Part shown: piece after piece, positions 1 to 64,000 of the stretch
Layout: every line of letters starts with the position of its first letter
Numbering within the stretch: position 1 is the stretch's first letter
Assembly: GCA_965113315.1 (NCBI GenBank)
Contig: OZ220365.1
DNA length: 64,000 nt
Direction: 5' to 3' (one strand)
Origin: Podarcis vaucheri
Lineage: Eukaryota
The notes under the pieces: model-generated
The model's database searches: none
Seen by the model: only the letters and a program-made list of their open reading frames with translations
What the model was told of the DNA's origin: nothing
Program-made: the position numbers and the translations under genes

Positions 1-279
1 ATTTGAAGCCTCAAACTTCAAAATGCAATCACATCCTGAATATTGCATTCATGAAATTGCATAATGTATGGACTGCTGTTTTCATATTTGCAAGAAACGC
101 AAGTCTGCTTAGGACTGTGCCCCTTCTGTTTTTATTTTCGTGCAGCAGATATTTGTAATTTCACCACATCAAAGCTCTTAACCCTCTTAGCAACTCCCTG
201 ATGAAGAGCTAATGGTTGGAAGGGGATCCAGAGGGCTATATGAAATACAAGTGTGGGCGAGGTTTCTCACCCCTAGCTT

Positions 280-3113
280 GTTTAGTCGTTTAGTCGTGTC
301 CGACTCTTCGTGACCCCATGGACCAGAGCACGCCAGGCACTTCTGTCCTCCACTGCCTCCCGCAGTTTGATCAAACTCATGCTGGTAGCTTCAAGAACAC
401 CATCCAACCATCTCATTCTCTGTCGTCCCCTTCTCCTTGTGCCCTCCATCTTTCCCAACATCAGGGTCTTTTCCAGGGAGTCTTCTCTTCTCATGAGGTG
501 GCCAAAGTATTGGAGCCTCAGCTTCACGATCTGTCCTTCCAGTGAGCGCTCAGGGCTGATTTCCTTCAGAATGGAGAGGTTTGATCTTCTTGCAGTCCAT
601 GGGACTCTCAAGAGTCTCCTCCAGCACCATAATTCAAAAGCATCAATTCTTCGGCGATCAGCCTTCTTTATGGTCCAGCTCTCACTTCCATACATCACTA
701 CTGGGAAAACCATGGCTTTTACTATACGGACCTTTGTTGGCAAGGTGATGTCTCTGCTTTTTAAGATGTTGTCTAGGTTTGCCATCGCCTTTCTCCCAAG
801 GAGCAGGCGTCTTTTAATTTCGTGACTGCTGTCACCATCTGCACTGATCATGGAGCCCAAGAAAGTAAAATCTCTCACTGCCTCCATTTCTTCCCCTTCT
901 ATTTGCCAGGAGGTGATGGGCCCAGTGGCCATGATCTTCTTTTTTTGATGTTGAGCTTCAGACCATATTTTGCGCTCTCCTCTTTCACCCTCACTAAAAG
1001 GTTCTTTAATTCCTCTTCACTTTCTGCCATCAAGGTTGTGTCATCTGCATATCTGAGGTTGTTGATATTTCTTCCGGCAATCTTAATTGCGGCTTGGGAT
1101 TCATCCAGCCCAGCCTTTCGCATGATGAATTCTGCATATAAGTTAAATAAGCAGGGAGACAATATACAGCCTTGCCGTACTCCTTTCCCAATTTGGAACC
1201 AGTCAGTTGTTCCATATCCAGTTCTAACTGTAGCTTCTTGTCCCACATAGAGATTTCTCAGGAGACAGATGAGGTGATCAGGCACTCCCATTTCTTTAAG
1301 AACTTGCCATAGTTTGCTGTGGTCAACACAGTCAAAGGCTTTTGCATAGTCAATGAAGCAGAAGTAGATGTCTTTCTGGAACTCTCTAGCTTTCTCCATT
1401 ATCCAGCGCATGTTTGCAATTTGGTCTCTGGTTCCTCTGCCTCTTCTAAATCCAGCTTGCACTTCTGGGAGTTCTCGGTCCACATACTGCTTGAGCCTTC
1501 CTTGTAGAATTTTAAGCATAACCTTGCTAGCGTGTGAAATGAGTGCAATTGTGCGGTAGTTGGAGCATTCTTTGGCACTGCCTTTCTTTGGGATTGGGAT
1601 GTAGACTGATCTTCTCCAATCCTCTGGCCACTGCTGAGTTTTCCAAACTTGCTGGCATATTGAGTATAGCACTTTAACAGCATCATCTTTTAAAATTTTA
1701 AACAGTTCAGCTGGAATACCATCACTTCCACTGGCCTTGTTATTTGCAGTGCTTTCTAAGGCCCATTTGACTTCACTCTCCAGGATGTCTGGCTCAAGGT
1801 CAGCAACCACACTACCTGGGGTGTATGAGACATCCATATCTTTCTGGTATAATTCCTCTGTGTATTCTTGCCACCTCTTCTTGATGTCTTCTGCTTCAGT
1901 TAGGTCTTTACCACTTTTGTCCTTTATTATGGTAATCTTTGTACGAAATGTTCCTTTCATATTTCCGATTTTCTTGAACAGATCTCTGGTTCTTCCCATT
2001 CTGTTGCTTTCCTCTATTTCTTTGCATTGCTCGTTTAAGAAGGCCTTCTTGTCTCTCCTTGCTATTCTTTGGAAGTCTGCATTCAATTTCTTGTAGCTTT
2101 CATTATCTCCCTCGCATTTTGCTTGCCTTCTCTCCCCCGCTATTTGTAAGGCCTCGTTGGATAGCCACTTTGCTTTCTTGCATTTCTTTTTCATTGGGAT
2201 GGTTTTAGTTGCTGCCTCCTGTATAATGTTGCGAGCTTCCACCCATAGTTCTTCAGGCACTCTGTCCAGCAAATCTAAATCCTTAAACCTGTTCCTCACT
2301 TCCACTGTGTATTCATAAGGGATTTGGTTTAGATTGTATCTTACCTGTCCAGTGGTTTTTCCTACTTTCTTCAGTTTAAGCTTGAATTTTGCTATAAGAA
2401 GCTGATGATCTGAGCCACAGTCAGCTCCAGGTCTTGTTTTTGCTGACTGTATAGAGCTTCTCCATCTTTGGCTGCAGAGAATATAATCAATCTGATTTCG
2501 ATGTTGCCCATCTGGGGATGTCCATGTGTAGAGTCGTCTCTTGTGTTGTTGGAAAAGCGTGTTTGTGATGACCAGCTTGTTCTCTTGGCAGAACTCTATT
2601 AGCCTTTGCCCTGCTTCGTTTTGATCTCCAAGGCCAAACTTGCCAGTTGTTCCTTTTATCTCTTGATTCCCTACTTTAGCATTCCAATCCCCTATAATGA
2701 GCAGAACATCCTTCTTTGGTGTCACTTCTATAAGGTCTTGTAAGTCTTCATAGAATTGGTCAATTTCAGTTTCTTCAGCACCAGTAGTTGGTGCATAGAC
2801 TTGGATTACTGTGATGTTAAAAGGTCTGCCTTGGATTCGTATCGAGATCATTCTATCATTTTTGAGACTGTATCCCAGTATCCCAGTAGCTAGGGGTGTA
2901 TCCCTGTTGTCTCCCCTTCATGGATCACTGCCTTGCCGTGGCGAAGGGGCTTGAAGAACTCAGAGAAGCTATGAACTATGCCGAGCAGGGCACCCAAGAT
3001 GAACAGGTCATAGTGGAGAGTTTTGACCAAACGTGATCCACCTGGAGTAGGAACCGGCAAGCCACTCCAGTATCCCTGCCAAGAAAACTCCATGGACAAA
3101 GACAACAGGGATA
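280..3113 (-). mobile_element. BovB (RTE clade) LINE, 5'-inverted, with one frameshift
   Basis: ORFs 899-2851 and 282-932 encode an APE endonuclease and RT (LRYADD) split by a 1-bp loss near 940. TSD CACCCCTAGCTT lies at 268-279 and 3114-3125. A BovB 5' segment sits in opposite orientation at about 2913-3109. Confidence 0.95.
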
Positions 3114-4071
3114 CACCCCTAGCTTATCATACTCAAAACAATTGTGAGAATTGCTCCACTAATGAAAGATGAGAAAGTTTGTCAACATTTCAATATCCTG
3201 CAAATGTGTGTCGGTCTTATTCCTATTAGATAGCAAGTTAGATAGCAAGCTGTCTATTTTTCTCCTTGTAAAAGTGGACTCTCTGCTGTATATTTGTATT
3301 AATCACAATATTAGCACATGTTGACTTGATCGCTGAAAATTATGTGAGAAATGGGCTTAATAGTATGCTCTAAATTTTGCCATCTGTTACAACTGTTTGA
3401 AAGGAAAATCCTGCAGAGAAGTACTTTCAACAATAAGTCTTACGCAATACAGTTATTATGGATGGTCTCTGAAAGAGACATAGCAAGGGCTGTAGAAAGG
3501 AGAACTGATTCATCACCGACTCATCACCACAGTAATATTGGCAATTTCGCTATCACACTAACCAAGCATAAGTAGTGGATGACGTAATAATGAATGCTGT
3601 GAGATTACCACCTTGTCGTGGTGTAGTGGTGACAGGCTCAATAATGAAAGTGTCATAGCTTCTCCAGAGCTGTCAGGATCTTTATAGCCAAGAGGAGTTG
3701 TGATTATTGCACAGAGAGGGAATATAGATAATACAACTGCTAGCTTTTTTATTTGGAAATAAGTCCCAATGCGGCTTAAGGAAACAGGACTTTGTAATTC
3801 CAGTCTTTTGCTATAAGTTCTCATTAGGGTTGTTCGTATTTCAGTAACAGAAACTAGATATCTTCTGAGATTTCCCTGTAATGTTCCCTACAGCAGTATA
3901 ACACACCACCGTAGATATACTAAGAAACTGATCTTACTCTGCTTGAGCTCTCTGACACCAAAATGAAGTTTCAACCATAATTTCTAAAATGTGAAAGCTC
4001 ACAGTGTAGATGGGGGCACAGAGGGGCACATGCAAGCCCCACCCCACGTCCCCCTCAGTTCCTAGCCTTCC

Positions 4072-4210
4072 CAGTGGCGTAGCGTGGGGGGTGCAGGGGG
4101 GGCGGCCGCACCGGGCACAACATCTGGGGGTTAGGGGGTGCAAATCCACGGGTTAGGGGCGCAAATTACTTGCCTTGCCCCAGGTGCTGACAACCCACGC
4201 TACGCCACTG
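4072..4210. mobile_element. hAT-type MITE (139 bp)
   Basis: 17-bp perfect TIR CAGTGGCGTAGCGTGGG; 8-bp TSD AGCCTTCC/GGCCTTCC. Confidence 0.88.
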
Positions 4211-4591
4211 GGCCTTCCCTTTGTTATATGAAGGTGTGCAGGGGGCTTATTTGAGTAGAAGCCCCTATAGGCCTTCCACACACAGCATAGAGATGGTTGG
4301 GAATTGAGGACATAGGAAGGCTGAGGGCAGTGCTTGCATCAGTACCTGTGCTGCCCCCAATTCACAGAGAGGTTTGCCTGAATACTCAAAACACCTGAAA
4401 ATGGCATTAACATCCATTGTAAATAACCTACTACGTGGACCTACTCAGTCATTAGAAGCCCACCTTGCTTGCCATCTGAAGTGTCATGGGTGATACAAGG
4501 TAGGGCTATTAAGTTGACTGAGAAATTCCCTCCTGAGGGAGGTACATTGAGCTTCGTCGTTACTAGGGAGGAGAGAACTACTAAAAACATG

Positions 4592-4862
4592 CTGTATTTT
4601 TCTGTGTATAAGACTCCTTATGTGGGAGAGGAAGGGAAAGGAGATTGTTAGCCGCTTTGAGACTCCTTAGGGTAGTGATAAAGCGGGATATCAAATCCAA
4701 ACTCTTATTCTTCTTCCCCCATGTATAAGACACCCACCCCCTGTTTTGGGGGACTCCAAATTAAGAAAACACCCTTCAGCACTACCCATGTATACAATGA
4801 GCCCTAATTTTAAACCAAATTTTTTGGTTTAAAAACCTAGCCTTATACACAGAAAAATACGG
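4592..4862. mobile_element. Older Tc2-like MITE interrupted by a retroposon 3' fragment (about 4618-4715, ending in a CTT tail)
   Basis: ends CTGTATTTTTCTGTGTATAAG / CTTATACACAGAAAAATACGG-TA. Confidence 0.65.
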
Positions 4863-5625
4863 TAACTGTTCCAATGAAATTATTTGCTTATTTCATACAG
4901 TTTATATACTGCTTGATTGTAAGAAACAAACTAACAAGCCCCCACCTCAAGGCAGTTTTGTTAATCTCTTTGTGATCCTTGTGGTTAGTTTTGCGTTTGC
5001 TGTTGGGTTGGCAATGTTTTATTGCTCTGTTGTTGTCCACGGCCTTGCAGATCCACATGTGTGGAAATGTGAAATAATAGTAGTCATCATTCAGTGTACC
5101 ACTGAGCTTGCAAACAATAGCCTTTTTTAAAAAAACTACTTACAAACCCAAACCTGAATTGTTTTAAAGCAAATGTGAGCCATCTGCAATCTTTGGTCTA
5201 ATGTTATGAGACCCTCAGCTCTCAGCCAACCTGTCTCCCCTCCCAGCTGGACAGAAACACAGAGAGAGATAAAATAAAGATGATGGAAAGAAAGAAAGAA
5301 AGAGAAAGGGCTGTGCACTGCCCTCTTTGGGCTTTGCCCCACTAGCTGCTAGCTTCTGCCCTGACTGCAACTGGCATGTGGTCCTTGACAGATAACCCCC
5401 CAAGGGATTGCTGTAATCAACAGAAAGAAACGTTGTCAAGAGAATAGCATTGAATATAGGTTGCACTGGGTTATATCCAACTAAGTCATACTCAGATCAG
5501 ACTTATTGAAATGAACTGACATGTTATTCAAGTCCATTGATTTCAATGGGTCCAATGGTTTAGCTTTAATAAAGCATTCTCATGCTGTAATTCATACAGA
5601 ATGTATATTTTTATTTCTCCTGCAG

Positions 5626-5819
5626 ATGTGCACTGGCAACTACATATTCGTACCATATATGATAACTCCCCATAACAAAGTCTACTGTTGTGACAGCAGT
5701 TTTATGAAAGGACTAACTGAGCTGATGCAGCCCAGCTTTGAACTTCTGCTTGGGCCAATATGTTTACCTTTGGTTGACCGTTTCATTCAGCTTTTGAAGG
5801 TGGCACAAGCCAGCTCAAG
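5626..5819 (+). CDS. MAP3K5: ASK1 exon 4 (194 bp) MCTGNY...GPICLPLVDRFIQLLKVAQASS
   Basis: tgcag|ATG ... AG|gtaagg; end of the thioredoxin-binding domain. Confidence 0.95.
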
Positions 5820-6378
5820 GTAAGGATCTTCACCATAATGCAATCTTCTGCCAAATTCACATGCGAAAGCCTTTCAAGAGGGGGAAAAACACCAGTGAGA
5901 CAAGTATAGCATATGGTAGTAGCATCCAAGGGATGATAATCTCTGTGTTCTTAGGTTGTGCAGTGAAGTTGTCCCATTCATTCAATGACTTCTGCTTGTA
6001 CAATTGCACTTCCTCTTACTCTTCTTCCATCCCCACACACTTCCCACCATTCTACTTTAGGGTGGGGGAGAGTCCCAGAACAAATTAGTGGTGTGTGCAT
6101 GGGCAGGAGATGGTGGGGATGTTTTATTGCACAAGCACAAGCATTTATGCAAATGGAACAACTTTGTCAGGTGCAACCTTGTGTGTAGGAGCGTTCTTTG
6201 TATTGGGAGTGACCTGGGTGGGGTGACGTTGTTCCTAGTTAAGCTGCTTGATAGCAAGGCCAATGCACCCCAGCTATGATATCACTGAAACTAGAGAGAA
6301 GCCACAATCCTACCTCACCTTCTTCAAAAGCTCAAGAAGCTGAAGGGGAGTACCTGAAAAGTAAAAGGTGGGTCTGGG

Positions 6379-7105
6379 AAGTGATGTGAGGTGGGAATAT
6401 TCTCCAGAGAATATTCTCTGCTAGAAAATTCTCCGGAGAATATTCTCCACAAACTGTAAATTCTAATGTAAGAACCAGTTTTATAACTCACATTTTTAAA
6501 ATCTAGTAAATTATAAATCAAGCTGTGATATTGCCGGTGTAAGTAATGAATAATGATTTTTTTGATCCAGTTACATTACTGGGCATTGTGTCATTCACCA
6601 TTGGCAGTTCTGAAATGTGAGCTACAGAAAACATTAATTTTTTTTAGTTTTAAAAATGCTATTCATTTAATTTGATGAACATTTGAATTTGTATGTATTT
6701 CAACTATATGTAATAGCCTTTTTTCTATTTTGGTGTGACCTGAGTCTTAGCAATTCTGTATCCTTGGGCACACAGTGTTTTGTTTTGTTTTTACAGAAAG
6801 TAGCTTTAATGCTTTATACACTTAAAGTACCTAGGCCTATATAATCAATTTCAAGTTTGGTGCAAAAAATCAAAGAATGTGAATTCACTGCATTGCCCCA
6901 TTGAATAAAAGTATCTGTACAGTTTTTGGTTGCCATCTGAACACGTTTACCCATGAATAAACATGTATATTAACTAATTATATCATTTTCAATGCATTAA
7001 AATGGATATTATATTTTAAATGAAATTTCTCTAATATTCTCATTAATCGAGAATATTCTCGAGAATATTCTCCAAAAGATTATTCTCAAGAATTTAACAT
7101 CTCTA
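6379..7105. mobile_element. Non-autonomous hAT element with subterminal GAGAATATTCTC arrays
   Basis: 8-bp TSD GGTCTGGG at 6371-6378 and 7106-7113; ends AAGTGATGT / ACATCTCTA; AT-rich interior. Confidence 0.8.
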
Positions 7106-7660
7106 GGTCTGGGAGGGGGAGAGAGACAATACTTCTTTTTGTACCCCTCCCACTGAAAATGAGAAGTTGCCCCAGAAGAGCCTTGGTCTCTACAAGAAAA
7201 AGAAGTGCACAACTCTCTTCCAGCTTCCAACATCCCTTACCATGCTGAACTATGTATATGAAATATAGGATGTGACTTCTGTTCATTCATCCCATGATTT
7301 GCAAATATTTTGTGTTCTTCTGAATTTAAAGGGATGAAGCATGTTATATGGCTGCGTTACAGAAGTGATCAGCTTGCAGTTTCTTGCATTCATTCCATAT
7401 GTGTAGGTATTTATTACAGGGTTGGGGAATCTTTGTCCCTCCAGAGGTTATTGGACTATAACTCCTATCATTCTTGACATCAACTTTCATTACCTTGGTT
7501 CGTCTTCCTGGTTCTCTTACTGCCAGTTATTGTCCCAAGTAGCATTAGAATGAGAGCCCCACATTCGTACTTCATCATTGTGTTTACTATAGAATTAGAT
7601 AGTCAAGTGGCTGTCCTTGAATATTCAGGCTTAAATTGATAGTTTTCTTTTCCATTCTAG

Positions 7661-7829
7661 TCAATACTTCAGGGAGTCAATTCTTAATGATATCCGAAAA
7701 GCACGTAACTTATACACAGGAAAAGAACTAGCCACAGAACTGGCCAGGATACGACAACGGGTGGATAACATTGAACTTCTGTCTGCTGACATTGTGATAA
7801 ACTTGTTGTTGTCTTACAGGGATATTCAG
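7661..7829 (+). CDS. MAP3K5: ASK1 exon 5 (169 bp) [15 protein letters not shown]...LSYRDIQ
   Basis: ctag|T ... CAG|gtaggc; frame continuous. Confidence 0.95.
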
Positions 7830-8366
7830 GTAGGCTCCTATTGTTTAATTTGAATCTATTGCTCCTGTTATTCCACCGACATATTTCTTCTCACTACTAA
7901 CATATTTAATCCATTATAACAAAATCATACTCTGTGGAGTGCTCCTGTTCACTGTTCCTAGAAGTCAGATGTGCCTTCTTCCACAGATAGTTCATTCAAG
8001 TTCCACCTCCCAGCCAGTTTTCCATACACCCCTGGTCAGTCAGCTTTCCGTGGCTAACTAAACACACAAGGCCCTTATTTCAGAGGAGGCTTGCCCCCAT
8101 TAAGGTCCCCTCCCAAAAGGTGTTTTTCTCCCACTGTATGTCTGTATTGATTTATCATTTTGACATTTGCATTCCTGGTGGGGTGGGGGAGATAGATATT
8201 TAACAAATAAATAAGGTAAAACTTTTGTAGGGTTCCTGAGCCTGCTAATACTTCCCCCTAGGGCAGTAGTGGAGAACCTTATTCCTCCAGGCCTCTCTTA
8301 TCTGCCCTTATAACACTTCTCAGCCCCCCCCCCTCAGTGGCCTTGCTTCCCATCCCTGGTAATTTC

Positions 8367-8718
8367 TAAAGGTAAAGGGACCCCTGACTATTAGGTCCAG
8401 GCGTGACCGACTCTGGGATTGCGGCACTCATCTCGCTTTATTGGCCGAGGGAGCCGGCGTACAGCTTCCAAGTCATGTGGCCAGCATGACTAAGCCGCTT
8501 CTGGCGAACCACAGCAGCGCACGGAAACGCCGTTTACCTTCCCGCTGGAGCGGTACCTATTTATTTACCTGCACTTTGGCATGCTTTTGAACTGCTAGGT
8601 GGGCAGGGGCAGGGACCGAGCAACGGGAGCTCACCCCGTCGCGGGGATTCGAACCACCGACCTTCTGATTGGCAAGTCCTAGGCTCGGTGGTTTAACCCA
8701 CAGCGCCACCCGCGTCCC
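8367..8718 (-). mobile_element. Sauria SINE (Squam1)
   Basis: On the minus strand it starts GGGACGCGGGTGGCGCTGTGG, has a B-box GGTTCGAATCC and ends in an (ACCTTT)n tail. Confidence 0.92.
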
Positions 8719-10610
8719 TTCAAAACGTGTCCTACAACCCTGGTAATGCCTACCACACAAAAGTAAACTTTGCATTAGCTTGCCCTGCCCACTTTTGTCT
8801 CTCAGCCCACCTACCATTGGGCATGTGGCCCTCAGAAGCTTGCACAGAAGGGAATGTGGCCCTTGGGTTCCACACCTCTGCTCCAGAACACGGGTTTTGG
8901 CTACGTGAGCAGTGAGTGGCACACACACCTGAACATCAGAAACAGAGGGAATTAATATCTGCTGCAGGCACCCATTTCAGGAAATTCTCAGAGCAAATGC
9001 TTCACTAGTAAATGGATCTGGGTCAGCTGCTGCTTCCAGTGAAAAGAGCATGGTGACGCATGCGGGGAGCTCTGGACAAATGGCTCGCTGGCACTTATGT
9101 CTCACTGCAGAGTGAAAGCACTCATGCAGTTGCCAGATTTTAAAACAGAACTTTGTTGCCATGGCAACTTTGTGTACATCTGTGCCTAGGCCTGTGGAAA
9201 GGGGTGGGTGTATAATGGCTAGGATTCTGAATTCCTTTTTTAAAAAGTCTATTATATTATGCATATTGGAGAACACTGTGTTAAGTTTGGTAGCTGGGTT
9301 ATAAAGAAATTATGTGAGAAAATTCTATGCCTATGCTGGGACTTTTAGCGCAAGCTGAAGGAGTCCCAGTGCAACATAGGAAGCTCTCTCATACTGACTT
9401 AGATCCCCTTTCTTGCTATAGCACTTCACAAAGTGGATGGGGGGGGGATCACTTCTGTAGGGTTAACCCCGCAGAAGTACCATCTGATAGTCTGCAAGGA
9501 ACTACTGTCATATTAAGCTGCAGGAGTCCCAGTGCAACATAGAAAGCTGCTTTATACTGCCTTGCTCGATATTGCCCCCATTGACTGGCAGTAGCTCTTC
9601 AGGGCTTCAAACCAGGAATATTCCCAGCTCTATCTGGAGACGCTGGGACCTTTTGTATGTAAAGTGAGTGCTCTGCAACGGAGCTATGGTCCTTCATGTA
9701 CTTGTTCACATGCTCCTGTTCACACCCTCCTACTTGGAGGAGGGTGAGACAGGAGGGCTCACTTGTATCTCCTTGCATCATTCTAAATGAAAACTATTTT
9801 AAAATCCATCTGTGGAATCCTAACAGCCTATGGTAGTGCTTCTGCTCAAACAGTCCGTGTTCTGCTTCCTGTGCCCAACAAAACTTTATATAGAAATCCA
9901 CTTCCGGTATGACAGGAGGAGCTGCTGTTCGAGTGAGAGCTCTGGAATGATTATATAGCTATGTGCCCAGGAACTGCACATTATATTTTCTTGGTTTCTT
10001 AGGCTGCTTTCACACGAACCCACACTGACATCCTTCATTCACTTTTTATGGGGCATCCAGACAGCATCATTGTCAGCCTGTTGCATTTCAGTGTTTTCTG
10101 TTAGCATCTAATGTTTTTTGAGACCTGAGTTGCATTTTATTTTGTTTCGGTTTTTGCAGTAAAGCAGCAGCCTGTCTACTTTGGAGATGCAAGGCATTAA
10201 TGAAGCTTTTCAAAGGCTCTTGTGCCTTTTAACTGAAACATTTCCTCCTTGTAAATTCAGTCTGTTTTTATTGCTTCCTGATAAATACAGGTGGGGGATT
10301 GGTGATAACTAGCCTATGTTAATTGCCCTTTCTTAATTATACCTGTGTCAGTTTCTATTCCTGTGTGTAGAGAAAGCTTTAATTATTCATTTTACCTCAT
10401 TTGTTATTTGCTATTAATAGTCCCTTTTCCTGCGAAAAAGAAATATGGCTTAATTATGCTTAATCCAATCACTACCTGCAGTCCATTATTTTTTTCAGTT
10501 CAGGGGCACATTTGGAATTCTGGCACCACAGAATATGCATTTCACAAAAGAAAAACTGGTGATGTTCAGAACCAGCCCACAAACACACAAAAAGGCATCA
10601 AGATCTACTA

Positions 10611-11727
10611 CAGGGGTGCCCAAACTTTTTTCAAGGAGGGCCAGATTTGATGAAGTGAAGGGCCGTGAGGGCCAACCAAAGTTGTTGCGCTTTTTTTAGG
10701 ATTGAAATTGTTGAGCTTTTTTTTTTTTAGGGTTGAAGTTGTTGAGGGGTTTTTTGAGGATTTTACCCCATAAACTGCTGAAGGGGCCGGATTAGGCCCC
10801 CGAAATGGACTTTGGACATGTCTGTGGTAGAGCCTTTGGCCAACAAGGGAATCAAAGGTGGGAAAGGAGATTGCAGAGGAGCTGAACAGATTATTTGCAT
10901 CTGTCTTCAGAGCAGAAGACTCGCGAGTAACATAAAAGTAATAAGGAGAGATGCGAGCCGGGAAGGGCCCGGCCGGGCGGCGACTCACCTCGCAGGCGGT
11001 GCACCATCCCTTTGGCCCAGGCGAGGCGGCGGCGGCTGCTCAGCGACCTCCTTGCCCGTCTCCTCGTGAGGGAAACGCGGCGTCAGGGCGCCTCCGGCGG
11101 AGCAAGGCCGCTGGCCTGCCTTCCCCTCCGCCTTCCTCCTTTTCGCCGCGCCACCTGCACCTCCGCTGCCTCCCGCTCTCGGCGGGCCCTCCCGGGTGTC
11201 GGGCTCCGAGGGCGAAGGCACCCCACTCCACCACGCCCATCTGCAGCACGGCCCCCGCCGCCACGCTCCCGCCAGCCGCCCTGGCCGCTTCGCCCGCCTC
11301 GGGCTCGAAGCCCGGGTTGTCCCGGCTCCAGGCCTGCCTTGAGCAAGACGAGAGCGGCGGCAACGGCGAGCAAGACGAAGGAGGAGGAAAAGAAGAAGAA
11401 GCGGCGGCGGCGACTCCGCCGCTGCCCGGCGGGTCCCGCAGCCGCCCCAGCTCCAGATGCTCCAGGCCGCCGGGAGGGCAAAGTCCCGCTATGGCCCCCC
11501 GACCCTGGACGAAGGCCGCCGCCGCCTCATAAATTTTCACTCAGGCCGGCCAAGTAACGGCGCGGGAAGGGAGCGCCTTCGCTTTCTCCACCGTCCGCCT
11601 TCCAGCCCCCCAGCCCCGCCCACAGCGCACTGCCTCGCAGGGGGAAGCGGGCTGGCAGCTACACGGGCCACATGACGAGGTCTGGCGGGCCGGATTTGGC
11701 CCGCGGGCCTTGTGTCTGACACCCGTG
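10611..11727. mobile_element. Composite hAT (Charlie-like) element carrying a captured PKD2 5' fragment
   Basis: Perfect TSD ATCTACTA (10603-10610, 11728-11735); ends CAGGGGTG / CACCCGTG; hAT subterminal GGGCCGGAT.TGGCCC motifs; additional internal right end finishing at 10824. Confidence 0.88.
10989..11530 (-). pseudogene. PKD2: Transposon-captured, frameshifted copy of polycystin-2 exon 1
   Basis: PPLSSCSRQAWSRDNPGFE at 11360-11304, upstream GLC..GLE...RDPP, and LAWAKGMVHRLRG|GTGAGT phase-1 donor at 10989/10988 (human as recalled: RVAWAERLVRGLRG|). The segments lie in different frames. Confidence 0.88.
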
Positions 11728-12129
11728 ATCTACTACTACCCTACCAACCAATATAAACAGACTAAAAGGGAGGCAACCCTCCCCCAAACCCTCATTTTGG
11801 TGGGTGGGCAAGTTGCCTTGGTAGGTGCTGCATTGGGGACATCAGGCTTAAATTAGTGTTTTTAAAATGGACAGTGCAATTTTATGCATGTCTGCTCAGA
11901 AGTAAGTTGGTGGCAGTTGAATGGAAGCAGAAAGAGGATGGTTGAGTAAAAGCTCTTTCATTAGATAATGAAGAACATTATGATTATATTGTCCACTTTA
12001 ACTTGTGCCTCTTCAGGTGCAACTGTTAAATCATTTTGTCATGTCAGAAGTGCACCAGCAAAGTTTACTCTTATTTCCCTTTCTTGCTATAATGACTTAA
12101 ATAAATCCTTTCATGCTGTTTCTTGGAAG

Positions 12130-12236
12130 GATTATGATTCTATTGTGAAGCTGGTAGAGACATTAGAAAAACTTCCAACCTTTGACTTGGCTTTGCATCA
12201 TCACGTGAAGTTTCATTATGCATTTGCACTGAACAG
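12130..12236 (+). CDS. MAP3K5: ASK1 exon 6 (107 bp) [10 protein letters not shown]...YAFALNR
   Basis: aag|G ... AG|gtaaga. Confidence 0.95.
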
Positions 12237-12390
12237 GTAAGAGCTTTCCTTCCTAATGACATTTTGTTGGTTTCGTGTAAGTCATTTCCTTAAATGTTAC
12301 TTCTACAAAAGCTTTAAGCTTTTCTTAGCTTTTTCAGTGGAACTTCTTATTCGAGTCATATGTCTCTTTCTGCATATTCCCTGCCTTCTT

Positions 12391-12444
12391 TTCTTCTTCT
12401 TCTTCTTCTTCTTCTTCTTCTTCTTCTTCTTCTTCTTCTTCTTC
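12391..12444 (+). repeat. (TTC)n microsatellite
   Basis: about 18 tandem TTC units. Confidence 0.95.
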
Positions 12445-12999
12445 CTTCTTCACACCCTGGGAGTTAGATTTGGCTTTCCATCTGTGTGAAAATCGATATT
12501 TAACTTTATTTTCTTCTCATGATTATGAAAGCAGTTTGATCAAACAGAAAACATGAAGAGACGATTGTTGATTGAACAATCCATGAAACATACTCAAAAG
12601 CATAAAGTACAAATCGGCACAATTCTGGCCAGACGTGATGTGCAGCATGCACACTGACGTAAATGTGCACAATGTACTGTAGGCATGTAATTGTAAGCAG
12701 GCCTTGTGCCCTTGCAAGAATACAACATGACTTCTCTGTGGCTGAAATAATTAGCCTGTATGAATACTCTCTTAGGATTAGAATGGTAGACTAAAATTTT
12801 GAGCTGTGGTTCTCTAAATTGTGCACGAGGCAAACTGGGGGCATGGCAGGGTGCAGTAGGGCCTGTAGAATTGTTAAGAGAAATGAAATCTCTGTGTTGC
12901 ATCTTTAGTATGTTAGGGTTAGGGTTCGCTCACTTAGAGCTAGCCTAGATATCTACATCAATGGTGTTCCCTGGTGGAAACTGGAATGCTTATGACTTG

Positions 13000-13960
13000 A
13001 CAGTCTTAATTTACATAATGAATTGTGCTAAACAATTTAGCTAAGTCATATCTATTCTGGTGTGGAGTTTTCGATACCTGGCTATATCTGTCTGGGATAG
13101 TTTATGGGCCAAAAAATGAAGGTTAGTCCAGTCAAGACAGAGGTTCTGTTGGTGAACTGTGTGACCTGTGCAGTGGTGTTCAACTCGTTCTGGATGCACT
13201 CCCTCAAAAGGTTTTGGAGAGCTGAAACACCTAGTTTTGTTACTGGAGACCAATTGGCATCTATGCAATACAGTACCTTTTACCAGCTAAGGCAAGTTCT
13301 CCAGTTATAACTAAAATGAACCCTCTGAGGAAGAGCCAGTTTGTTCACAGCATGTCTGATGCAAAACATTTGTTGGAATGTCTCTATATTGAAAACTATT
13401 TTTCCTGCACTTTTTGACTTGCAACTACTTTTATAGCTCAAATTGGTGCCTCCCCATTCTTTTGCCTTTGCATCAGCTATGATTCCCTCCCCTTGGAGGG
13501 AGAGAATATCTGGCTACTGGTATCCATTTCCTAGTAACCTCCAAATTAGACTGAAGTATGTGGGGTTTCCTCTGAAGACATTTCAGAAACTTCAGTTCAA
13601 AACAGAGATGCTCGACTATTAATTAGGAATGGCTGTGGGAAATAGTTGTTTTGAAAAATGAGAACACTTGCTGCTATTCAGTTACCAAGCACAGTCAAAG
13701 GCTCTGTTGCTTTTAAAAGCTCAAAACAGCTTAGGACCCAGATACCTCTAAAAGACTATTTTCCCCCACCTGAGCTGACCAAACTTTACAATCCTCATCA
13801 ATGACCCTTCCTTGAGTCCTTCCACTCTTCTGAAGCTGAGCTGGTGGTGACTGTTGTGTGCTGTGCCCTCAGTTGTCCCGTGTGGAGGTGGAATGACTTT
13901 CCCACGAGGCTCACTTGGCACTGAATCTGATGTCCTTCTGACACCAGGCAATGATTTACC
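13000..13960 (+). mobile_element. Highly degraded L2 LINE 3' fragment
   Basis: residual peptides KVSPVKTEVLLV, FYQLRQV, G(F)PLK..QKLQ; boundaries approximate. Confidence 0.6.
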
Positions 13961-14314
13961 CAGACCTTCCAGCATGTCGTTGAAGCTGGTTTAAACTGAG
14001 GGTTGTTGTTTTTTACTGATTCTGCTGGGTTTATGCATGTATTTGTTGGGTTGGTTTTAATGTTGCATTCTACTGTGCATGATGCTGTTTTTTTTATTAT
14101 TGTTGTGAAACAGTCTTGGGAGTTGTTTTATTCACCTTGCAAATTTTGTAAAATGAAGGGAAGCGTATAAATATTTTAGGTAAATAAATATTGTCACTAG
14201 AGGCTAGCATCCTTGTGACGAGTGCAATGTTTAGACCATCTCTTGTTTGCAAGACATCTGGTGATGTGCATATATGAAATGTCTTATCTGGATCACGAAA
14301 CAAAGCACAATGTA

Positions 14315-14958
14315 CCGTATTTTGCGCCCCATAGGACGCTCTGGCCCATAGGACACACCTAGTTTTTTTGGGGGGAAATAAAGAAAAAAAAATTATTTCC
14401 CCCCCAGGTGCGGGGCTGGAAGAACCAGGTCGGGGAACAGTGGGAAGGCACGCTCTGCCTCCCCGCTGTCCCCCGAGCTTGTGGGGCTGGCGATGGGGAG
14501 AAGTGCGCTGATCCTGGGACTGCAGGCAGCTCTGCGCCGCCATCCGGAGCGGGGCGGGACTTAGCGCCCCGCTCCCGATGGCCGCGCAGAGCTGCGCTGA
14601 TCCCGGGACTTAGCACCCCGCTCCCGATGGCGGCGCAGATCTGCCTGCAGTCCCGGGACGGCAGGCAGCTCTGCGCCGCCATTGGGAGCAGGGCGGGGCT
14701 TCGCTCCCGGCTCCCGGTGGCCGCGCAGAGCTGCGCTGAACCGGGGACTGCAGGCAGCTCTGTGCAACCCTCGGAGCTGGTCTCCCGAGGGTTGCGCAGA
14801 GCTTCCTGAAGCCTGGAGAGCGAGAGGGGTTGGTGCGCACTGACCCCTCTCGCTCTCCAGGCTTCAGCGAAAGCCTGCATTCGCCCCATAGGACGCACCC
14901 AGATTTCCCCTTCATTTTTGGAGGGGAAAAAGTGCGTCCTATAGGGCAAAAAAAACGG
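14315..14958. mobile_element. Tc2-like (TcMar) non-autonomous element with GC-rich repetitive interior
   Basis: TA TSD; TIR CCGTATTTT.CGCCCCATAGGACGC. Confidence 0.88.
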
Positions 14959-17638
14959 TAATCTCCAATTCACTGCTTTGCTACATAATGCAATAGTCTT
15001 TGATTCCCGTTCTTTATGTTGATTGCTACCATTAGAAATAATGCTTCCCCTACACCCCCCACACCCCTACTTTTTCTTTCCTGGAATAAGTTAGGCCTCA
15101 CCTGACCCTGGGCCCTCCCTCTCTCCTCCAATTTCTTTTGATCTGCATTGTAGTGGGACCTGACACTGATTTCAGTTACATTTGGGGAAGCTCGTTGGAC
15201 CAGGATTTGAAACCTTTTGCCATATATAATATATAAGCTGCTATGGTTATATGCCCTAGCATAACCCTGCAGAGAGGTCGTTATCAGTGGGGCAAGCTCA
15301 GAACTGGGCAGCAAAATGTTGGGCTACAGTGCAGCCAATATTCCATTTGCAATGCCGCCGCTGTCTTCTGGCAGCTGCCAGTTTATTTCACACAGTGATA
15401 TCTGTGGTGGCTTGGGAAATAGGTGGGACAAAACAGCTTCTGTTAGGAAGTGGCAGCAGATAACAAGAAGCAGAGGGCAACTGATGGGGCTCTGAACTTT
15501 GGCTTTCTTTCTTATCAGATTTGGAAGCTCCGCACCTGGACAAATTTGGTCTTCCTCAGAAATTCCTTTAGCTATCTAGCAACAAAGGTGTGCTTAGCAC
15601 GGCATAGAAAATACAAGGCATTCTGTCCCTGCATAAGAATATGCAGGGGCAACAATTTGGTTTTTTAAAATATTATTTTAAAAAGGGAAATTGAACATTT
15701 CCTGGCTTTGAATGGGTATAAGGAGGACAAGGCTTGCATTTGAGCTGCCTTTGCCAACTTAGTTCCTTGTGAGCAGAGGCTAATGGGACTTGTAGGCCAA
15801 AACGTCTGGAGGGCATCCGGTTGGTGAAGGTTCAACTGAAAAGGGGCAGAAAAGATTTCATGGAAGAAGGTTGTTTTGAAGTGGGGTATGGAATAGGATG
15901 AGTTGTGTGTGTGTCACTGGGCAAGCAAAGATGACACAGTGGAAGGGGATAGGCCAGTTCCCAGAGTCAACTGAAATGATATTTGGCAATCTCTTTTCTC
16001 TTGACTAGTAATGTGTTCACATTGTAAGGAAGTTCTAGCTGTAATCTGTGAGCCATGATAGCTTTCACAGTCCTTGTGATAGTTGTAGTTATGGCACAAT
16101 ATGTCTAAACTCATCATCATCATAAAGATATGTACAGAAAGTTCACCTTTGTTGTAATCTTGAAGAACAGAAAGTGTGTGTGGGTACCAGTTTTAAGTTT
16201 TGAATATCTCATAATGGTAAAATGTAAAATACTTTAGGCAACTTGAGGTAGGAGTGAGGCTTGTTCTTCTAATGTTTCAGCTTGAAACAATGCATCATTC
16301 CTTTGGCAAATAATGGGGTGGAAGCAGAATCATGTGAGTCTACTGCTCAGAACAAATCCACTTGGAACAAAGTGTCATATCCAGTTTAGGGACTTGTGCC
16401 TTTCATGTTTGATAAGCAGAGAGCAAAGTGGCAACCGGGAAGTAAGCAGGTGAGAAAAAAATCTGCAAAAAATCTGGAGCAAATGTTGCCACCACTTAAT
16501 CAGCATTTTACAAAATGGTTACATAACATATGTGACTTGAAATGGACTCTGTATTAAGTGAATGTTTAGCCTCTTACAGCCATGTTAAATTTCTCATATC
16601 AGTCAGCTTTCTAGATGGAAAGTTGAGGACAAAACAGAGATAAAATATAGTTGGAATTATGTGGAGAAAATCTAATTAATTTGGTGATTTTGCCTCTTTG
16701 GGCATTCTTTATTTGTTCGTTATTTTACAAAGCTGCAAAGCACAGAAAGGCACTCTTGAATGCCTCCTTCATTGTGTTGCTAGGGAAATATGGAGAGGGC
16801 TGCTTACCCAGGGATGCTTCAAATGTGACTAATTTCCTGCACGTATAGCTTCTGTATAGAACAGCTATACAAACAAGGTCTAGATTACCATGTGTGACAA
16901 TTGCACATGGGATTATTTTTTAGCATATAAACACACTGTACAAGCAGCAAAAGTAATCTGTATTTGAGAGTCGATGGCTTGTTTGTGTGCTTTTTCTACT
17001 TGGAAAAGCTGTATGCTGGAATCGGTTGCATTAGAAGCAATTCTGCATCTCAAAGAAACTTGCATTAATTTGAGGTCAGCCAAGGAATGAATGTTTCTGA
17101 TGATCGTGAGAACATGGAATGGGAAGACCTTCAAAAAGTGGTCAGTGCAAGAATGGATTCTTCCTGCACTGACCAATCAGCAAGTAGTCTTTATTATTAT
17201 TATTATTTCCTACTTGAGAGCAACAAACTATTTTTTTAAGTCAAAAAGCCTCAACTGACTGTGACAGATTATGAGATCCATTTCGTGTTGCTACCTTTAT
17301 TGCAACCTGTTATGTTAAAACTCCAGATGAAAATCATACTGCAAAGAGAAACTATTCTGTAATATCTGAACAGAGAGTTTACTAAAATGTTCCCTGTTTC
17401 ATATGCATTATGTCATGCTGCCAGATGCCTACAGTATAATTTTCTGTGAAGAGCAAAAGGAGAAGGTTATTTTCATTCGATTTAATGAGACAGCTATCTT
17501 TTCTCTCTGCCTTGCCCGCCAGCTCTATTCAAATTCTAGCCATGCTAAAAGAACGCAAAGTGTTCAGATATCAGGACAACAGAGAATTATGACAAATTCA
17601 AATGTTTGTATTCTTTTTTATATATTAAAAAACCCCAG

Positions 17639-17809
17639 GCGAAATCTTCCTGGAGACAGACAGAAAGCTCTAGATATTATGATACCTCTAGTGGAACATG
17701 AGAGTCAAGTACCTTCTGATATGTACTGCCTTGTGGGACGGATCTACAAAGATATCTTTCTGGATTCTGGATTTACAGATACAGAAAGTAGAGACCAAGG
17801 CACCTTATG
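17639..17809 (+). CDS. MAP3K5: ASK1 exon 7 (171 bp) RNLPGDRQKAL...RDQGTLW
   Basis: ccag|G ... TG|gtaagt. Confidence 0.95.
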
Positions 17810-19070
17810 GTAAGTAGCACCATGTTACATGCCCACATAATTTTAACAAAAACACTCCAGCTGACAACAGAAGTTGGAAATGGGCTCCTTTTTATATTTC
17901 TACAAACTCATGGCTACATAAAATTAATTAATAATCTTGTGAATAAATATGATTCCAGTTAGACTGGGCAACTTCACAGTTGATGTCGTAGGATAGGGGC
18001 CAACTCTTCCACTGCCAGAAGTTTTGTTTCATTATTTTTTATTGCCCATTGAAGCATGCTCGATGAGTCCATGTGGCTTATCTTCCTATCTTCTCTCATG
18101 ATCTGCTTGTTTCCAAGTTGAGGACAAGAGTGAACGCTGCTAGGTGATAGACTTTCTATTAATATCAACACAGCGATGACAAGTTAATTATTAGCTGTCA
18201 GATTTTTCCCAGACACGTTGCTGCTATAATGCTGACAGGGTAAATCAGGCAAGATGGTTTTCTTCCTCTTGTTAGCTTGGCTAACAAGTCTCTAGCTAGT
18301 CTGGGTGTGGGCCCAAAGCTGTCAGCTGGTTAGGTTCAGCTTGTGCCAGTTTCCAGTAGATGACTGTAGCCAAGCAGGCATAGCCAAACAGCAGCCTATA
18401 GCAGAGAGAGAGAAGAGGGTTAAAGGAGGACAGATATTAGAAGTTGAAGAGAGTAACTTGTTAGCAACAAGCTTCCAGCATAGTACTAGGAGTTCTGCTA
18501 AAAATGTTTAGAGCTGTTAAGTCATTAAATTGACCTTGTATACTGAATGTTTAGTTCCTTGTATACATGGTGTAACAAGGCTGACATGCTGGTGCAGTTT
18601 TATTTTGTTTACAATGAGTTTTTATTATTGTGCTGGGCAGACATTTTATGTGCTCTAGTGATATAAAGGTTTGGCTTTAGCATTTAATGTATTACAGTAT
18701 ATTTTGTATTGTTTCCATATGCATTTTTAAAGGAGATTCTGTCGCACACTAAAGAAAACTTCCACCTAGACAGATTCTCCTAAAAGCCAGATATAAAAAG
18801 CTATTCAATTTTTATTAATTTTAAGAATTTTAAATAAATTGTGAGACTGTGACTGGAAATAAAGTCTGTCACCTTGAAGGGCTTTTACTTGCCAGCTGCA
18901 TTTGTACATAATGCTAAACCATGATTTTAGCACTACATTTACAAACTGAAACAAGCCCAAGCAAAGTCTTGGGCTTCCTCTTTCCTTCCACGCACCTGGA
19001 AATCTCTATCTTAGTTAGTTGTTACATGCAGATAAGATACTATGGTGCTTCACAACCTCTGGTTAACTAA

Positions 19071-20005
19071 GGTAAAGGTAAAGGACCCCTGGACGGTTAA
19101 GGCCAGTCAAAGGCGACTATGCGGGAGCCGGTGTTTGTCCACAGGCAGCTTTCCGGGTCATGCGCCCACATGACTAAACCACTTCTGGTGCAGCAGAACC
19201 CCGTGAGGAAACCAGAGTGCATGGAAATGCCATTTACCTTCCCATCACAGTGGTACCTACCGTATTTTTCGCCCCATAGGACGCACTTTTTCCCCTCCAA
19301 AAATGAAGGGGAAATGTGTGTGCGTCCTATGGGGCGAATGCAGGCTTTCGCTGAAGCCTGGAGAGCGAGAGGCATCGGTGCGCACCGACCCCTCTCGCTC
19401 TCCAGGCTTCAGGAAGCTATCCGCAAGCCTTGCAAGCCCGGTGGGAGTTCCTGTGGGCTCACAAGGCTTGCGGGCAGCAGCCTGCAGCCCCCGCGAGTGT
19501 CCGCAAGCCTTGCGCGCCCGACAGGAGGTCCCGCTGAGCGCACGAGGCTTGGGGCGGCAGCCTCTGGAGGGCTCCCCATGCTTTGGGCGAGTGTCTGCAA
19601 GCCTCTCGCGCCCGGCAGGAGGTCCCGCCGGGTGCGGGAGGCTTGGGGCGGCAGCCTGTCGCCCGAAGCACGGGGAGCCCTCCGGAGGGCCTCCAGAGGG
19701 TGCCCCGTGCTTCGGGCAGGTGAGCGCAAGGCTTGGGGTGGCAGCCAGGGCGGGGGGAGGGGAAATAAATTTTTTTATTCATTTCCCCCCAAAAAACTGA
19801 GGTGTGTCCTATGGGCCGGTGCGCCCTATAGGACGAAAAATACGGTATTTATCTACTTGCACTGGTGTGCTTTCAAACTGCTAAGTTGGCAGGAGCTGGG
19901 ACAGAGCAACAGGAACTCACCCTGTTGTGCGGATTCGAACCTCCAACCGTCTGATCGGCAAGCCCAAGAGGCTCAGTGGTTTAGACCACAGTGCCACCCA
20001 CATCC
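19071..20005 (-). mobile_element. Sauria SINE interrupted by a Tc2-like element
   Basis: TSD CTGGTTAACTAA at 19059-19070 and 20006-20017; the SINE halves rejoin at GGTACC-TA-TTTATCTACTTG. Confidence 0.92.
19260..19845. mobile_element. Tc2-like non-autonomous element (nested)
   Basis: TA duplication; TIR CCGTATTTTTCG.CC.ATAGG. Confidence 0.9.
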
Positions 20006-21799
20006 CTGGTTAACTAAACAAACTATCTTCATAATATTTTTTTTGGCTTCTTTTGAAACTGGCCAGGGTTTGTGATAAACCATCCCTGGTCCCCAAACAA
20101 ATACAAGATTAGTGGAAACTGAAAATAACTGCTGGTGACATCCTTCTCCTGGCCATGTGGCGGGAGGAGGAGAGGGCATGTGCTCATCCATGTGTAGCAG
20201 CAAACCATGCTTTAGCATTGCATTGGAATCCAGCTGCAGTGTGATAGCAAGCAATGTGATCCCTCATGCCATTTAGAGGCATCAGAGTCCCAAGAGCCTT
20301 TAGCCACAGGATTCATGTTGTGCTCTCAAGTTGTTCCCTGGCGGCATGTTTGTGAACTGATGACTCATGAAGTAACGAAGCAGTGAGGAAACCTCTTATC
20401 TTACATTTCTACCACTATGAGGAAGTTTCTGGAAACATCTGCACATAGAGATAGCTCAAAGTGGCACACATAATTGGGGAGAACCATTTAGTGTGGTCTC
20501 ACCCGGATCACATAGAAAGTTTCTGTAGTTGCTGGCAGTAGCATACCTTGCAAATCGTCCAAACATGCAGGACTGGCAAGTCTCTATGGCAGAGCCATCC
20601 TGTTCCTTTCCCAGGGTATTAGGCTTCTACTCAGGGTGATGGGTAAGGTCTCAGCTTACATAGCTCAAAACACTCCAGTGTTAAAATGGGTGTGCAACAG
20701 CAGAAACTGTGCCAATAGCATTTAGGGTATTTGAAGAGCCCTTCTGCTTGAGTTCTGGAGGTAAGATGGTGGTGATCCCTGTACCCATTTGATTCCTAAC
20801 TTCTTGCCTAATGCAGGTTCTTTAGCTGTACTTTTCCCTTCCTGTCCCTCCTCTGAAAGCAGCTGTTGGACTTAACTGGGCAAAGGCTGGATGAGCACAG
20901 GGAATGCAATAAACAGTCACCTTTAACCTTGTTTTGTGGTCTTTAGACAGGGTTCAGGCAGAGAGTTCTGGGCATGCTTTCACTGTGCTGTTTTGTTTTC
21001 CATACAAACAAGATTTTTGCCTTTCACCATGTAACTCCGCCACTGCCTATTTACAGTAAATTCATTTTAAAAGTTGTGGAAAGTGGGAAGTGGTGTGTCT
21101 GGTAAATATAGGCTGCCGCTTGCCTTCCTTTTGTGTGTGCACTTTGGATGAACAGAAATGCTTGTTTGGATTGGATTTAGTCTCTCATGCATTTTTGCCC
21201 TGCTTAGCAACATACCGCATTTTAAGAGATCCAAGGAATCTTACAAATTTAAGGAATTAATTGTTATTCAGTGCCAAGTTAGTGCATTCTGAGTTGAAGG
21301 ATTAACTCCAGCTTATTTGGTGGACTTTTCTCTTTTCTGTTGTAAAGTTGCCGGGAAAATGTATAGCAGCAATGAAATTATGTGTCTGCCAAACATGTTA
21401 ATTATTAGTGAGGGAGGGAAGGATTTCTTTTTTGGAAATCAACATTGTGTTAGTTTGAATGTCCTTCCTCATTTTGTCATGCCTGACTGTACTGCAAAGT
21501 GAAGAGAGGCAATAAAATGAGTTAAACTGAGTTGGAAGGACCAGTGCTCTGACCACTGATCTGCTGTGGGTTCCTTCGTCTTTTGTTTGAAAAGTTGCTG
21601 TGAGAGAGGGTAATTGAAAATGGAGACACCTTTTCCTTCTCACTCCAGTCCCTTCCAACACATCTTTTCAAACAACAAAGAGCTGCCCAGCTACATTGAC
21701 ACATGCTTAAGGGGCGTGCGTAAATGGACCCTAAGAGTGTAAGTTGTGAGCTGGGTGTCCCTGCAGTTAAAACCTCTTCTGATGAATTCATTAAGTACA

Positions 21800-21975
21800 T
21801 AGGAAGCTTCCTTATATGGAATCAGACTCTTGGTCTATCTAGCTCAGTATTGGCTACTTGGCCAGGCAGCATTTTTCTAGGTCTCCAGGCAGAGGCCTCT
21901 CCCTGCTCTACCTGGAGATGCTGGGGCTTTCGGCACGCAGTGCTGCAAGGCAGATGCTCTACGATTGAGCTACAG
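21800..21975 (-). mobile_element. Old tRNA-derived SINE with CR1-like tail (relatives near 9540-9690, 28600-28750, 37010-37510, 60632-60683)
   Basis: shared CCTGGAGATGCTGGG / GGCATCTCCA core and GTAGCTCA..GTAGAGCA head; boundaries approximate. Confidence 0.55.
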
Positions 21976-22605
21976 CACTTCCGAGTCTGTGGGCAAGCTC
22001 CTATTCCTGCAGCCTTTGTCTGCCTGACATGCCTTGTCAGGATTGTTCTCTTGTGAAGCACTTTGAGCACTTGAGATGAATTCTACAAATAAGCACTGGG
22101 TGTTGATATTATTAAATATGTATTTGAAAACTCTTCCGTCTTTCGTTCTAGTTAGGTATACTTCATAGTGCTGTACTGATTTGCCTACTGTCACAGGATC
22201 ACTGAACATAAACAAGAGAAGGATAACTTCATGACAACAATATTAATCTCTAATGAGGGGGCATAAATCATAATTCTAGTATAAATGCCATAAGGAATTT
22301 TAATGCCAGTGTTCAGAAATAGTTCTTCATGCAAAACAGCAAAGCTGTTAACCAGCTATATATTTTTCACAAGTGAATAAACACAAGAATCTGAAGAAAA
22401 CAGTAGGAGGGTGCTGTAAATGCTGGCTTCTTAAAATAACCATGCTGCCTGGATGGAAAATTATAAGCAGAATATTTTTGTGCTTAAACGGGTTGGTCAA
22501 GCTGAACAAACTGAAGAGCGGCACTTAGAGTACCAAATATGTATATAATTGTCCCTTTGTACGTCTTATTTTTTATATATATCTATAACTTGTTTGTTCT
22601 CCTAG

Positions 22606-22718
22606 GTTCAAGAAGGCATTTGAGTCAGAACCAACATTACAGTCGGGGATTAATTATGCAGTCCTTCTCTTGGCCGCTGGTCACCAGTTTGATACCTCAT
22701 TTGAGCTACGGAAAGTTG
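22606..22718 (+). CDS. MAP3K5: ASK1 exon 8 (113 bp) FKKAFESEP...ELRKV
   Basis: ctag|G ... G|gtaatt. Confidence 0.95.
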
Positions 22719-24306
22719 GTAATTATAGCCTGTTGATGCACAGGCAAATAAAATTCAGTGACAGCATTTTCACCACCCTCTGTTTTACAGGAAACAATCT
22801 GATGAATGCATTCAGAGTTCTTTGTTAGTTAGTAATTCTGCACTTCGGCTAAGTTTTCCATTAAAAAGGTATAACTTTGAGCCACCGCATGGATCCTGCC
22901 CATTGCAATTATCTTGCCTAAGTTCAGTTTTCTGGGTTAAATGTCTCTCTTGCAGAGTCAGTAATGAAAAGAGCTTTTTATGGTGACTCAGTGATATTGT
23001 CGGATAAATTATGAATACTGATTAGTAAACCCTGCTAGTTCTAGTCTATGAATAATCTAATAACGAACTTCATTGGCTCTCTAGGACTAAGGTTTGTCCT
23101 AGTGAGGATCCTGCAAGCCATTGTTTCCCCCATTGGTTGTTCTTATTGAGCTACATATTATCTTACACTTCCTCTAAATGTGGAATTAGTTGTAATAGTT
23201 ATTTACTATAACGTTTCCTTTCCCCTGAAACCTAAGGGTCCTAGGGTTAATGCATGGCATTATCAAGAGGCTGTTATAGCAGACTAATATTCTAAATGGC
23301 TACAGTGCAGCTGCAAAAGCAATTATGGTTAGATTGCTTGTATGAAATTGTTGTTTCGCAACTGATATTTCAGCCTTTGCAAACATAGTGCCTTTCACAT
23401 GTTTTAGACTATAACTCCCATCAGCTCCAGCCAGCATGGCCAGTGGTCAGGGACGATGGGAATTATAGTCCAAAATATCTGAAGGGCACATGCTTTAAAT
23501 GACATTTGTGGTTGTTATTTGTGAGCCACTTTCTGCATGATTGCTTTCAAAGGTGGGTTCTAAATATGACAACAAATAAATCTTATTTATTTTTGCAGGG
23601 CTCCGAATGAAGTCTCTCTGAGCTAAATTAAGCTTGCTTAGTAGCAGTGTTTTGTGGATTGTTCTGTGGATATGAGTTTCCTTAACCTTCACTGTGTCTA
23701 TTTTGAAATATCTCTGAGGCTTACAGAACAAACACAAGATCTGACTAAGTAATACTCAGAACAGACCTATTGAAACCAGGGGATTAAGATTAGTTGTGGC
23801 TTTCTTGATCTCAGTGGGTCTATTCTATATTAGTGGGTCACAGTCCCTTGAATTAAAAAGGGGGGAGATGCAAAGAATAGGTAAAGAAATGCTGGAATTA
23901 TTCAGTGGATCAGTGTTCAAAACTCTGGGTAGCCATTGGCTAGGACATGGGTAGGGTTTGAAGGGCCTACAATATGTCCTCATCTATTAAAGCATGCACT
24001 CTTGGGATGATTAGGTTGTCTGCCATCCCAGTCACCATATGTGCTAGTGGTCTGGTCTAGAATCCAGTGAAGCTACCAGTTAAATGCTCGCTTTCTGTTA
24101 TCTTGTCATATTGAGAAACTGGATTGCAGTTAAGCAAGAGAGAAACAGAAAGAGAAGGAAGACTGGATTATAAATCAGAACACCGTATTGTGGGTGATTA
24201 CGCAAGTTTAGGACCACCAATTTCAACGGAGCTTAAGTATGCATTAACTTGAGTTTTTGTTTGTGGTGCAGTCTTACGGAGAATTTTTTCTTTATTATTT
24301 CTCCAG

Positions 24307-24466
24307 GAGTAAAGATAAGCAGCCTGCTTGGGAAAAAAGGAAACTTGGAAAAATTGCAGAGTTACTGGGAAGTCGGATTTTTCCTGGGAGCTAGTGTTCT
24401 GGCAAATGATCACACAAGAGTGATACAGGCTTCAGAGAAACTTTTCAAATTGAAGACGCCAGCATG
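24307..24466 (+). CDS. MAP3K5: ASK1 exon 9 (160 bp) VKISSLLGKKG...KLKTPAW
   Basis: ccag|G ... TG|gtacgg. Confidence 0.95.
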
Positions 24467-26333
24467 GTACGGCTCTTGTCTGATCCGTGTGCATTGAATC
24501 AAAGTACTCAAAGTACTCTAGCATCTGTTCTGATCTGAATATTCTGGGGGGGGGAGGGGGAAATTAGTGTAAATATAAATGGAAATATTTCCCATTCCCA
24601 GATTTTTTAATATGGGCTCAGCAACTGTGTTGTTGTTTTTAAAAATTACTCCTATTTTATCCTCACAACAACCCTGTGAGGTAGGTCCAGCTGACCGGCC
24701 CAAGATCACCCAGTAAACATCATGGCTGGGGCTTTCTAACCATTACACCAATTGCCTCTTAAGGTTGGGGTCTTGGCATTCTTGAGGGAGGCCAAGTCAT
24801 CAAGCAAAAGCCGCCCCCTTTCTATACAAACAATTCCATAGCAAGGTGACCCCACATTCCATATAAACAGAATCTCTTGCAGTAGTTGGTAATAATTGCT
24901 CAGAAAATTTTAGTCATGTTATCTTAAAAAATAGATTCCCCAATACATTCAGTCAGCCCATGTAAACAATTTACAAACAGTTGCAGTACTGTATTCAGCA
25001 ATGCTCTCCATCCAGAATGATAGCTAAAGCCAATTATGTTGCTCGTTTCACCCCCTTCTTTTAAAACTCTTTTATTAGCTCAAAATGGTTCTGGCTTTCA
25101 GTCAATAAAATAGCAATTACACATTGAAATCAAGTTGCTTCATTTTCTACTTAACAGTGTAGCCTCCACTTGATATTGTGGCCAGGGCCAGACTAGTGGA
25201 TGGATGAGACATTTCTGCACAGTATTTGCTTTCCAAAACGTACCAGGCAGCAGTGTTGTCATTCTTTAGAGCCTCTCCGGACTCACAAATGTCAGCCATT
25301 TGGTTGCTTCGGGGATGAGGAAGCTGGCTTGACGTTGCTAGGCAACCAAAACCCCTCAGCCAATTTCAGATCAAATTGGGGGGAAGGTGGGTCTCTGGGG
25401 AAGGAAGAGGTCACAGGGACCTGAAGGACTGGGAAATGGAAGGTGTGGAAATGTACATGAAGTTAGCTCCTTTAATCAGGACATGCATGTACTTGTTCTG
25501 TGCTTACATGTACAGAAAAGTGTAGATTCCAACTTCATGTATTTATGCAGGCCTGTGTATGTTTAATTGGGACTTCATTGGGACTTAGATGGAAGTAAGT
25601 GTCCATAAGCCTGCAGCCTTATTTGGTGATAACTAGTTTTCTCAACATCCTCTTCCTGGTTGTCTAAAAGTTATTGAACCTAGACCTAGGAACCTATTTA
25701 AATTAGCGCCTTCTCTTGTTAATGTGGATGACATTCAATGTGCTCCAAGCTATAAGAGACTAGGTAAAAGTCAACCACTGAATTCCATGGGCTAAAATGA
25801 GATTTGAACCAAGGGATTTCAAGTCCACAGACCACACAACTTACTAGTTTGGGTAGCAGATGCTGTTCCCTTATTTTTTGTGTGGCTAACCCTTCAATCA
25901 TAAAATGGCCTATTAGTGACACCACCGTATTTTCTCCTTTGCCTTGTACAGACAATAAGAACTTGAGAAAAGCCTGCTGGTTCAGGCCAAAAACCAATCT
26001 AGGCCAGCTTCCTGTCTTCACAGTGCCAACCAGATGCCTATGGGAAGCCTCATTGGTACAGTTTAGGTACCTGCTGAAATCTCACTCAGGGAGACCTGGG
26101 AACTTCCTAAAGTTCTCTCTGGGTTGGCTTTGGGATTCTCTGACTTTCCCAGGAGAAAGATTTTATGAACCAATCCAAACTCGCCCTCCCTTGCACCTTC
26201 AGAAATCCCTTTCCTTATATTGACTGCTGCACAGGAGTCATTGTGGAATCCTTGGGTGAAACTGTCTCCCAGAGTTCCCTTCAGAGTTGCTGTTAGGCAG
26301 CACTGTGGGGTGATGGAGAGGATATATGCGTGC

Positions 26334-26395
<62 letters not shown>
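26334..26395 (+). repeat. Compound (GT)n(GA)n microsatellite
   Basis: read directly from the sequence. Confidence 0.95.
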
Positions 26396-26400
<5 letters not shown>

Positions 26401-27540
26401 GTCTTCTCAAACTACTGTTCTGTGCTGCCACCAATATTATGGGAAGGGGGTAAGTGTATTTGGAGGTCCTTTGGCATGGGACTCCTTTGGGGGATTGTAG
26501 ATGTTGACAGAGACGAGCAATTTGAGAGGGGAATACTTCTCTGGCTTGATTTTTTTATCTGAGTTGGAGAATCTTTGGGAAAGATTCCACTTTGAGGTAA
26601 GTTTTATCAGCCCACAGTGTTCTCCCCCCCCACCCCCGGCTAGGGATAACTTCACAGGCACCTCTAATTCAAAGTGCTTAGCTTCGGCTAGAACATGTCC
26701 AATAAGTATAGTTCTTCTGTTAAGACACAAAGTACATGTATAATGTGAATGTGTATTTGCTATATATTCCTATGGCTACACTTTTTGTGTAAAGTAGCTT
26801 TGGGAGATGGGTCATTTTGAGTAAATAAGCAGTGGTTGGGGGGGGCGTATTTTAGCCCTTTCGCCACTCACCATTTTCCCGCCCCCACCATGCTTGCCCC
26901 AAGCCACTTTCTCCACTCCATACATGCAATTTTGAGAGGGAAAACTAAATTTATTTCCCCCTGCTTGATTATTATTTTTTATCTGCTGCTCTGGTTTTAT
27001 TTTGATGATTTTAAATATATTTTTATATGAGCTGTCTGTCACAGAAAGGCAGAATATAGATGTTTTGATAAATAAAAATGTGTATAACGAGGTCCTTGTA
27101 ACCTCTTTTATAACAGAAAGGTGGAACATACCTGTTTTAGTAAATTAAAAATGTGGGCAGTGAGACCATAATACCTGTTTTATAAGGAGCAGCTAGTACA
27201 CACTGTCTTATTTAGCGACTATGGCGAAAAGCTCCTGCTGACCTTTAGCTGTATGTCTTGCCATAGCATAGCATCGAGATGATGCCATAGAGATAATGTT
27301 GGCAGTGTCAGTATTAAGATAAGATTTGTGGAAGACAAATATTATTTATCTAATCCTCGCAGAATATATGATTCTGTACTTTTATATGAAGAAGGGAGGA
27401 GAGATTGTGGATGCATCCATCATGGAACAGCTGCAGCATTTTCTGACACATTAGTGACAATCAGTTTAGCAGAGGCCTGTTTCTTGAAAGTGCAGTTAAA
27501 GCACACAGTCACTCACCAACACATTCAGTGTTTTAAAATA

Positions 27541-27906
27541 CCGTATTTTTCGCCCTGTAGGACACACTTTTTCCCTCCAAAAATGAAGGGGAAATGTGTG
27601 TGTGTCCTATGGGGCGAATGCAGGCTTCAGGAAGCTATCCGCTAGCCATGGGAGACACGGCTCTCCCACGGCTAGCGGAGAGCTTGCCTGCACCCAGAAG
27701 CTTGGGGCGTGCTGAGCTCAAGTGGCGCGGCTCTCCCACGGCTAGCGGATAGCAGCCTGTTCTGGGGGATGGGGTCGGGGGAAGCTTGGGCTTCCCCCAC
27801 CCCAGCCCCGCACCTGGGGGGGAAATAATTTTTTTCCTCTATTTCCCCCCCAAAAAAACTAGGTGCGTCCTATGGGCCGGTGCGTCCTATGGGGCGGAAA
27901 ATACGG
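27541..27906. mobile_element. Tc2-like non-autonomous element
   Basis: TA TSD; CCGTATTT...AAATACGG ends. Confidence 0.88.
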
Positions 27907-27989
27907 TACCTGAACTGAACATTCAAAGATGATACAGTAAAGAACAGTCACAGCAGGCTAAAGCAATGCCTTCCCACCTTGGGTGGGAT

Positions 27990-28110
27990 CAGGGTTTCCC
28001 AAACTTGGGTCTCCAGCTGTTTTTGGACTACAGCTCCCATCATCCCTAGCTAGCAGTACTAGTGGTCAGGGATGATAGGAACGGTAGTCCAAAAGCAATT
28101 GGAAACCCTG
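27990..28110. mobile_element. hAT-Charlie/URR1-like MITE
   Basis: TIR CAGGGTTTCC; perfect TSD GGTGGGAT; internal ACTACA.CTCCCATCATCCCT hairpin. Confidence 0.88.
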
Positions 28111-29373
28111 GGTGGGATAGAATCCCAATATGTGATGGAGCCCAATCAAAATGTATCTGAAATAGGTACAAGCAATTTCCTAGGCATGGTGGTGTATGTT
28201 TATTGTTGCAGGATTTTGTGTATGTTATAATAGAACCACACCCGTGTACAGGTGCTATTTTTAGCTACTGCAGATATGTTTGTGACACCAGAAGTTTTTA
28301 ATTAGGACAATTTGCAAGATTTATCGCCAATGGCACAAGCTGCCCATGGCATATGTGCTGAATGTTGTTGTACCTTGTCATCAGCATGACTATATTATAA
28401 ACCTATAATTTAGTTTGACACTGGACCATCGTAGTGATGAGAAATAGAGAGCAGGCAAGTACATCTGATTTTCACAAAGACATGCATTTGAAAATACAGA
28501 ATTGTAAAGCCCAGTTTGTCCATAAAAAGTATTATCTCACATTCCATGTGTCTACAAGCAGCTTTTGGGGGTAAATATAAGGAGTTGATTTAGCGTGAGT
28601 CAGACTATTGTTCCATCTAATCCAATGCTATAAATGATCTGACTAATCTCAGGCAGATGTTCTGTCCCTAAGCCCACAACCTGAGATCCTTTCAACAGGA
28701 GGTGCCAGAATTTGAAGTTGCAAAGCTTGTTCTCTACTACCCAGCTATAGTATAGATGCACTCATTCTGTCGAATGAGTCCTGCAAAGCCACACATATCC
28801 CAAATTAATGGTTGCTTCACATGCTGTGGAAATAGCAGTAAACACCTGTTTAGCTGTGGTGCATTCTGAATTTGGAAGTTATCTTTTTTTCTCCTACTTG
28901 ATTCGTACACACTGAAGGAACTATGATTGGCCCTGGGTTTCTACGGCTGCGTGTACATGCAATAAGCTTGGCTCTCCTAAATCTTGGAGAACTCTCTGGG
29001 TACTCTTGTAATTTTTGTAGATCTCTAGAATGTTTGTTTCTTGTCCATCTTCAGATCAGAAAGGGATCCTAGCAGGCCAGCACGGTGTGTACTGTTCTCA
29101 TGAACCAAGAAAAGAGTCTGCATGATTTTCTTGTTGCACTTTGTGCCTATATTTGTGTGTTTGCTTTTGTGCAATCTTTTTCTAGACTAGTGCAACAATG
29201 CCAGATAAAGCTTTGTGCAGACATGCCCATGTTTCTCATCTTTCAGTATAGCTGATAAGAGAGTCTCTCAACTTGACAATGTGATGTGCAGATAAAGGTG
29301 ATAAAGCATATAGTGGTTATAATGAACTGGAAATAGCTACAGACTTGTTTCGTTTTTTGTTGGTTGCTCCTAG

Positions 29374-29527
29374 GTACCTCAAGTCCATTGTGGAGACTAT
29401 CTTGATATATCAGCACTTTAAGAAACTGAATCCAGAACAGCAAGTAGCAAAACATGAACTTGTGGACTTTTGGATGGACTTTCTGGTTGAGGCCACAAAG
29501 TCAGACGTCTCTGTAGTTAGATTTCCT
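29374..29527 (+). CDS. MAP3K5: ASK1 exon 10 (154 bp) YLKSIVETI...VVRFP
   Basis: ctag|G ... CCT|gtgagt. Confidence 0.95.
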
Positions 29528-30330
29528 GTGAGTGTGTTTTGAACTCTTCCAATTAATTTTTAACCATTTCAATTTCCTGTTTGTCCTGCCATGTGATTCT
29601 TGAGGGGCAGGGAAGCATTTTTAATTTGGAAAGCAATAAACTTTGAACAGCAAAATGAGTTAATCTGAATAATTATGAAGGTGCTTCTCCTGGTGGCACA
29701 AACTGCTACATCCTTGATGAGTTTCTGTTGCCACATAAATACATTTTTATTCACTCAGGCTTATGGTGGATCTGGTGTATGGATTTTTACATGCTCAAGT
29801 CTGATTCTGTAGGTTTTACTCATATAAAGAAAATAAAAATTAAATATTGCTAGTGGAAGTTCACAAAAGGAAAGTTTGGTGTGCCTTCTTCTCCCCTGTA
29901 GCTACTCATGCCTCTTCTCCTCCCAAAGACTTTTGGAGGGCCGGGAGTTTGTTTTTAATAACACGGAGTGAGATTGCAGGTGGCTGCTTGCAAATCAGGC
30001 TTGGACTAAGGAGGTTTGTGAAATTGGCAAGTGCTGCTTCTTCAGCAAAACATTTTTTCTCACATTTTTGCATGTAAGAACCAAATAACAAAAGTAAAGT
30101 AGAATCGTCTACAAAATTGAAAGCTGGAAGACATTCAGTAAATTATTTAGCTAACAAAATGCAAAACTGCTTATGGTAAATAGTAAAAGTTTGTCTTTTG
30201 CACAGTTTGCCCTTGCCTCCAAGAGCTAAACTGAGAAGTGTCAGTACTTAATTTTATAATTTTATGGGGGTATTTTGAAGAAATGTAGTAACTGTTTAGC
30301 AATGTTCTATGTATTTTTTTCTGTTCAAAG

Positions 30331-30438
30331 GTTTTAATATTAGAGCCAACGAAAATCTACCAGCCTTCTTACCTGTCCATTAATAGTGAGGCTGAAGAGA
30401 AGACAGTCTCTATCTGGCATGTTATGCCTGATGATAAG
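30331..30438 (+). CDS. MAP3K5: ASK1 exon 11 (108 bp) VLILEPTKIYQP...HVMPDDK
   Basis: aag|G ... AAG|gtaagc. Confidence 0.95.
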
Positions 30439-31611
30439 GTAAGCTGCTACCACGCCACTTTTACAGCAATAAACCATTGACTCCTCTGTGCAGCTTATAT
30501 CCTGTAACTGCTGACTGCTTGATCGAAGGAGTTTAAAGGAAATTGGGAGGCGTTTGTGGAAACGAGAGAGGATTTAGAGCCTTTCATGTTTGAGAGATTG
30601 AAACACAGAACAGCCAAAGCAGCCCAAGGGTGAGGAAGTAATGGATATTGGGAACAAAAGGGAGTATTAAGCATGGTATGTCCATACAGGCTACAGGTCT
30701 GGGAGTTTTAACAACGGCTGAAGGGTACAGGCACAGAGCATGAGAAACAACTCTTCAGACTTCACCATCAAAATAAGGTTGTTTCTTAAGTGCTCCATGT
30801 ATAGGCTGCCATTTGTGGCAAATAGAGTGACTGGCCTTTTTGAGAAGTGTAAAGACAGGTGCATAATTGGTAATCAGGAATCTGAAGAAACAAGAAGTTG
30901 AAAACCTTCTGGATATAAAAGGTAGACTTCTCTCTTTATACCTCTGGAGAATCTTGTGCTGTGACTTTGGCCTAAAGAGATGCGGAAAATAAAATTATGG
31001 AAGACCAGGTTGGTACCTTGAGGCGTACTTATAAGAGCTTCTTTACAAATTGTGGTTTTACAGAATATATCTAAACTTATAGAATGCATGTGTGAGAAGC
31101 AGGTGTTTAAAAGCAGATATATCCTATAGGTACACTCATCAGGGAACCAGGAGTTGTTGCTGCTTGCTTTTGCTTTCAATGGTAGCAAGCTCAGCTTCAC
31201 TGCTGCGTGATGTATAAAGTGGTCCTAAGTGGCTGATAGTAGGAACTGGAGGCAGCAAGCAAAAGTTATAGAGGAAAAACTGGAGGTGTAAATAGAATGG
31301 GTTGAGGGAAAGATGGAAACAGGAAAAGTTATTTTCCAGATAACATCTCAAATACTTCATACCCATAAGCTGTTATTTCTTCTCTATTTTGCTTCCACTA
31401 CAGAAGAATGTAGCAGAGAATTTTTCCTGGCATTGGCTGCTTTTTGTAGCAATTTATTGGAAAGTTTTTTTTATTTTGTTCATCTTTTTTATTGTAACAG
31501 TACATGGAAAACTTGATCACTCTTTGATGTTTTCACATTTAGTTCTGGAGTAAAGGTAGTGGCAATCTTGAAACGAAAAGCAGTAAATTCTTGAGTAGGT
31601 GTACTCAGCTT

Positions 31612-32250
31612 TCATAATCAATCATAGAATCATAGACTCTTAGTTGGAAGGGACCCCAAGGGTCATCTAGTCCAACCCCCTGCAATGCAGGAATCTCAGC
31701 TAAAGCATCAGTGACAGATGGCCATCCAACCTCTGCTTAAAAACCTCCAAGGAAGGAGAGTCCACCACCTCTCGTGGGAGTCTCTTCCACTGCTGAACAG
31801 CTTTTACTGTTAGAAAGTTCTTTCTGATGTTTAGTCAGAATCTCCTTTCTTGTAACTTGAAGCCATTTCCTCGAGTCCTACCCTCATTAACAGGAGAAAA
31901 CAAGCATGCTGTCTCCTCCATGTGACAGCCCTTAAGACGTTTGAAGATGGTTATCCTTTCGCCTCTCAGTCTCCTCTTTTCCAAGTTAAACATACCCAGC
32001 TCCTTCAAGCATTCCTCCTAAGACTTAGTTTCCAGACCCTTGATCATCTAGGTTGCCCTCCTTTGCACACATTCCAGCTTGTCAACATCCTTCTTAATTT
32101 GTGGTGCCCAGAATTGGACACAGTATTCCGGGTGTGGTCTGACTAAGGCAGAATAGGGTGGTAAAATTACTTCCCTTGATCTGGACACTATGCTTCTGTT
32201 GATGCAGCATGGAATAGTGACAGCTTTTTTTTGCTGCTGCTGCTGCATCA
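31612..32250 (-). mobile_element. CR1 LINE 3' fragment
   Basis: (ATTCTATG)n tail on the minus strand; peptide [31 protein letters not shown]. Confidence 0.92.
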
Positions 32251-34049
32251 AACATCCTAACTGTTGAGTATTAACCAACACAATCTCTTAAGACATTGCA
32301 GACATGACTATTTGTCTGTTCTGGTAGAGTAAATCTGGATACCATATGTAAGAATATACTCAAGTATCACATCACATGTACATTAACAGTGAATTAATAA
32401 CTCCTTGTAAGCTAGAGGGTTGCCTTTGTTAGCTTTATGAAGGCAAAACATGGTAGAATATTGCTGTTTATATCTATTTCATTTAATTTGCTTAGAAGCA
32501 AGCCATTTCCCCCTTGCAGTTGTTGGACTTTAACTTCATTCGGCCAGTCTAGATTGCTTAAGTAAGAATCCATGTCAGAGAAGCATACAGAACTTGAACT
32601 GCACACCAGTTTAGTTTCTACTAGGTCAGCGGTTGCTTCATTTCACCATGTGACACATCTGTATCGTTATTTGTGTTGTATTACATATATTAAAAATCAT
32701 TTCTAACAAGCTCCCCAAGTTACCACAAGTTGAACAGTGTTAAACATCTGGCTGATTCCATAAACATCACATCACATTTGTAATAATGACCATTGAGTGC
32801 ATAATGTGGAAATTCTTGTTTCTGTTCCTTATCTTACTCATATTTTCCACAACCCCGTGCATCAATTTACTGTTATTCCCATTTTGTGGATTTGGAAGTA
32901 GGACTTCAGGAGCACTTATTTGTCCAAGTATGTTCATGGCTGGAGAGGTATCTGAATGTAGGCCTAAGGTCCAGGGTTACTCTGTCCTCTGGATTACACT
33001 GACGTACTAACTCTTCATGACTCATTCCCTGGATTCCATCATAGCTGGGAAGTCTCACTCTGAATATTCAATTGACGTGGAGAGGACTTGCTGACTTTTC
33101 CTGGCTGTTAAAAAACTCTGCATAACTCTGGATTGTTTTGATAGCATGAAACTTTCTGGCTCTGAACTTTAGCTACAGTAAAAGGTAGCAGCTGGAATTG
33201 ATATTGCTACTGCTCTCAGTAGTGCCTTAGCCTGGACACTTGGGTCTCTCATGTTGGCTGCTGAAGCAGTTTTCCAATTGCCTTTTTTTATTATTAACCA
33301 AAGAACAGATGTCAGAATTAGACAGTACCCATAAAATGTTTACTCCAATGGATTGAAAATTTGGCAGAATTGCCAGGAATTCACCAGCCTGAGAACATAA
33401 CAGCATAAACAAAGAGGTCACAATGAATCAAAGAGAAACCAGGATTTTTGAAGGGTTGGGAATGTCTTGGGCTTGTGGCTGTGGTTTTGTATGTGTGTTA
33501 GATTGTTTTAAGTTAGAAATGAGAAATGGAAATGTTCTTACTGCTTGACCCCTTCATTTATATATAGGCTTTGTCCAGCATAGTGACTGTGAACTGATGT
33601 AAGAATTTAACATGAAAAGGCATGTTTAGAGATAGATTTTATTGGGTTGTTTTGAAGGATGTGATACACACTGGTTCCCATAGCACAGGGTGAAGACTGG
33701 GTAAAATAAGAGATTTTGTTTCAGAGGTTCAGTGTAGGAAACATCCAGTACTAGGATTATTTGTATCTTTGCAGGTTTGTGTGTGCACATGCACTGTGTT
33801 TTTATTTCTACGTTGTTATGAAGGTGATGTGTACAGTTACAAAAGGGCCAACACAGTGGGGGGAAATAACCTGCAAACATTATTTTGTAAGTTATAGGCT
33901 AAAAGCTGTTGTACGCTGCTTCTTTTTTAAATGAATAATTTTTATTGTTTGATCACAAACGTGTACAAACTAACACATTTGTATGTATTTATTTGTATGT
34001 ACAGCTATATGCCCAAGAACAGTAATTTTTGTTGACTTCTTCATTACAG

Positions 34050-34099
34050 AAAGGCATTCATGAATGGAACTTCAGTGCTGACTCTATAAGAGGAGTAAG
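34050..34099 (+). CDS. MAP3K5: ASK1 exon 12 (50 bp) KGIHEWNFSADSIRGVS
   Basis: acag|A ... AG|gtaagg. Confidence 0.93.
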
Positions 34100-36137
34100 G
34101 TAAGGTTATTTATTTATTTGTGATACCTATGACATTTCCTCTGTAGCCGTTATTTAATTAATTAATCTTAATGCCATCCATCCGAAGATCACAGGGGCAG
34201 AAAATTACAAAACGAGAACACAAAATACACAGCAGCAGCAGCAGCAAAACCAATAACCCCCTCACAAACATATTTAAAAGGCTAAACATAAACAACATCT
34301 TTAAAAATGGGTGTCAGAACTGTGGGGAAAATCCTCAAAATGTGCATGAAGCAGTTTTTGAATTCCTGTCTTGTATGACTGACATTAAGCAAGACCTAGC
34401 ACCTATCAATATTGGGTTACCTCAAATGTAGGACCTTGGAGTTTTGCATCTATTTTGTGAATTGCATCTTTTTTGTGTGAATGTATCAGTATTGTAAGAG
34501 ATACATGTTTATGTTTTAAATATGTTTTAAGTTGCTTGGAGATCTTTGTGTAGCTAGTGACTAACAAGACAAATACATACATACATAATGTATAATCTTG
34601 CCCAGAGGCTCCACATGACCTTTCCCCATACAAATATTGTAGTCCATAAATTATCTTCCTCTCATAATTCAAGCAGTTATTATATATTGGCAGTAGATTT
34701 ATCTCTTCATTAATGTTTGCTGGCAACACCTCATATATATATGGGGGCTGCCCAGTTCTATGCATGTTTACACAGAATCAAGTCATGCCGTATTAGTGGA
34801 GCCTACACCCAGGTAGCCTTGCATAGGAATGCAGTCTGAGCTTCACAGGTTAACATAATTCCAAAGCCAGGTTTCCCAGACTCATCTCAGCACACCGCCC
34901 CCACGCAGCATTGCCCTCAGCCACATTGTGCCAGTCAGAAATGTGGCGATGAAGTTTCCATTTAGTACATATGCGGACAGGGGCCTAATTGTTTCTCGCT
35001 TATTGCTTCCATCTAGTAGTATTAGGAGAGAGGCAGTGATATAACCACCTTGATAGCTAGTGAAATACATGTTGTAGGGTCCTCTGGAGTAGCGGTACCA
35101 AAACCACAAAATGTCATGTAAGAACCATACATAGGTGCAGAATATAAAAAGAAAGTAAATGGGAAGGCAGCCTGGACACTTGGGAGAGAGAATTTGTTGC
35201 ATGTTTGAATGCTTCTGCTACCAAAAATGACATCTCAGCAGTGAAAGAGCATATTAGGAAGAGGACTATAGTGAACATTATTCCTGCCCTTCTAGCTTTC
35301 ATTGTTCAAGAAGGGTGTTTTCTCTGCGAGGGAGCATTCAAACACATAAGCTTTACATGCAGCCTAAAGTAGTGCAGTCTAAACTTGGTTCTACTGACAT
35401 AAAATGGCTCTGAAAAGACATCTTCTTTAAAAGGAGTGTTGAAATCAGCTTGTATAATCCATGGTTACTACAATTTGTTCCTTCAGAACAAAGGGTGTCA
35501 TTAAAATAAACCAAAAAACTAGGCCTATTGCAAGTACAACACTGAGTGCTGAACAAGTGTATGTAATTCTGTCGTGTTTTGAGTGGTTTTTCTTCATTAG
35601 TAGCTTGGGTTTTATGTAGGGCTTGTCTGCACAGGAGCTTCCTGTAGACAGGTTTGATGAGTTATTGTTAAACTTGAAATACAGGAAAGAGTACATGTTG
35701 CTGACTGCAGCAGTTTGATAGGTCTGCACTGTATCAAGTGGGCTTACTTCGTAGTGGTGGTCTTCCGAGGGCACTTGCAGAAGGCATGGCGTGGTGCCCT
35801 TCCATAGCACCAAAGTGGAAGATTTATAAATTTCTCTCAAGTCTCCTGACACTGGCTGACCATGTAGGGAACGGCAGTTCAGTGAGAAAGGAGCCACCAA
35901 GATACATACTGAAAGGAAAAGAGGCACATCACATCTCCACACTGCAGATCTTCAATATTTCCAATTCTAGACAGCATTGTAAGGCCTGTTCTTGAACAGA
36001 TAAAGATTAGTGCCTTCTTACCTCAACTGCTGCATTAAAATAATGCAGCGGTTTTTGTAATGGGTGAGTTTTGACCATGGAGACGATTAGACCCTAGTAT
36101 CTTGGATATGCAGTGTCTCATTTTCCTCATTACTTTA

Positions 36138-36187
36138 TTTGTTTTGTTTTTTGAGAATTTAGTTAAATTCTCAAAAAACAAAACAAA
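36138..36187. repeat. Perfect 24-bp inverted repeat with a 2-nt spacer
   Basis: TTTGTTTTGTTTTTTGAGAATTTA gt TAAATTCTCAAAAAACAAAACAAA. Confidence 0.9.
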
Positions 36188-36230
36188 CAAACTCTTGGTG
36201 GTGGGGTGGGGAGAATGATTCTCATTGTTA

Positions 36231-36487
36231 CCGTATTTTTCGCTCTATAAGACGCACCCTACCACAAGACGCACCTAGTTTTTGGAGCAGGAAAACAAGA
36301 AAAAAAATTCTGAATCTCAGAAGCCAGAAGAGCAAGAGTGATAGCTGTGCAGCGAAAGCAGTGATCCCTCTTGCTGTTCTGGTTTCTGGGATAGCTGCGT
36401 AACCTGCATTCGCTCCATAAGATGCACACACATTTCCCCTTACTTTTTAGGAGGGAAAAAGTGAGTCTTATAGAGCAAAAAATACGG
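36231..36487. mobile_element. Tc2-like MITE
   Basis: TA TSD; TIR CCGTATTTTT.GCTCTATAAGAC. Confidence 0.88.
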
Positions 36488-36791
36488 TAATTAACTTAGA
36501 AAATAACTGGTTAAAAGAAATGCCAAAACTCAGAGGTAGAAAACCATTTCAATCCAGAGAGATAGATTTAAATCAATCAGGCAAGCTAACCATGCTGCTA
36601 AATTAATTAATTTTGATGGAACTTAAGTGTGACTAACATATTCTGGACAAGGAGTCATTGAATATGAGGTACAGAGGAGGGAGAAAAGTTTTACATTTGT
36701 TGTATCCTTTGGAGTCAGCTGTGCGCACATCTCCCTAGGAAGTTTAAGGAGCATAGCACTTTTTACTGTTTACTCCACTCCTTTCCAAATA

Positions 36792-37000
36792 CAGTGGTAC
36801 CTCGGGTTACATATGCTTCAGGTTACACACTCCGCTAACCCATAAATAGTGCTTCAGGTTAAGAACTTTGCTTCAGGATGAGAACAGAAATCGGGCTCCA
36901 GTGGTGTGGCGGCAGCAGGAGGCCCCATTAGCTAAAGTGGTGCTTCAGGTTAAGAACAGACCTCCGGAACGAATTAAGTACTTAACCCGAGGTACCACTG
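36792..37000. mobile_element. Tigger/pogo-like MITE
   Basis: TA TSD; TIR CAGTGGTACCTCGGGTTA. Confidence 0.9.
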
Positions 37001-37035
37001 TATGTGAAAGGGCTGTGGCTCGGAAGGTCCTAGAT

Positions 37036-37369
37036 CAGGGGTCTGCAACCTTTAAGACAAAAAGAGCCACTTGGACCCGTTTCCGAAGAAAAAACAACAA
37101 CTGGGAGCCGCAAAACCATTGCGACATTTAAAACAAATATATCTCCGGAGCCACGATCTGACAGCGGGCGGGAAGGTGACGTCGGGACGGTGCGTGACTA
37201 ACGCACGCACCGCCCCCATGCGACGTCACAGCCAGTACAGCGCCCGCCACAGTGAGGAGTGTCGGGGCGCACAATGCGCCTCCTCCCCTCGCTAGTATCC
37301 ACCCCGGAGCCGCAGCAAAGATGTAAAAGAGCCACATGCGGCTCCGGAGCCGCGGGTTGCAGACCCCTG
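37036..37369. mobile_element. hAT-Charlie-like non-autonomous element inserted in an old SINE
   Basis: 15-bp perfect TIR CAGGGGTCTGCAACC; perfect TSD TCCTAGAT. Confidence 0.92.
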
Positions 37370-38495
37370 TCCTAGATTCAGTCCCTGGCATCTCCAGATA
37401 GGTTTGGAAATGTCTCTTGCTTGAAATCATGGAGTGCTGCTGTCAGTCAGTGTTTACATTGCTGAGCCAGATGGAGAGGCAGTCTCACTTGGTATAGATA
37501 ACTTCCTCTGTTTCTGTGTGTTTCCTAGAATAACTATGTGACAGCAGTTTTTGAGTGGTGGTGCTTTTACTACTTTAAGAACAACAAAATGACTCATACG
37601 GTTGTGCTGGGGTGCCCCCTGATGGCTCTTTCCATTTCATTATAAATTAAGAAATAGAATCTGGTAGGAAATAAAAGGTGCCTGGCCTTTATTCTGAATA
37701 GAAACTCTTGGCTCAAACTCTTTTAAGGGTCTAGTCTCCATGGAAAGAACAGATGAGCAAACAGATAAGGATCCTGCAAGCAGAAGTACAGAATAGGCAT
37801 TGTCTCAACAGAAAGATATAAAATGCAAATGGATTATACTTATATTCTGTTGGTGGGCTTTTACTCTGCTAGACTTCTACATTAGCTTATGCAGCACATG
37901 TCAGAAAGAGGTATTTTCCTCATAAGTGTTTATTTCTGGTAAGATAAATAAGTTAGCCTACTCCTCAAATTGTTTGTTACAGGGAATAGCCATCCCAAAA
38001 TGTCCCTGTTGCAAAAGTGATTGTTAAACTGATGTTTTGTGTGTGCTCAGCGCTGACTGGAAAGCGTTGTCTCTAGAAAACACTCAGGGCTGCCTTTCTG
38101 CAACAGTTAGTTTTGTTGAATCATTGAGGTCCAAATCTTTTCAGTTATGTGAAGCTTTTTCAATTAATGTCGTTCTTTATATTTTAATATAGCAAAAGGA
38201 CAATCATCTAAATCCATCTATTATACGTGAAATACAATATAGAACATTCATTTTCATTATGCAATATTTATTATCCCGCTTCCTCCATGAAATCCTGACT
38301 CATCTTTTAATTGTATAACAGCCACAAATTTCCCTGGAGCAACTTCCATTTAGAAGGAACTAACTGGAGAAAGTATGGTTCTATCCTTTCTCTTGCAAGC
38401 ATAAAGAACATAATTTTTCTTTTTGAAATACGAAAACTGCCTGAAGCAGAGAGTCACAAATCCATTAACCCGTGCTATCTTTGCTTCTCTTCCAG

Positions 38496-38591
38496 CATTT
38501 CAAAATTTGAAGAACGATGCTGTTTCTTGTACGTGCTGCACAATTCAGATGACTTCCAAATTTATTTCTGTACAGAATACCACTGCAAAAA
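38496..38591 (+). CDS. MAP3K5: ASK1 exon 13 (96 bp) ISKFEERCCFLYV...EYHCKK
   Basis: ccag|C ... AA|gtatgt. Confidence 0.95.
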
Positions 38592-39858
38592 GTATGTTTT
38601 CACCAATTATCTATACGGTTTGCGTGACGGTGATCCTGTGAGCTTCTGCTGTTTAGGAAATTGGCTTCGGCTGACAGGATCATCTTAGACCAATTACATT
38701 CCCCCTGAGCATGAGATATGTGTGCATGAGACAAGTGTATACTAGAGTCAGCATAATGTTTATCAAAATAATTTGAGACCCGCAGATAAAATTGAGATAA
38801 AATGATTTTACTGGGAATATCAACACATTCCTTTTCTCTCTAAGCATGCTGCAGTGGTATAAGTGTTAGAATTCTGGAATCTACCACTTCAGGTGGAAGG
38901 TCTCCTTTTGGTCTTATGTTTTCTAAAAGAAAACCTGGCGTGTGTGAACAAGCACACTGGAAAGGGGGCTACACCATACCTTTGTTAGTTAACTACATGC
39001 AGGCAGGCTTAATTTTACATGAAGCAGCATTCAAAAAATGATACGCCCATATGCCTGCAATTTTTGGTACAGTCTAGAATTCTGCCAGCAGTATCTTACT
39101 TCATTCTGTATAATGCATTGAATGGCTCTTTGACAGGAATTGAAATGTTTGAAGAAAAATAATATTCAGTATTCTAAAAAGGAGTAACGGCTGCTGATGA
39201 ACTGGTTGGTATTTTTGAGCCTCAGGCGAACATAGAATGATGAGCATGGAGTGATGTTTAGAAGGCTTGCTTACAAAGTTCTACCTATCCAAATCTGTCC
39301 TTGGATTTTGAAGCTACGAGTTACCTGGTCTTGCTTACAGGGTTGCACCATTGTGTTGGGAAACATAACACTCTTCTGGTTTTGATTTCCAATTTGTATT
39401 CAGATGAATAGTTGGTCACATTTTTTCAGTTTACATTGTGCTAACTATCAACATCCATCAAATATTTCTTTGCAACAACAATTGTAATAGTAATTATCTT
39501 GCTGCAATCATCAAGACTGAATCATTGCACATACAGACAATTCCAGCATACAAAGGAATCCTGATGTGATAGTACACTTAATTCAGGATTCCTTTTGGCA
39601 TGATGTTTTATCAGCATGTCTTCCTTTGCAATAGTAACAATGTAAAGAAAATAAGATGCAAGCTAAAACTGTGGCAAATTGTGCAACTGCTGTTTTAAAA
39701 ATTAATCTGGATGGCAAACAGAATAGGGCAAAAATGGATGTGGTAAATTTTGTTAATCCCTGTTGTCCAGCTGTGATATAATTAAAAATCATGGTTTGTA
39801 TTCAGGAGCACAATATTATTAGAGTACGCATTTATACACACATGCACAACTGCATGTA

Positions 39859-40273
39859 CAGTGGTACCTCGCAAGACGAATGCCTCGCAAGACAAAAAAC
39901 TCGCTAGACGAAAGGTTTTTCTGTTTTCGATTTGCCTCGCAAGACAAATTTCCCTATGGGCTTGCTTCGCAAGACGAAAACGTCTCGCGACTTTGTTTCC
40001 TTTGTCTAAAAACAAAGACATGTTTTGTTTATAAAGTTAATTTATTTTCCCTTCAATTTTTGAACTGCTCTTTACAGTATGTGTGACTTTAAAGAGCAGT
40101 TAATAAACTGTTGTTGTACCAAATTTGGCTTTGTTTGGACTTTTTTTGACCATAGGAACGCATTCATTGAATTTCAATGCATTCCTATGGGATTTCGTGA
40201 TTCGCAAGACGAAAAATTCGCTAGACGACAAAACTTGCGGAACGAATTAATTTCGTCTTGCGGGGCACCACTG
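39859..40273. mobile_element. Tigger/pogo-like MITE
   Basis: TA TSD; TIR CAGTGGT.CC.CGCAAGACGAA; internal CGCAAGACG repeats. Confidence 0.88.
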
Positions 40274-40479
40274 TATTTTATCCATTCATGAAAAACTCTT
40301 CACATGAATCTTGAGACACTTTACAGAAAATCTACCACAATCGCTTTAAAAACACCACAAAAATGAGAGCTAAAGATAGGTTTTAAAACAATGCAGAATA
40401 ATCATCTAAGGAAGATACATTTCCCCAGGTTTTCCCCTGTTTCCAAAAAGGACACGGTAATGGGCATCTGTTGTATATC

Positions 40480-40760
40480 AGTAGTGATGCTGTTGAGTGG
40501 AGAAGGGAAGTGGCTTTAAAAGGGGATTAGACAAATTCATGGAGGAGAAAGCTATGAATGGCTCCTAGCCGCAGTGCCTATGCAATGCTTCTGAATACCA
40601 GTGGCTGGAAACCACAGGAGGGGAGAGTGCGGCTCTTGAGCTCGGATCCTGCTGGCTGGTTTCCCACATTCAACTGTCCGGCCACTGTAAGAACAGCATG
40701 CTGGACTAGAGGGGCCGTTGGCCTGATGCAGCAGGCTTTTCTTACGTTATTATGTTCTTA
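40480..40760 (+). mobile_element. Old CR1 3' end
   Basis: FKRGLDKFME-coding segment followed by a TTCTTATG-like tail. Confidence 0.6.
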
Positions 40761-40885
40761 AAATGGAGGGGGTAAAAGCTATTATGAGCACAGTGAAACA
40801 GTCATAAGCAGCTAAAAAACAGAGGCAACCACTAGGATTCATTTTGCTGTAATACTATATTTTCTTTCATATGGATTTTTGGCAG

Positions 40886-40967
40886 ATTTTTTGAAATGGT
40901 TAATAGCATCACTGAAGAAATAGGAAAGAACACGGAGGAAGGTGAATGTGATGGAGACTCTCTGGAG
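40886..40967 (+). CDS. MAP3K5: ASK1 exon 14 (82 bp) FFEMVNSIT...GDSLE
   Basis: gcag|A ... GAG|gtaagg. Confidence 0.94.
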
Positions 40968-41567
40968 GTAAGGGCAATCTTGCATTCCTGCTACTTCTCA
41001 CACTTTTACAGAATTGTGCTCCTGTTGGGTTACTTTTTCTTAACTGGATAATTAGCTGGATGAGCCTTAACTGCTTTGGAATAAAAAGCAAGCCAAATCC
41101 TCATCTCTTTCATATTGAAAGAGTTCGATGTCAAATTGACAACTTCTGGATTGTTCCAGTAATAGCTGTTAATGCAGTTTATCTCAAACTTGAAAGTACT
41201 GCTTCCATCTTGCGCCCCTAAGCATGTCCAACAATCACTGACTTCAGTCATGTTCTTGATTTCTCTGTGGTAGCTGTAAAATCCAATGCAAAGTAGTGTT
41301 ATCATAGTGAATTGCTGCTTTGGGAATATCAGTTGGCCACTGAAGTGCAGGGTGTAAATTTAGAAACAAATGGAGGTTACGCTATGTTTCGAAGACTTGG
41401 AACTTCTAAGATACTTCTTAGAAATGTTTATTCCAGGCTGACAACTGCAATTTAATTCAGGTAAGGCATGACTTCCCTGTGTTATTTCTAAGCACACAAG
41501 ACAATACTTAAACGGAATAAATACTAGAATCACTGATATTTTCCTTTTGTTGTACCTTCTGTTGTAG

Positions 41568-41701
41568 TATGACTACGAATATGATGAAAATGGTGATCGA
41601 GTTATTCTGGGTAAAGGCACTTACGGTGTAGTTTATGCAGGACGAGATATGAGCAATCAAGTGAGAATTGCCATTAAAGAAATCCCAGAAAGAGATAGCA
41701 G
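41568..41701 (+). CDS. MAP3K5: ASK1 exon 15 (134 bp), kinase start with GKGTYG and IAIKE
   Basis: gtag|T ... AG|gtaaag; glycine-rich loop and catalytic lysine. Confidence 0.96.
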
Positions 41702-43466
41702 GTAAAGTAATAGTCTGCATTACATAGGCTTTCATGTACTCCGTGTTCTTAGTTCTCCAAAGTTTAAACAATTGCATGATGTGTTAGATGTTAGACATAA
41801 AAAGCTTAATCAAAGTGATTCATAGGCTTCTTTAGGTGTGCAGGGTATAGTTATTTTTGCATAATATTTTGATTTCCAGGCTCTCAGTGTTCTAGCTCCT
41901 GCCCAAGAACAATGACAGCTGCACTTGCTTGTTACTAAAGAAGCCAAGCTTCATTCTAGAAGACTGACAGTGCAAATTTAGCAACAGGAGAAGAGCAGGA
42001 ATTAGTCCAAATGCCCTTAGATGCCAATGATGCAGCAAAGGTCAAACCATTTAGGAGAGAAGCTTCAAGGTTCCCTAAACACAAGGGATGAGGCCAGTGG
42101 TCAGGGTTCCAGGATCAGGAGCTGCAACATCAGACTGCACAGGAGTGTGAAGTTGTTCAGACAACTGGTCCCAACTATCTGCCATGCTTTTAAACAGAGA
42201 CAAGGGAAGTCTAGTTACTTGTGAGAATGCTTGGCCTGCTGAGAACTCCTGGCCTGTAGCCAGGTGCTCCTTATTTGAGGGGAGGGAGGGTGATCCTGCC
42301 TCTGGTTGCGCCTCTGTTTCTTTGAAGACAACGCCTGGCTTTCCTGCTCTGATAGCTCACTCTGTGACATGGAGCTCCTCACCTCTCCAGGCAGAGAAGT
42401 GGCATCCCTGGCATTGGATAGCTCAACCTCCTCATCCTAAGCCAAGGAAGGAGGGGACCTGGAAGACTTTCAGAGGGAGAGTTTCAGTGGAGGGGCTCAG
42501 CTCAGAATCAGGGGCCTGAGCAGGAGGGCCACAACACACAGGTTCTCGAAAACACTCGTCTATGACAGCTTACTAGGCTCCTGATTGCTGTCATAGACTT
42601 CACATGGGAGTATGTGAAGTGCCATGGGAAAAGGTGAGCCCTTTCCTGCCCCTCGATCCCTGAAATTGGAGTAGTCTTGTGCCTCAAGATTTTGTGTCTG
42701 GTAACTTTCAGCACATGGTCAGGAACGTGATACTGCAGAAGGATTCAAATGTTTGGATTTGTAAAAATTCAAGCCTAATCCCTCAAATCAGAGACTCAGT
42801 CCTGATTACACTGGTGGTTTACCACCACCACCAAAGAAAATCCTAATAGATTGTGTGGTCTACTCACATGATCAGTACAACAATAGAATGACTAATACAC
42901 CATGAACACAAGTTAACTACTCCTGTGAGCAGGGGTGGGGTTGCAAAAGCTGGTTGCTGGCATGTCATTAAAACAGGCTCCATACCTTAGTTTTCCAGAA
43001 GAAACACAGAAAATCACTGAAAAAGCCAGCCAAATAGCACATGTGAGTGGATACTGGCTGAAAACTGCAGATCTCTCAGTGAAGAAGGGGAAAAAAATGT
43101 TATTGCACTTTAGGCAAACATCCATGGTTGACATTTCCTATAAACCTCCTACTTTAAAAGCTTTTCATTTATGCTGGATTATTCAACCAAAGAGATAAGC
43201 TTGAGTTTTATTTTTCTATGCTGTTGGGATGGTTCATTTATTTAGCCTTCAAGCTTTCTGCCTGCCTGTTTGTTCTCCATTATCATTTAGACCTATTTCC
43301 TTTTGATAAATGTTGCCCGGGCAATTTCCTGTGCCATTTTACCTTAAAGTATTTACTAGCAGAATTGCTATTTCAGGTTGCTTTTGAATTTCTATCACAG
43401 CATGGTAGGGTATGGAATTCCGTACAGTGAAATAAGCTGGTTGAGGCAGTCTGAACTTTCTTCCAG

Positions 43467-43594
43467 GTATTCCCAGCCTTTGCATGAAGAAATAGCTTTG
43501 CATAAGCACCTCAAACATAAGAACATTGTTCAGTATCTTGGCTCGTTTAGTGAAAACGGATTCATTAAGATATTCATGGAACAAGTACCAGGAG
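43467..43594 (+). CDS. MAP3K5: ASK1 exon 16 (128 bp) [12 protein letters not shown]...MEQVPG
   Basis: ccag|G ... G|gtaagc. Confidence 0.96.
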
Positions 43595-43601
43595 GTAAGC
43601 A

Positions 43602-43753
43602 NNNNNNNNNNNNNNNNNNNNNNNNNNNNNNNNNNNNNNNNNNNNNNNNNNNNNNNNNNNNNNNNNNNNNNNNNNNNNNNNNNNNNNNNNNNNNNNNNNN
43701 NNNNNNNNNNNNNNNNNNNNNNNNNNNNNNNNNNNNNNNNNNNNNNNNNNNNN
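43602..43753. other. Assembly gap (152 N)
   Basis: run of N starting 7 bp into intron 16. Confidence 0.99.
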
Positions 43754-44614
43754 ATTATTGTGCTCACAAGACTCTGCTCACATTTTCACTGAGCGGAATA
43801 GCTCAGAATTAGCTCAGGCATTGAAGTGTTTACTGATGACACCCATCTAATAGTTCCTTAGACCATAGGCCTAACCTAAGAGTAAGCCCTTGAGAACTCT
43901 GTGGGGCTTACTTCTGAGAAGACAGCACTAGGATTGCATTGCAACGTAAACAAATCTTGGGGCACAATTCAGCTAATGAGTCCCATCAGTGGCAGCCCTG
44001 CACAATGACTTCCACTTGCCCAATAGAGCTTCCTGCCCTCTTCTCCTTCCCACACTACCTGAAATTGGCTCAAGTGGAGGGGGGGTGTCAGGAGAGCCCC
44101 CAGAGCAGCAGGAATGGGAAAGGGGAATTGTTCTGTCTGGCAAGCCAAAATGTTTAGCAGTCACCTTAGTGCAATGTGAAATTCCTTTCTATGTGCCTAG
44201 GATGTTGACATTTTATACTTTAGTTATCTAGAACTAGTGCGGTTGGCTGGATTAACAGAACTTTACCAATTCCATTATGTTGGGATTTGCTTTCCTGCTG
44301 ACTTGCATATCTCAGATGACCTAAAAATAGCACAGGCCTTTGAATTGGAATAAGCAATTCATTCTCTTTTTCTATTATATAATAAAAAGGGATATTGTTT
44401 ATTTTAATTGGCAAGCCTATCCAGATGCTTAGGCAGCAACCAGATCAGCCCCTCCCAGGCCACTGGGCCCTTCCCCAGGATCAGTTCCATACTCTTGTCC
44501 AAATCGTGCTCCCCTTTCCATCCAGCCTGGCCAGAACATCTCCACAGGGCTAATGACAATGGTGATCTTCCTGATTTGAAAATTACCTTCATTTACTTGT
44601 TTTCCATATTACAG

Positions 44615-44751
44615 GCAGCCTTTCTGCTCTTCTGAGATCAAAATGGGGACCATTAAAGGATAATGAACAGACCATTGGTTTTTATACCAAACAGATACTT
44701 GAAGGATTGAAATACCTCCATGATAATCAAATAGTGCATCGAGACATAAAG
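44615..44751 (+). CDS. MAP3K5: ASK1 exon 17 (137 bp) [11 protein letters not shown]...HRDIK
   Basis: acag|G ... AAG|gtagat; catalytic loop. Confidence 0.96.
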
Positions 44752-44877
44752 GTAGATTTCTTTATAAAAAGCATTAAATTTATGTAATGGATATGAAGTT
44801 ATCCTTAAGTGCCCTCTGAAGCAAAATGCAATGGAATGGAGAAGAACTTGATTCAGTTCTCAGAGTCTTAAGCTGAT

Positions 44878-46615
44878 GAATCATAGAAGCTTAGAGTTGG
44901 AAGGGACCCAAGGGTCATCTAGTCCAACCCCTTGCAATGATGGAATCTCAGCTAAAGCATCCACAACAGATGTCCATCCAACCTCTATTTAAAAACCTCC
45001 AAGGATGGAGAGTCCACCACCTCTCGTGGGAGTCTCTTCCACTGCTGAACAGCTCTTACTGTCAGAAAGTTTTTCTTAATGTTTAGTTAGAATCCTTTTT
45101 CTTGCAACATGAAGCCATTGGTTCGAGTCCTACCCTCCAGAACAAGAGAAAACAAGCATGCTCTCTCCTCCATGTGACAGCCCTTAAGATATTTGAAGAT
45201 GGTTATCATATCTCCTCTCAATCTCCTCTTTTCCAGGCTAAACATACCCAGCTCCTTCAAGCACTCCTCATAAGACTTAGTTTCCAGACCCTTGTGGTCC
45301 CCAGAATTGGACACAGTATTCCAAGTGTGGTCTGACCAAGGCAGAATAGAGTGGTACTGTTACTTCCCTTGATCTGGACGCTGTAATTCTGTTGATGCAG
45401 CATAAATAGCATTAACTGTTCTTGCTTTTTTTGCTGCTGCATCACACTGTTGACTCATGTTAAGCTTGTGGTCCACCAAGACCACTAGATCCTTTTCACA
45501 TGTACTGCTGGTAAGCCAGGTGTCCCTCATCCTATATTTGTGCACCTGTTTCTTCCTGCCTAAGTGTAGAACCTTACATTTGTCCCTATTTAAATTCATT
45601 TTGTTAGCATGCACCCAGTTCTCCAATTTGTTAAGGTCATTCTGAATTCTGATTCTGTCTTCTGCAACATTAGCTACCTTTCCCAATCTGGTGTCATCTG
45701 CAAATATGATCCCCTAAATTCCTTCATCTTAGTCATTTATAAAGACGTTGAACAACAACGGGCCCAGGACAGAACCCTGCGGCACTCCACTTGTCACTTT
45801 TTTCCAGAATGATGAGGAACCATTAATGAGTACTCTTTGGGTTTGGTCAGCCAACCAGCTACAAATCCACCTAACAGTTACCTCATTCAACCCACATTTT
45901 ACCAGCTTCCTCATGAGAATATCATGGGGGACTTTTATCAAAAGCCTTACTGAAATCAAGATTCACCAAGTCCACAGCATTTCCTTGATCCACCAAGTTT
46001 GTAATTCCATCAAAAAAAAGAAATCAGATTGGTCTGGCATGACTTTTTTTTTTGAGAAACCCATGCTGGGTCTTAGTAATCACAGCATCCTTTCCTAAAT
46101 GCTCACAGACCGACTATTGAATTATCTGTTCTAGGACCTTCCCTAGTATTGATGTCAAGCTCACTGGTCAGTAGTTACAGTAGTATTTTTTCACCCCTTT
46201 TTGAAGATGGGGACAACATTTTCTCGCCTCCAGTCTGTAGGGACCTCACCTGTTCTCCAAAAATTCTCTAAGATAATAGACAAAGGCTCTGAAATTACAT
46301 CCACAAGCTCCTTTAGTATTCATTTAAAGTATAATTCATTTCAAGTAGCTAGGTGTTCCCTTACTACCTCTTTTCCTATCTTGAGCTGTAGTGCCCTCTT
46401 TACCATTCTGTTATCACCAGGTTGGGCATTGCTTTCTTTTTGGGTGAAGGCCAAGGCAAAGGAGGTGTTGAGTAGTTCTGTCTTTTCTCTGTCACCCAAT
46501 AGCATTTCTCCGTGTTCCCCACGCAGAGGACCTACCACTTGCTTGTTCTTCCTCTTACTTTGGACATAGCCAAAGAAACATATATTATTATTATTGTTGT
46601 TAGTTTTAGCCAGCA
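44878..46615 (-). mobile_element. CR1 LINE, 5'-truncated and decayed
   Basis: RT peptides [22 protein letters not shown] and KCKVLHLGRK; 3' end nearly the same as the copy at 31612. Confidence 0.93.
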
Positions 46616-46619
46616 TGAC

Positions 46620-47190
46620 TTTCCCCCTGCAACTGTTGGCTACTCGTGTATTCTCCTCTTCTGTGATTTTCCCTTTTCCGCCCTTTTCTTAAAAGTGTTC
46701 AAACATACCTACACTCAATCCCACAGATAATTCCTTTTCCCATCACCATCCACCACCCCTCACCCCACCTTTGTGTTAGACTTCCAATCTACTCAGTTGC
46801 AATTTCTTTCCACTTCTATTACTTTCTTTCACACACCTTTAACCTAATTTCATACTTCTTTTTCTATTACACATTGTTATCCATCTTATTTGGTATTTCA
46901 GTATTTGAAGCGGAACTTGTTTATTCTAATAGGAGTTCTGATTTTTCGATATGGTTTTGCAAGTATCTTTTAAACACCTTCCAGTCCCTGTCTATCTTCA
47001 CTTTTGAGATCCTTCCAATTTCTCCCATTGTTTTGGATATATTGTAGTACTCCAATCATTCGGCAAGCCACTCTATTTTTGTCAGTACAAAAAAGTGGTA
47101 TTGTTCCCTTTCTTCCCTTTCTTATACATGCCCTTCTTAACTCTCAGCTCATCTGTACGCTCCTTATGCAGCCATATCGGTTTCCTTAGA
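46620..47190 (-). mobile_element. Probable L1 3' fragment
   Basis: The minus-strand peptide EWLAE*LEYYNISK...RDWKVFKRYLQ resembles the C-terminus of non-mammalian L1 ORF2; boundaries approximate. Confidence 0.5.
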
Positions 47191-47698
47191 TGCTGCTAAT
47201 GATCCAGTTGGATAGATTACTATGATCTAGTAGGATAGGCCTTTTGGAATTCTTTGCCAGAGTTCAAATCTCCTTTTCAGCTACGAGTTCACGTTGTGGC
47301 TGTGCATATGGCACTGTGCATTTTACTCATGTTCTTCAAAAATGTTGCCTGCATAAAATCAGATGGAGTTCTTTTTCCTAGCACAGTGTATACACCCTAT
47401 GTTATAAGACAGATGACTGCTGTTGCAACAGCACCAGCTATCAACTGCCGGGCAGCATTGCATAAGCAGTTATATGACACAGGGAAACCCCCTATTTGGA
47501 ATATATAGAAGATGCAACTCTGCATGGACCTATTTGTTTTGCAGCAAACACAAAACCATAGCAGATTAAGGTACTTCTACTCAATTCTAGATTTCATTTC
47601 TGTCTTGTTTTATGTAGAGATCCTTTAAAAATAAGGCATTATGATATTTAAAAATGCAAAGCAAAAAAAAAAAATGATTGGGAGATTTTATATAAACT

Positions 47699-47852
47699 CA
47701 GTGCTTTTTTTCTGGGGGGGGGGACGCAGGAGTACACATACCCCTAAACATTTTGTGAATCTAAGTTTGGCCTCATTGAGGGGCAGTATTTCAATATGAG
47801 TAGTAAAATGAGAGTACCCCTATACATGTGTTTTTTAAAAGAAAAAGCACTG
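47699..47852. mobile_element. hAT-type MITE
   Basis: TIR CAGTGCTTTTT; 8-bp TSD TATAAACT/TATAAGCT. Confidence 0.85.
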
Positions 47853-48235
47853 TATAAGCTAATTTATAAAAACAAATTAAAAAGCCCCTAAAAACTAATT
47901 TCATAAAAAACTAATTTCTGTAGAAAGCATGAAAGGGTCCAAATGTTACTTTACATAATAAACCTAGAGAAATCTAGAACTCCAAAATCTCGTAATAAAT
48001 ATCAAAATAGCCAATTGTTCATAATACGTTTGAAAGAATTTGAATTCTCTTGTTTTTATTACATGCATTCCATAATGAAGTTTCATTGAACTAGAAATGA
48101 AGTGACTAATAGTAGCTTCCACTTAATTCCTCTTTTATTACAAGCCATTTCATCATTAATTTTAGCTGCAAACTCTTTTTCAAGATCAGCCATAAGATAA
48201 AAAAAAATAACAATCCCAAATATTCTCCCCTCCAG

Positions 48236-48341
48236 GGTGATAATGTACTTATCAACACATACAGTGGAGTGCTAAAGATTTCAGATTTTGGGACATCAAA
48301 GAGGCTTGCTGGCATAAATCCATGCACTGAAACATTCACAG
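48236..48341 (+). CDS. MAP3K5: ASK1 exon 18 (106 bp) GDNVLI...[19 protein letters not shown]
   Basis: ccag|G ... G|gtatgt; DFG and activation loop. Confidence 0.96.
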
Positions 48342-49184
48342 GTATGTTTCTAAAACATATTGCAGAGTCGCCTAATTTAAGAGTAAAAGAATATTCTAGA
48401 GCATAAATTAGATAAGGCACTTACTCCCAGGACAGCTTTAGTTCTGTACATTTTTGAAAACCCTGATACGGGATGAGATCCCAAGCACACTGACTTGCAA
48501 AGTTGCACTGAAGTCATTGGGAAATGTTTTCAAGAGGGTGGCTTTATTCATTGAACAAGTTGTGGTCATCAGATAAGTATTAATAATCTGCCTGCGCAAC
48601 ACGCATAGCAGTTTCCTTCACTGTTATCAGCAACATTCCTGGTCCCTGAATCAAGAGAAACCCAGACTGCTGCAGCTTCCTGACCTTCCATATTATAAGG
48701 AAACATTCTGATATAGCTGGAAGCAATACGTCTGCTTAGATGAGCGAAGATGTGTGTGTTCTGTTCCTCAGTCTAGCAGCTAAGACAGCATGCATCCATA
48801 GATACTTTGGTATCAGCATACTGTTTGAGACAGTATGTTTCTTTGTAGACTTTGTTCCCTGCCTCATTTCCCCTTTCTTGCTAAACAGCTAATGAATGAT
48901 ACTCAGATTATCTGACTGAGCTTCACACATGCAGATTTGAATCATGTTCAGAATGTATTTTGATTACCATTCTCTTCATTTTTAATTTCAATTGATATTG
49001 ATGGTAATGGTGATATTAAATTCAGTATTATAGTCTTACTTTTATGCAAACAGAACTTGCATAAAAGCAGTGTGGCCTAAGGTAAGCTACTGCTGCATCG
49101 CACTTTAGGCCTGCCTTGCAGAGAAAGTCTAGATATATTTATAAATAAATTCAATCTCTTAGTCTCTCCCCATAATTCTGTTTA

Positions 49185-49416
49185 CAGTGGTACCTCGGGT
49201 AACATACGCTTCAGGTTACATACGCTTCAGGTTACAGACTTCGCTAACCCAGAAATATTACCTCAGGTTAAGAACTTTGCTTCAGGATGAGAACAGAAAT
49301 TGTGTGGCAGCGTCGGGGAGGCCCCATTAGCTAAAGTGGTGCTTCAGGTTAAGAACAGTTTCAGGTTAAGAACGGACCTCCAGAACGAATTAAGTACTTA
49401 ACCCGAGGTACCACTG
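49185..49416. mobile_element. Tigger/pogo-like MITE (same family as 36792)
   Basis: TA TSD; TIR CAGTGGTACCTCGGGT. Confidence 0.9.
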
Positions 49417-49799
49417 TATTTATTTTTATATATGTTGTAAGAATTGCTGAGATAATGAGCTGCTTTAAACTGTGATTTATTGGACTGAGAACAAGCACTG
49501 AGCCCATGATTCTCCTTTCCTTCTTTCACTTGTGCACCATACTGAGGTTTATTCTGGATTGTAAATGGAAATTAAACCACAGTTTCCCAGTTCGGGTGTA
49601 ATGTAATGAACCACATTAGAAGCACCCAAACTTCGCACATGAAGGGAAGGGTGAGAACAGAACATGGACACAAAGCCTATTACATTGGGTCAACACAGCT
49701 AAAATGCTTTGCACGCTCAATAAAGTGCAAAACACCATGAAAGCCTGGGAATTTAATATTTGACTATGTGCTTTTCTTCCAGCTTTCTCTTTTGATTAA

Positions 49800-50036
<237 letters not shown>

Positions 50037-50314
50037 TAAAAGAGACGCTGATCTGGAGAAGAGCCATAAGATGAAACACTCATCTGTGTGTGTCTGTGAG
50101 GAATAATATATTTTGCAGTAGTGATTCAGTTAAAAGGGAAAATATGCTAAAGAGAGAATATTAAAAAGTTGTTCAAATTCCAATGAATGCCTCCCTGGGA
50201 ATGAAAACCAGTTTCAAATGGAAATGCTAATGACTTTATGTAATGTTTTATTTTAAGGAGACTCCTCTCTGTGGTGGAAGGTCTTGATTGTCTTTCCTTT
50301 TCTGTATTTGTCAG

Positions 50315-50492
50315 GTTGGAATGTTCAAAATACACCCTGAGATTCCTGAATCCATGTCAGCAGAGGCAAAAGCCTTCCTATTGTGCTGCTTTGAACCAGA
50401 TCCAGACAAGAGAGCCTGTGCTAACGAGCTTCTTATAGATGACTTTTTAAAGGTTACAAGCAAAAAAAGGAAGTCTCAGTCAAAGTTAACAG
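50315..50492 (+). CDS. MAP3K5: ASK1 exon 20 (178 bp) [11 protein letters not shown]...QSKLT
   Basis: tcag|G ... G|gtaaag. Confidence 0.95.
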
Positions 50493-50953
50493 GTAAAGAC
50501 CTATTTATGCCTAGCTCAAAGAGCTTAGCAATTCTGTTTAATTTAGCCAACACTGACAGCTTCTTTGAGAAGCTCAACACAGAATCACTAGCATACTTAA
50601 AATGTGCCTTTAATCAACCAGTTTGCCTCGAATAAGTGTTTTTTAAATGTTTATGATACTATTTGTTAATATTTAACTTCCCTTTGAAAGCATTGAGACT
50701 TACTTAAGAGAGTAATAACAGGCTTGTTAATTTTCCCCCCCAGTGAAAACAAGTCATGAATAACTTTAGCTAGATTGAGGCCTTTATGTGTGTCTTAAAA
50801 TAATCCTTAAAACACAAAACCCCCTCTGTTTTAAATTCTCTGAACATCCCCCCCCCCCGGTAATATGGTCAAATTACCTGTTGCTAGTTCTACATCATAA
50901 GTGAATTCTGGATGGTTTCAGTTACTTTTCCTTTTCTATTTTTTCTCTCACAG

Positions 50954-50974
50954 CACTCTCAGTTGGATCAAATG
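50954..50974 (+). CDS. MAP3K5: ASK1 micro-exon 21 (21 bp) ALSVGSN
   Basis: long pyrimidine tract, acag|C ... G|gtaaga; phase 1-1; human ALSAGSN. Confidence 0.9.
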
Positions 50975-51190
50975 GTAAGATTAATATTTAGACCTTCCTT
51001 TTCATACACTTAATGAAATCTTTGAACTTCGGTGTTTTATTTAGTCATTAGCTACTACATTTACCATTTCAAATGAGAAAATAATAACCGAATATGACAT
51101 CTGCTCATACAGTAGCACTTCCTCTTCTCACCTTCCACAGCCTCTTGTGCAACTTCAGAACCTGCTTCAAAGGGCAATAACAGAGACATA

Positions 51191-51527
51191 CCGTATTTTT
51201 CGCTCTATAGGACGCACCTGACCATAGGACGCACCTTGTTTTAGAGGGGGAGAACAAGAAAAAAATTCTCCCCCTCTCTGCACAGCACCCCTTCAGCGAA
51301 GCGGCAGGGAGCTCCCACTGCACTCTGGAGGCTTCAGGTGGCTATCCTTGAAGCCTTGAGAGCGAGAGGGGTTGGTGCACACCGACCCCTCTCGCTCTCC
51401 AGGCTTCAGAGGCTTCGCATTGCTATCGCTGAAGCCAAGGAGGCTGCATTCACTCCATAAGACGCACACACATTTCCCCTTAATTTTTGGAGGGGAAAAT
51501 GTGCGTCTTATAGAGCGAAAAATACGG
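51191..51527. mobile_element. Tc2-like non-autonomous element
   Basis: TA TSD; TIR CCGTATTTTTCGCTCTATA.GACGCAC. Confidence 0.9.
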
Positions 51528-51828
51528 TAATGATGCAATCACTCCTGTGCTATTAATGCAGATCCCAGACTTGTACATGTGGGAGGGGATTTTCACAGGG
51601 TATAATGAAGTCTCTTTCCCCACTAAAGCCACATTTCCTTGTGGTCCAGTTCACTTTATCTGGACATTATCTTGGATGTGAGCATCACATCAACTCCCAT
51701 AGGCCCCACAGGTTACATATGCTTTGCATGCTAGATGACATGGATCATTGCTAATGTTTATTATAATTCACTGTGTCCAGAAGGCTTGATTACACTAATT
51801 TTCTGGGTTTCTTCACTTCCATAAGCAG

Positions 51829-52006
51829 AATACCTTCGAAGCATATCTTTGCCTGTTCCTGTTGTTGTAGAAGATACTAGTAGCAGCAGCGAATATGGCT
51901 CTGTTTCACCTGATACAGAATTAAAGCTTGACCCATTCTCTTTTAAAATGAGAGCCAAATCTTGTGGAGAAAAGGATGCAAAGGGGCTAAGGTCCCTTTT
52001 TCTAAG
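51829..52006 (+). CDS. MAP3K5: ASK1 exon 22 (178 bp) EYLRSISLP...RSLFLS
   Basis: aagcag|A ... AG|gtaaaa; contains the 14-3-3 motif. Confidence 0.95.
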
Positions 52007-52098
52007 GTAAAACTTCCATATTGCTTTGTGGAAAGAAACTGACTTTTGCAAATAAATTTAGTGGTTTTAATAGCAGTTTCTAATTTATATATTTTCAG

Positions 52099-52267
52099 CA
52101 TCCCAGATGAGAATTTTGAGGACCACAGTGCACCTCCTTCACCTGAAGAGAAGGATTCTGGCATCTTCATGCTCAAAAAGGATAGTGAACGGCGAGCCAC
52201 CCTTCATAGAATCCTAACAGAAGACCAAGATAAGGTGGTGAGAAACTTGATGGAAGCCTTAGCACAG
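52099..52267 (+). CDS. MAP3K5: ASK1 exon 23 (169 bp) IPDENFEDHSAPPSP...EALAQ
   Basis: tcag|C ... CAG|gtaaac; preceded by a 92-bp intron. Confidence 0.95.
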
Positions 52268-52976
52268 GTAAACAAATACCCTTAGCATAGTTAACAGTAA
52301 AATAAGTGCTTGTAATCAGAGGACTAGCACATCCCAAACTGGAAGTTTTTGCAAGGTTTCATTGATATTACTCTGGTGTATTTGTTTATGATTGATAATT
52401 TAGAACACCTTTATCAGATGACTGAGTGTTTAGGGGCTCATTTAGTGGGGATACATAATTAAATGCAAGTACCTCTGCAAGACTTAAGACTGCAATCCTA
52501 TATACACTTAAGCAGGAGTAACTAGTATGGAACTATAAAGTTCAGTGCACTGTATAACAAGTTATTTAAGACATCCTAGGATTGTGCATAGCAAACACCC
52601 AAATGCTGCAAATTAGGCATGCACTTTGAAAGCAGAGGCTTTTTTGTAGAATAATATTTCTCAGAAATAATTGGCTTTACGAAGTAGTAAAAAGTAGAAG
52701 CAGAGAAGCGTAAAATACTATATGGTGTGCACAAGTCAAACTTGAATTCTCCTCAGGTTCTAGGTCTCTAGTAAACAGTAATCCACATATTTGGGGGCTT
52801 TTGTCTTTAAAAATGAAAGCAGAAACAGATTACTAGATAGCTGGATTATGTAAAACTTCTACAGAATAAAAACATGTCAATCAAGATATGTATAGTGACA
52901 AATGCTCTATTTGACTCTCAGAGACTATAGTTTGACTTGGAAACAGAAATGCAAAAGTATTTGTGTGGTTCTGTAT

Positions 52977-52978
<2 letters not shown>

Positions 52979-53008
<30 letters not shown>
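52979..53008 (+). repeat. (AC)15 microsatellite
   Basis: read directly from the sequence. Confidence 0.95.
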
Positions 53009-53010
<2 letters not shown>

Positions 53011-53614
53011 TTATTAGAGTACTTTAATCTGGGAATAAAATTTAAAAGTGAGGAAAATGTATAGAAAAATGTAGGAAAAATACTTTCCTCTCCCTGTCCA
53101 AATTGTAACACAGTTGACCTTGCTAAAGCACACCATTAGGATGGGCCTACAAGGAATTGACTCCAGTTAACCCTGGTAGTTTGGCAACTTTGCTTTGAGG
53201 AATTTACTCATCAGCCTTTGGTTTGTATGATGCTAGAAAATTTCATTGTGTTACAGGAGAATGGCTATGGCTATCTAACAACAGCATCACATTGCAGATG
53301 TTGCAATTAGTAGATAAATGAAGTGTTGTTCTGTGACTCACCTTGGGTGAAGTAATGTAACTTAAGTGTGAAATCTGAGTTGACCATGGCATATACCTAA
53401 ACTGTGCTCAGCACTAGGGCTGCGCAATCTGACCTATTTCACCACCAGTGAGTCTAATTTTTTCAATCCCAGGCCACAAGTTGCAGCAAATATGGGAAAT
53501 GCTGTGCCTCAAAGTGGCTTACTCTTGCAGCATTATTATGTACAGGAAGTTCCACACTAAATAAGCCAGACCATTCTGAGATAAGAGTAATTAAATCTCT
53601 CATTAGTCAGGCGT

Positions 53615-54313
53615 AACTGTGCCCCTGAAGGACCAGGTGCGCAGCCTGGGAGTCATTTTGGACTCACATTTGTCCATGGAGGCACAGGTCAATTCTGTGT
53701 CCAGGACAGCTGTTCACCAGCTCCATCAGGTACACAGGCTGAGACCCTATCTGCCCACAGACTGTCTCACCAGAGTGGTGTGTGCTTTGGTTATCTCTTG
53801 CTTGGACTACTGCAATGAAGGTGACCCAGAAACTACAACTAATCCAGAATGCAGCAGCTAGACTGGTGACTGGGAGCGGCCACCAAGACCACATAACATC
53901 AGTCTTGAAAGACTTACGTTGGCTCTCAGTACATTTCCGAGCACAATTCAAAGTGTTGGTGCTGACCTTTAAAGCCCTAAACGGCCTCGGTCCTGTATAC
54001 CTGAAGGAGCATCTCCACCCCCATCGTTCAGCCCAGACACTGAGGTACAGCGCTGAGGGAACCTTCTGCTGATTCCCTCGCTATGAGAAGCCAAGTTACA
54101 GAGAACTAGGCAGAGGGCCTTCTTGGTAGTAGCACCCGCCCTGTGGAACGCCATCCCACCAGATGTCAAAGAGAAAAGCAACTACCAGACTTTTAGAAGA
54201 CATCTGAAGGCAGCCCTGTTTAGGGAGGCTTTTAGTGTTTAACAGACTATTGTATTTTAATATTTTGTTGGAAGCCGCCCAAAGTGGCTGGGGAGGCCCA
54301 GCCAGTTGGGCCG

Positions 54314-54363
<50 letters not shown>
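53615..54363 (+). mobile_element. L2 LINE 3' fragment with (TAA)n tail
   Basis: peptides VRSLGVILDS.LSMEAQV, LDYCN, KLQLIQNAAARLVTG; (TAA)16 at 54316-54363. Confidence 0.9.
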
Positions 54364-54364
<1 letters not shown>

Positions 54365-54397
54365 TTGCTGCTTACAAACTTTATTAATCCTGTGTGT

Positions 54398-54773
54398 AAG
54401 GTAAAGGTAAAGGACCCCTGGACGGTTAAGTCCAGTCAAAGGCGACTAGGGGGTTGCGGCACTCATCTTGCTTTCAGGCCGAGGGAGCCGGTGTTTGTCC
54501 AAAGACAGCTTTCTGGGTCATGTGGCCAGCATGACTAAACTGCTTCTGGTGCAACACAACACCGTGACAGAAACCAGAGCGCATGGAAACACCATTTACC
54601 TTCCTGCCACCTATTTATCTACTTGCACTGGCGTGCTTTCGAACTGCTAGGTTGGCAGGAGCTGGGACAGATCAACGGGAGCTCACTCCGTTGCAGGGAT
54701 TCGAACTGCCAACCTTCTGCTCAGCAAGCCCAAGAGGCTCAGTGGTTTAGACCACAGCGCCACCCATGTCCAC
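54398..54773 (-). mobile_element. Sauria SINE
   Basis: TSD AATCCTGTGTGT at 54386-54397 and 54774-54785. Confidence 0.92.
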
Positions 54774-55305
54774 AATCCTGTGTGTGTCCCTAAGCATATT
54801 AGTGGTTAAAATGAATTGAGGAGTTTTCTCCAGATAACCAGTGATGCAGTTCATACAAAAATATTCAAAGGGCATGTGATCCTTTTCACTGTGCTTTCCT
54901 CACACATTCACGGGAAATGTATTCAAAAGTATTCTGTGAGAGTCTTAGCTGAGAAGTTGAGGGTATAAATTCCAAAGTGTGAATGAGATGTGTTGGTAGG
55001 GAAAAGGTAATAAACCAAATGTCTCCATACACTGAATGCTCTGTTTCACATCTTGTCATGTACCAAGTCCTTTTGCACCTGTAGATGACACCAACGACAT
55101 AGGAAATAGAACTGAAAGCAACATTTTCTATTGCAGTTTTGGAAATGCTCATATAGTAAATGTTTACTGCTTCAATGAATAGTAATGAAGTACACTGTAG
55201 TTCGGAAAATGAGTACACCACTAGTAGCCTGGTCTTTTTCTATCATTTCTGCGTCTTTGCCTTGTGTCATGCTTCTCTATATGTCTAGAACAGCCTTCTA
55301 AAAGT

Positions 55306-56400
55306 CATAGGGACATAAGAAGAGCCTCTGCTGGATCAGACAAAGGCCTGCCTAAGCCAGCTTTTCACAGTGAGCAAGCAGGTGCCTATGAAAAGCCCAC
55401 AAGAAGGATGAGAGCAATAGTTCTCTTCTTCTGTTGTTTCCTGCTTTTCAGATGCCTGCTGCCTCTGATCTTGGAGGGTAGAATAAAGTGAACATGATGA
55501 GTAGCCATTTTTAGCCATATCATGCATGAATTTGTCTTAATTCTTTTTTAAAGCCAATCTTAGTTCATGGCCATCACCACGTATTGAGGTAGCAGATTCC
55601 ATAGTTCAACTATGTGCTGGGTAATGAAGTCTTTGCCCCCCAATCTGTCCTGGATGTCCCACTGTATACCTTCATTAGGTGCCTGGGAGTGCTAATGAGT
55701 GAGAAAAGCATCTCTCTATCCACTTTCTTAACACTAAGCATAATTTTATGAACTTCAGCCATGTCTTTCTAACTCACCTTTTTTTCTGAAGTAACCCTCT
55801 TTCCCAATATTGTACCCTTTTCTCATAGAGAAGCTGCTCCAACCTGGATCATTTTGCTTTCCCCTTTCTGCAACTTTTCCAGCTCTACAATATCCTTTTT
55901 AAAGATGTGAGAACGTATTCCAAATGTGATCACCTCACAGATTAATATAAAAACATTATGATATTGGCAACTTTGCTTTCAATCCCTTTCCTAATAATCC
56001 CTTGCATGCAATTTGCTAGTACATGCACTGGGCTGATTGTTGTCATTGAATGGCCTCAAGGTCCCTTTTCTGGTCAGTCACCACCAGCTCAAACCCCATT
56101 AGCATATTTGTGAAATTTGAATTTTTGGTGCCCAATATGCATCACTTCACACTTGAACCACAGACTTGGACAACTAACCACTCATCCGTAATTCCAGATC
56201 ATTTATAAGCAAGTCAGAAATCACAAGTCCCAACACAGATCCTTGGGAAACCCATTTCTTCCATTGTGAAAACCTTCAGTTTATTCCTACTTTCTTCTTC
56301 CTGTTTTTTAACCAGTAATCTGTGCATACTTTCTTCAGATACCTTGGGTCAGGAACTGTTATCAGAATGTTTTTTGAAAGTCCAAATACACTATGTCTAT
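55306..56400 (-). mobile_element. Old degraded CR1 fragment
   Basis: CATAGG.ACATAAGA tail and decayed RT-like sequence; boundaries approximate. Confidence 0.55.
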
Positions 56401-56595
56401 TTCTGGAACCCTGCAGTTTCTGTTATATACATCCCATAGCTAAAAGAGCACAGTATTTGCAAAAAGACTGAATTGTTGAAGCCTTATGGAAATCTATAGA
56501 TGGAAGTAGTGCCTAGAGGAATATTCACTGTATATTTTCACTATTGCCTCATGATTACACAAAGGTAATTAGCTATTTTTTGTTTGTTCTAACAG

Positions 56596-56781
56596 GGACC
56601 TGAAGAGCCTAAGCTGAAATGGGAACACATCACAACTTTAGTCGCCAGCCTCAGAGAATTTATACGGACAACTGATCGCAAAATTATTGCAAATACACTT
56701 TCAAAGCTAAAACTAGAGCTAGACTTTGACAGTCAGGGCATCAGCCAGGTTCAGCTGGTCCTCTTTGGTTTCCAAGATGCA
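56596..56781 (+). CDS. MAP3K5: ASK1 exon 24 (186 bp) GPEEPKLKWEH...FGFQDA
   Basis: acag|G ... GCA|gtaagt. Confidence 0.95.
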
Positions 56782-56879
56782 GTAAGTATACATTTCTCTC
56801 TTTTTTGCTAGTTTTGCTAAACTGATTTTTCATATACTGATGAATGTCTTAAATCTGCAACACAATTGAGTGAAAGTTA

Positions 56880-57110
56880 ATCATGAGCCAGTTTGGTAAA
56901 GTGGTCAGAGTGCTCAGACAGGGCTTGGAAGACATAGTTTAAATCCCTCCTGAGACATGAAGCTCACTGGGTGACCATGAGCAAGTCTGCTTTTCGTTCT
57001 AACCAACCTCACAGCATTGTTGTGAAGATAACATAGGGGTGGAGGAAACACAATGTATGTCACCTAGAATTCACTGGAGACAAAATGGAATCGAAATGCA
57101 TAAATAAGCA
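56880..57110 (+). mobile_element. MIR/CORE-like SINE (similar pieces near 24650, 25740, 58410)
   Basis: tRNA-like head and ACCTCACAG..TTGTTGTGA.GATAA core. Confidence 0.55.
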
Positions 57111-57242
57111 AGTTTCTTGTACTAGAGTTTAGAATGAGAAACACTATGTCCAGGCTAATACATTATGAATAATGTGAGAAATATCCTCCTCCTTTAGTTA
57201 CATATCACGTTTATTTCACGCATTTAACTCCAAGGAGCTTGA

Positions 57243-58405
57243 TGTCATGGATCCGGGTGGGTGGGTGCGTGCAAGGAGGCTGGTCGAGCCAGGGCAGAGA
57301 AGAGATGTGGCCAATAAATATATGACCCCAGGAAGAGATCTAGTTCAGTTCGATTGTACCAGGTGCAGAGCCTAGGGGGCGCTGCAACTATGAGGTAGAA
57401 TGGAAGGCGAGAGGCAGGAGGGCATCAAATTCTGGCATTGCACAGTAAAGGTAAAGGGACCCCTGACCGTTAGGTCCAGTCGCGGACGACTCTGGGGTTG
57501 CAGCGCTCATCTCGCTTTACTAGCTGAGGAAGCCGGCGTACAGCTTCCTGGTCATGTGGCCAGCATGACTAAGCCGCTTCTGGCAAACCAGAGCAGCACA
57601 CGGAAATGCCGTTTACCTTCCCGCTGGAGCGGTACCTATTTATCTACTTGCACTTTGACGTGCTTTTGAACTGCTAGGTGGGCAGGAGCAGGGACCGAGC
57701 AATGGGAGCTCACCCCGTCACGGGGATTCGAACCGCCAACCTTCTGATCGGTAAGCCCTAGGCTCTGTGGTTTAACCCACAGCGCCACTCGTGTCCCGCA
57801 TTAGACAGAGCACCGCTGAAATTTGAGGCCCCAAGTTCTGCCACTGATCCAGTGGACTGAGAAGGCCTCTGCTTGGGGGAGCCGGAGGAAGAGACTCCTG
57901 AAAAGGGTTCAAATAGGCGGGGGCATTCCCTTGCCGTATTCCCTCTCTCCATCAGTCGCCACAGCCCTGAGGCACAGGCTTCTCCATCTCTGGAGCAGTC
58001 GAAGATTGGTTCTGCCTCATCCATTTTTCCTGTAGGAACACCAGCTCTGCCTCTGGAGTTGCCAGAAACCATGTTCAGTGTTGCCTTTCCACCTGTCCCA
58101 TCCACCTGTGATGAGGCAGTGACCCACCTAGGTCACAGAGACACCAGTGTAGACATGAGCAGGTAGAGTAGGCTCAGCTAGGTTGCTTGCCCAGACTTCA
58201 GAGCAGAAATGCTTGCTGTGCTAAGTCGTGCACACCCCATTCCCTTGCAGGGGGGCATGTTGTTGGCGTATTGGTGTCTTTGCTTGTGTAGCTGCTGTCC
58301 CTTTGAACTGCATTTTGCGTATGCATTGCACTGATCTCAGCATTAAACATTTTGGTAGAAACTGCAACCTATGTTCAAGTTCTTCACTGAGTGGGAGCCA
58401 GGACA
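57243..58405. mobile_element. Solo LTR (probably Gypsy-like) containing a Sauria SINE
   Basis: TGTCATGG...CCAGGACA termini; flanks CTTGA/CTCAA; splits a MIR-like element. Confidence 0.7.
57446..57797 (-). mobile_element. Sauria SINE
   Basis: close match to the copy at 8367; degenerate TSD GCATT..ACAG. Confidence 0.92.
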
Positions 58406-58935
58406 CTCAAGGTGGTGTTAACAACTCTCTGAAATAAGTTAGACTGAGAGTCATTGACTGCCCAAATTCACTTGGTGTACTTCATGGCTGAATGGGGATT
58501 TAAACTCTGATCTCCAAGGTACTAGTTCTGAACTTTTATTAAAAATTTCCCAAAAGATGTCTTCAGACAACATACATTCTGAGGGGTTTTTAAAAGTGCA
58601 TTTTCCATGCCCTCTGGCATGCTTCATAAGACCCAGCCCTTTTCCCAATCTTTGAGGTGGAGGGGCGGGCATCTGTCATCCCTCTTTCCAGCCCCAAGGT
58701 TAGGGGGGAAGGCAAGGGCTTGTTTTGTTGACATGCTACCAAGGCTGATGGCTGTTTAGGACACAAGATCCTTTTCTGGTGCTATTTTTAGGTTGTAATG
58801 GTGGTGAAACATGAAAATATCAAAATTGCCTTCCTTTCTGACAATGAATAATAACTTTTCTTTGTTATGCACACCTACACTCTAATATTAGAAAGGAAAC
58901 TTAATAGTGTTTCTAATTCCGGTGTCTCTTTCCAG

Positions 58936-59041
58936 GTGAATAAAGTTTTAAGAACTCACAATATCAAACCACATTGGATGTTTGCGCTAGATAGCATAAT
59001 TCGCAAAGCTGTGCAGACTGCTATTACAATCCTGGTTCCAG
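58936..59041 (+). CDS. MAP3K5: ASK1 exon 25 (106 bp) VNKVLRTHNIKPHW...ILVP
   Basis: ccag|G ... G|gtgaga. Confidence 0.95.
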
Positions 59042-59807
59042 GTGAGACACTTGCCACTCTCTGAAATAGTTCTCAAAGGCTATCCTCCTAAGTGCACTTA
59101 ACATGGAGGAAAATTCTGCTGAAATCACCAACTTTACATGTTAATGTCTGCGGTTGCATACCCTTGTTGTGTTCCCCTAATAAAATTGTAATCTTTGAAG
59201 CAGTTATTGGCTACCCATGAGGGGGGGGGGAGTGTACAAGCACAGGACTCAAGCACAGATTGAAGGATCAGAAATATGCCAACTATGTGTCTCTAAAATA
59301 TACCCACTAAAATGTATGTATGAAGAAGATGATAGTTTCAGTCCTAAGGACTTAAAGCTGCAAGTATTCTAAGACCTACAGCTAAAAAAACTGACACCTG
59401 ATTATCAAGGCACTTGAATTTTACACTCCTCGTTTTATTTCTTTAAGGTTTAGCAATTCATTAGATTTAATCTGAGACTCTATCTTTCCCAGAATGCTTA
59501 GTACATGCTGTGATCGGTGAACACACAGTTAATCGGACCATATATATTAGCTCCCTTTGGGGCACATATCATTAAGACAAAATGATCAAAAACTGTTCAG
59601 CTTCTACTTCCTAAGCTCCTTCTAAAATCAAGAGGGCGATTTATCACTTTTGAAGTGCTTATCATTTTCTAAGTGCTATACAGAGTTTGAAAGGTAAGTC
59701 GATCCAGGCCCTGCAGCCTCACAATCTATCAACAACATGCAAAAGGAAAAGAAGAATGGAGAAGGGAGAAGAAAGCACATACATTCAGGCACTGGTTCTT
59801 GAAGTTA

Positions 59808-59810
<3 letters not shown>

Positions 59811-59845
<35 letters not shown>
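59811..59845 (+). repeat. (AAT)n microsatellite
   Basis: read directly from the sequence. Confidence 0.95.
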
Positions 59846-59847
<2 letters not shown>

Positions 59848-60683
59848 GGTAGGAAGTGTGCAGTTTGGTCTAGATGGATTTATAAAATGTTTGAAAAAAA
59901 TCAACTCTGGTCAGAGGCATGGAAAATAGTAAGCCCTGAAGCATTTGCTGTATGAAAAGTGCTCCGGCTTAGTGACCAGGAAAGAGCTTTAGAGATTATT
60001 TTTGAAAAATCCCATAAGCCTTCCATTCTGCATGCAGCTGCAATGAGTATTTGCAAGACATGAGAATGAATTGCCTGATAGATGTAGTGCAAATCCTAGT
60101 CAGCACTTGTTGATTTAGTAGCTGCCGCTGGTCAGACCTCAAGGCCTGTGTGTAGTGCAGAGGTTGCTGTACATCTCTTATAACGATCAGCCTACGTGCC
60201 AGTCCTACATCCTATAAAGGACATGGCTGTTAGAATTAGTAATAATTTCTTTTGGTTGCAACTGCATCCCACTTACATAACCAAATCAAAGCAGCTTACA
60301 ATATAAACACAATAAAATGCCAACATTGCATCAAAAGCATATCCATAAAATGAAATGGAATGGAATGTAAAGCAAGAGCAGTATAGAACCACGCGAGGCA
60401 GGACAAAAGTGATGGCTTGGCAGGCCGATCAGTGGAGTCTACTAGTACAGTTTTATTATGTACAGTGCTTGGAGAGCTTTGCAGCCAAGTGGTTTATAAA
60501 TCTTTGTAAATACAATTAATTAAATACATAATTACTACAAAGAAAGCAAGAGTCAAACAAGCCTGGTAGGAGGAAAGAAGGTAAGCAAACAAGGAAAAGT
60601 GCAAGAACAGCCTGAGGGGTGAGGACCCTGCGGCACATGCTTCGTAGGCAGAAGATCTCAGGTTCAATCCTTGGCATCTCCAC

Positions 60684-61148
60684 CTGCTGCTTGCGTGAGT
60701 GCTGGGAGGACCGCTCCCTTTCTGCCAATTCCATCTGGCCTAGGGGGCGGGGCTGCATTCATCGCCACAGCATAAGAGGCCTGGGAGAGGCCTCCGGGAC
60801 ACGACTGCTGGTGCTGCTGCTTGCGTGAGTGCTGGGAGGACCGCTCCCTTTCTGCCAATTCCATCTGGCCTAGGGGACGGGGCCTGCATTCATCGCCACA
60901 GCATAAGAGGTCTGGGAGAGGCCTCCGGGACACGACTGCTGGTGCTGCTGCTTGCGTGAGTGCTGGGAGGACCGCTCCCTTTCTGCCAACTCCATCTGGC
61001 CTAGGGGGCGGGGCCTGCATTCATCGCCACAGCATAAGAGGTCTGGGAGAGGCCTCTGGGACACGACTGCTGTTGCTGCTTCGTGAGTGCTGGGAAGACC
61101 GCTCCCTCTCCTGCCAACTCCATCCGGCCTAGGGGGCGGGGCCTGCAC
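60684..61148 (+). repeat. Tandem array of about 3.5 x 130-bp GC-rich units
   Basis: TT(G)CGTGAGTGCTGGG recurs at 60691, 60821, 60952 and 61080. Confidence 0.93.
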
Positions 61149-61495
61149 TACCATCACAGTTTAGAGGACAGAGCAGCTACCGGCAGCAATGGACAAAATA
61201 GTTTTAAATGTTTTAATTGCTTTTAATTTGCAGCACCTTAAATGGGGGTTGTTGTTTTTTATAATATTATATTATTTCATTATCTGCTGCAAATGTTAAA
61301 GATGTTTATATATATTTTAAGGTGTTTTAAAGGTGCTTTTATTGTTTACTTTGTTGTACCACCGTGAATGGTGGTTTTTATTTATGTATTTTTGTTGTTC
61401 CATTTTGTTTTGTTTTTGGGGTTGGACACTGAGTGGGGCGGGGATTGGTTTTGTTTGGGCATAATTGTTTTGGTTGTTTTGTTTTCTATTTGTAA

Positions 61496-64000
61496 ATGGA
61501 GGTTAGTATGAGGCTTGGGATTGCGACCGTGGAGGGGCGAGGGAGGTATGGCGGTGGGGGCAGATGTTATAGGCGAAGGGGATCGAGATATGGATATGCT
61601 CGTACCCCTTCCAATCTGCGCCCCATCCCGAGAGACGAGGGTAGGGTGAGCAAGGATTACTCACCTCCTTCACTGGTGTTGTGCAATGCCAGGTCTATAG
61701 GCAACAAAACTGCTACCCTGCGAGATTTCTTTATCTCGCAGGGAGTTGACCTGGCTTGTGTGACGGAGACCTGGGTGCGCGAAGGGGTAACTGTTACCTT
61801 ACGAGAGATGGCGCCCCCGGGTTTCTCCGTCCTCCACCAGTCACGGACTGTGGGCCGGGGGGGAGGGGTGGCAGTATTAATCCGGGAAGATTGTTCTTTC
61901 AGGGCTCTACCATCGCCATCGATCCCCGGCATTGAATGTGTTGGCCTAGTGTGGGGCTCCGAGGAGAGCTTGGCTGTCTGGCTGGTGTACCGGCCACCTA
62001 GCGCACCAGCAGCCACCCTGTCAGGCCTGCTGGAGGCGGTGGCCGGCTGGGCCTTGGAGTTCCCTAACCTATTGGTATTGGGAGACTTCAACTTCCACGC
62101 TGATGCCACTCCCTCCTCACAGGCTCTGGACCTGGTGTCTTCCATGGCGACACTAGGGCTCTCCCAGTTTGTTTCGGGCCCCACACATCAAGCAGGCCAC
62201 ACGCTGGATTTGATCTTTGGCGCCGGTATAGATGTGATCATCTCTCCTTCGATGAAGGTGCCATGGTCTGATCACTACGCTCTGAAAGCCAGGATTGACT
62301 TTCCACCCCCACCCTGCTTAGGTGGCGAGCCGATTTGGGCTCGCCCGCGGAGGCTGATGGACCCGGATAGATTCCGTCAAGCCTTGCGGGACCTTGCTCC
62401 CCCTGGCGACTCATTGACTGAGCTTGTTGAGGGCTGGAATACCCAGCTCCTGGCAGCCATCGATGAGATCGCACCTAAGCGCCCTCTGCGACCCCGCAGA
62501 AACCGGGCTCCCTGGTTTACCGAGGAGCTTCGGAAAATGAAGCGGGACCTCAGACGGCTAGAGCGAGTATGGCGGGGTGCCCGTGACGGAGCCTCAAGAA
62601 CATCTTATAGGGTTTTTATGAAAACCTATGAGATGGCAGTGAAGGCTGCTAAGAAGTCTTACTTCTCGGCCTCCATTGCATCCGCTAGCTCTCGCCCGGC
62701 ACAATTATTTAGTATAATTCGGTCTTTAACGTCCCTTGAAGGACAGCCAAATTTAAATAACAATCTGACACACAGCTGTGAGGCATTTGCGAGCTTTTTT
62801 GCGGAGAAGGTCCTGTTGCTCCGCCATGACCTCTCTGCCAATTTGGATACAATAAAGGAACTGGAGGCCCCTCGACTGTCCTCGGGTCCAGTATTGGACC
62901 ACTTTGACCGGATATCTCCAGCTGATGTGGACAGATTCCTCCAAGCTGGAAAGCCCACCACCTGTCCTCTTGACCCGTGCCCGTCATGGCTGATTAGAGC
63001 GTGTCCAGACGAGGTGCGGGGCCCCCTGGGGGATATCATCAATTTGTCCCTTGGCACCGGGATATTCCCAGGGGAACTGAAGGAGGCGGTGGTGCGTCCG
63101 CTCTTAAAGAAAACATCATTAGATCCCTCAGATCTATCCAATTACCGCCTGGTCTCGAATCTTCCATTCCTGGGTAAGGTGATTGAGAGAGCGGTTGCTG
63201 AACAGCTTGGTAGGTTTCTGGATGAAACATCTGCTCTGGACCCATTCCAGTCCGGCTTCCGCGCTGGTCATGGGACCGAGACGGCTCTGGTCGCCCTAAC
63301 AGATGATCTCCGCAGGCAGCTGGATCGAGGCGGGTCAGGGCTGCTGATTCTTCTAGATCTGTCAGCAGCCTTTGACATGGTCGATCACGAACTCCTGGAC
63401 CACCGCCTTGCCGACGTGGGGATCCAGGGCACAGTCCTTCAATGGCTGCGCTCGTTTCTCTCTGGTCGGGGACAGAGGGTGGCGCTTGGGGGGGAATTGT
63501 CATCACGCCACTCCTTGGTGTGTGGAGTGCCTCAGGGTGCGATACTCTCCCCGATGCTTTTTAACATCTTTATGCGCCCCCTCGCCCAGCTTGTCCGGAG
63601 TTTTGGGCTGGGTTGCCATCAGTATGCTGATGACACCCAACTCTATCTGTTGATGGATGGCCATCCTGACTCGGCCCCAGACACACTGACCAGATGTCTG
63701 GAAGCTGTGGCTGGATGGTTACGTGGGAGCCGGTTGAAGTTAAATCCTTCGAAGACAGAGGTCCTCTGGCTGGGGCGGGAAGATATGGGATCAGGGGGGC
63801 AACTCCCATCTCTTGCGGGGGTGCAATTAGTGCCAGCACCGTCCGTTAAGAGTTTGGGTGTAATCTTCGATACCTCCCTCTCTATGGAGTCGCAGATTAC
63901 AGCTATAACAAAGGCGGCATTTTTTCATCTCCGCCAAGCTAAGCAGTTGGCCCCTTATCTCTCTCGTCCTGACCTAGCCACTGTGATCCATGCGACGGTC
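61496..64000 (+). CDS. L2 endonuclease/reverse transcriptase ORF (open to the window end)
   Basis: ATG at 61496 is in frame with LCNARS and YADD (63623). The motifs VTETW, GDFN, SDH and GVPQG lie in between. The ORF track lists no stop-terminated ORF in this frame. Confidence 0.88.
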   Translation, partial: MEVSMRLGIATVEGRGRYGGGGRCYRRRGSRYGYARTPSNLRPIPRDEGRVSKDYSPPSLVLCNARSIGNKTATLRDFFISQGVDLACVTETWVREGVTVTLREMAPPGFSVLHQSRTVGRGGGVAVLIREDCSFRALPSPSIPGIECVGLVWGSEESLAVWLVYRPPSAPAATLSGLLEAVAGWALEFPNLLVLGDFNFHADATPSSQALDLVSSMATLGLSQFVSGPTHQAGHTLDLIFGAGIDVIISPSMKVPWSDHYALKARIDFPPPPCLGGEPIWARPRRLMDPDRFRQALRDLAPPGDSLTELVEGWNTQLLAAIDEIAPKRPLRPRRNRAPWFTEELRKMKRDLRRLERVWRGARDGASRTSYRVFMKTYEMAVKAAKKSYFSASIASASSRPAQLFSIIRSLTSLEGQPNLNNNLTHSCEAFASFFAEKVLLLRHDLSANLDTIKELEAPRLSSGPVLDHFDRISPADVDRFLQAGKPTTCPLDPCPSWLIRACPDEVRGPLGDIINLSLGTGIFPGELKEAVVRPLLKKTSLDPSDLSNYRLVSNLPFLGKVIERAVAEQLGRFLDETSALDPFQSGFRAGHGTETALVALTDDLRRQLDRGGSGLLILLDLSAAFDMVDHELLDHRLADVGIQGTVLQWLRSFLSGRGQRVALGGELSSRHSLVCGVPQGAILSPMLFNIFMRPLAQLVRSFGLGCHQYADDTQLYLLMDGHPDSAPDTLTRCLEAVAGWLRGSRLKLNPSKTEVLWLGREDMGSGGQLPSLAGVQLVPAPSVKSLGVIFDTSLSMESQITAITKAAFFHLRQAKQLAPYLSRPDLATVIHATV

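What the first reader, a model, noticed from the sequence alone, without database searches (positions are those of the whole stretch)
10611..11727. Vertebrate 'Pack-hAT': a DNA transposon carrying PKD2 exon 1 inside an ASK1 intron
Seen: hAT termini and a perfect 8-bp TSD (ATCTACTA) bracket about 800 bp of CpG-island DNA. On the minus strand it encodes GLCPPGGLEHLELGRLRDPP...PPLSSCSRQAWSRDNPGFE...QMGVVEW and finally LAWAKGMVHRLRG followed by GTGAGT. Established (from memory): human polycystin-2 exon 1 contains PPLSSCSRQAWSRDNPGFE and ends at RVAWAERLVRGLRG with a phase-1 intron. Donor and intron sequence are retained, so this is DNA-level capture, not a retrocopy. Pack-type TIR elements are well known in plants but rarely described in vertebrates. 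Inference: the element moved as a unit and may be multi-copy, dispersing PKD2 first exons and CpG islands through the genome.
Basis: partly seen in the sequence, partly recalled or inferred. Interest (0 to 1): 0.95.

Follow-up and report, generated by a model that had tools for sequence, protein, structure and literature searches.

The report
Lizard hAT transposon carrying PKD2 first exon
A small cut-and-paste (hAT) transposon in an intron of a lizard's MAP3K5/ASK1 gene carries the CpG-island 5' flank, first coding exon and splice donor of the polycystin-2 gene, and it belongs to a family of roughly tens of such copies found in several related lizards, which makes it a clear but not unprecedented vertebrate case of gene-fragment shuffling by a DNA transposon.

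Summary
A 1,117-bp element (10611-11727) has hAT-type ends and a perfect 8-bp target-site duplication (ATCTACTA). It lies in the MAP3K5 intron between two consecutive exons. Its interior, on the minus strand, is the complete first coding exon of lacertid PKD2, plus 167 bp of 5' flank and 164 bp of intron 1 behind an intact GTGAGT donor.

New here:
- The left 214 bp are a complete canonical high-copy MITE, so the cargo starts exactly at a transposon terminus.
- The right end is a 68-bp fragment of a related MITE end.
- The composite is multi-copy (roughly 20-40 copies by contig depth) in at least three related species, fewer in a fourth.
- Podarcis lilfordi has PKD2 exon-1 gene models on two chromosomes other than the PKD2 chromosome.
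- The window copy is a decaying pseudo-exon (ATG to ATA, four frameshifts) but still a CpG island (observed/expected 0.89).

Pack-type hAT elements in vertebrates are already described (Tan et al. 2021), as is 5'-end capture by bat Helitrons. This is therefore a new member of a known kind, notable for its copy number and telling anatomy.

First readers flagged about ten similar elements with other cargos elsewhere in this genome, all unchecked. The right junction, the empty site and the parental locus could not be checked.

The parts
10603..10610 (.). Left copy of the 8-bp target-site duplication, ATCTACTA
   Evidence: It is identical to 11728-11735.
10611..10824 (+). Complete canonical high-copy hAT MITE. 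It has the left terminal repeat CAGGGGTGCCCAAAC, 31-bp subterminal tandem repeats at 10691-10755, and its own right terminus at 10824.
   Evidence: 113-127 contigs per run diverge before 10611 and 114-139 diverge behind 10824, into unlike flanks that end or begin in CTAGAG-like target sites. Word depth is 146,000-190,000 against 29 for single copy. One search gives the tandem repeat; the Anolis hAT-HT2 terminal repeat CAGGGGTCCCCAAAC matches 14 of 15 bases.
10825..10832 (.). TGGTAGAG directly behind the internal MITE terminus. It may be a relic of the target site of that MITE in PKD2 intron 1.
   Evidence: Sequence. Its last five bases match the family target consensus CTCTAGAG seen in the loose ends. 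This reading is inference.
10825..10988 (-). First 164 bp of PKD2 intron 1, beginning with the donor GTGAGT (10988-10983)
   Evidence: No PKD2 exon 2 follows in any frame. This stretch has the same multi-copy depth as the exon. That it is PKD2 intron 1 is inferred from contiguity, not from the parental DNA.
10989..11492 (-). PKD2 first coding exon, now a pseudo-exon. The start codon is ATA instead of ATG (11492-11490). Frameshifts lie near 11219, 11197, 11117 and 11026. The exon ends in phase 1.
   Evidence: 151 of 165 compared residues are identical to Podarcis raffonei PKD2 residues 1-183.
11493..11659 (-). 167 bp of 5' flank or 5'UTR of the captured exon. It is GC-rich and has a GC box (GGGCGGGG on the minus strand). 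It is a possible core promoter.
   Evidence: GC 0.71, CpG observed/expected 0.83; multi-copy depth, with contigs of depth 396 and 528 bridging into the right end. Promoter activity was not tested.
11660..11727 (+). 68-bp right-end fragment of a related high-copy hAT MITE. It carries the terminal inverted repeat (reverse complement CACGGGTGTC...) and two GGGCC motifs in the same register as the canonical right end.
   Evidence: One search gives the alignment; depth is 75,000 in the bin 11676-11749, and the high-copy part starts near 11660.
11728..11735 (.). Right copy of the target-site duplication, ATCTACTA
7661..7829 (+). MAP3K5 exon upstream of the host intron (...LLLSYRDIQ, followed by gt)
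   Evidence: E 6e-29 to ASK1 chain 5ULM, residues 3-60. One search shows the splice sites.
12130..12236 (+). Next MAP3K5 exon (ag followed by [20 protein letters not shown]...)
   Evidence: E 1.5e-17 to 5ULM residues 59-96. One search shows the splice sites.

Best explanation
This is a non-autonomous, Pack-type hAT transposon. One mobile unit (10611-11727) consists of three parts: a complete 214-bp hAT MITE, 835 bp copied as genomic DNA from the 5' end of PKD2, and a 68-bp right end of a related MITE. The PKD2 part comprises 167 bp of 5' flank, the whole first coding exon, the splice donor and 164 bp of intron 1.

Shown: a hAT transposase moved the unit into the MAP3K5 intron and made the 8-bp duplication. 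The same composite exists in roughly tens of copies in several related lacertid lizards. The copies descend from one mutated master rather than from repeated captures.

Inferred: the capture started from a MITE that sat 164 bp inside PKD2 intron 1. I judge the likeliest route (about 0.45) to be repair synthesis or a replication template switch. It was primed in another copy of the MITE, ran off that MITE's right terminus through the PKD2 5' region, and then rejoined inside a right end. The alternative (about 0.35) is that transposase paired the MITE's left end with a truncated right end lying upstream of PKD2.

The copy in this window is now an inert, decaying pseudo-exon that has kept its CpG-island composition. 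It points antisense to MAP3K5.
For: The target-site duplication and the ends are. The left boundary and the canonical MITE's right terminus at 10824 are set by more than 110 diverging contigs per run, with hAT-like CTAGAG target sites. PKD2 identity rests. The donor and intron are kept and no exon 2 is present. There is no transposase in the element.

Multi-copy status: the unique left flank has depth 29.2 in X1, whereas cargo contigs of 112-174 bp with few mismatches have depths 152-396 and the bin sums are 620-1,230. X6 is similar, X3 lower and X12 lowest. Both internal junctions are themselves multi-copy: X3 record 18 spans 10797-10967 at depth 207, X1 record 8 spans 11564-11675 at depth 396, and X6 record 32 has depth 528.

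Dispersal: Podarcis lilfordi has PKD2 exon-1 models on chromosomes of 53.0 and 62.8 Mb, while its true PKD2 lies on a 77.0-Mb chromosome.

One master copy: the window copy and the 62.8-Mb copy share RRW and GEKEE, which no true lacertid PKD2 has. ATA at the start codon is carried by all contigs laid from X1, X3 and X6, but ATG by those from X12.

Host intron.
Against: The right flank (11750-11823 and 11972-12100) has no contig cover in any run, so the right junction rests on the target-site duplication alone. The tool warns that holes prove nothing, and the human-like MAP3K5 exon next door probably caused filtering. The depth sums are by the tool's own warning not copy numbers, so '20-40 copies' is rough. 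No second copy with its own target-site duplication was seen directly. As a result, the MITE in PKD2 intron 1, the origin of the 164-bp 'intron' stretch and the choice between the capture routes are all inferences. No autonomous hAT partner was identified.
Confidence: 0.8

Rival explanations
1. Composite or 'end bypass' transposition. Two hAT ends happened to flank the PKD2 5' region: a complete MITE in intron 1 and a truncated right end 167 bp upstream of the ATG. Transposase paired the outer left end with the distal right end, skipped the MITE's own right end, and moved everything between them as a macrotransposon.
For: The cargo begins exactly at a complete canonical MITE terminus. The 8 bp behind that terminus resemble a hAT target site. 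The distal end pairs slightly better with the left end (8/10) than the MITE's own right end does (6/10). End bypass is documented for P elements, and Tan et al. say their pipeline would miss such cases.
Against: The distal end is only a 68-bp fragment with an internal breakpoint, not a second whole element. The internal right end matches the majority of a family with about 5,000 copy equivalents, so nothing marks it as defective. Excision of such a unit would delete PKD2 exon 1 unless it were repaired.
Confidence: 0.3
2. Transposition-independent gap filling at this site. A MITE already sat in the MAP3K5 intron, broke internally, and was repaired with PKD2 sequence as filler. This is how most single-copy animal Pack-TIRs arise.
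For: Tan et al. 2021 find this route for most animal Pack-TIRs. The right-hand breakpoint is internal to a MITE end.
Against: The same two internal junctions are present at 5-19 times single-copy depth in several species. Copies lie on different chromosomes in Podarcis lilfordi. Copies share derived substitutions. The left junction is at a precise MITE terminus, not an internal break.
Confidence: 0.05
3. Assembly artefact. The assembler joined a repeat-rich contig to the MAP3K5 intron through the high-copy MITE, so that the cargo is not really at this place.
For: No contig covers the right flank. The element's ends are repeats with thousands of copies, which are classic places for misjoins.
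Against: A misjoin would not produce the same 8 bp immediately outside both outer ends while the internal terminus is followed by a different 8 bp. An independently built 1,804-bp contig of X1 runs from 9900 to 10640, across the left junction, without a single difference.
Confidence: 0.03

Closest known systems
Animal Pack-TIRs, in particular multi-copy Pack-hAT such as Pack-hAT-N8_XT of Xenopus tropicalis (Tan et al. 2021, Nat Commun 12:4280, PMC8277862)
   Same: A non-autonomous hAT element flanks a piece of a host gene's 5' end copied as DNA. Copies lie on different chromosomes and have 8-bp duplications. The captured region is GC-rich. A link with chimeric transcripts is predicted.
   Different: That survey found only four multi-copy cases in 100 genomes, the example having three copies of 291 bp of 5'UTR. 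Its main text mentions no lizard. Here the cargo is 835 bp with a whole first exon and donor. Contig depth suggests tens of copies in several species. The cargo abuts a complete internal MITE terminus, an anatomy the authors say their pipeline could miss.
Bat Helitrons carrying 5' gene ends, e.g. [quoted passage not shown] 2014, PMC4224331)
   Same: The cargo is the same kind: promoter or 5'UTR, first exon, donor and the start of intron 1. The cargo is amplified and dispersed in a vertebrate. There is a bias towards 5' ends of genes.
   Different: Helitrons are rolling-circle elements without terminal inverted repeats or target-site duplications, and they capture by read-through of their 3' end. 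Their copy numbers reach thousands. Here a cut-and-paste hAT with an 8-bp duplication is responsible.
Pack-MULEs and other Pack-TYPE elements of plants
   Same: Terminal inverted repeats enclose host gene fragments. GC-rich 5' regions are preferred. About a third are multi-copy (as summarised).
   Different: They belong to a different superfamily (Mutator, 9-10 bp duplications) and a different kingdom. Their parental copies are usually not linked to an element, whereas here the anatomy implies a MITE next to the parental exon.
Anolis carolinensis hAT-HT2 / hAT-N4 families (Novick et al. 2010, PMC3014272)
   Same: The terminal repeat is nearly identical (CAGGGGTCCCCAAAC against CAGGGGTGCCCAAAC). 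Both have 8-bp duplications of the type NTCTAGAN. Their non-autonomous derivatives incorporate extraneous DNA.
   Different: That paper's hAT passages found here describe incorporated transposon fragments, and the word 'exon' does not occur in its main text. No sequence beyond the terminal repeat was compared here.

Membership tests
hAT superfamily, non-autonomous element | 8-bp target-site duplication | tested here: met
   ATCTACTA stands on both sides.
hAT superfamily, non-autonomous element | Short terminal inverted repeats of the CAG...CTG type | tested here: met
   CAGGGGTGCC against CACGGGTGTC agrees in 8 of 10 bases. The left end matches a curated Anolis hAT terminal repeat in 14 of 15 bases.
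hAT superfamily, non-autonomous element | Family-wide target preference nTCTAGAn | tested here: met
   The flanks of more than 110 other copies per run end or begin in CTAGAG-like octamers (loose ends). This is consensus only, with low agreement further out.
hAT superfamily, non-autonomous element | Mobilised by a hAT transposase (an autonomous partner with DDE and hAT dimerisation domains) | not tested
   No transposase is present in the element, and none was looked for elsewhere.
Pack-TIR / Pack-TYPE element | Transposon ends enclose sequence derived from a host gene and no transposase | tested here: met
Pack-TIR / Pack-TYPE element | A parental gene copy exists elsewhere in the genome | tested here: inconclusive
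   Full-length PKD2 lies on a different chromosome from the two exon-1 copies in Podarcis lilfordi. The parental locus of this genome could not be fetched.
Pack-TIR / Pack-TYPE element | Multi-copy through transposition: the same chimeric structure with distinct target-site duplications | tested here: inconclusive
   Multi-copy depth and multi-copy internal junctions were seen. The outer flanks of other copies were not seen.
PKD2 (polycystin-2) exon 1 | Sequence homology along the whole first coding exon | tested here: met
   E 1.6e-8 to PDB polycystin-2. E 1e-26 to Rhineura PKD2. 91.5% identity to Podarcis raffonei PKD2 residues 1-183.
PKD2 (polycystin-2) exon 1 | Ends at the conserved exon 1/intron 1 boundary with an unspliced donor, which makes it a DNA copy and not a retrocopy | tested here: met
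   ...HRLRG is followed by GTGAGT. No residues beyond 183 align anywhere in the window. The Podarcis lilfordi model P0016 splices from this phase-1 donor.
Functional PKD2 coding sequence | Start codon and open frame | tested here: not met
   The start codon reads ATA, and there are four frameshifts.

The most novel reading that the evidence does not exclude
Lacertid lizards may carry a hAT MITE system that repeatedly picks up the DNA next to its insertions in CpG-island promoters. It would then spread whole 'promoter, first exon, splice donor' cassettes in tens of copies each. The copies would stay unmethylated CpG islands that can start transcripts and splice into host genes. That would be a vertebrate equivalent of rice Pack-MULEs or bat Helitrons, driven by a cut-and-paste element that was active after the sampled species split.
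Probability: 0.3. Interest if true: 0.8.

Novelty: new member of a known kind. Interest (0 to 1): 0.6.

Why it matters
Multi-copy gene-fragment capture by cut-and-paste transposons is common in plants but looked nearly absent in vertebrates: four cases in 100 genomes.

This family shows that a vertebrate hAT MITE can amplify a complete 5' gene cassette to roughly tens of copies.

Its anatomy, with the cargo beginning exactly at a complete transposon terminus, gives a directly testable clue to how capture happens.

Each copy is also an ectopic CpG island with a splice donor, so the family is a natural experiment. It can show whether CpG islands stay unmethylated and promoter-active when moved, and how often they create antisense or chimeric transcripts in host genes such as MAP3K5.

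If the other, unchecked notes on this genome hold, lacertids would be a good system for studying exon shuffling by DNA transposons in amniotes.

Tried and rejected
- **The look-up of encoding contigs.** It was closed. The DNA of the true PKD2 locus and of the Podarcis lilfordi copies could therefore not be read.
- **Other copies in the window.** A search for further copies of either end, with up to 3 mismatches, found none. This is unsurprising at roughly one MITE per few hundred kb.
- **Read laying.** It gave no cover of the right flank in any run and no left-flank cover in X3 and X12. It showed no contig skipping the element. So neither the right junction nor an empty orthologous site could be judged. 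All runs laid were contigs, so expression could not be assessed. No RNA run was listed as holding the stretch.
- **Pfam.** The five longest reading frames of the element gave nothing relevant.
- **P0006.** This 6,519-aa protein with 17 matched stretches is a low-complexity chance match without any PKD2 motif.
- **Short 'polycystin-2-like' models.** Those of gecko and anole (P0003, P0005, P0012) read through the donor into the intron. They may simply be the real exon 1 annotated apart, so they are not counted as evidence for mobile copies.
- **Human and other mammalian PKD2 N-termini.** They appeared among the protein hits (for example P0030 and P0054-P0057). They were not aligned, searched or used further.
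- **MAP3K5 exons.** They were searched one by one by reference.
- **Retrocopy.** Rejected, because the donor and intron are present and no exon 2 is.
- **True PKD2 locus.** Rejected, because MAP3K5 exons flank the element.
- **Defective internal right end.** The idea that it was bypassed because it is defective was dropped. This copy shows no listed difference from the family majority there.

Full report
**What is in the sequence**

The octamer ATCTACTA stands at 10603-10610 and again at 11728-11735. Between the two copies lies a 1,117-bp element. It begins CAGGGGTGCCCAAAC, and the reverse complement of its other end reads CACGGGTGTC, which agrees with the left end in 8 of 10 bases. The left end differs by one base from the terminal repeat of the Anolis hAT-HT2 and hAT-N4 families, CAGGGGTCCCCAAAC. 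Those families make 8-bp duplications of the type NTCTAGAN (PMC3014272). None of the reading frames in the element matches a transposase or any other Pfam family at a meaningful score.

**The host gene**

The frame at 7635-7850 matches ASK1/MAP3K5 (PDB 5ULM) residues 3-60 at E 6e-29. The frame at 11965-12237 matches residues 59-96 at E 1.5e-17. The splice sites put the exons at 7661-7829 and 12130-12236. The element therefore lies in a 4.3-kb MAP3K5 intron, 402 bp upstream of the next exon. Its cargo points antisense to the gene. I searched the two exons separately by reference and did not build a joined model. I did not verify that this is intron 5. Further MAP3K5 exons, including kinase-domain exons, are visible downstream in the six-frame listing.

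**The cargo**

The minus-strand frame 11040-11540 hits polycystin-2 chains of the PDB at E 1.6e-8, with the identical run PPLSSCSRQAWSRDNPGFE. A search of 1.8 billion representative proteins gives full-length PKD2 of Rhineura floridana at E 1e-26. It also gives a 94-residue 'hypothetical protein' of Podarcis lilfordi at E 2e-38.

A frameshift-aware alignment to PKD2 of Podarcis raffonei (P0038) shows the following:
- The cargo covers the whole first coding exon, residues 1-183.
- 151 of 165 compared residues are identical.
- The start codon reads ATA.
- There are four frameshifts, near 11219, 11197, 11117 and 11026.

The exon ends ...HRLRG with one base of the last codon, followed by GTGAGT (10988-10983) and 164 bp that I take to be intron 1. 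Nothing beyond residue 183 aligns anywhere in the window. This is a copy of genomic DNA, not of a spliced RNA. Upstream of the start codon lie 167 bp of GC-rich flank with a GC box. The stretch 10940-11660 has GC 0.73 and CpG observed/expected 0.89, against 0.19-0.22 in the flanking kilobases.

**What the public runs add**

Contigs of four runs from four coded organisms were laid on 9900-12100 at 85% likeness.

1. In every run, 113-127 contigs diverge into unlike sequence just before 10611, and 114-139 do so just behind 10824. The unlike flanks end or begin in CTAGAG-like octamers. So 10611-10824 is a complete, canonical hAT MITE. Its word depth in X1 is 146,000-190,000, against 29.2 for the unique left flank, which is thousands of copy equivalents. 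This confirms the earlier first-reader note of an internal second right end (s1-849518).
2. The last 68 bp (11660-11727) are also high-copy, with depth about 75,000. They align without gaps to the canonical right end, including two GGGCC motifs at the same spacing. They are a fragment of a related MITE's right end.
3. The cargo between them has bin depths of 620-1,230 in X1. It is made up of contigs of 112-174 bp with few mismatches and depths of 152-396. In X6 the flank depth is 28.1 and the cargo bins are 527-2,448. X3 is lower and X12 lowest. The tool warns that such sums are not copy numbers, so I read them only as 'roughly tens of copies'.
4. Both internal junctions are themselves multi-copy. 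X3 record 18 covers 10797-10967 at depth 207. X1 record 8 covers 11564-11675 at depth 396. X6 record 32 has depth 528. The composite, not just the exon, is the repeated unit.
5. An 1,804-bp contig of X1 runs from 9900 to 10640 without a difference and so bridges the left junction.
6. The right flank has no cover in any run. The tool says holes prove nothing. The neighbouring, highly conserved MAP3K5 exon probably caused the contig to be filtered out.

No empty-site contig was seen, so I cannot say whether this particular insertion is shared between species.

**Evidence for dispersal and a single origin**

In Podarcis lilfordi, two annotated 'hypothetical proteins' carry the PKD2 exon 1: P0001 (94 aa) and P0016 (250 aa). 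They lie on chromosomes of 53.0 and 62.8 Mb. The true PKD2 (P0144) lies on a chromosome of 77.0 Mb.

P0016 has an intact exon 1 that is spliced, at exactly the phase-1 donor, to unrelated sequence. It is a predicted chimeric transcript, and I do not know whether RNA supports it.

The window copy and P0016 share RRW and GEKEE where every true lacertid PKD2 has RRR and GEE(G/E)E. They therefore descend from one already mutated copy.

At the start codon (11490), every contig laid from X1, X3 and X6 has the ATA form, and the contigs of X12 have ATG. This suggests that most amplification in three of the species came after that mutation, meaning activity continued after the species began to split.

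**State of this copy**

Among the 27 listed cargo positions where other copies differ, 15 are A or T here against G or C elsewhere, and only four show the reverse transitions. At nine positions no X1 contig shares the window's letter. One example is 11003, where CpG became CpA and turned KGMAH into KGMVH.

Several frameshifting or in-frame deletions of this copy are filled in other copies. Examples are 11 bp behind 11220, 6 bp behind 11296 and 6 bp behind 11085.

The copy is therefore not young and cannot encode a PKD2 N-terminus. Yet it has kept 84 CpGs in 721 bp. This is compatible with a still unmethylated island, but methylation was not tested.

**How the capture probably happened (inference)**

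The cargo starts at the exact terminus of a complete MITE, and the next 8 bp (TGGTAGAG) resemble a hAT target site. The cargo was therefore most likely the DNA that flanked a MITE inserted 164 bp into PKD2 intron 1. The other junction lies inside a right end.

Two routes fit these facts:
- **Repair synthesis or a replication template switch.** It was primed in the MITE at PKD2, ran off its end through intron, exon and 5' flank, and rejoined within a right end. This is close to the FoSTeST model of Tan et al. I prefer it slightly because the distal end is only a fragment.
- **Composite or end-bypass transposition.** It used a truncated right end that lay upstream of PKD2.

hAT elements are known, from my own knowledge of Ac/Ds, Tol2 and Hermes, to prefer open chromatin at 5' ends of genes. 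That would explain why the first readers' other notes on this genome list first exons and CpG islands of other genes as hAT cargo. Those notes are unchecked.

**Comparison with what is known**

Tan et al. 2021 (PMC8277862) found 370 Pack-TIRs in 100 animal genomes, 208 of them with hAT ends. Only four were multi-copy: three in Xenopus tropicalis and one in the alligator. Multi-copy cases tended to capture GC-rich DNA. Their main text mentions no lizard, and they state that their pipeline may miss end-bypass cases.

Bat Helitrons carry and amplify exactly this kind of cassette: promoter, 5'UTR, first exon and part of intron 1, with NUBPL reaching a thousand copies (PMC4224331).

The present element is therefore a new member of a known kind. 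What it adds is a cut-and-paste example with a whole first exon, a copy number well above the published vertebrate Pack-hATs, presence in several species, and an anatomy that points to the capture route.

**Limits**

- The single read-laying run returned contigs only.
- The organisms are coded.
- That the genome is a Podarcis or close relative is inferred from the exon's 91.5% identity to Podarcis raffonei PKD2, against 88.3% to Lacerta and Zootoca.
- Human and other mammalian PKD2 N-termini that appeared among the hits were not aligned, searched or used further.

Noticed in passing
window 61496-64000 (+): An open reading frame of at least 835 codons runs off the window end. It has endonuclease-like and reverse-transcriptase-like motifs (for example YADDTQLY). 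It looks like an apparently intact non-LTR retrotransposon ORF2 inside MAP3K5.
   Followed up: no
It is probably the BovB/RTE coding region.
   Followed up: no
window 14335-14960, 51211-51530 and 60616-61223: GC-rich stretches share near-identical translated motifs (for example EREGLVRTDPSRSPGF and EREGLVHTDPSRSPGF). They look like several copies of one interspersed repeat, and the last stretch is internally tandem.
   Followed up: no
window 11871-11971: Another repeat starts at 11871. There, 41-46 contigs per run diverge, and depth is about 40 times single copy. It lies about 140 bp to the right of the element.
   Followed up: no
window 43602-43753: A run of 152 N (assembly gap or masked stretch).
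   Followed up: no
window 48116-48403, 49800-50036, 50288-50632, 51825-52282 and 56593-56808 (+): Further MAP3K5 exons are visible by eye in the translations, including kinase-domain exons ([60 protein letters not shown]). The window therefore spans a large part of the gene.
   Followed up: partly
protein P0016 (Podarcis lilfordi, CAI5787293.1): This annotated gene model joins an intact captured PKD2 exon 1, at its phase-1 donor, to unrelated downstream sequence on a non-PKD2 chromosome. It is a predicted chimeric transcript of a sister copy.
   Followed up: partly
proteins P0003, P0005, P0012 (gecko and anole 'polycystin-2-like' short models): These are separate short gene models that hold only PKD2 exon 1 and read into the intron. 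They may be the true exon annotated apart from the rest of the gene, or further dispersed copies in other squamates. This is unresolved.
   Followed up: no

What the first reader, a model, noticed from the sequence alone, without database searches (positions are those of the whole stretch)
10783..10832. Internal second hAT right end points to a composite-transposition capture mechanism
Seen: after the left end comes a complete right end (GGGCCGGATTAGGCCC...ACTTTGGACATGTCTG, ending 10824), which alone would close a 214-bp MITE. It is followed by TGGTAGAG (reverse complement CTCTACCA, resembling the Charlie NTCTAGAN target), then the PKD2 cargo, then a different right end (about 11650-11727). 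Only the outer ends carry the TSD. Inference: a MITE sat about 165 bp into PKD2 intron 1, and transposase paired its left end with a second right end upstream of exon 1. This would mobilise the DNA between them, like a bacterial composite transposon.
Basis: partly seen in the sequence, partly recalled or inferred. Interest (0 to 1): 0.85.

Follow-up and report, generated by a model that had tools for sequence, protein, structure and literature searches.

The report
Three-ended lizard hAT transposon carrying PKD2 exon 1
A small lizard DNA transposon keeps a complete but skipped right end inside it, so it last moved using a second right end further on and took a decayed copy of the PKD2 promoter and first exon with it; this way of moving is known in maize, and where the arrangement first arose could not be tested.

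Summary
10611-10824 is a complete copy of an abundant hAT MITE, here called family A. Reads from two related lizards and contigs from the window's species stop matching at 10611 and at 10824. This was seen in hundreds of reads and more than 100 contigs. Their flanks are heterogeneous, with consensus CTCTAGAG. The outer right end (about 11654-11727) belongs to a second family, B. Only the outer ends carry the 8-bp duplication ATCTACTA.

The cargo is PKD2 exon 1 on the minus strand (10989-11492), 164 bp past its splice donor and about 150 bp upstream. It is decayed and present in roughly 6-12 copies per genome.

The last move therefore paired the left end of A with the right end of B and skipped A's own right end. 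This resembles a maize Ac/Ds macrotransposon.

Three facts weaken it:
- The DNA next to the inner end looks like a LINE fragment, not the PKD2 CpG island.
- The CpG island starts abruptly near 10926.
- The B end is only a 75-88 bp stub.

The scan's first readers noted similar "Pack-hAT" elements elsewhere in this genome; those notes are unchecked. Verdict: real, a new variant of a known kind, moderately interesting.

The parts
10603..10610 (.). Left copy of the 8-bp target-site duplication, ATCTACTA
   Evidence: Read directly. Identical to 11728-11735. It has the TCTA core of the family target CTCTAGAG.
10611..10824 (+). Complete 214-bp hAT MITE (family A). Left inverted repeat at 10611-10630. 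Left subterminal motif GGGCCAGATTTG at 10638-10649. Three T-rich 26-31 bp tandem units at 10679-10754.
   Evidence: depth is about 1900 at 10611-10660 in X23, against 0-2 for the unique flank. Heterogeneous loose ends lie exactly before 10611 and behind 10824. (D2, D3) shows the internal tandem units.
10784..10824 (+). Inner, skipped right end of family A. Palindrome GGGCCGGATTAGGCCC at 10784-10799, 25 nt from the tip; tip ...GGACATGTCTG. Position 10821 is T here but C in about 92% of family reads.
   Evidence: (D9); 598/511 reads and 145/132 contigs end their match at 10824. At 10821, T>C in 354/386 and 345/373 reads of X23.
10825..10832 (.). TGGTAGAG, a target-like octamer abutting the inner end. 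Presumed right copy of the duplication made when MITE A inserted at the donor site.
   Evidence: It matches the family target CTCTAGAG at 5 of 8 positions. Only 2.7% of window octamers do as well. Not duplicated to the left of 10611.
10826..10925 (+). CpG-poor piece that reads like a LINE ORF2 linker fragment (...KEIAEELNRLFASVFRAED) on the plus strand, antisense to PKD2. It is either resident in PKD2 intron 1 or separate filler DNA.
   Evidence: depth about 45-57 at 10861-10910 against about 10 beside it; about half the reads carry 11 extra letters after 10853. GC 0.485, CpG observed/expected 0.37. The LINE identity rests on my recollection of CR1-type ORF2 motifs; Pfam and the Atlas gave nothing.
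10926..10988 (-). First 63 bp of PKD2 intron 1, with splice donor GT at 10988-10987; start of the CpG island
   Evidence: GAG|GTGAGT read on the minus strand. CpG observed/expected 1.22. Read-through ORFs of other squamates also continue ...RLRGESP.
10989..11492 (-). Decayed copy of the PKD2 exon 1 coding part (residues 1-183). The start codon reads ATA (11492-11490), and there are at least 4 frame changes relative to lacertid PKD2.
   Evidence: PDB polycystin-2 E = 1.6e-8. tblastn of P0036 (Podarcis raffonei polycystin-2) E = 4e-72, split over three frames. At 11490, T>C (giving ATG) in all reads of X23 and X24.
11493..11640 (-). About 150 bp upstream of the PKD2 start codon (5' UTR or promoter part of the CpG island)
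   Evidence: Contiguous with exon 1. GC 0.70, CpG observed/expected 0.94. Read depth matches the rest of the cargo. The role is inferred.
11641..11727 (+). Outer right end: a 75-88 bp stub of a second MITE family (B). Firm family homology starts at 11654. Palindrome GGGCCGGATTTGGCCC at 11687-11702, again 25 nt from the tip; tip ...GTGTCTGACACCCGTG.
   Evidence: depth about 390 at 11661-11710 (X23). The loose end before 11654 is seen in 200 reads with agreement 0.91 (GAGAATAAAAGGTGAAGGCTGGCGGCCGGC), which is family B's own interior and unlike the cargo. (D9).
11728..11735 (.). Right copy of the 8-bp target-site duplication, ATCTACTA
   Evidence: Read directly.

Best explanation
The 1117-bp unit 10611-11727 is a three-ended, non-autonomous hAT element.
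- It consists of a complete family-A MITE, about 820 bp of carried DNA, and the terminal 75-88 bp of a sister family B.
- The carried DNA is a LINE-like piece, the first 63 bp of PKD2 intron 1, PKD2 exon 1 and about 150 bp upstream.
- It entered this site as one piece.

Shown:
- The 8-bp duplication flanks only the outer ends.
- The inner end at 10824 is a true family end.

Inferred mechanism:
- A hAT transposase supplied in trans bound the left end of A.
- It paired that end with the next compatible right end downstream, the B stub, instead of A's own right end.
- A's right-hand flank was therefore cut out and moved with it. This is the logic of a maize Ac/Ds macrotransposon or a bacterial composite transposon.
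- Both right ends carry the same palindrome, GGGCCGGATTWGGCCC, exactly 25 nt from the tip. That fits one transposase serving both.
- The octamer TGGTAGAG after the inner end is the leftover half of A's own target duplication at the donor site.
- After this, the unit multiplied to roughly 6-12 copies.

Where the donor arrangement arose is open. I put the odds as follows.
- About 45%: MITE A had inserted into an existing family-B element. That element's interior had already been replaced by mosaic filler DNA (a LINE piece plus the PKD2 5' region).
- The rest: direct template switching from A's flank.
For: - TSD ATCTACTA is 8/8 identical at the outer ends only.
- 10611 and 10824 are family ends, with heterogeneous flanks and target consensus CTCTAGAG.
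- The octamer after 10824 matches that target at 5 of 8 positions, p about 0.027.
- The outer end is a distinct, abundant family whose usual interior differs from the cargo before 11654.
- The same palindrome sits 25 nt from both right tips.
- The cargo is PKD2 exon 1 with its donor and upstream DNA in native order. No other PKD2 exon lies in the window.
- Cargo depth averages about 12 in X23 and about 8.5 in X24, against 0-2 for the unique flanks. Cargo contigs run at 6-13 times the unique contig depth and are 96-98% identical.
- Precedents: maize macrotransposons that excise and reinsert (PMC9910405; PMC3260210).
- For a mosaic donor: there is an abrupt change from CpG-poor, LINE-like DNA to CpG island near 10926, and the B end is only a stub. 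Filler DNA made of transposon pieces is reported in Anolis hobo elements (PMC3014272) and in the maize compound element Ds-l4-483 (PMC3260210).
Against: - No native PKD2 locus and no other full copy of the element could be read, so the donor arrangement is inferred from one copy.
- No read or contig shown spans the inner end into the cargo or spans the whole element.
- The right host flank (11761-11860) has no depth in X15 or X16. The tool warns that such a hole proves nothing.
- The target match of TGGTAGAG is modest.
- The copy number is estimated from about 1.3x read sampling and from contig word depths, which the tool says are not copy numbers.
- The LINE identity of 10826-10925 rests on read depth and on my memory of the motif.
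- No autonomous transposase was identified.
Confidence: 0.62

Rival explanations
1. MITE A sat 164 bp into intron 1 of the functional PKD2 gene, and a family-B right end sat about 150 bp upstream of the start codon. Transposase paired the two and moved the native promoter and exon 1 segment. The gene was restored by repair from the sister chromatid or homologue.
For: - The cargo is one colinear piece of PKD2, from upstream DNA to intron.
- A target-like octamer follows the inner end.
- Unchecked first-reader notes in the same genome report hAT MITE pairs bracketing a CpG-island promoter and several CpG-island cargos. That would fit a preference for inserting at the 5' ends of genes.
Against: - The 100 bp next to the inner end are CpG-poor, repeated about 40 times and LINE-like in the opposite sense.
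- No LINE 3' part lies between that piece and the exon, so an extra deletion 63 bp into the intron is needed.
- The B end is a stub that breaks from B's interior at 11641-11654, so a second deletion or a solo end is needed.
- The native locus was never seen.
Confidence: 0.27
2. Pure repair-type capture, by the Pack-TIR gap-filling or fork-stalling and template-switching route. Synthesis primed at or near a MITE copied a LINE piece, then PKD2, then a B end, by successive template switches. The inner right end is simply part of the template, and no pre-existing pair of ends flanked the cargo in the genome. The product then transposed.
For: - The cargo is a mosaic with abrupt composition breaks.
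- The sequence GGCTGGC is shared by the cargo side and B's interior at the 11641-11654 junction, which could be microhomology.
- This is the route proposed for multicopy Pack-TIRs in animals (PMC8277862).
- The maize compound element Ds-l4-483 has the same order: whole element, retroelement piece, gene piece, truncated end (PMC3260210).
Against: - The inner end is complete to its last base and is followed by a target-like octamer. That looks like an ordinary insertion junction rather than a switch point.
- In the maize compound element the same TSD recurs after the inner end; here it does not.
- The final move still needs the left end of A paired with the right end of B, so this rival differs only in how the donor was built.
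Confidence: 0.2
3. Two separate events in place. An older element carrying PKD2 inserted here, and MITE A later landed beside or inside it, so the unit never moved as a whole. Alternatively, the structure is an assembly join within repeats.
For: - MITE A is very abundant, so nested hits are common.
- No record spans the whole element, and the right flank is not covered in X15 or X16.
Against: - A nested insertion would leave TGGTAGAG on both sides of A and an older left end beyond it. Instead A's left tip directly abuts ATCTACTA, the same octamer that follows the B tip.
- An independent 1.8-kb contig joins the unique left flank to A's first 30 bases with 0 mismatches.
Confidence: 0.04

Closest known systems
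Maize Ac/Ds macrotransposons and alternative transposition (Huang and Dooner 2008; Wang et al. 2022, as cited in PMC9910405 and PMC3260210)
   Same: - The 5' end of one hAT element and the 3' end of a second, often fractured, element in direct orientation act as one transposon.
- Everything between them is carried along, including skipped inner ends.
- An 8-bp TSD is made at the new site, and the copies can increase in number.
   Different: - The maize cases were shown genetically with a known transposase and known donor loci. Here the event is inferred from a single insertion.
- The ends here come from two MITE families.
- The host is a lizard, the unit is only 1.1 kb, and the donor locus is unknown.
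Pack-TIR or Pack-hAT elements of animals (Tan et al. 2021, PMC8277862)
   Same: - A non-autonomous hAT carries a host gene fragment with intron DNA between inverted-repeat ends and has a TSD.
- Multicopy cases exist, for example Pack-hAT-N8_XT, which carries a 5' UTR piece. That study counted 208 Pack-hAT elements in 100 animal genomes.
   Different: - The origins proposed there are gap filling inside a resident element, or fork stalling and template switching followed by transposition. No retained, complete internal end is described.
- Here the cargo lies outside a whole MITE, between its right end and a second right end.
Maize compound element Ds-l4-483 (PMC3260210)
   Same: The parts come in the same order: a whole element with perfect inverted repeats, then a retroelement ORF fragment, then a transcribed gene fragment, then a truncated element ending in a perfect inverted repeat.
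   Different: - In maize the truncated end is a duplicate of the first element, and the same TSD recurs after the inner end.
- Here the outer end is from a different family, and the octamer after the inner end differs from the outer TSD.
Filler DNA in Anolis hobo-type hAT elements (Novick et al., PMC3014272)
   Same: In a squamate genome, hAT elements take up foreign DNA that often contains pieces of other transposons.
   Different: That paper does not report a gene promoter or exon as cargo, a three-ended structure, or end by-pass.
Bacterial composite transposons (for example Tn10, Tn5)
   Same: Two insertion elements flank a segment, and the outer ends are used together, so the segment moves.
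   Different: The transposase family is different, both flanking elements are whole, and the system is prokaryotic. This is an analogy only.

Membership tests
hAT (Charlie-like) non-autonomous element / MITE | 8-bp target-site duplication | tested here: met
   ATCTACTA at 10603-10610 and at 11728-11735.
hAT (Charlie-like) non-autonomous element / MITE | Short terminal inverted repeats beginning CA(G) | tested here: met
   Left end of A: CAGGGGTGCCCAAAC. Reverse complement of A's right end: CAGACATGTCCAAAG (13 of 20 identical). Reverse complement of B's right end: CACGGGTGTCAGACAC.
hAT (Charlie-like) non-autonomous element / MITE | Palindromic target preference nTCTAGAn | tested here: met
   The consensus of hundreds of heterogeneous flanks is ...CTCTAGAG before 10611 and C/GTCTAG(A/G)G after 10824.
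hAT (Charlie-like) non-autonomous element / MITE | Many dispersed copies with the same two ends | tested here: met
   Read depth is 500-1900 across the MITE, against 0-2 for the unique flank. Loose ends fall exactly at both ends in four runs.
hAT (Charlie-like) non-autonomous element / MITE | A matching autonomous hAT transposase in the genome | not tested
   There is none in the window, and the rest of the genome could not be searched.
Pack-TIR (Pack-hAT) | Host gene fragment, copied as genomic DNA, between transposon ends with a TSD | tested here: met
   PKD2 exon 1 with its splice donor and upstream DNA lies between A's left end and B's right end, flanked by a TSD.
Pack-TIR (Pack-hAT) | The parent gene lies elsewhere and stays intact | tested here: inconclusive
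   The copy here is decayed (ATA start codon, frame changes) and no other PKD2 exon lies in the window. Related lacertids have a full PKD2 of 952 aa. The parent locus in this genome was not seen.
hAT macrotransposon / composite element | The outer ends belong to two different element copies in direct orientation, with a skipped inner end between them | tested here: met
   Left end and inner right end from family A, outer right end from family B, all in one orientation.
hAT macrotransposon / composite element | TSD at the outer ends only | tested here: met
   The octamer after the inner end is TGGTAGAG, not ATCTACTA.
hAT macrotransposon / composite element | A donor locus where the two elements flank the same segment | not testable with these tools
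The junction ORF search was blank. The metagenome scan gave only chance 20-mers.
Compound Ds-l4-type element | The same TSD is repeated after the inner complete element | tested here: not met
   TGGTAGAG against ATCTACTA.

The most novel reading that the evidence does not exclude
In lacertid lizards, abundant hAT MITEs may routinely move the DNA next to them. The transposase would skip a MITE's own right end and use the next compatible right end downstream. Because these MITEs would tend to land at the 5' ends of genes, this would repeatedly pick up CpG-island promoters with first exons and spread them as multicopy cassettes. The PKD2 element would be one such case that still keeps the skipped end. 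That would be a transposition-dependent capture route in vertebrates, distinct from the gap-filling and template-switching routes proposed so far.
Probability: 0.25. Interest if true: 0.7.

Novelty: new variant of a known kind. Interest (0 to 1): 0.5.

Why it matters
How cut-and-paste transposons pick up host gene fragments is still argued. In animals, only repair-type routes have been proposed (PMC8277862). An element that still holds a complete, skipped end next to its cargo is a structural record of a different route, in which two ends from different elements are paired. That route has been shown genetically only in maize.

If the same three-ended layout recurs in this genome with other CpG-island cargos, as unchecked first-reader notes suggest, lacertid genomes would let this route be tested by simple genome-wide comparison. 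It would also show promoter and first-exon cassettes being scattered into other genes' introns.

Tried and rejected
- **Junction ORF search.** A protein search with the ORF that runs from the intron across the inner end into the MITE (window:10611-10988:-, region 1-70) found no candidate. This says nothing either way.
- **Metagenome scan.** A scan for a 20-mer across the exon 1/intron 1 boundary gave two contigs that match the window over only 20-21 bases. They are chance hits and were discarded.
- **LINE-like piece.** Pfam and the ESM Atlas gave nothing usable. A paper search for the motif gave nothing.
- **Window search.** No other copy of MITE A, the B end or the cargo lies in the 64-kb window.
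- **Single-strand folding.** Folding the MITE as single-stranded DNA gave no signal, z = -0.31.
- **Earlier findings.** A look-up by sequence was blank.
- **Nested insertion in place.** Rejected because A's left tip abuts the outer TSD and TGGTAGAG is not duplicated.
- **Native PKD2 locus as the window itself.** Rejected because the exon is decayed, is flanked by transposon ends with a TSD, and is multicopy, and because no other PKD2 exon is present.
- **Not done.** The N run at 43602-43753 was left untouched.

Full report
**What is in the sequence**

Reading 10300-12100 gives the following layout.
- Host DNA ends in ATCTACTA (10603-10610).
- A left hAT-type end begins at 10611 (CAGGGGTGCCCAAAC).
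- A right end finishes at 10824 (...GGACTTTGGACATGTCTG).
- The octamer TGGTAGAG follows at 10825-10832.
- A GC-rich block comes next.
- A second right end finishes at 11727 (...GTGTCTGACACCCGTG).
- ATCTACTA appears again at 11728-11735.

The 8-bp duplication therefore brackets 10611-11727 (1117 bp), and TGGTAGAG is not repeated to the left of 10611. Both right ends carry the palindrome GGGCCGGATTWGGCCC, at 10784-10799 and 11687-11702. In each case it lies exactly 25 nt from the tip. The left end has the related motif GGGCCAGATTTG, 27 nt in from its tip. No other copy of any part lies in the 64-kb window.

**Is the inner end a real end?**

Yes. I laid contigs of the window's species and raw reads of two related species on 10411-11910.
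- X15 and X16 are contigs of the window's species. One 1.8-kb contig matches 10411-10640 without a mismatch.
- X23 and X24 are raw whole-genome reads of the two related species, sampled at about 1.3x.

Read depth jumps from 0-2 in the unique flank to about 1900 at 10611-10660 and to 290-950 over the rest of the MITE.
- Reads stop matching exactly before 10611: 916 and 876 reads, and 128 and 117 contigs.
- Reads stop matching exactly after 10824: 598 and 511 reads, and 145 and 132 contigs.
- The unmatched parts agree with each other only 0.34-0.37, so they come from many different loci.
- Their consensus ends ...CTCTAGAG on the left and begins C/GTCTAG(A/G)G on the right. That is the palindromic target typical of Charlie-like hAT elements.

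So 10611-10824 is a complete member of a family with roughly 700-1500 copies.

**The outer end**

Depth at 11661-11710 is about 390 in X23. In 200 reads the sequence before 11654 is a well-conserved interior (agreement 0.91, GAGAATAAAAGGTGAAGGCTGGCGGCCGGC), and it is unlike the cargo. The outer end is therefore the terminal 75-88 bp of a second family, B, cut off from its usual interior. Homology could reach 11641 if two small gaps are allowed. The shared GGCTGGC there could equally be microhomology.

**The cargo**

On the minus strand, the ORF 11040-11540 matches the N-terminus of polycystin-2 in the PDB with E = 1.6e-8. The stretch PPLSSCSRQAWSRDNPGFE is identical.

The closest full-length relative found is Podarcis raffonei polycystin-2 (P0036).
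- Its residues 1-183, which make up exon 1, align to 10989-11492 with E = 4e-72.
- The alignment is split over three reading frames.
- The start codon reads ATA in this copy. All reads of X23 and X24 have the letter that gives ATG (11490 T>C).
- Several short stretches present in other copies are missing here (table 4).
- The exon ends at GAG|GTGAGT, with the donor at 10988-10987.
- No other PKD2 exon is in the window.

This is a decayed copy of the 5' end of a lacertid PKD2, taken as genomic DNA. It is not the gene itself.

**The cargo is multicopy**

- Raw-read depth over 10911-11610 averages about 12 in X23 and about 8.5 in X24, against 0-2 for the unique flanks.
- The cargo contigs of X15 and X16 have word depths 6-13 times that of the unique flank contig. 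They are 96-98% identical to the window.
- I read this as roughly 6-12 copies per genome in three species labels. Sampling is thin, and the tool warns that summed contig depth is not a copy number.
- A 94-aa "hypothetical protein" of Podarcis lilfordi (P0001) is 84% identical to the cargo by tblastn (80-87% by the measures) and differs from P. raffonei PKD2. It may be a gene model placed on another copy.

**The DNA next to the inner end**

The 164 bp between the donor and 10825 are not uniform.
- 10926-10988 is CpG-island-like (GC 0.59, CpG observed/expected 1.22).
- 10825-10925 is CpG-poor (GC 0.485, observed/expected 0.37).
- Depth at 10861-10910 is about 45-57, so that part is a separate repeat of some 40 copies.
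- On the plus strand, antisense to PKD2, it reads ...KEIAEELNRLFASVFRAED. From memory, this matches the linker region of CR1-type LINE ORF2. Neither Pfam nor the Atlas confirmed it.
- About half of the reads crossing 10853 carry 11 extra letters there.
- If it is a LINE piece, its 3' continuation is missing. Only 63 bp of CpG island separate it from the exon.

So PKD2 homology is certain only from the intron's first 63 bp onward. The piece could still be a remnant resident in the native intron.

**How it most likely works**

Because the duplication sits only at the outer ends, the last transposition used the left end of A and the right end of B, and it skipped a complete right end of A. Three observations fit this.
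- The octamer after the skipped end matches the family target at 5 of 8 positions, including TAGAG. Only 2.7% of window octamers do as well. This fits an ordinary insertion junction: MITE A had once inserted into that DNA, and its right-hand flank was later carried along.
- The two right ends share the same palindrome at the same distance from the tip, which fits one transposase recognising both.
- The inner tip differs from the family consensus at its fourth base (10821 is T; about 92% of family reads have C). This might have weakened that end. It is an idea only, and its timing is unknown.

This is the logic of maize Ac/Ds macrotransposons, where ends of two linked elements move the DNA between them and can multiply (PMC9910405; PMC3260210).

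**Where the donor arrangement arose**

I could not fetch that locus.
- The junction ORF search was blank.
- The metagenome scan gave only chance 20-mers.

Two features need extra deletions under the native-gene model: the B end is a stub, and the LINE-like piece is truncated 63 bp from the exon. Both are expected if the PKD2 piece first became filler DNA inside a family-B element.
- Transposon-rich filler is reported in Anolis hobo elements (PMC3014272).
- The maize compound element Ds-l4-483 has the same order of parts (PMC3260210).
- Pack-TIRs of animals are thought to arise by gap filling or template switching (PMC8277862).

MITE A would then have inserted into that filler and taken over as the left end. 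My odds are about 45% for this hybrid origin, 25-30% for the native-gene origin, and about 20% for direct template switching. All three need the same final step, pairing A's left end with B's right end.

**Comparison with what is known, and novelty**

[quoted passage not shown] Tan et al. counted 208 Pack-hAT elements in 100 animal genomes, including a multicopy frog element carrying a 5' UTR piece (PMC8277862).
- End pairing between two hAT elements is known in maize.
- I found no vertebrate example of a captured gene fragment that still has the complete skipped end beside it. My literature search was limited.
- I therefore class this as a new variant of a known kind.
- First-stage notes on other windows of this genome describe further "Pack-hAT" elements with CpG-island cargo and a second 3' end. 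I could not read those stretches and use the notes only as leads.

**Limits**

- Only one copy was read in full.
- Only the left host junction has independent contig support.
- No record spans the element.
- The right flank at 11761-11860 is uncovered in X15 and X16. The tool says a hole proves nothing.
- The host gene was not checked.
- Run and species names were coded. The protein matches point to a lacertid lizard, probably Podarcis or a close relative.

Noticed in passing
window 11490-11492: The PKD2 start codon reads ATA in this copy. All X23 and X24 reads, and a minority of X16 contig depth, have the letter that gives ATG. Most contig depth in the window's species shares ATA, which hints at a lineage-specific burst from an ATA-bearing copy.
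   Followed up: partly
window 10911-11610: The PKD2 cargo is multicopy: about 6-12 copies judged from read depth and contig word depth, in three species labels. The PKD2-carrying element is therefore a small family, not a single insertion.
   Followed up: partly
P0001 (Podarcis lilfordi, 94 aa, 'hypothetical predicted protein'): It is 84% identical to the cargo's exon 1 translation by tblastn (80-87%), has an intact ATG, and differs from P. raffonei PKD2. It is probably a gene model placed on another copy of this element in a related species.
   Followed up: no
window 10805-10841: One contig each in X15 and X16, at 5-6 times unique depth, joins 10805 to 10841 with CAGA in between. It therefore lacks the inner right tip and the first 16 bp of cargo. 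Only 20 letters lie on the shorter side. This could be a subfamily whose inner end is deleted, or a chance split alignment.
   Followed up: no
window 10821: The fourth base of the inner right end's tip is T here, while about 92% of family reads have C. The skipped end is slightly off the family consensus.
   Followed up: no
window 10511-10610 and 11871-11910: The host flanks hold other repeats. Depth is about 25 at 10511-10610. Depth is about 115 from 11871 on, with heterogeneous loose ends before 11871.
   Followed up: no
window 11761-11860: No contig of X15 or X16 and almost no raw read covers this right flank, although the left flank is covered. The tool warns that filters can make such holes.
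   Followed up: no
window 10679-10754: The MITE interior holds three tandem T-rich units of 26-31 bp (AAGTTGTTGAGCTTTTTTT...). Read joints show many family members with this part shortened or skipped.
   Followed up: no
window 43602-43753: A run of 152 N, either an assembly gap or a masked stretch.
   Followed up: no
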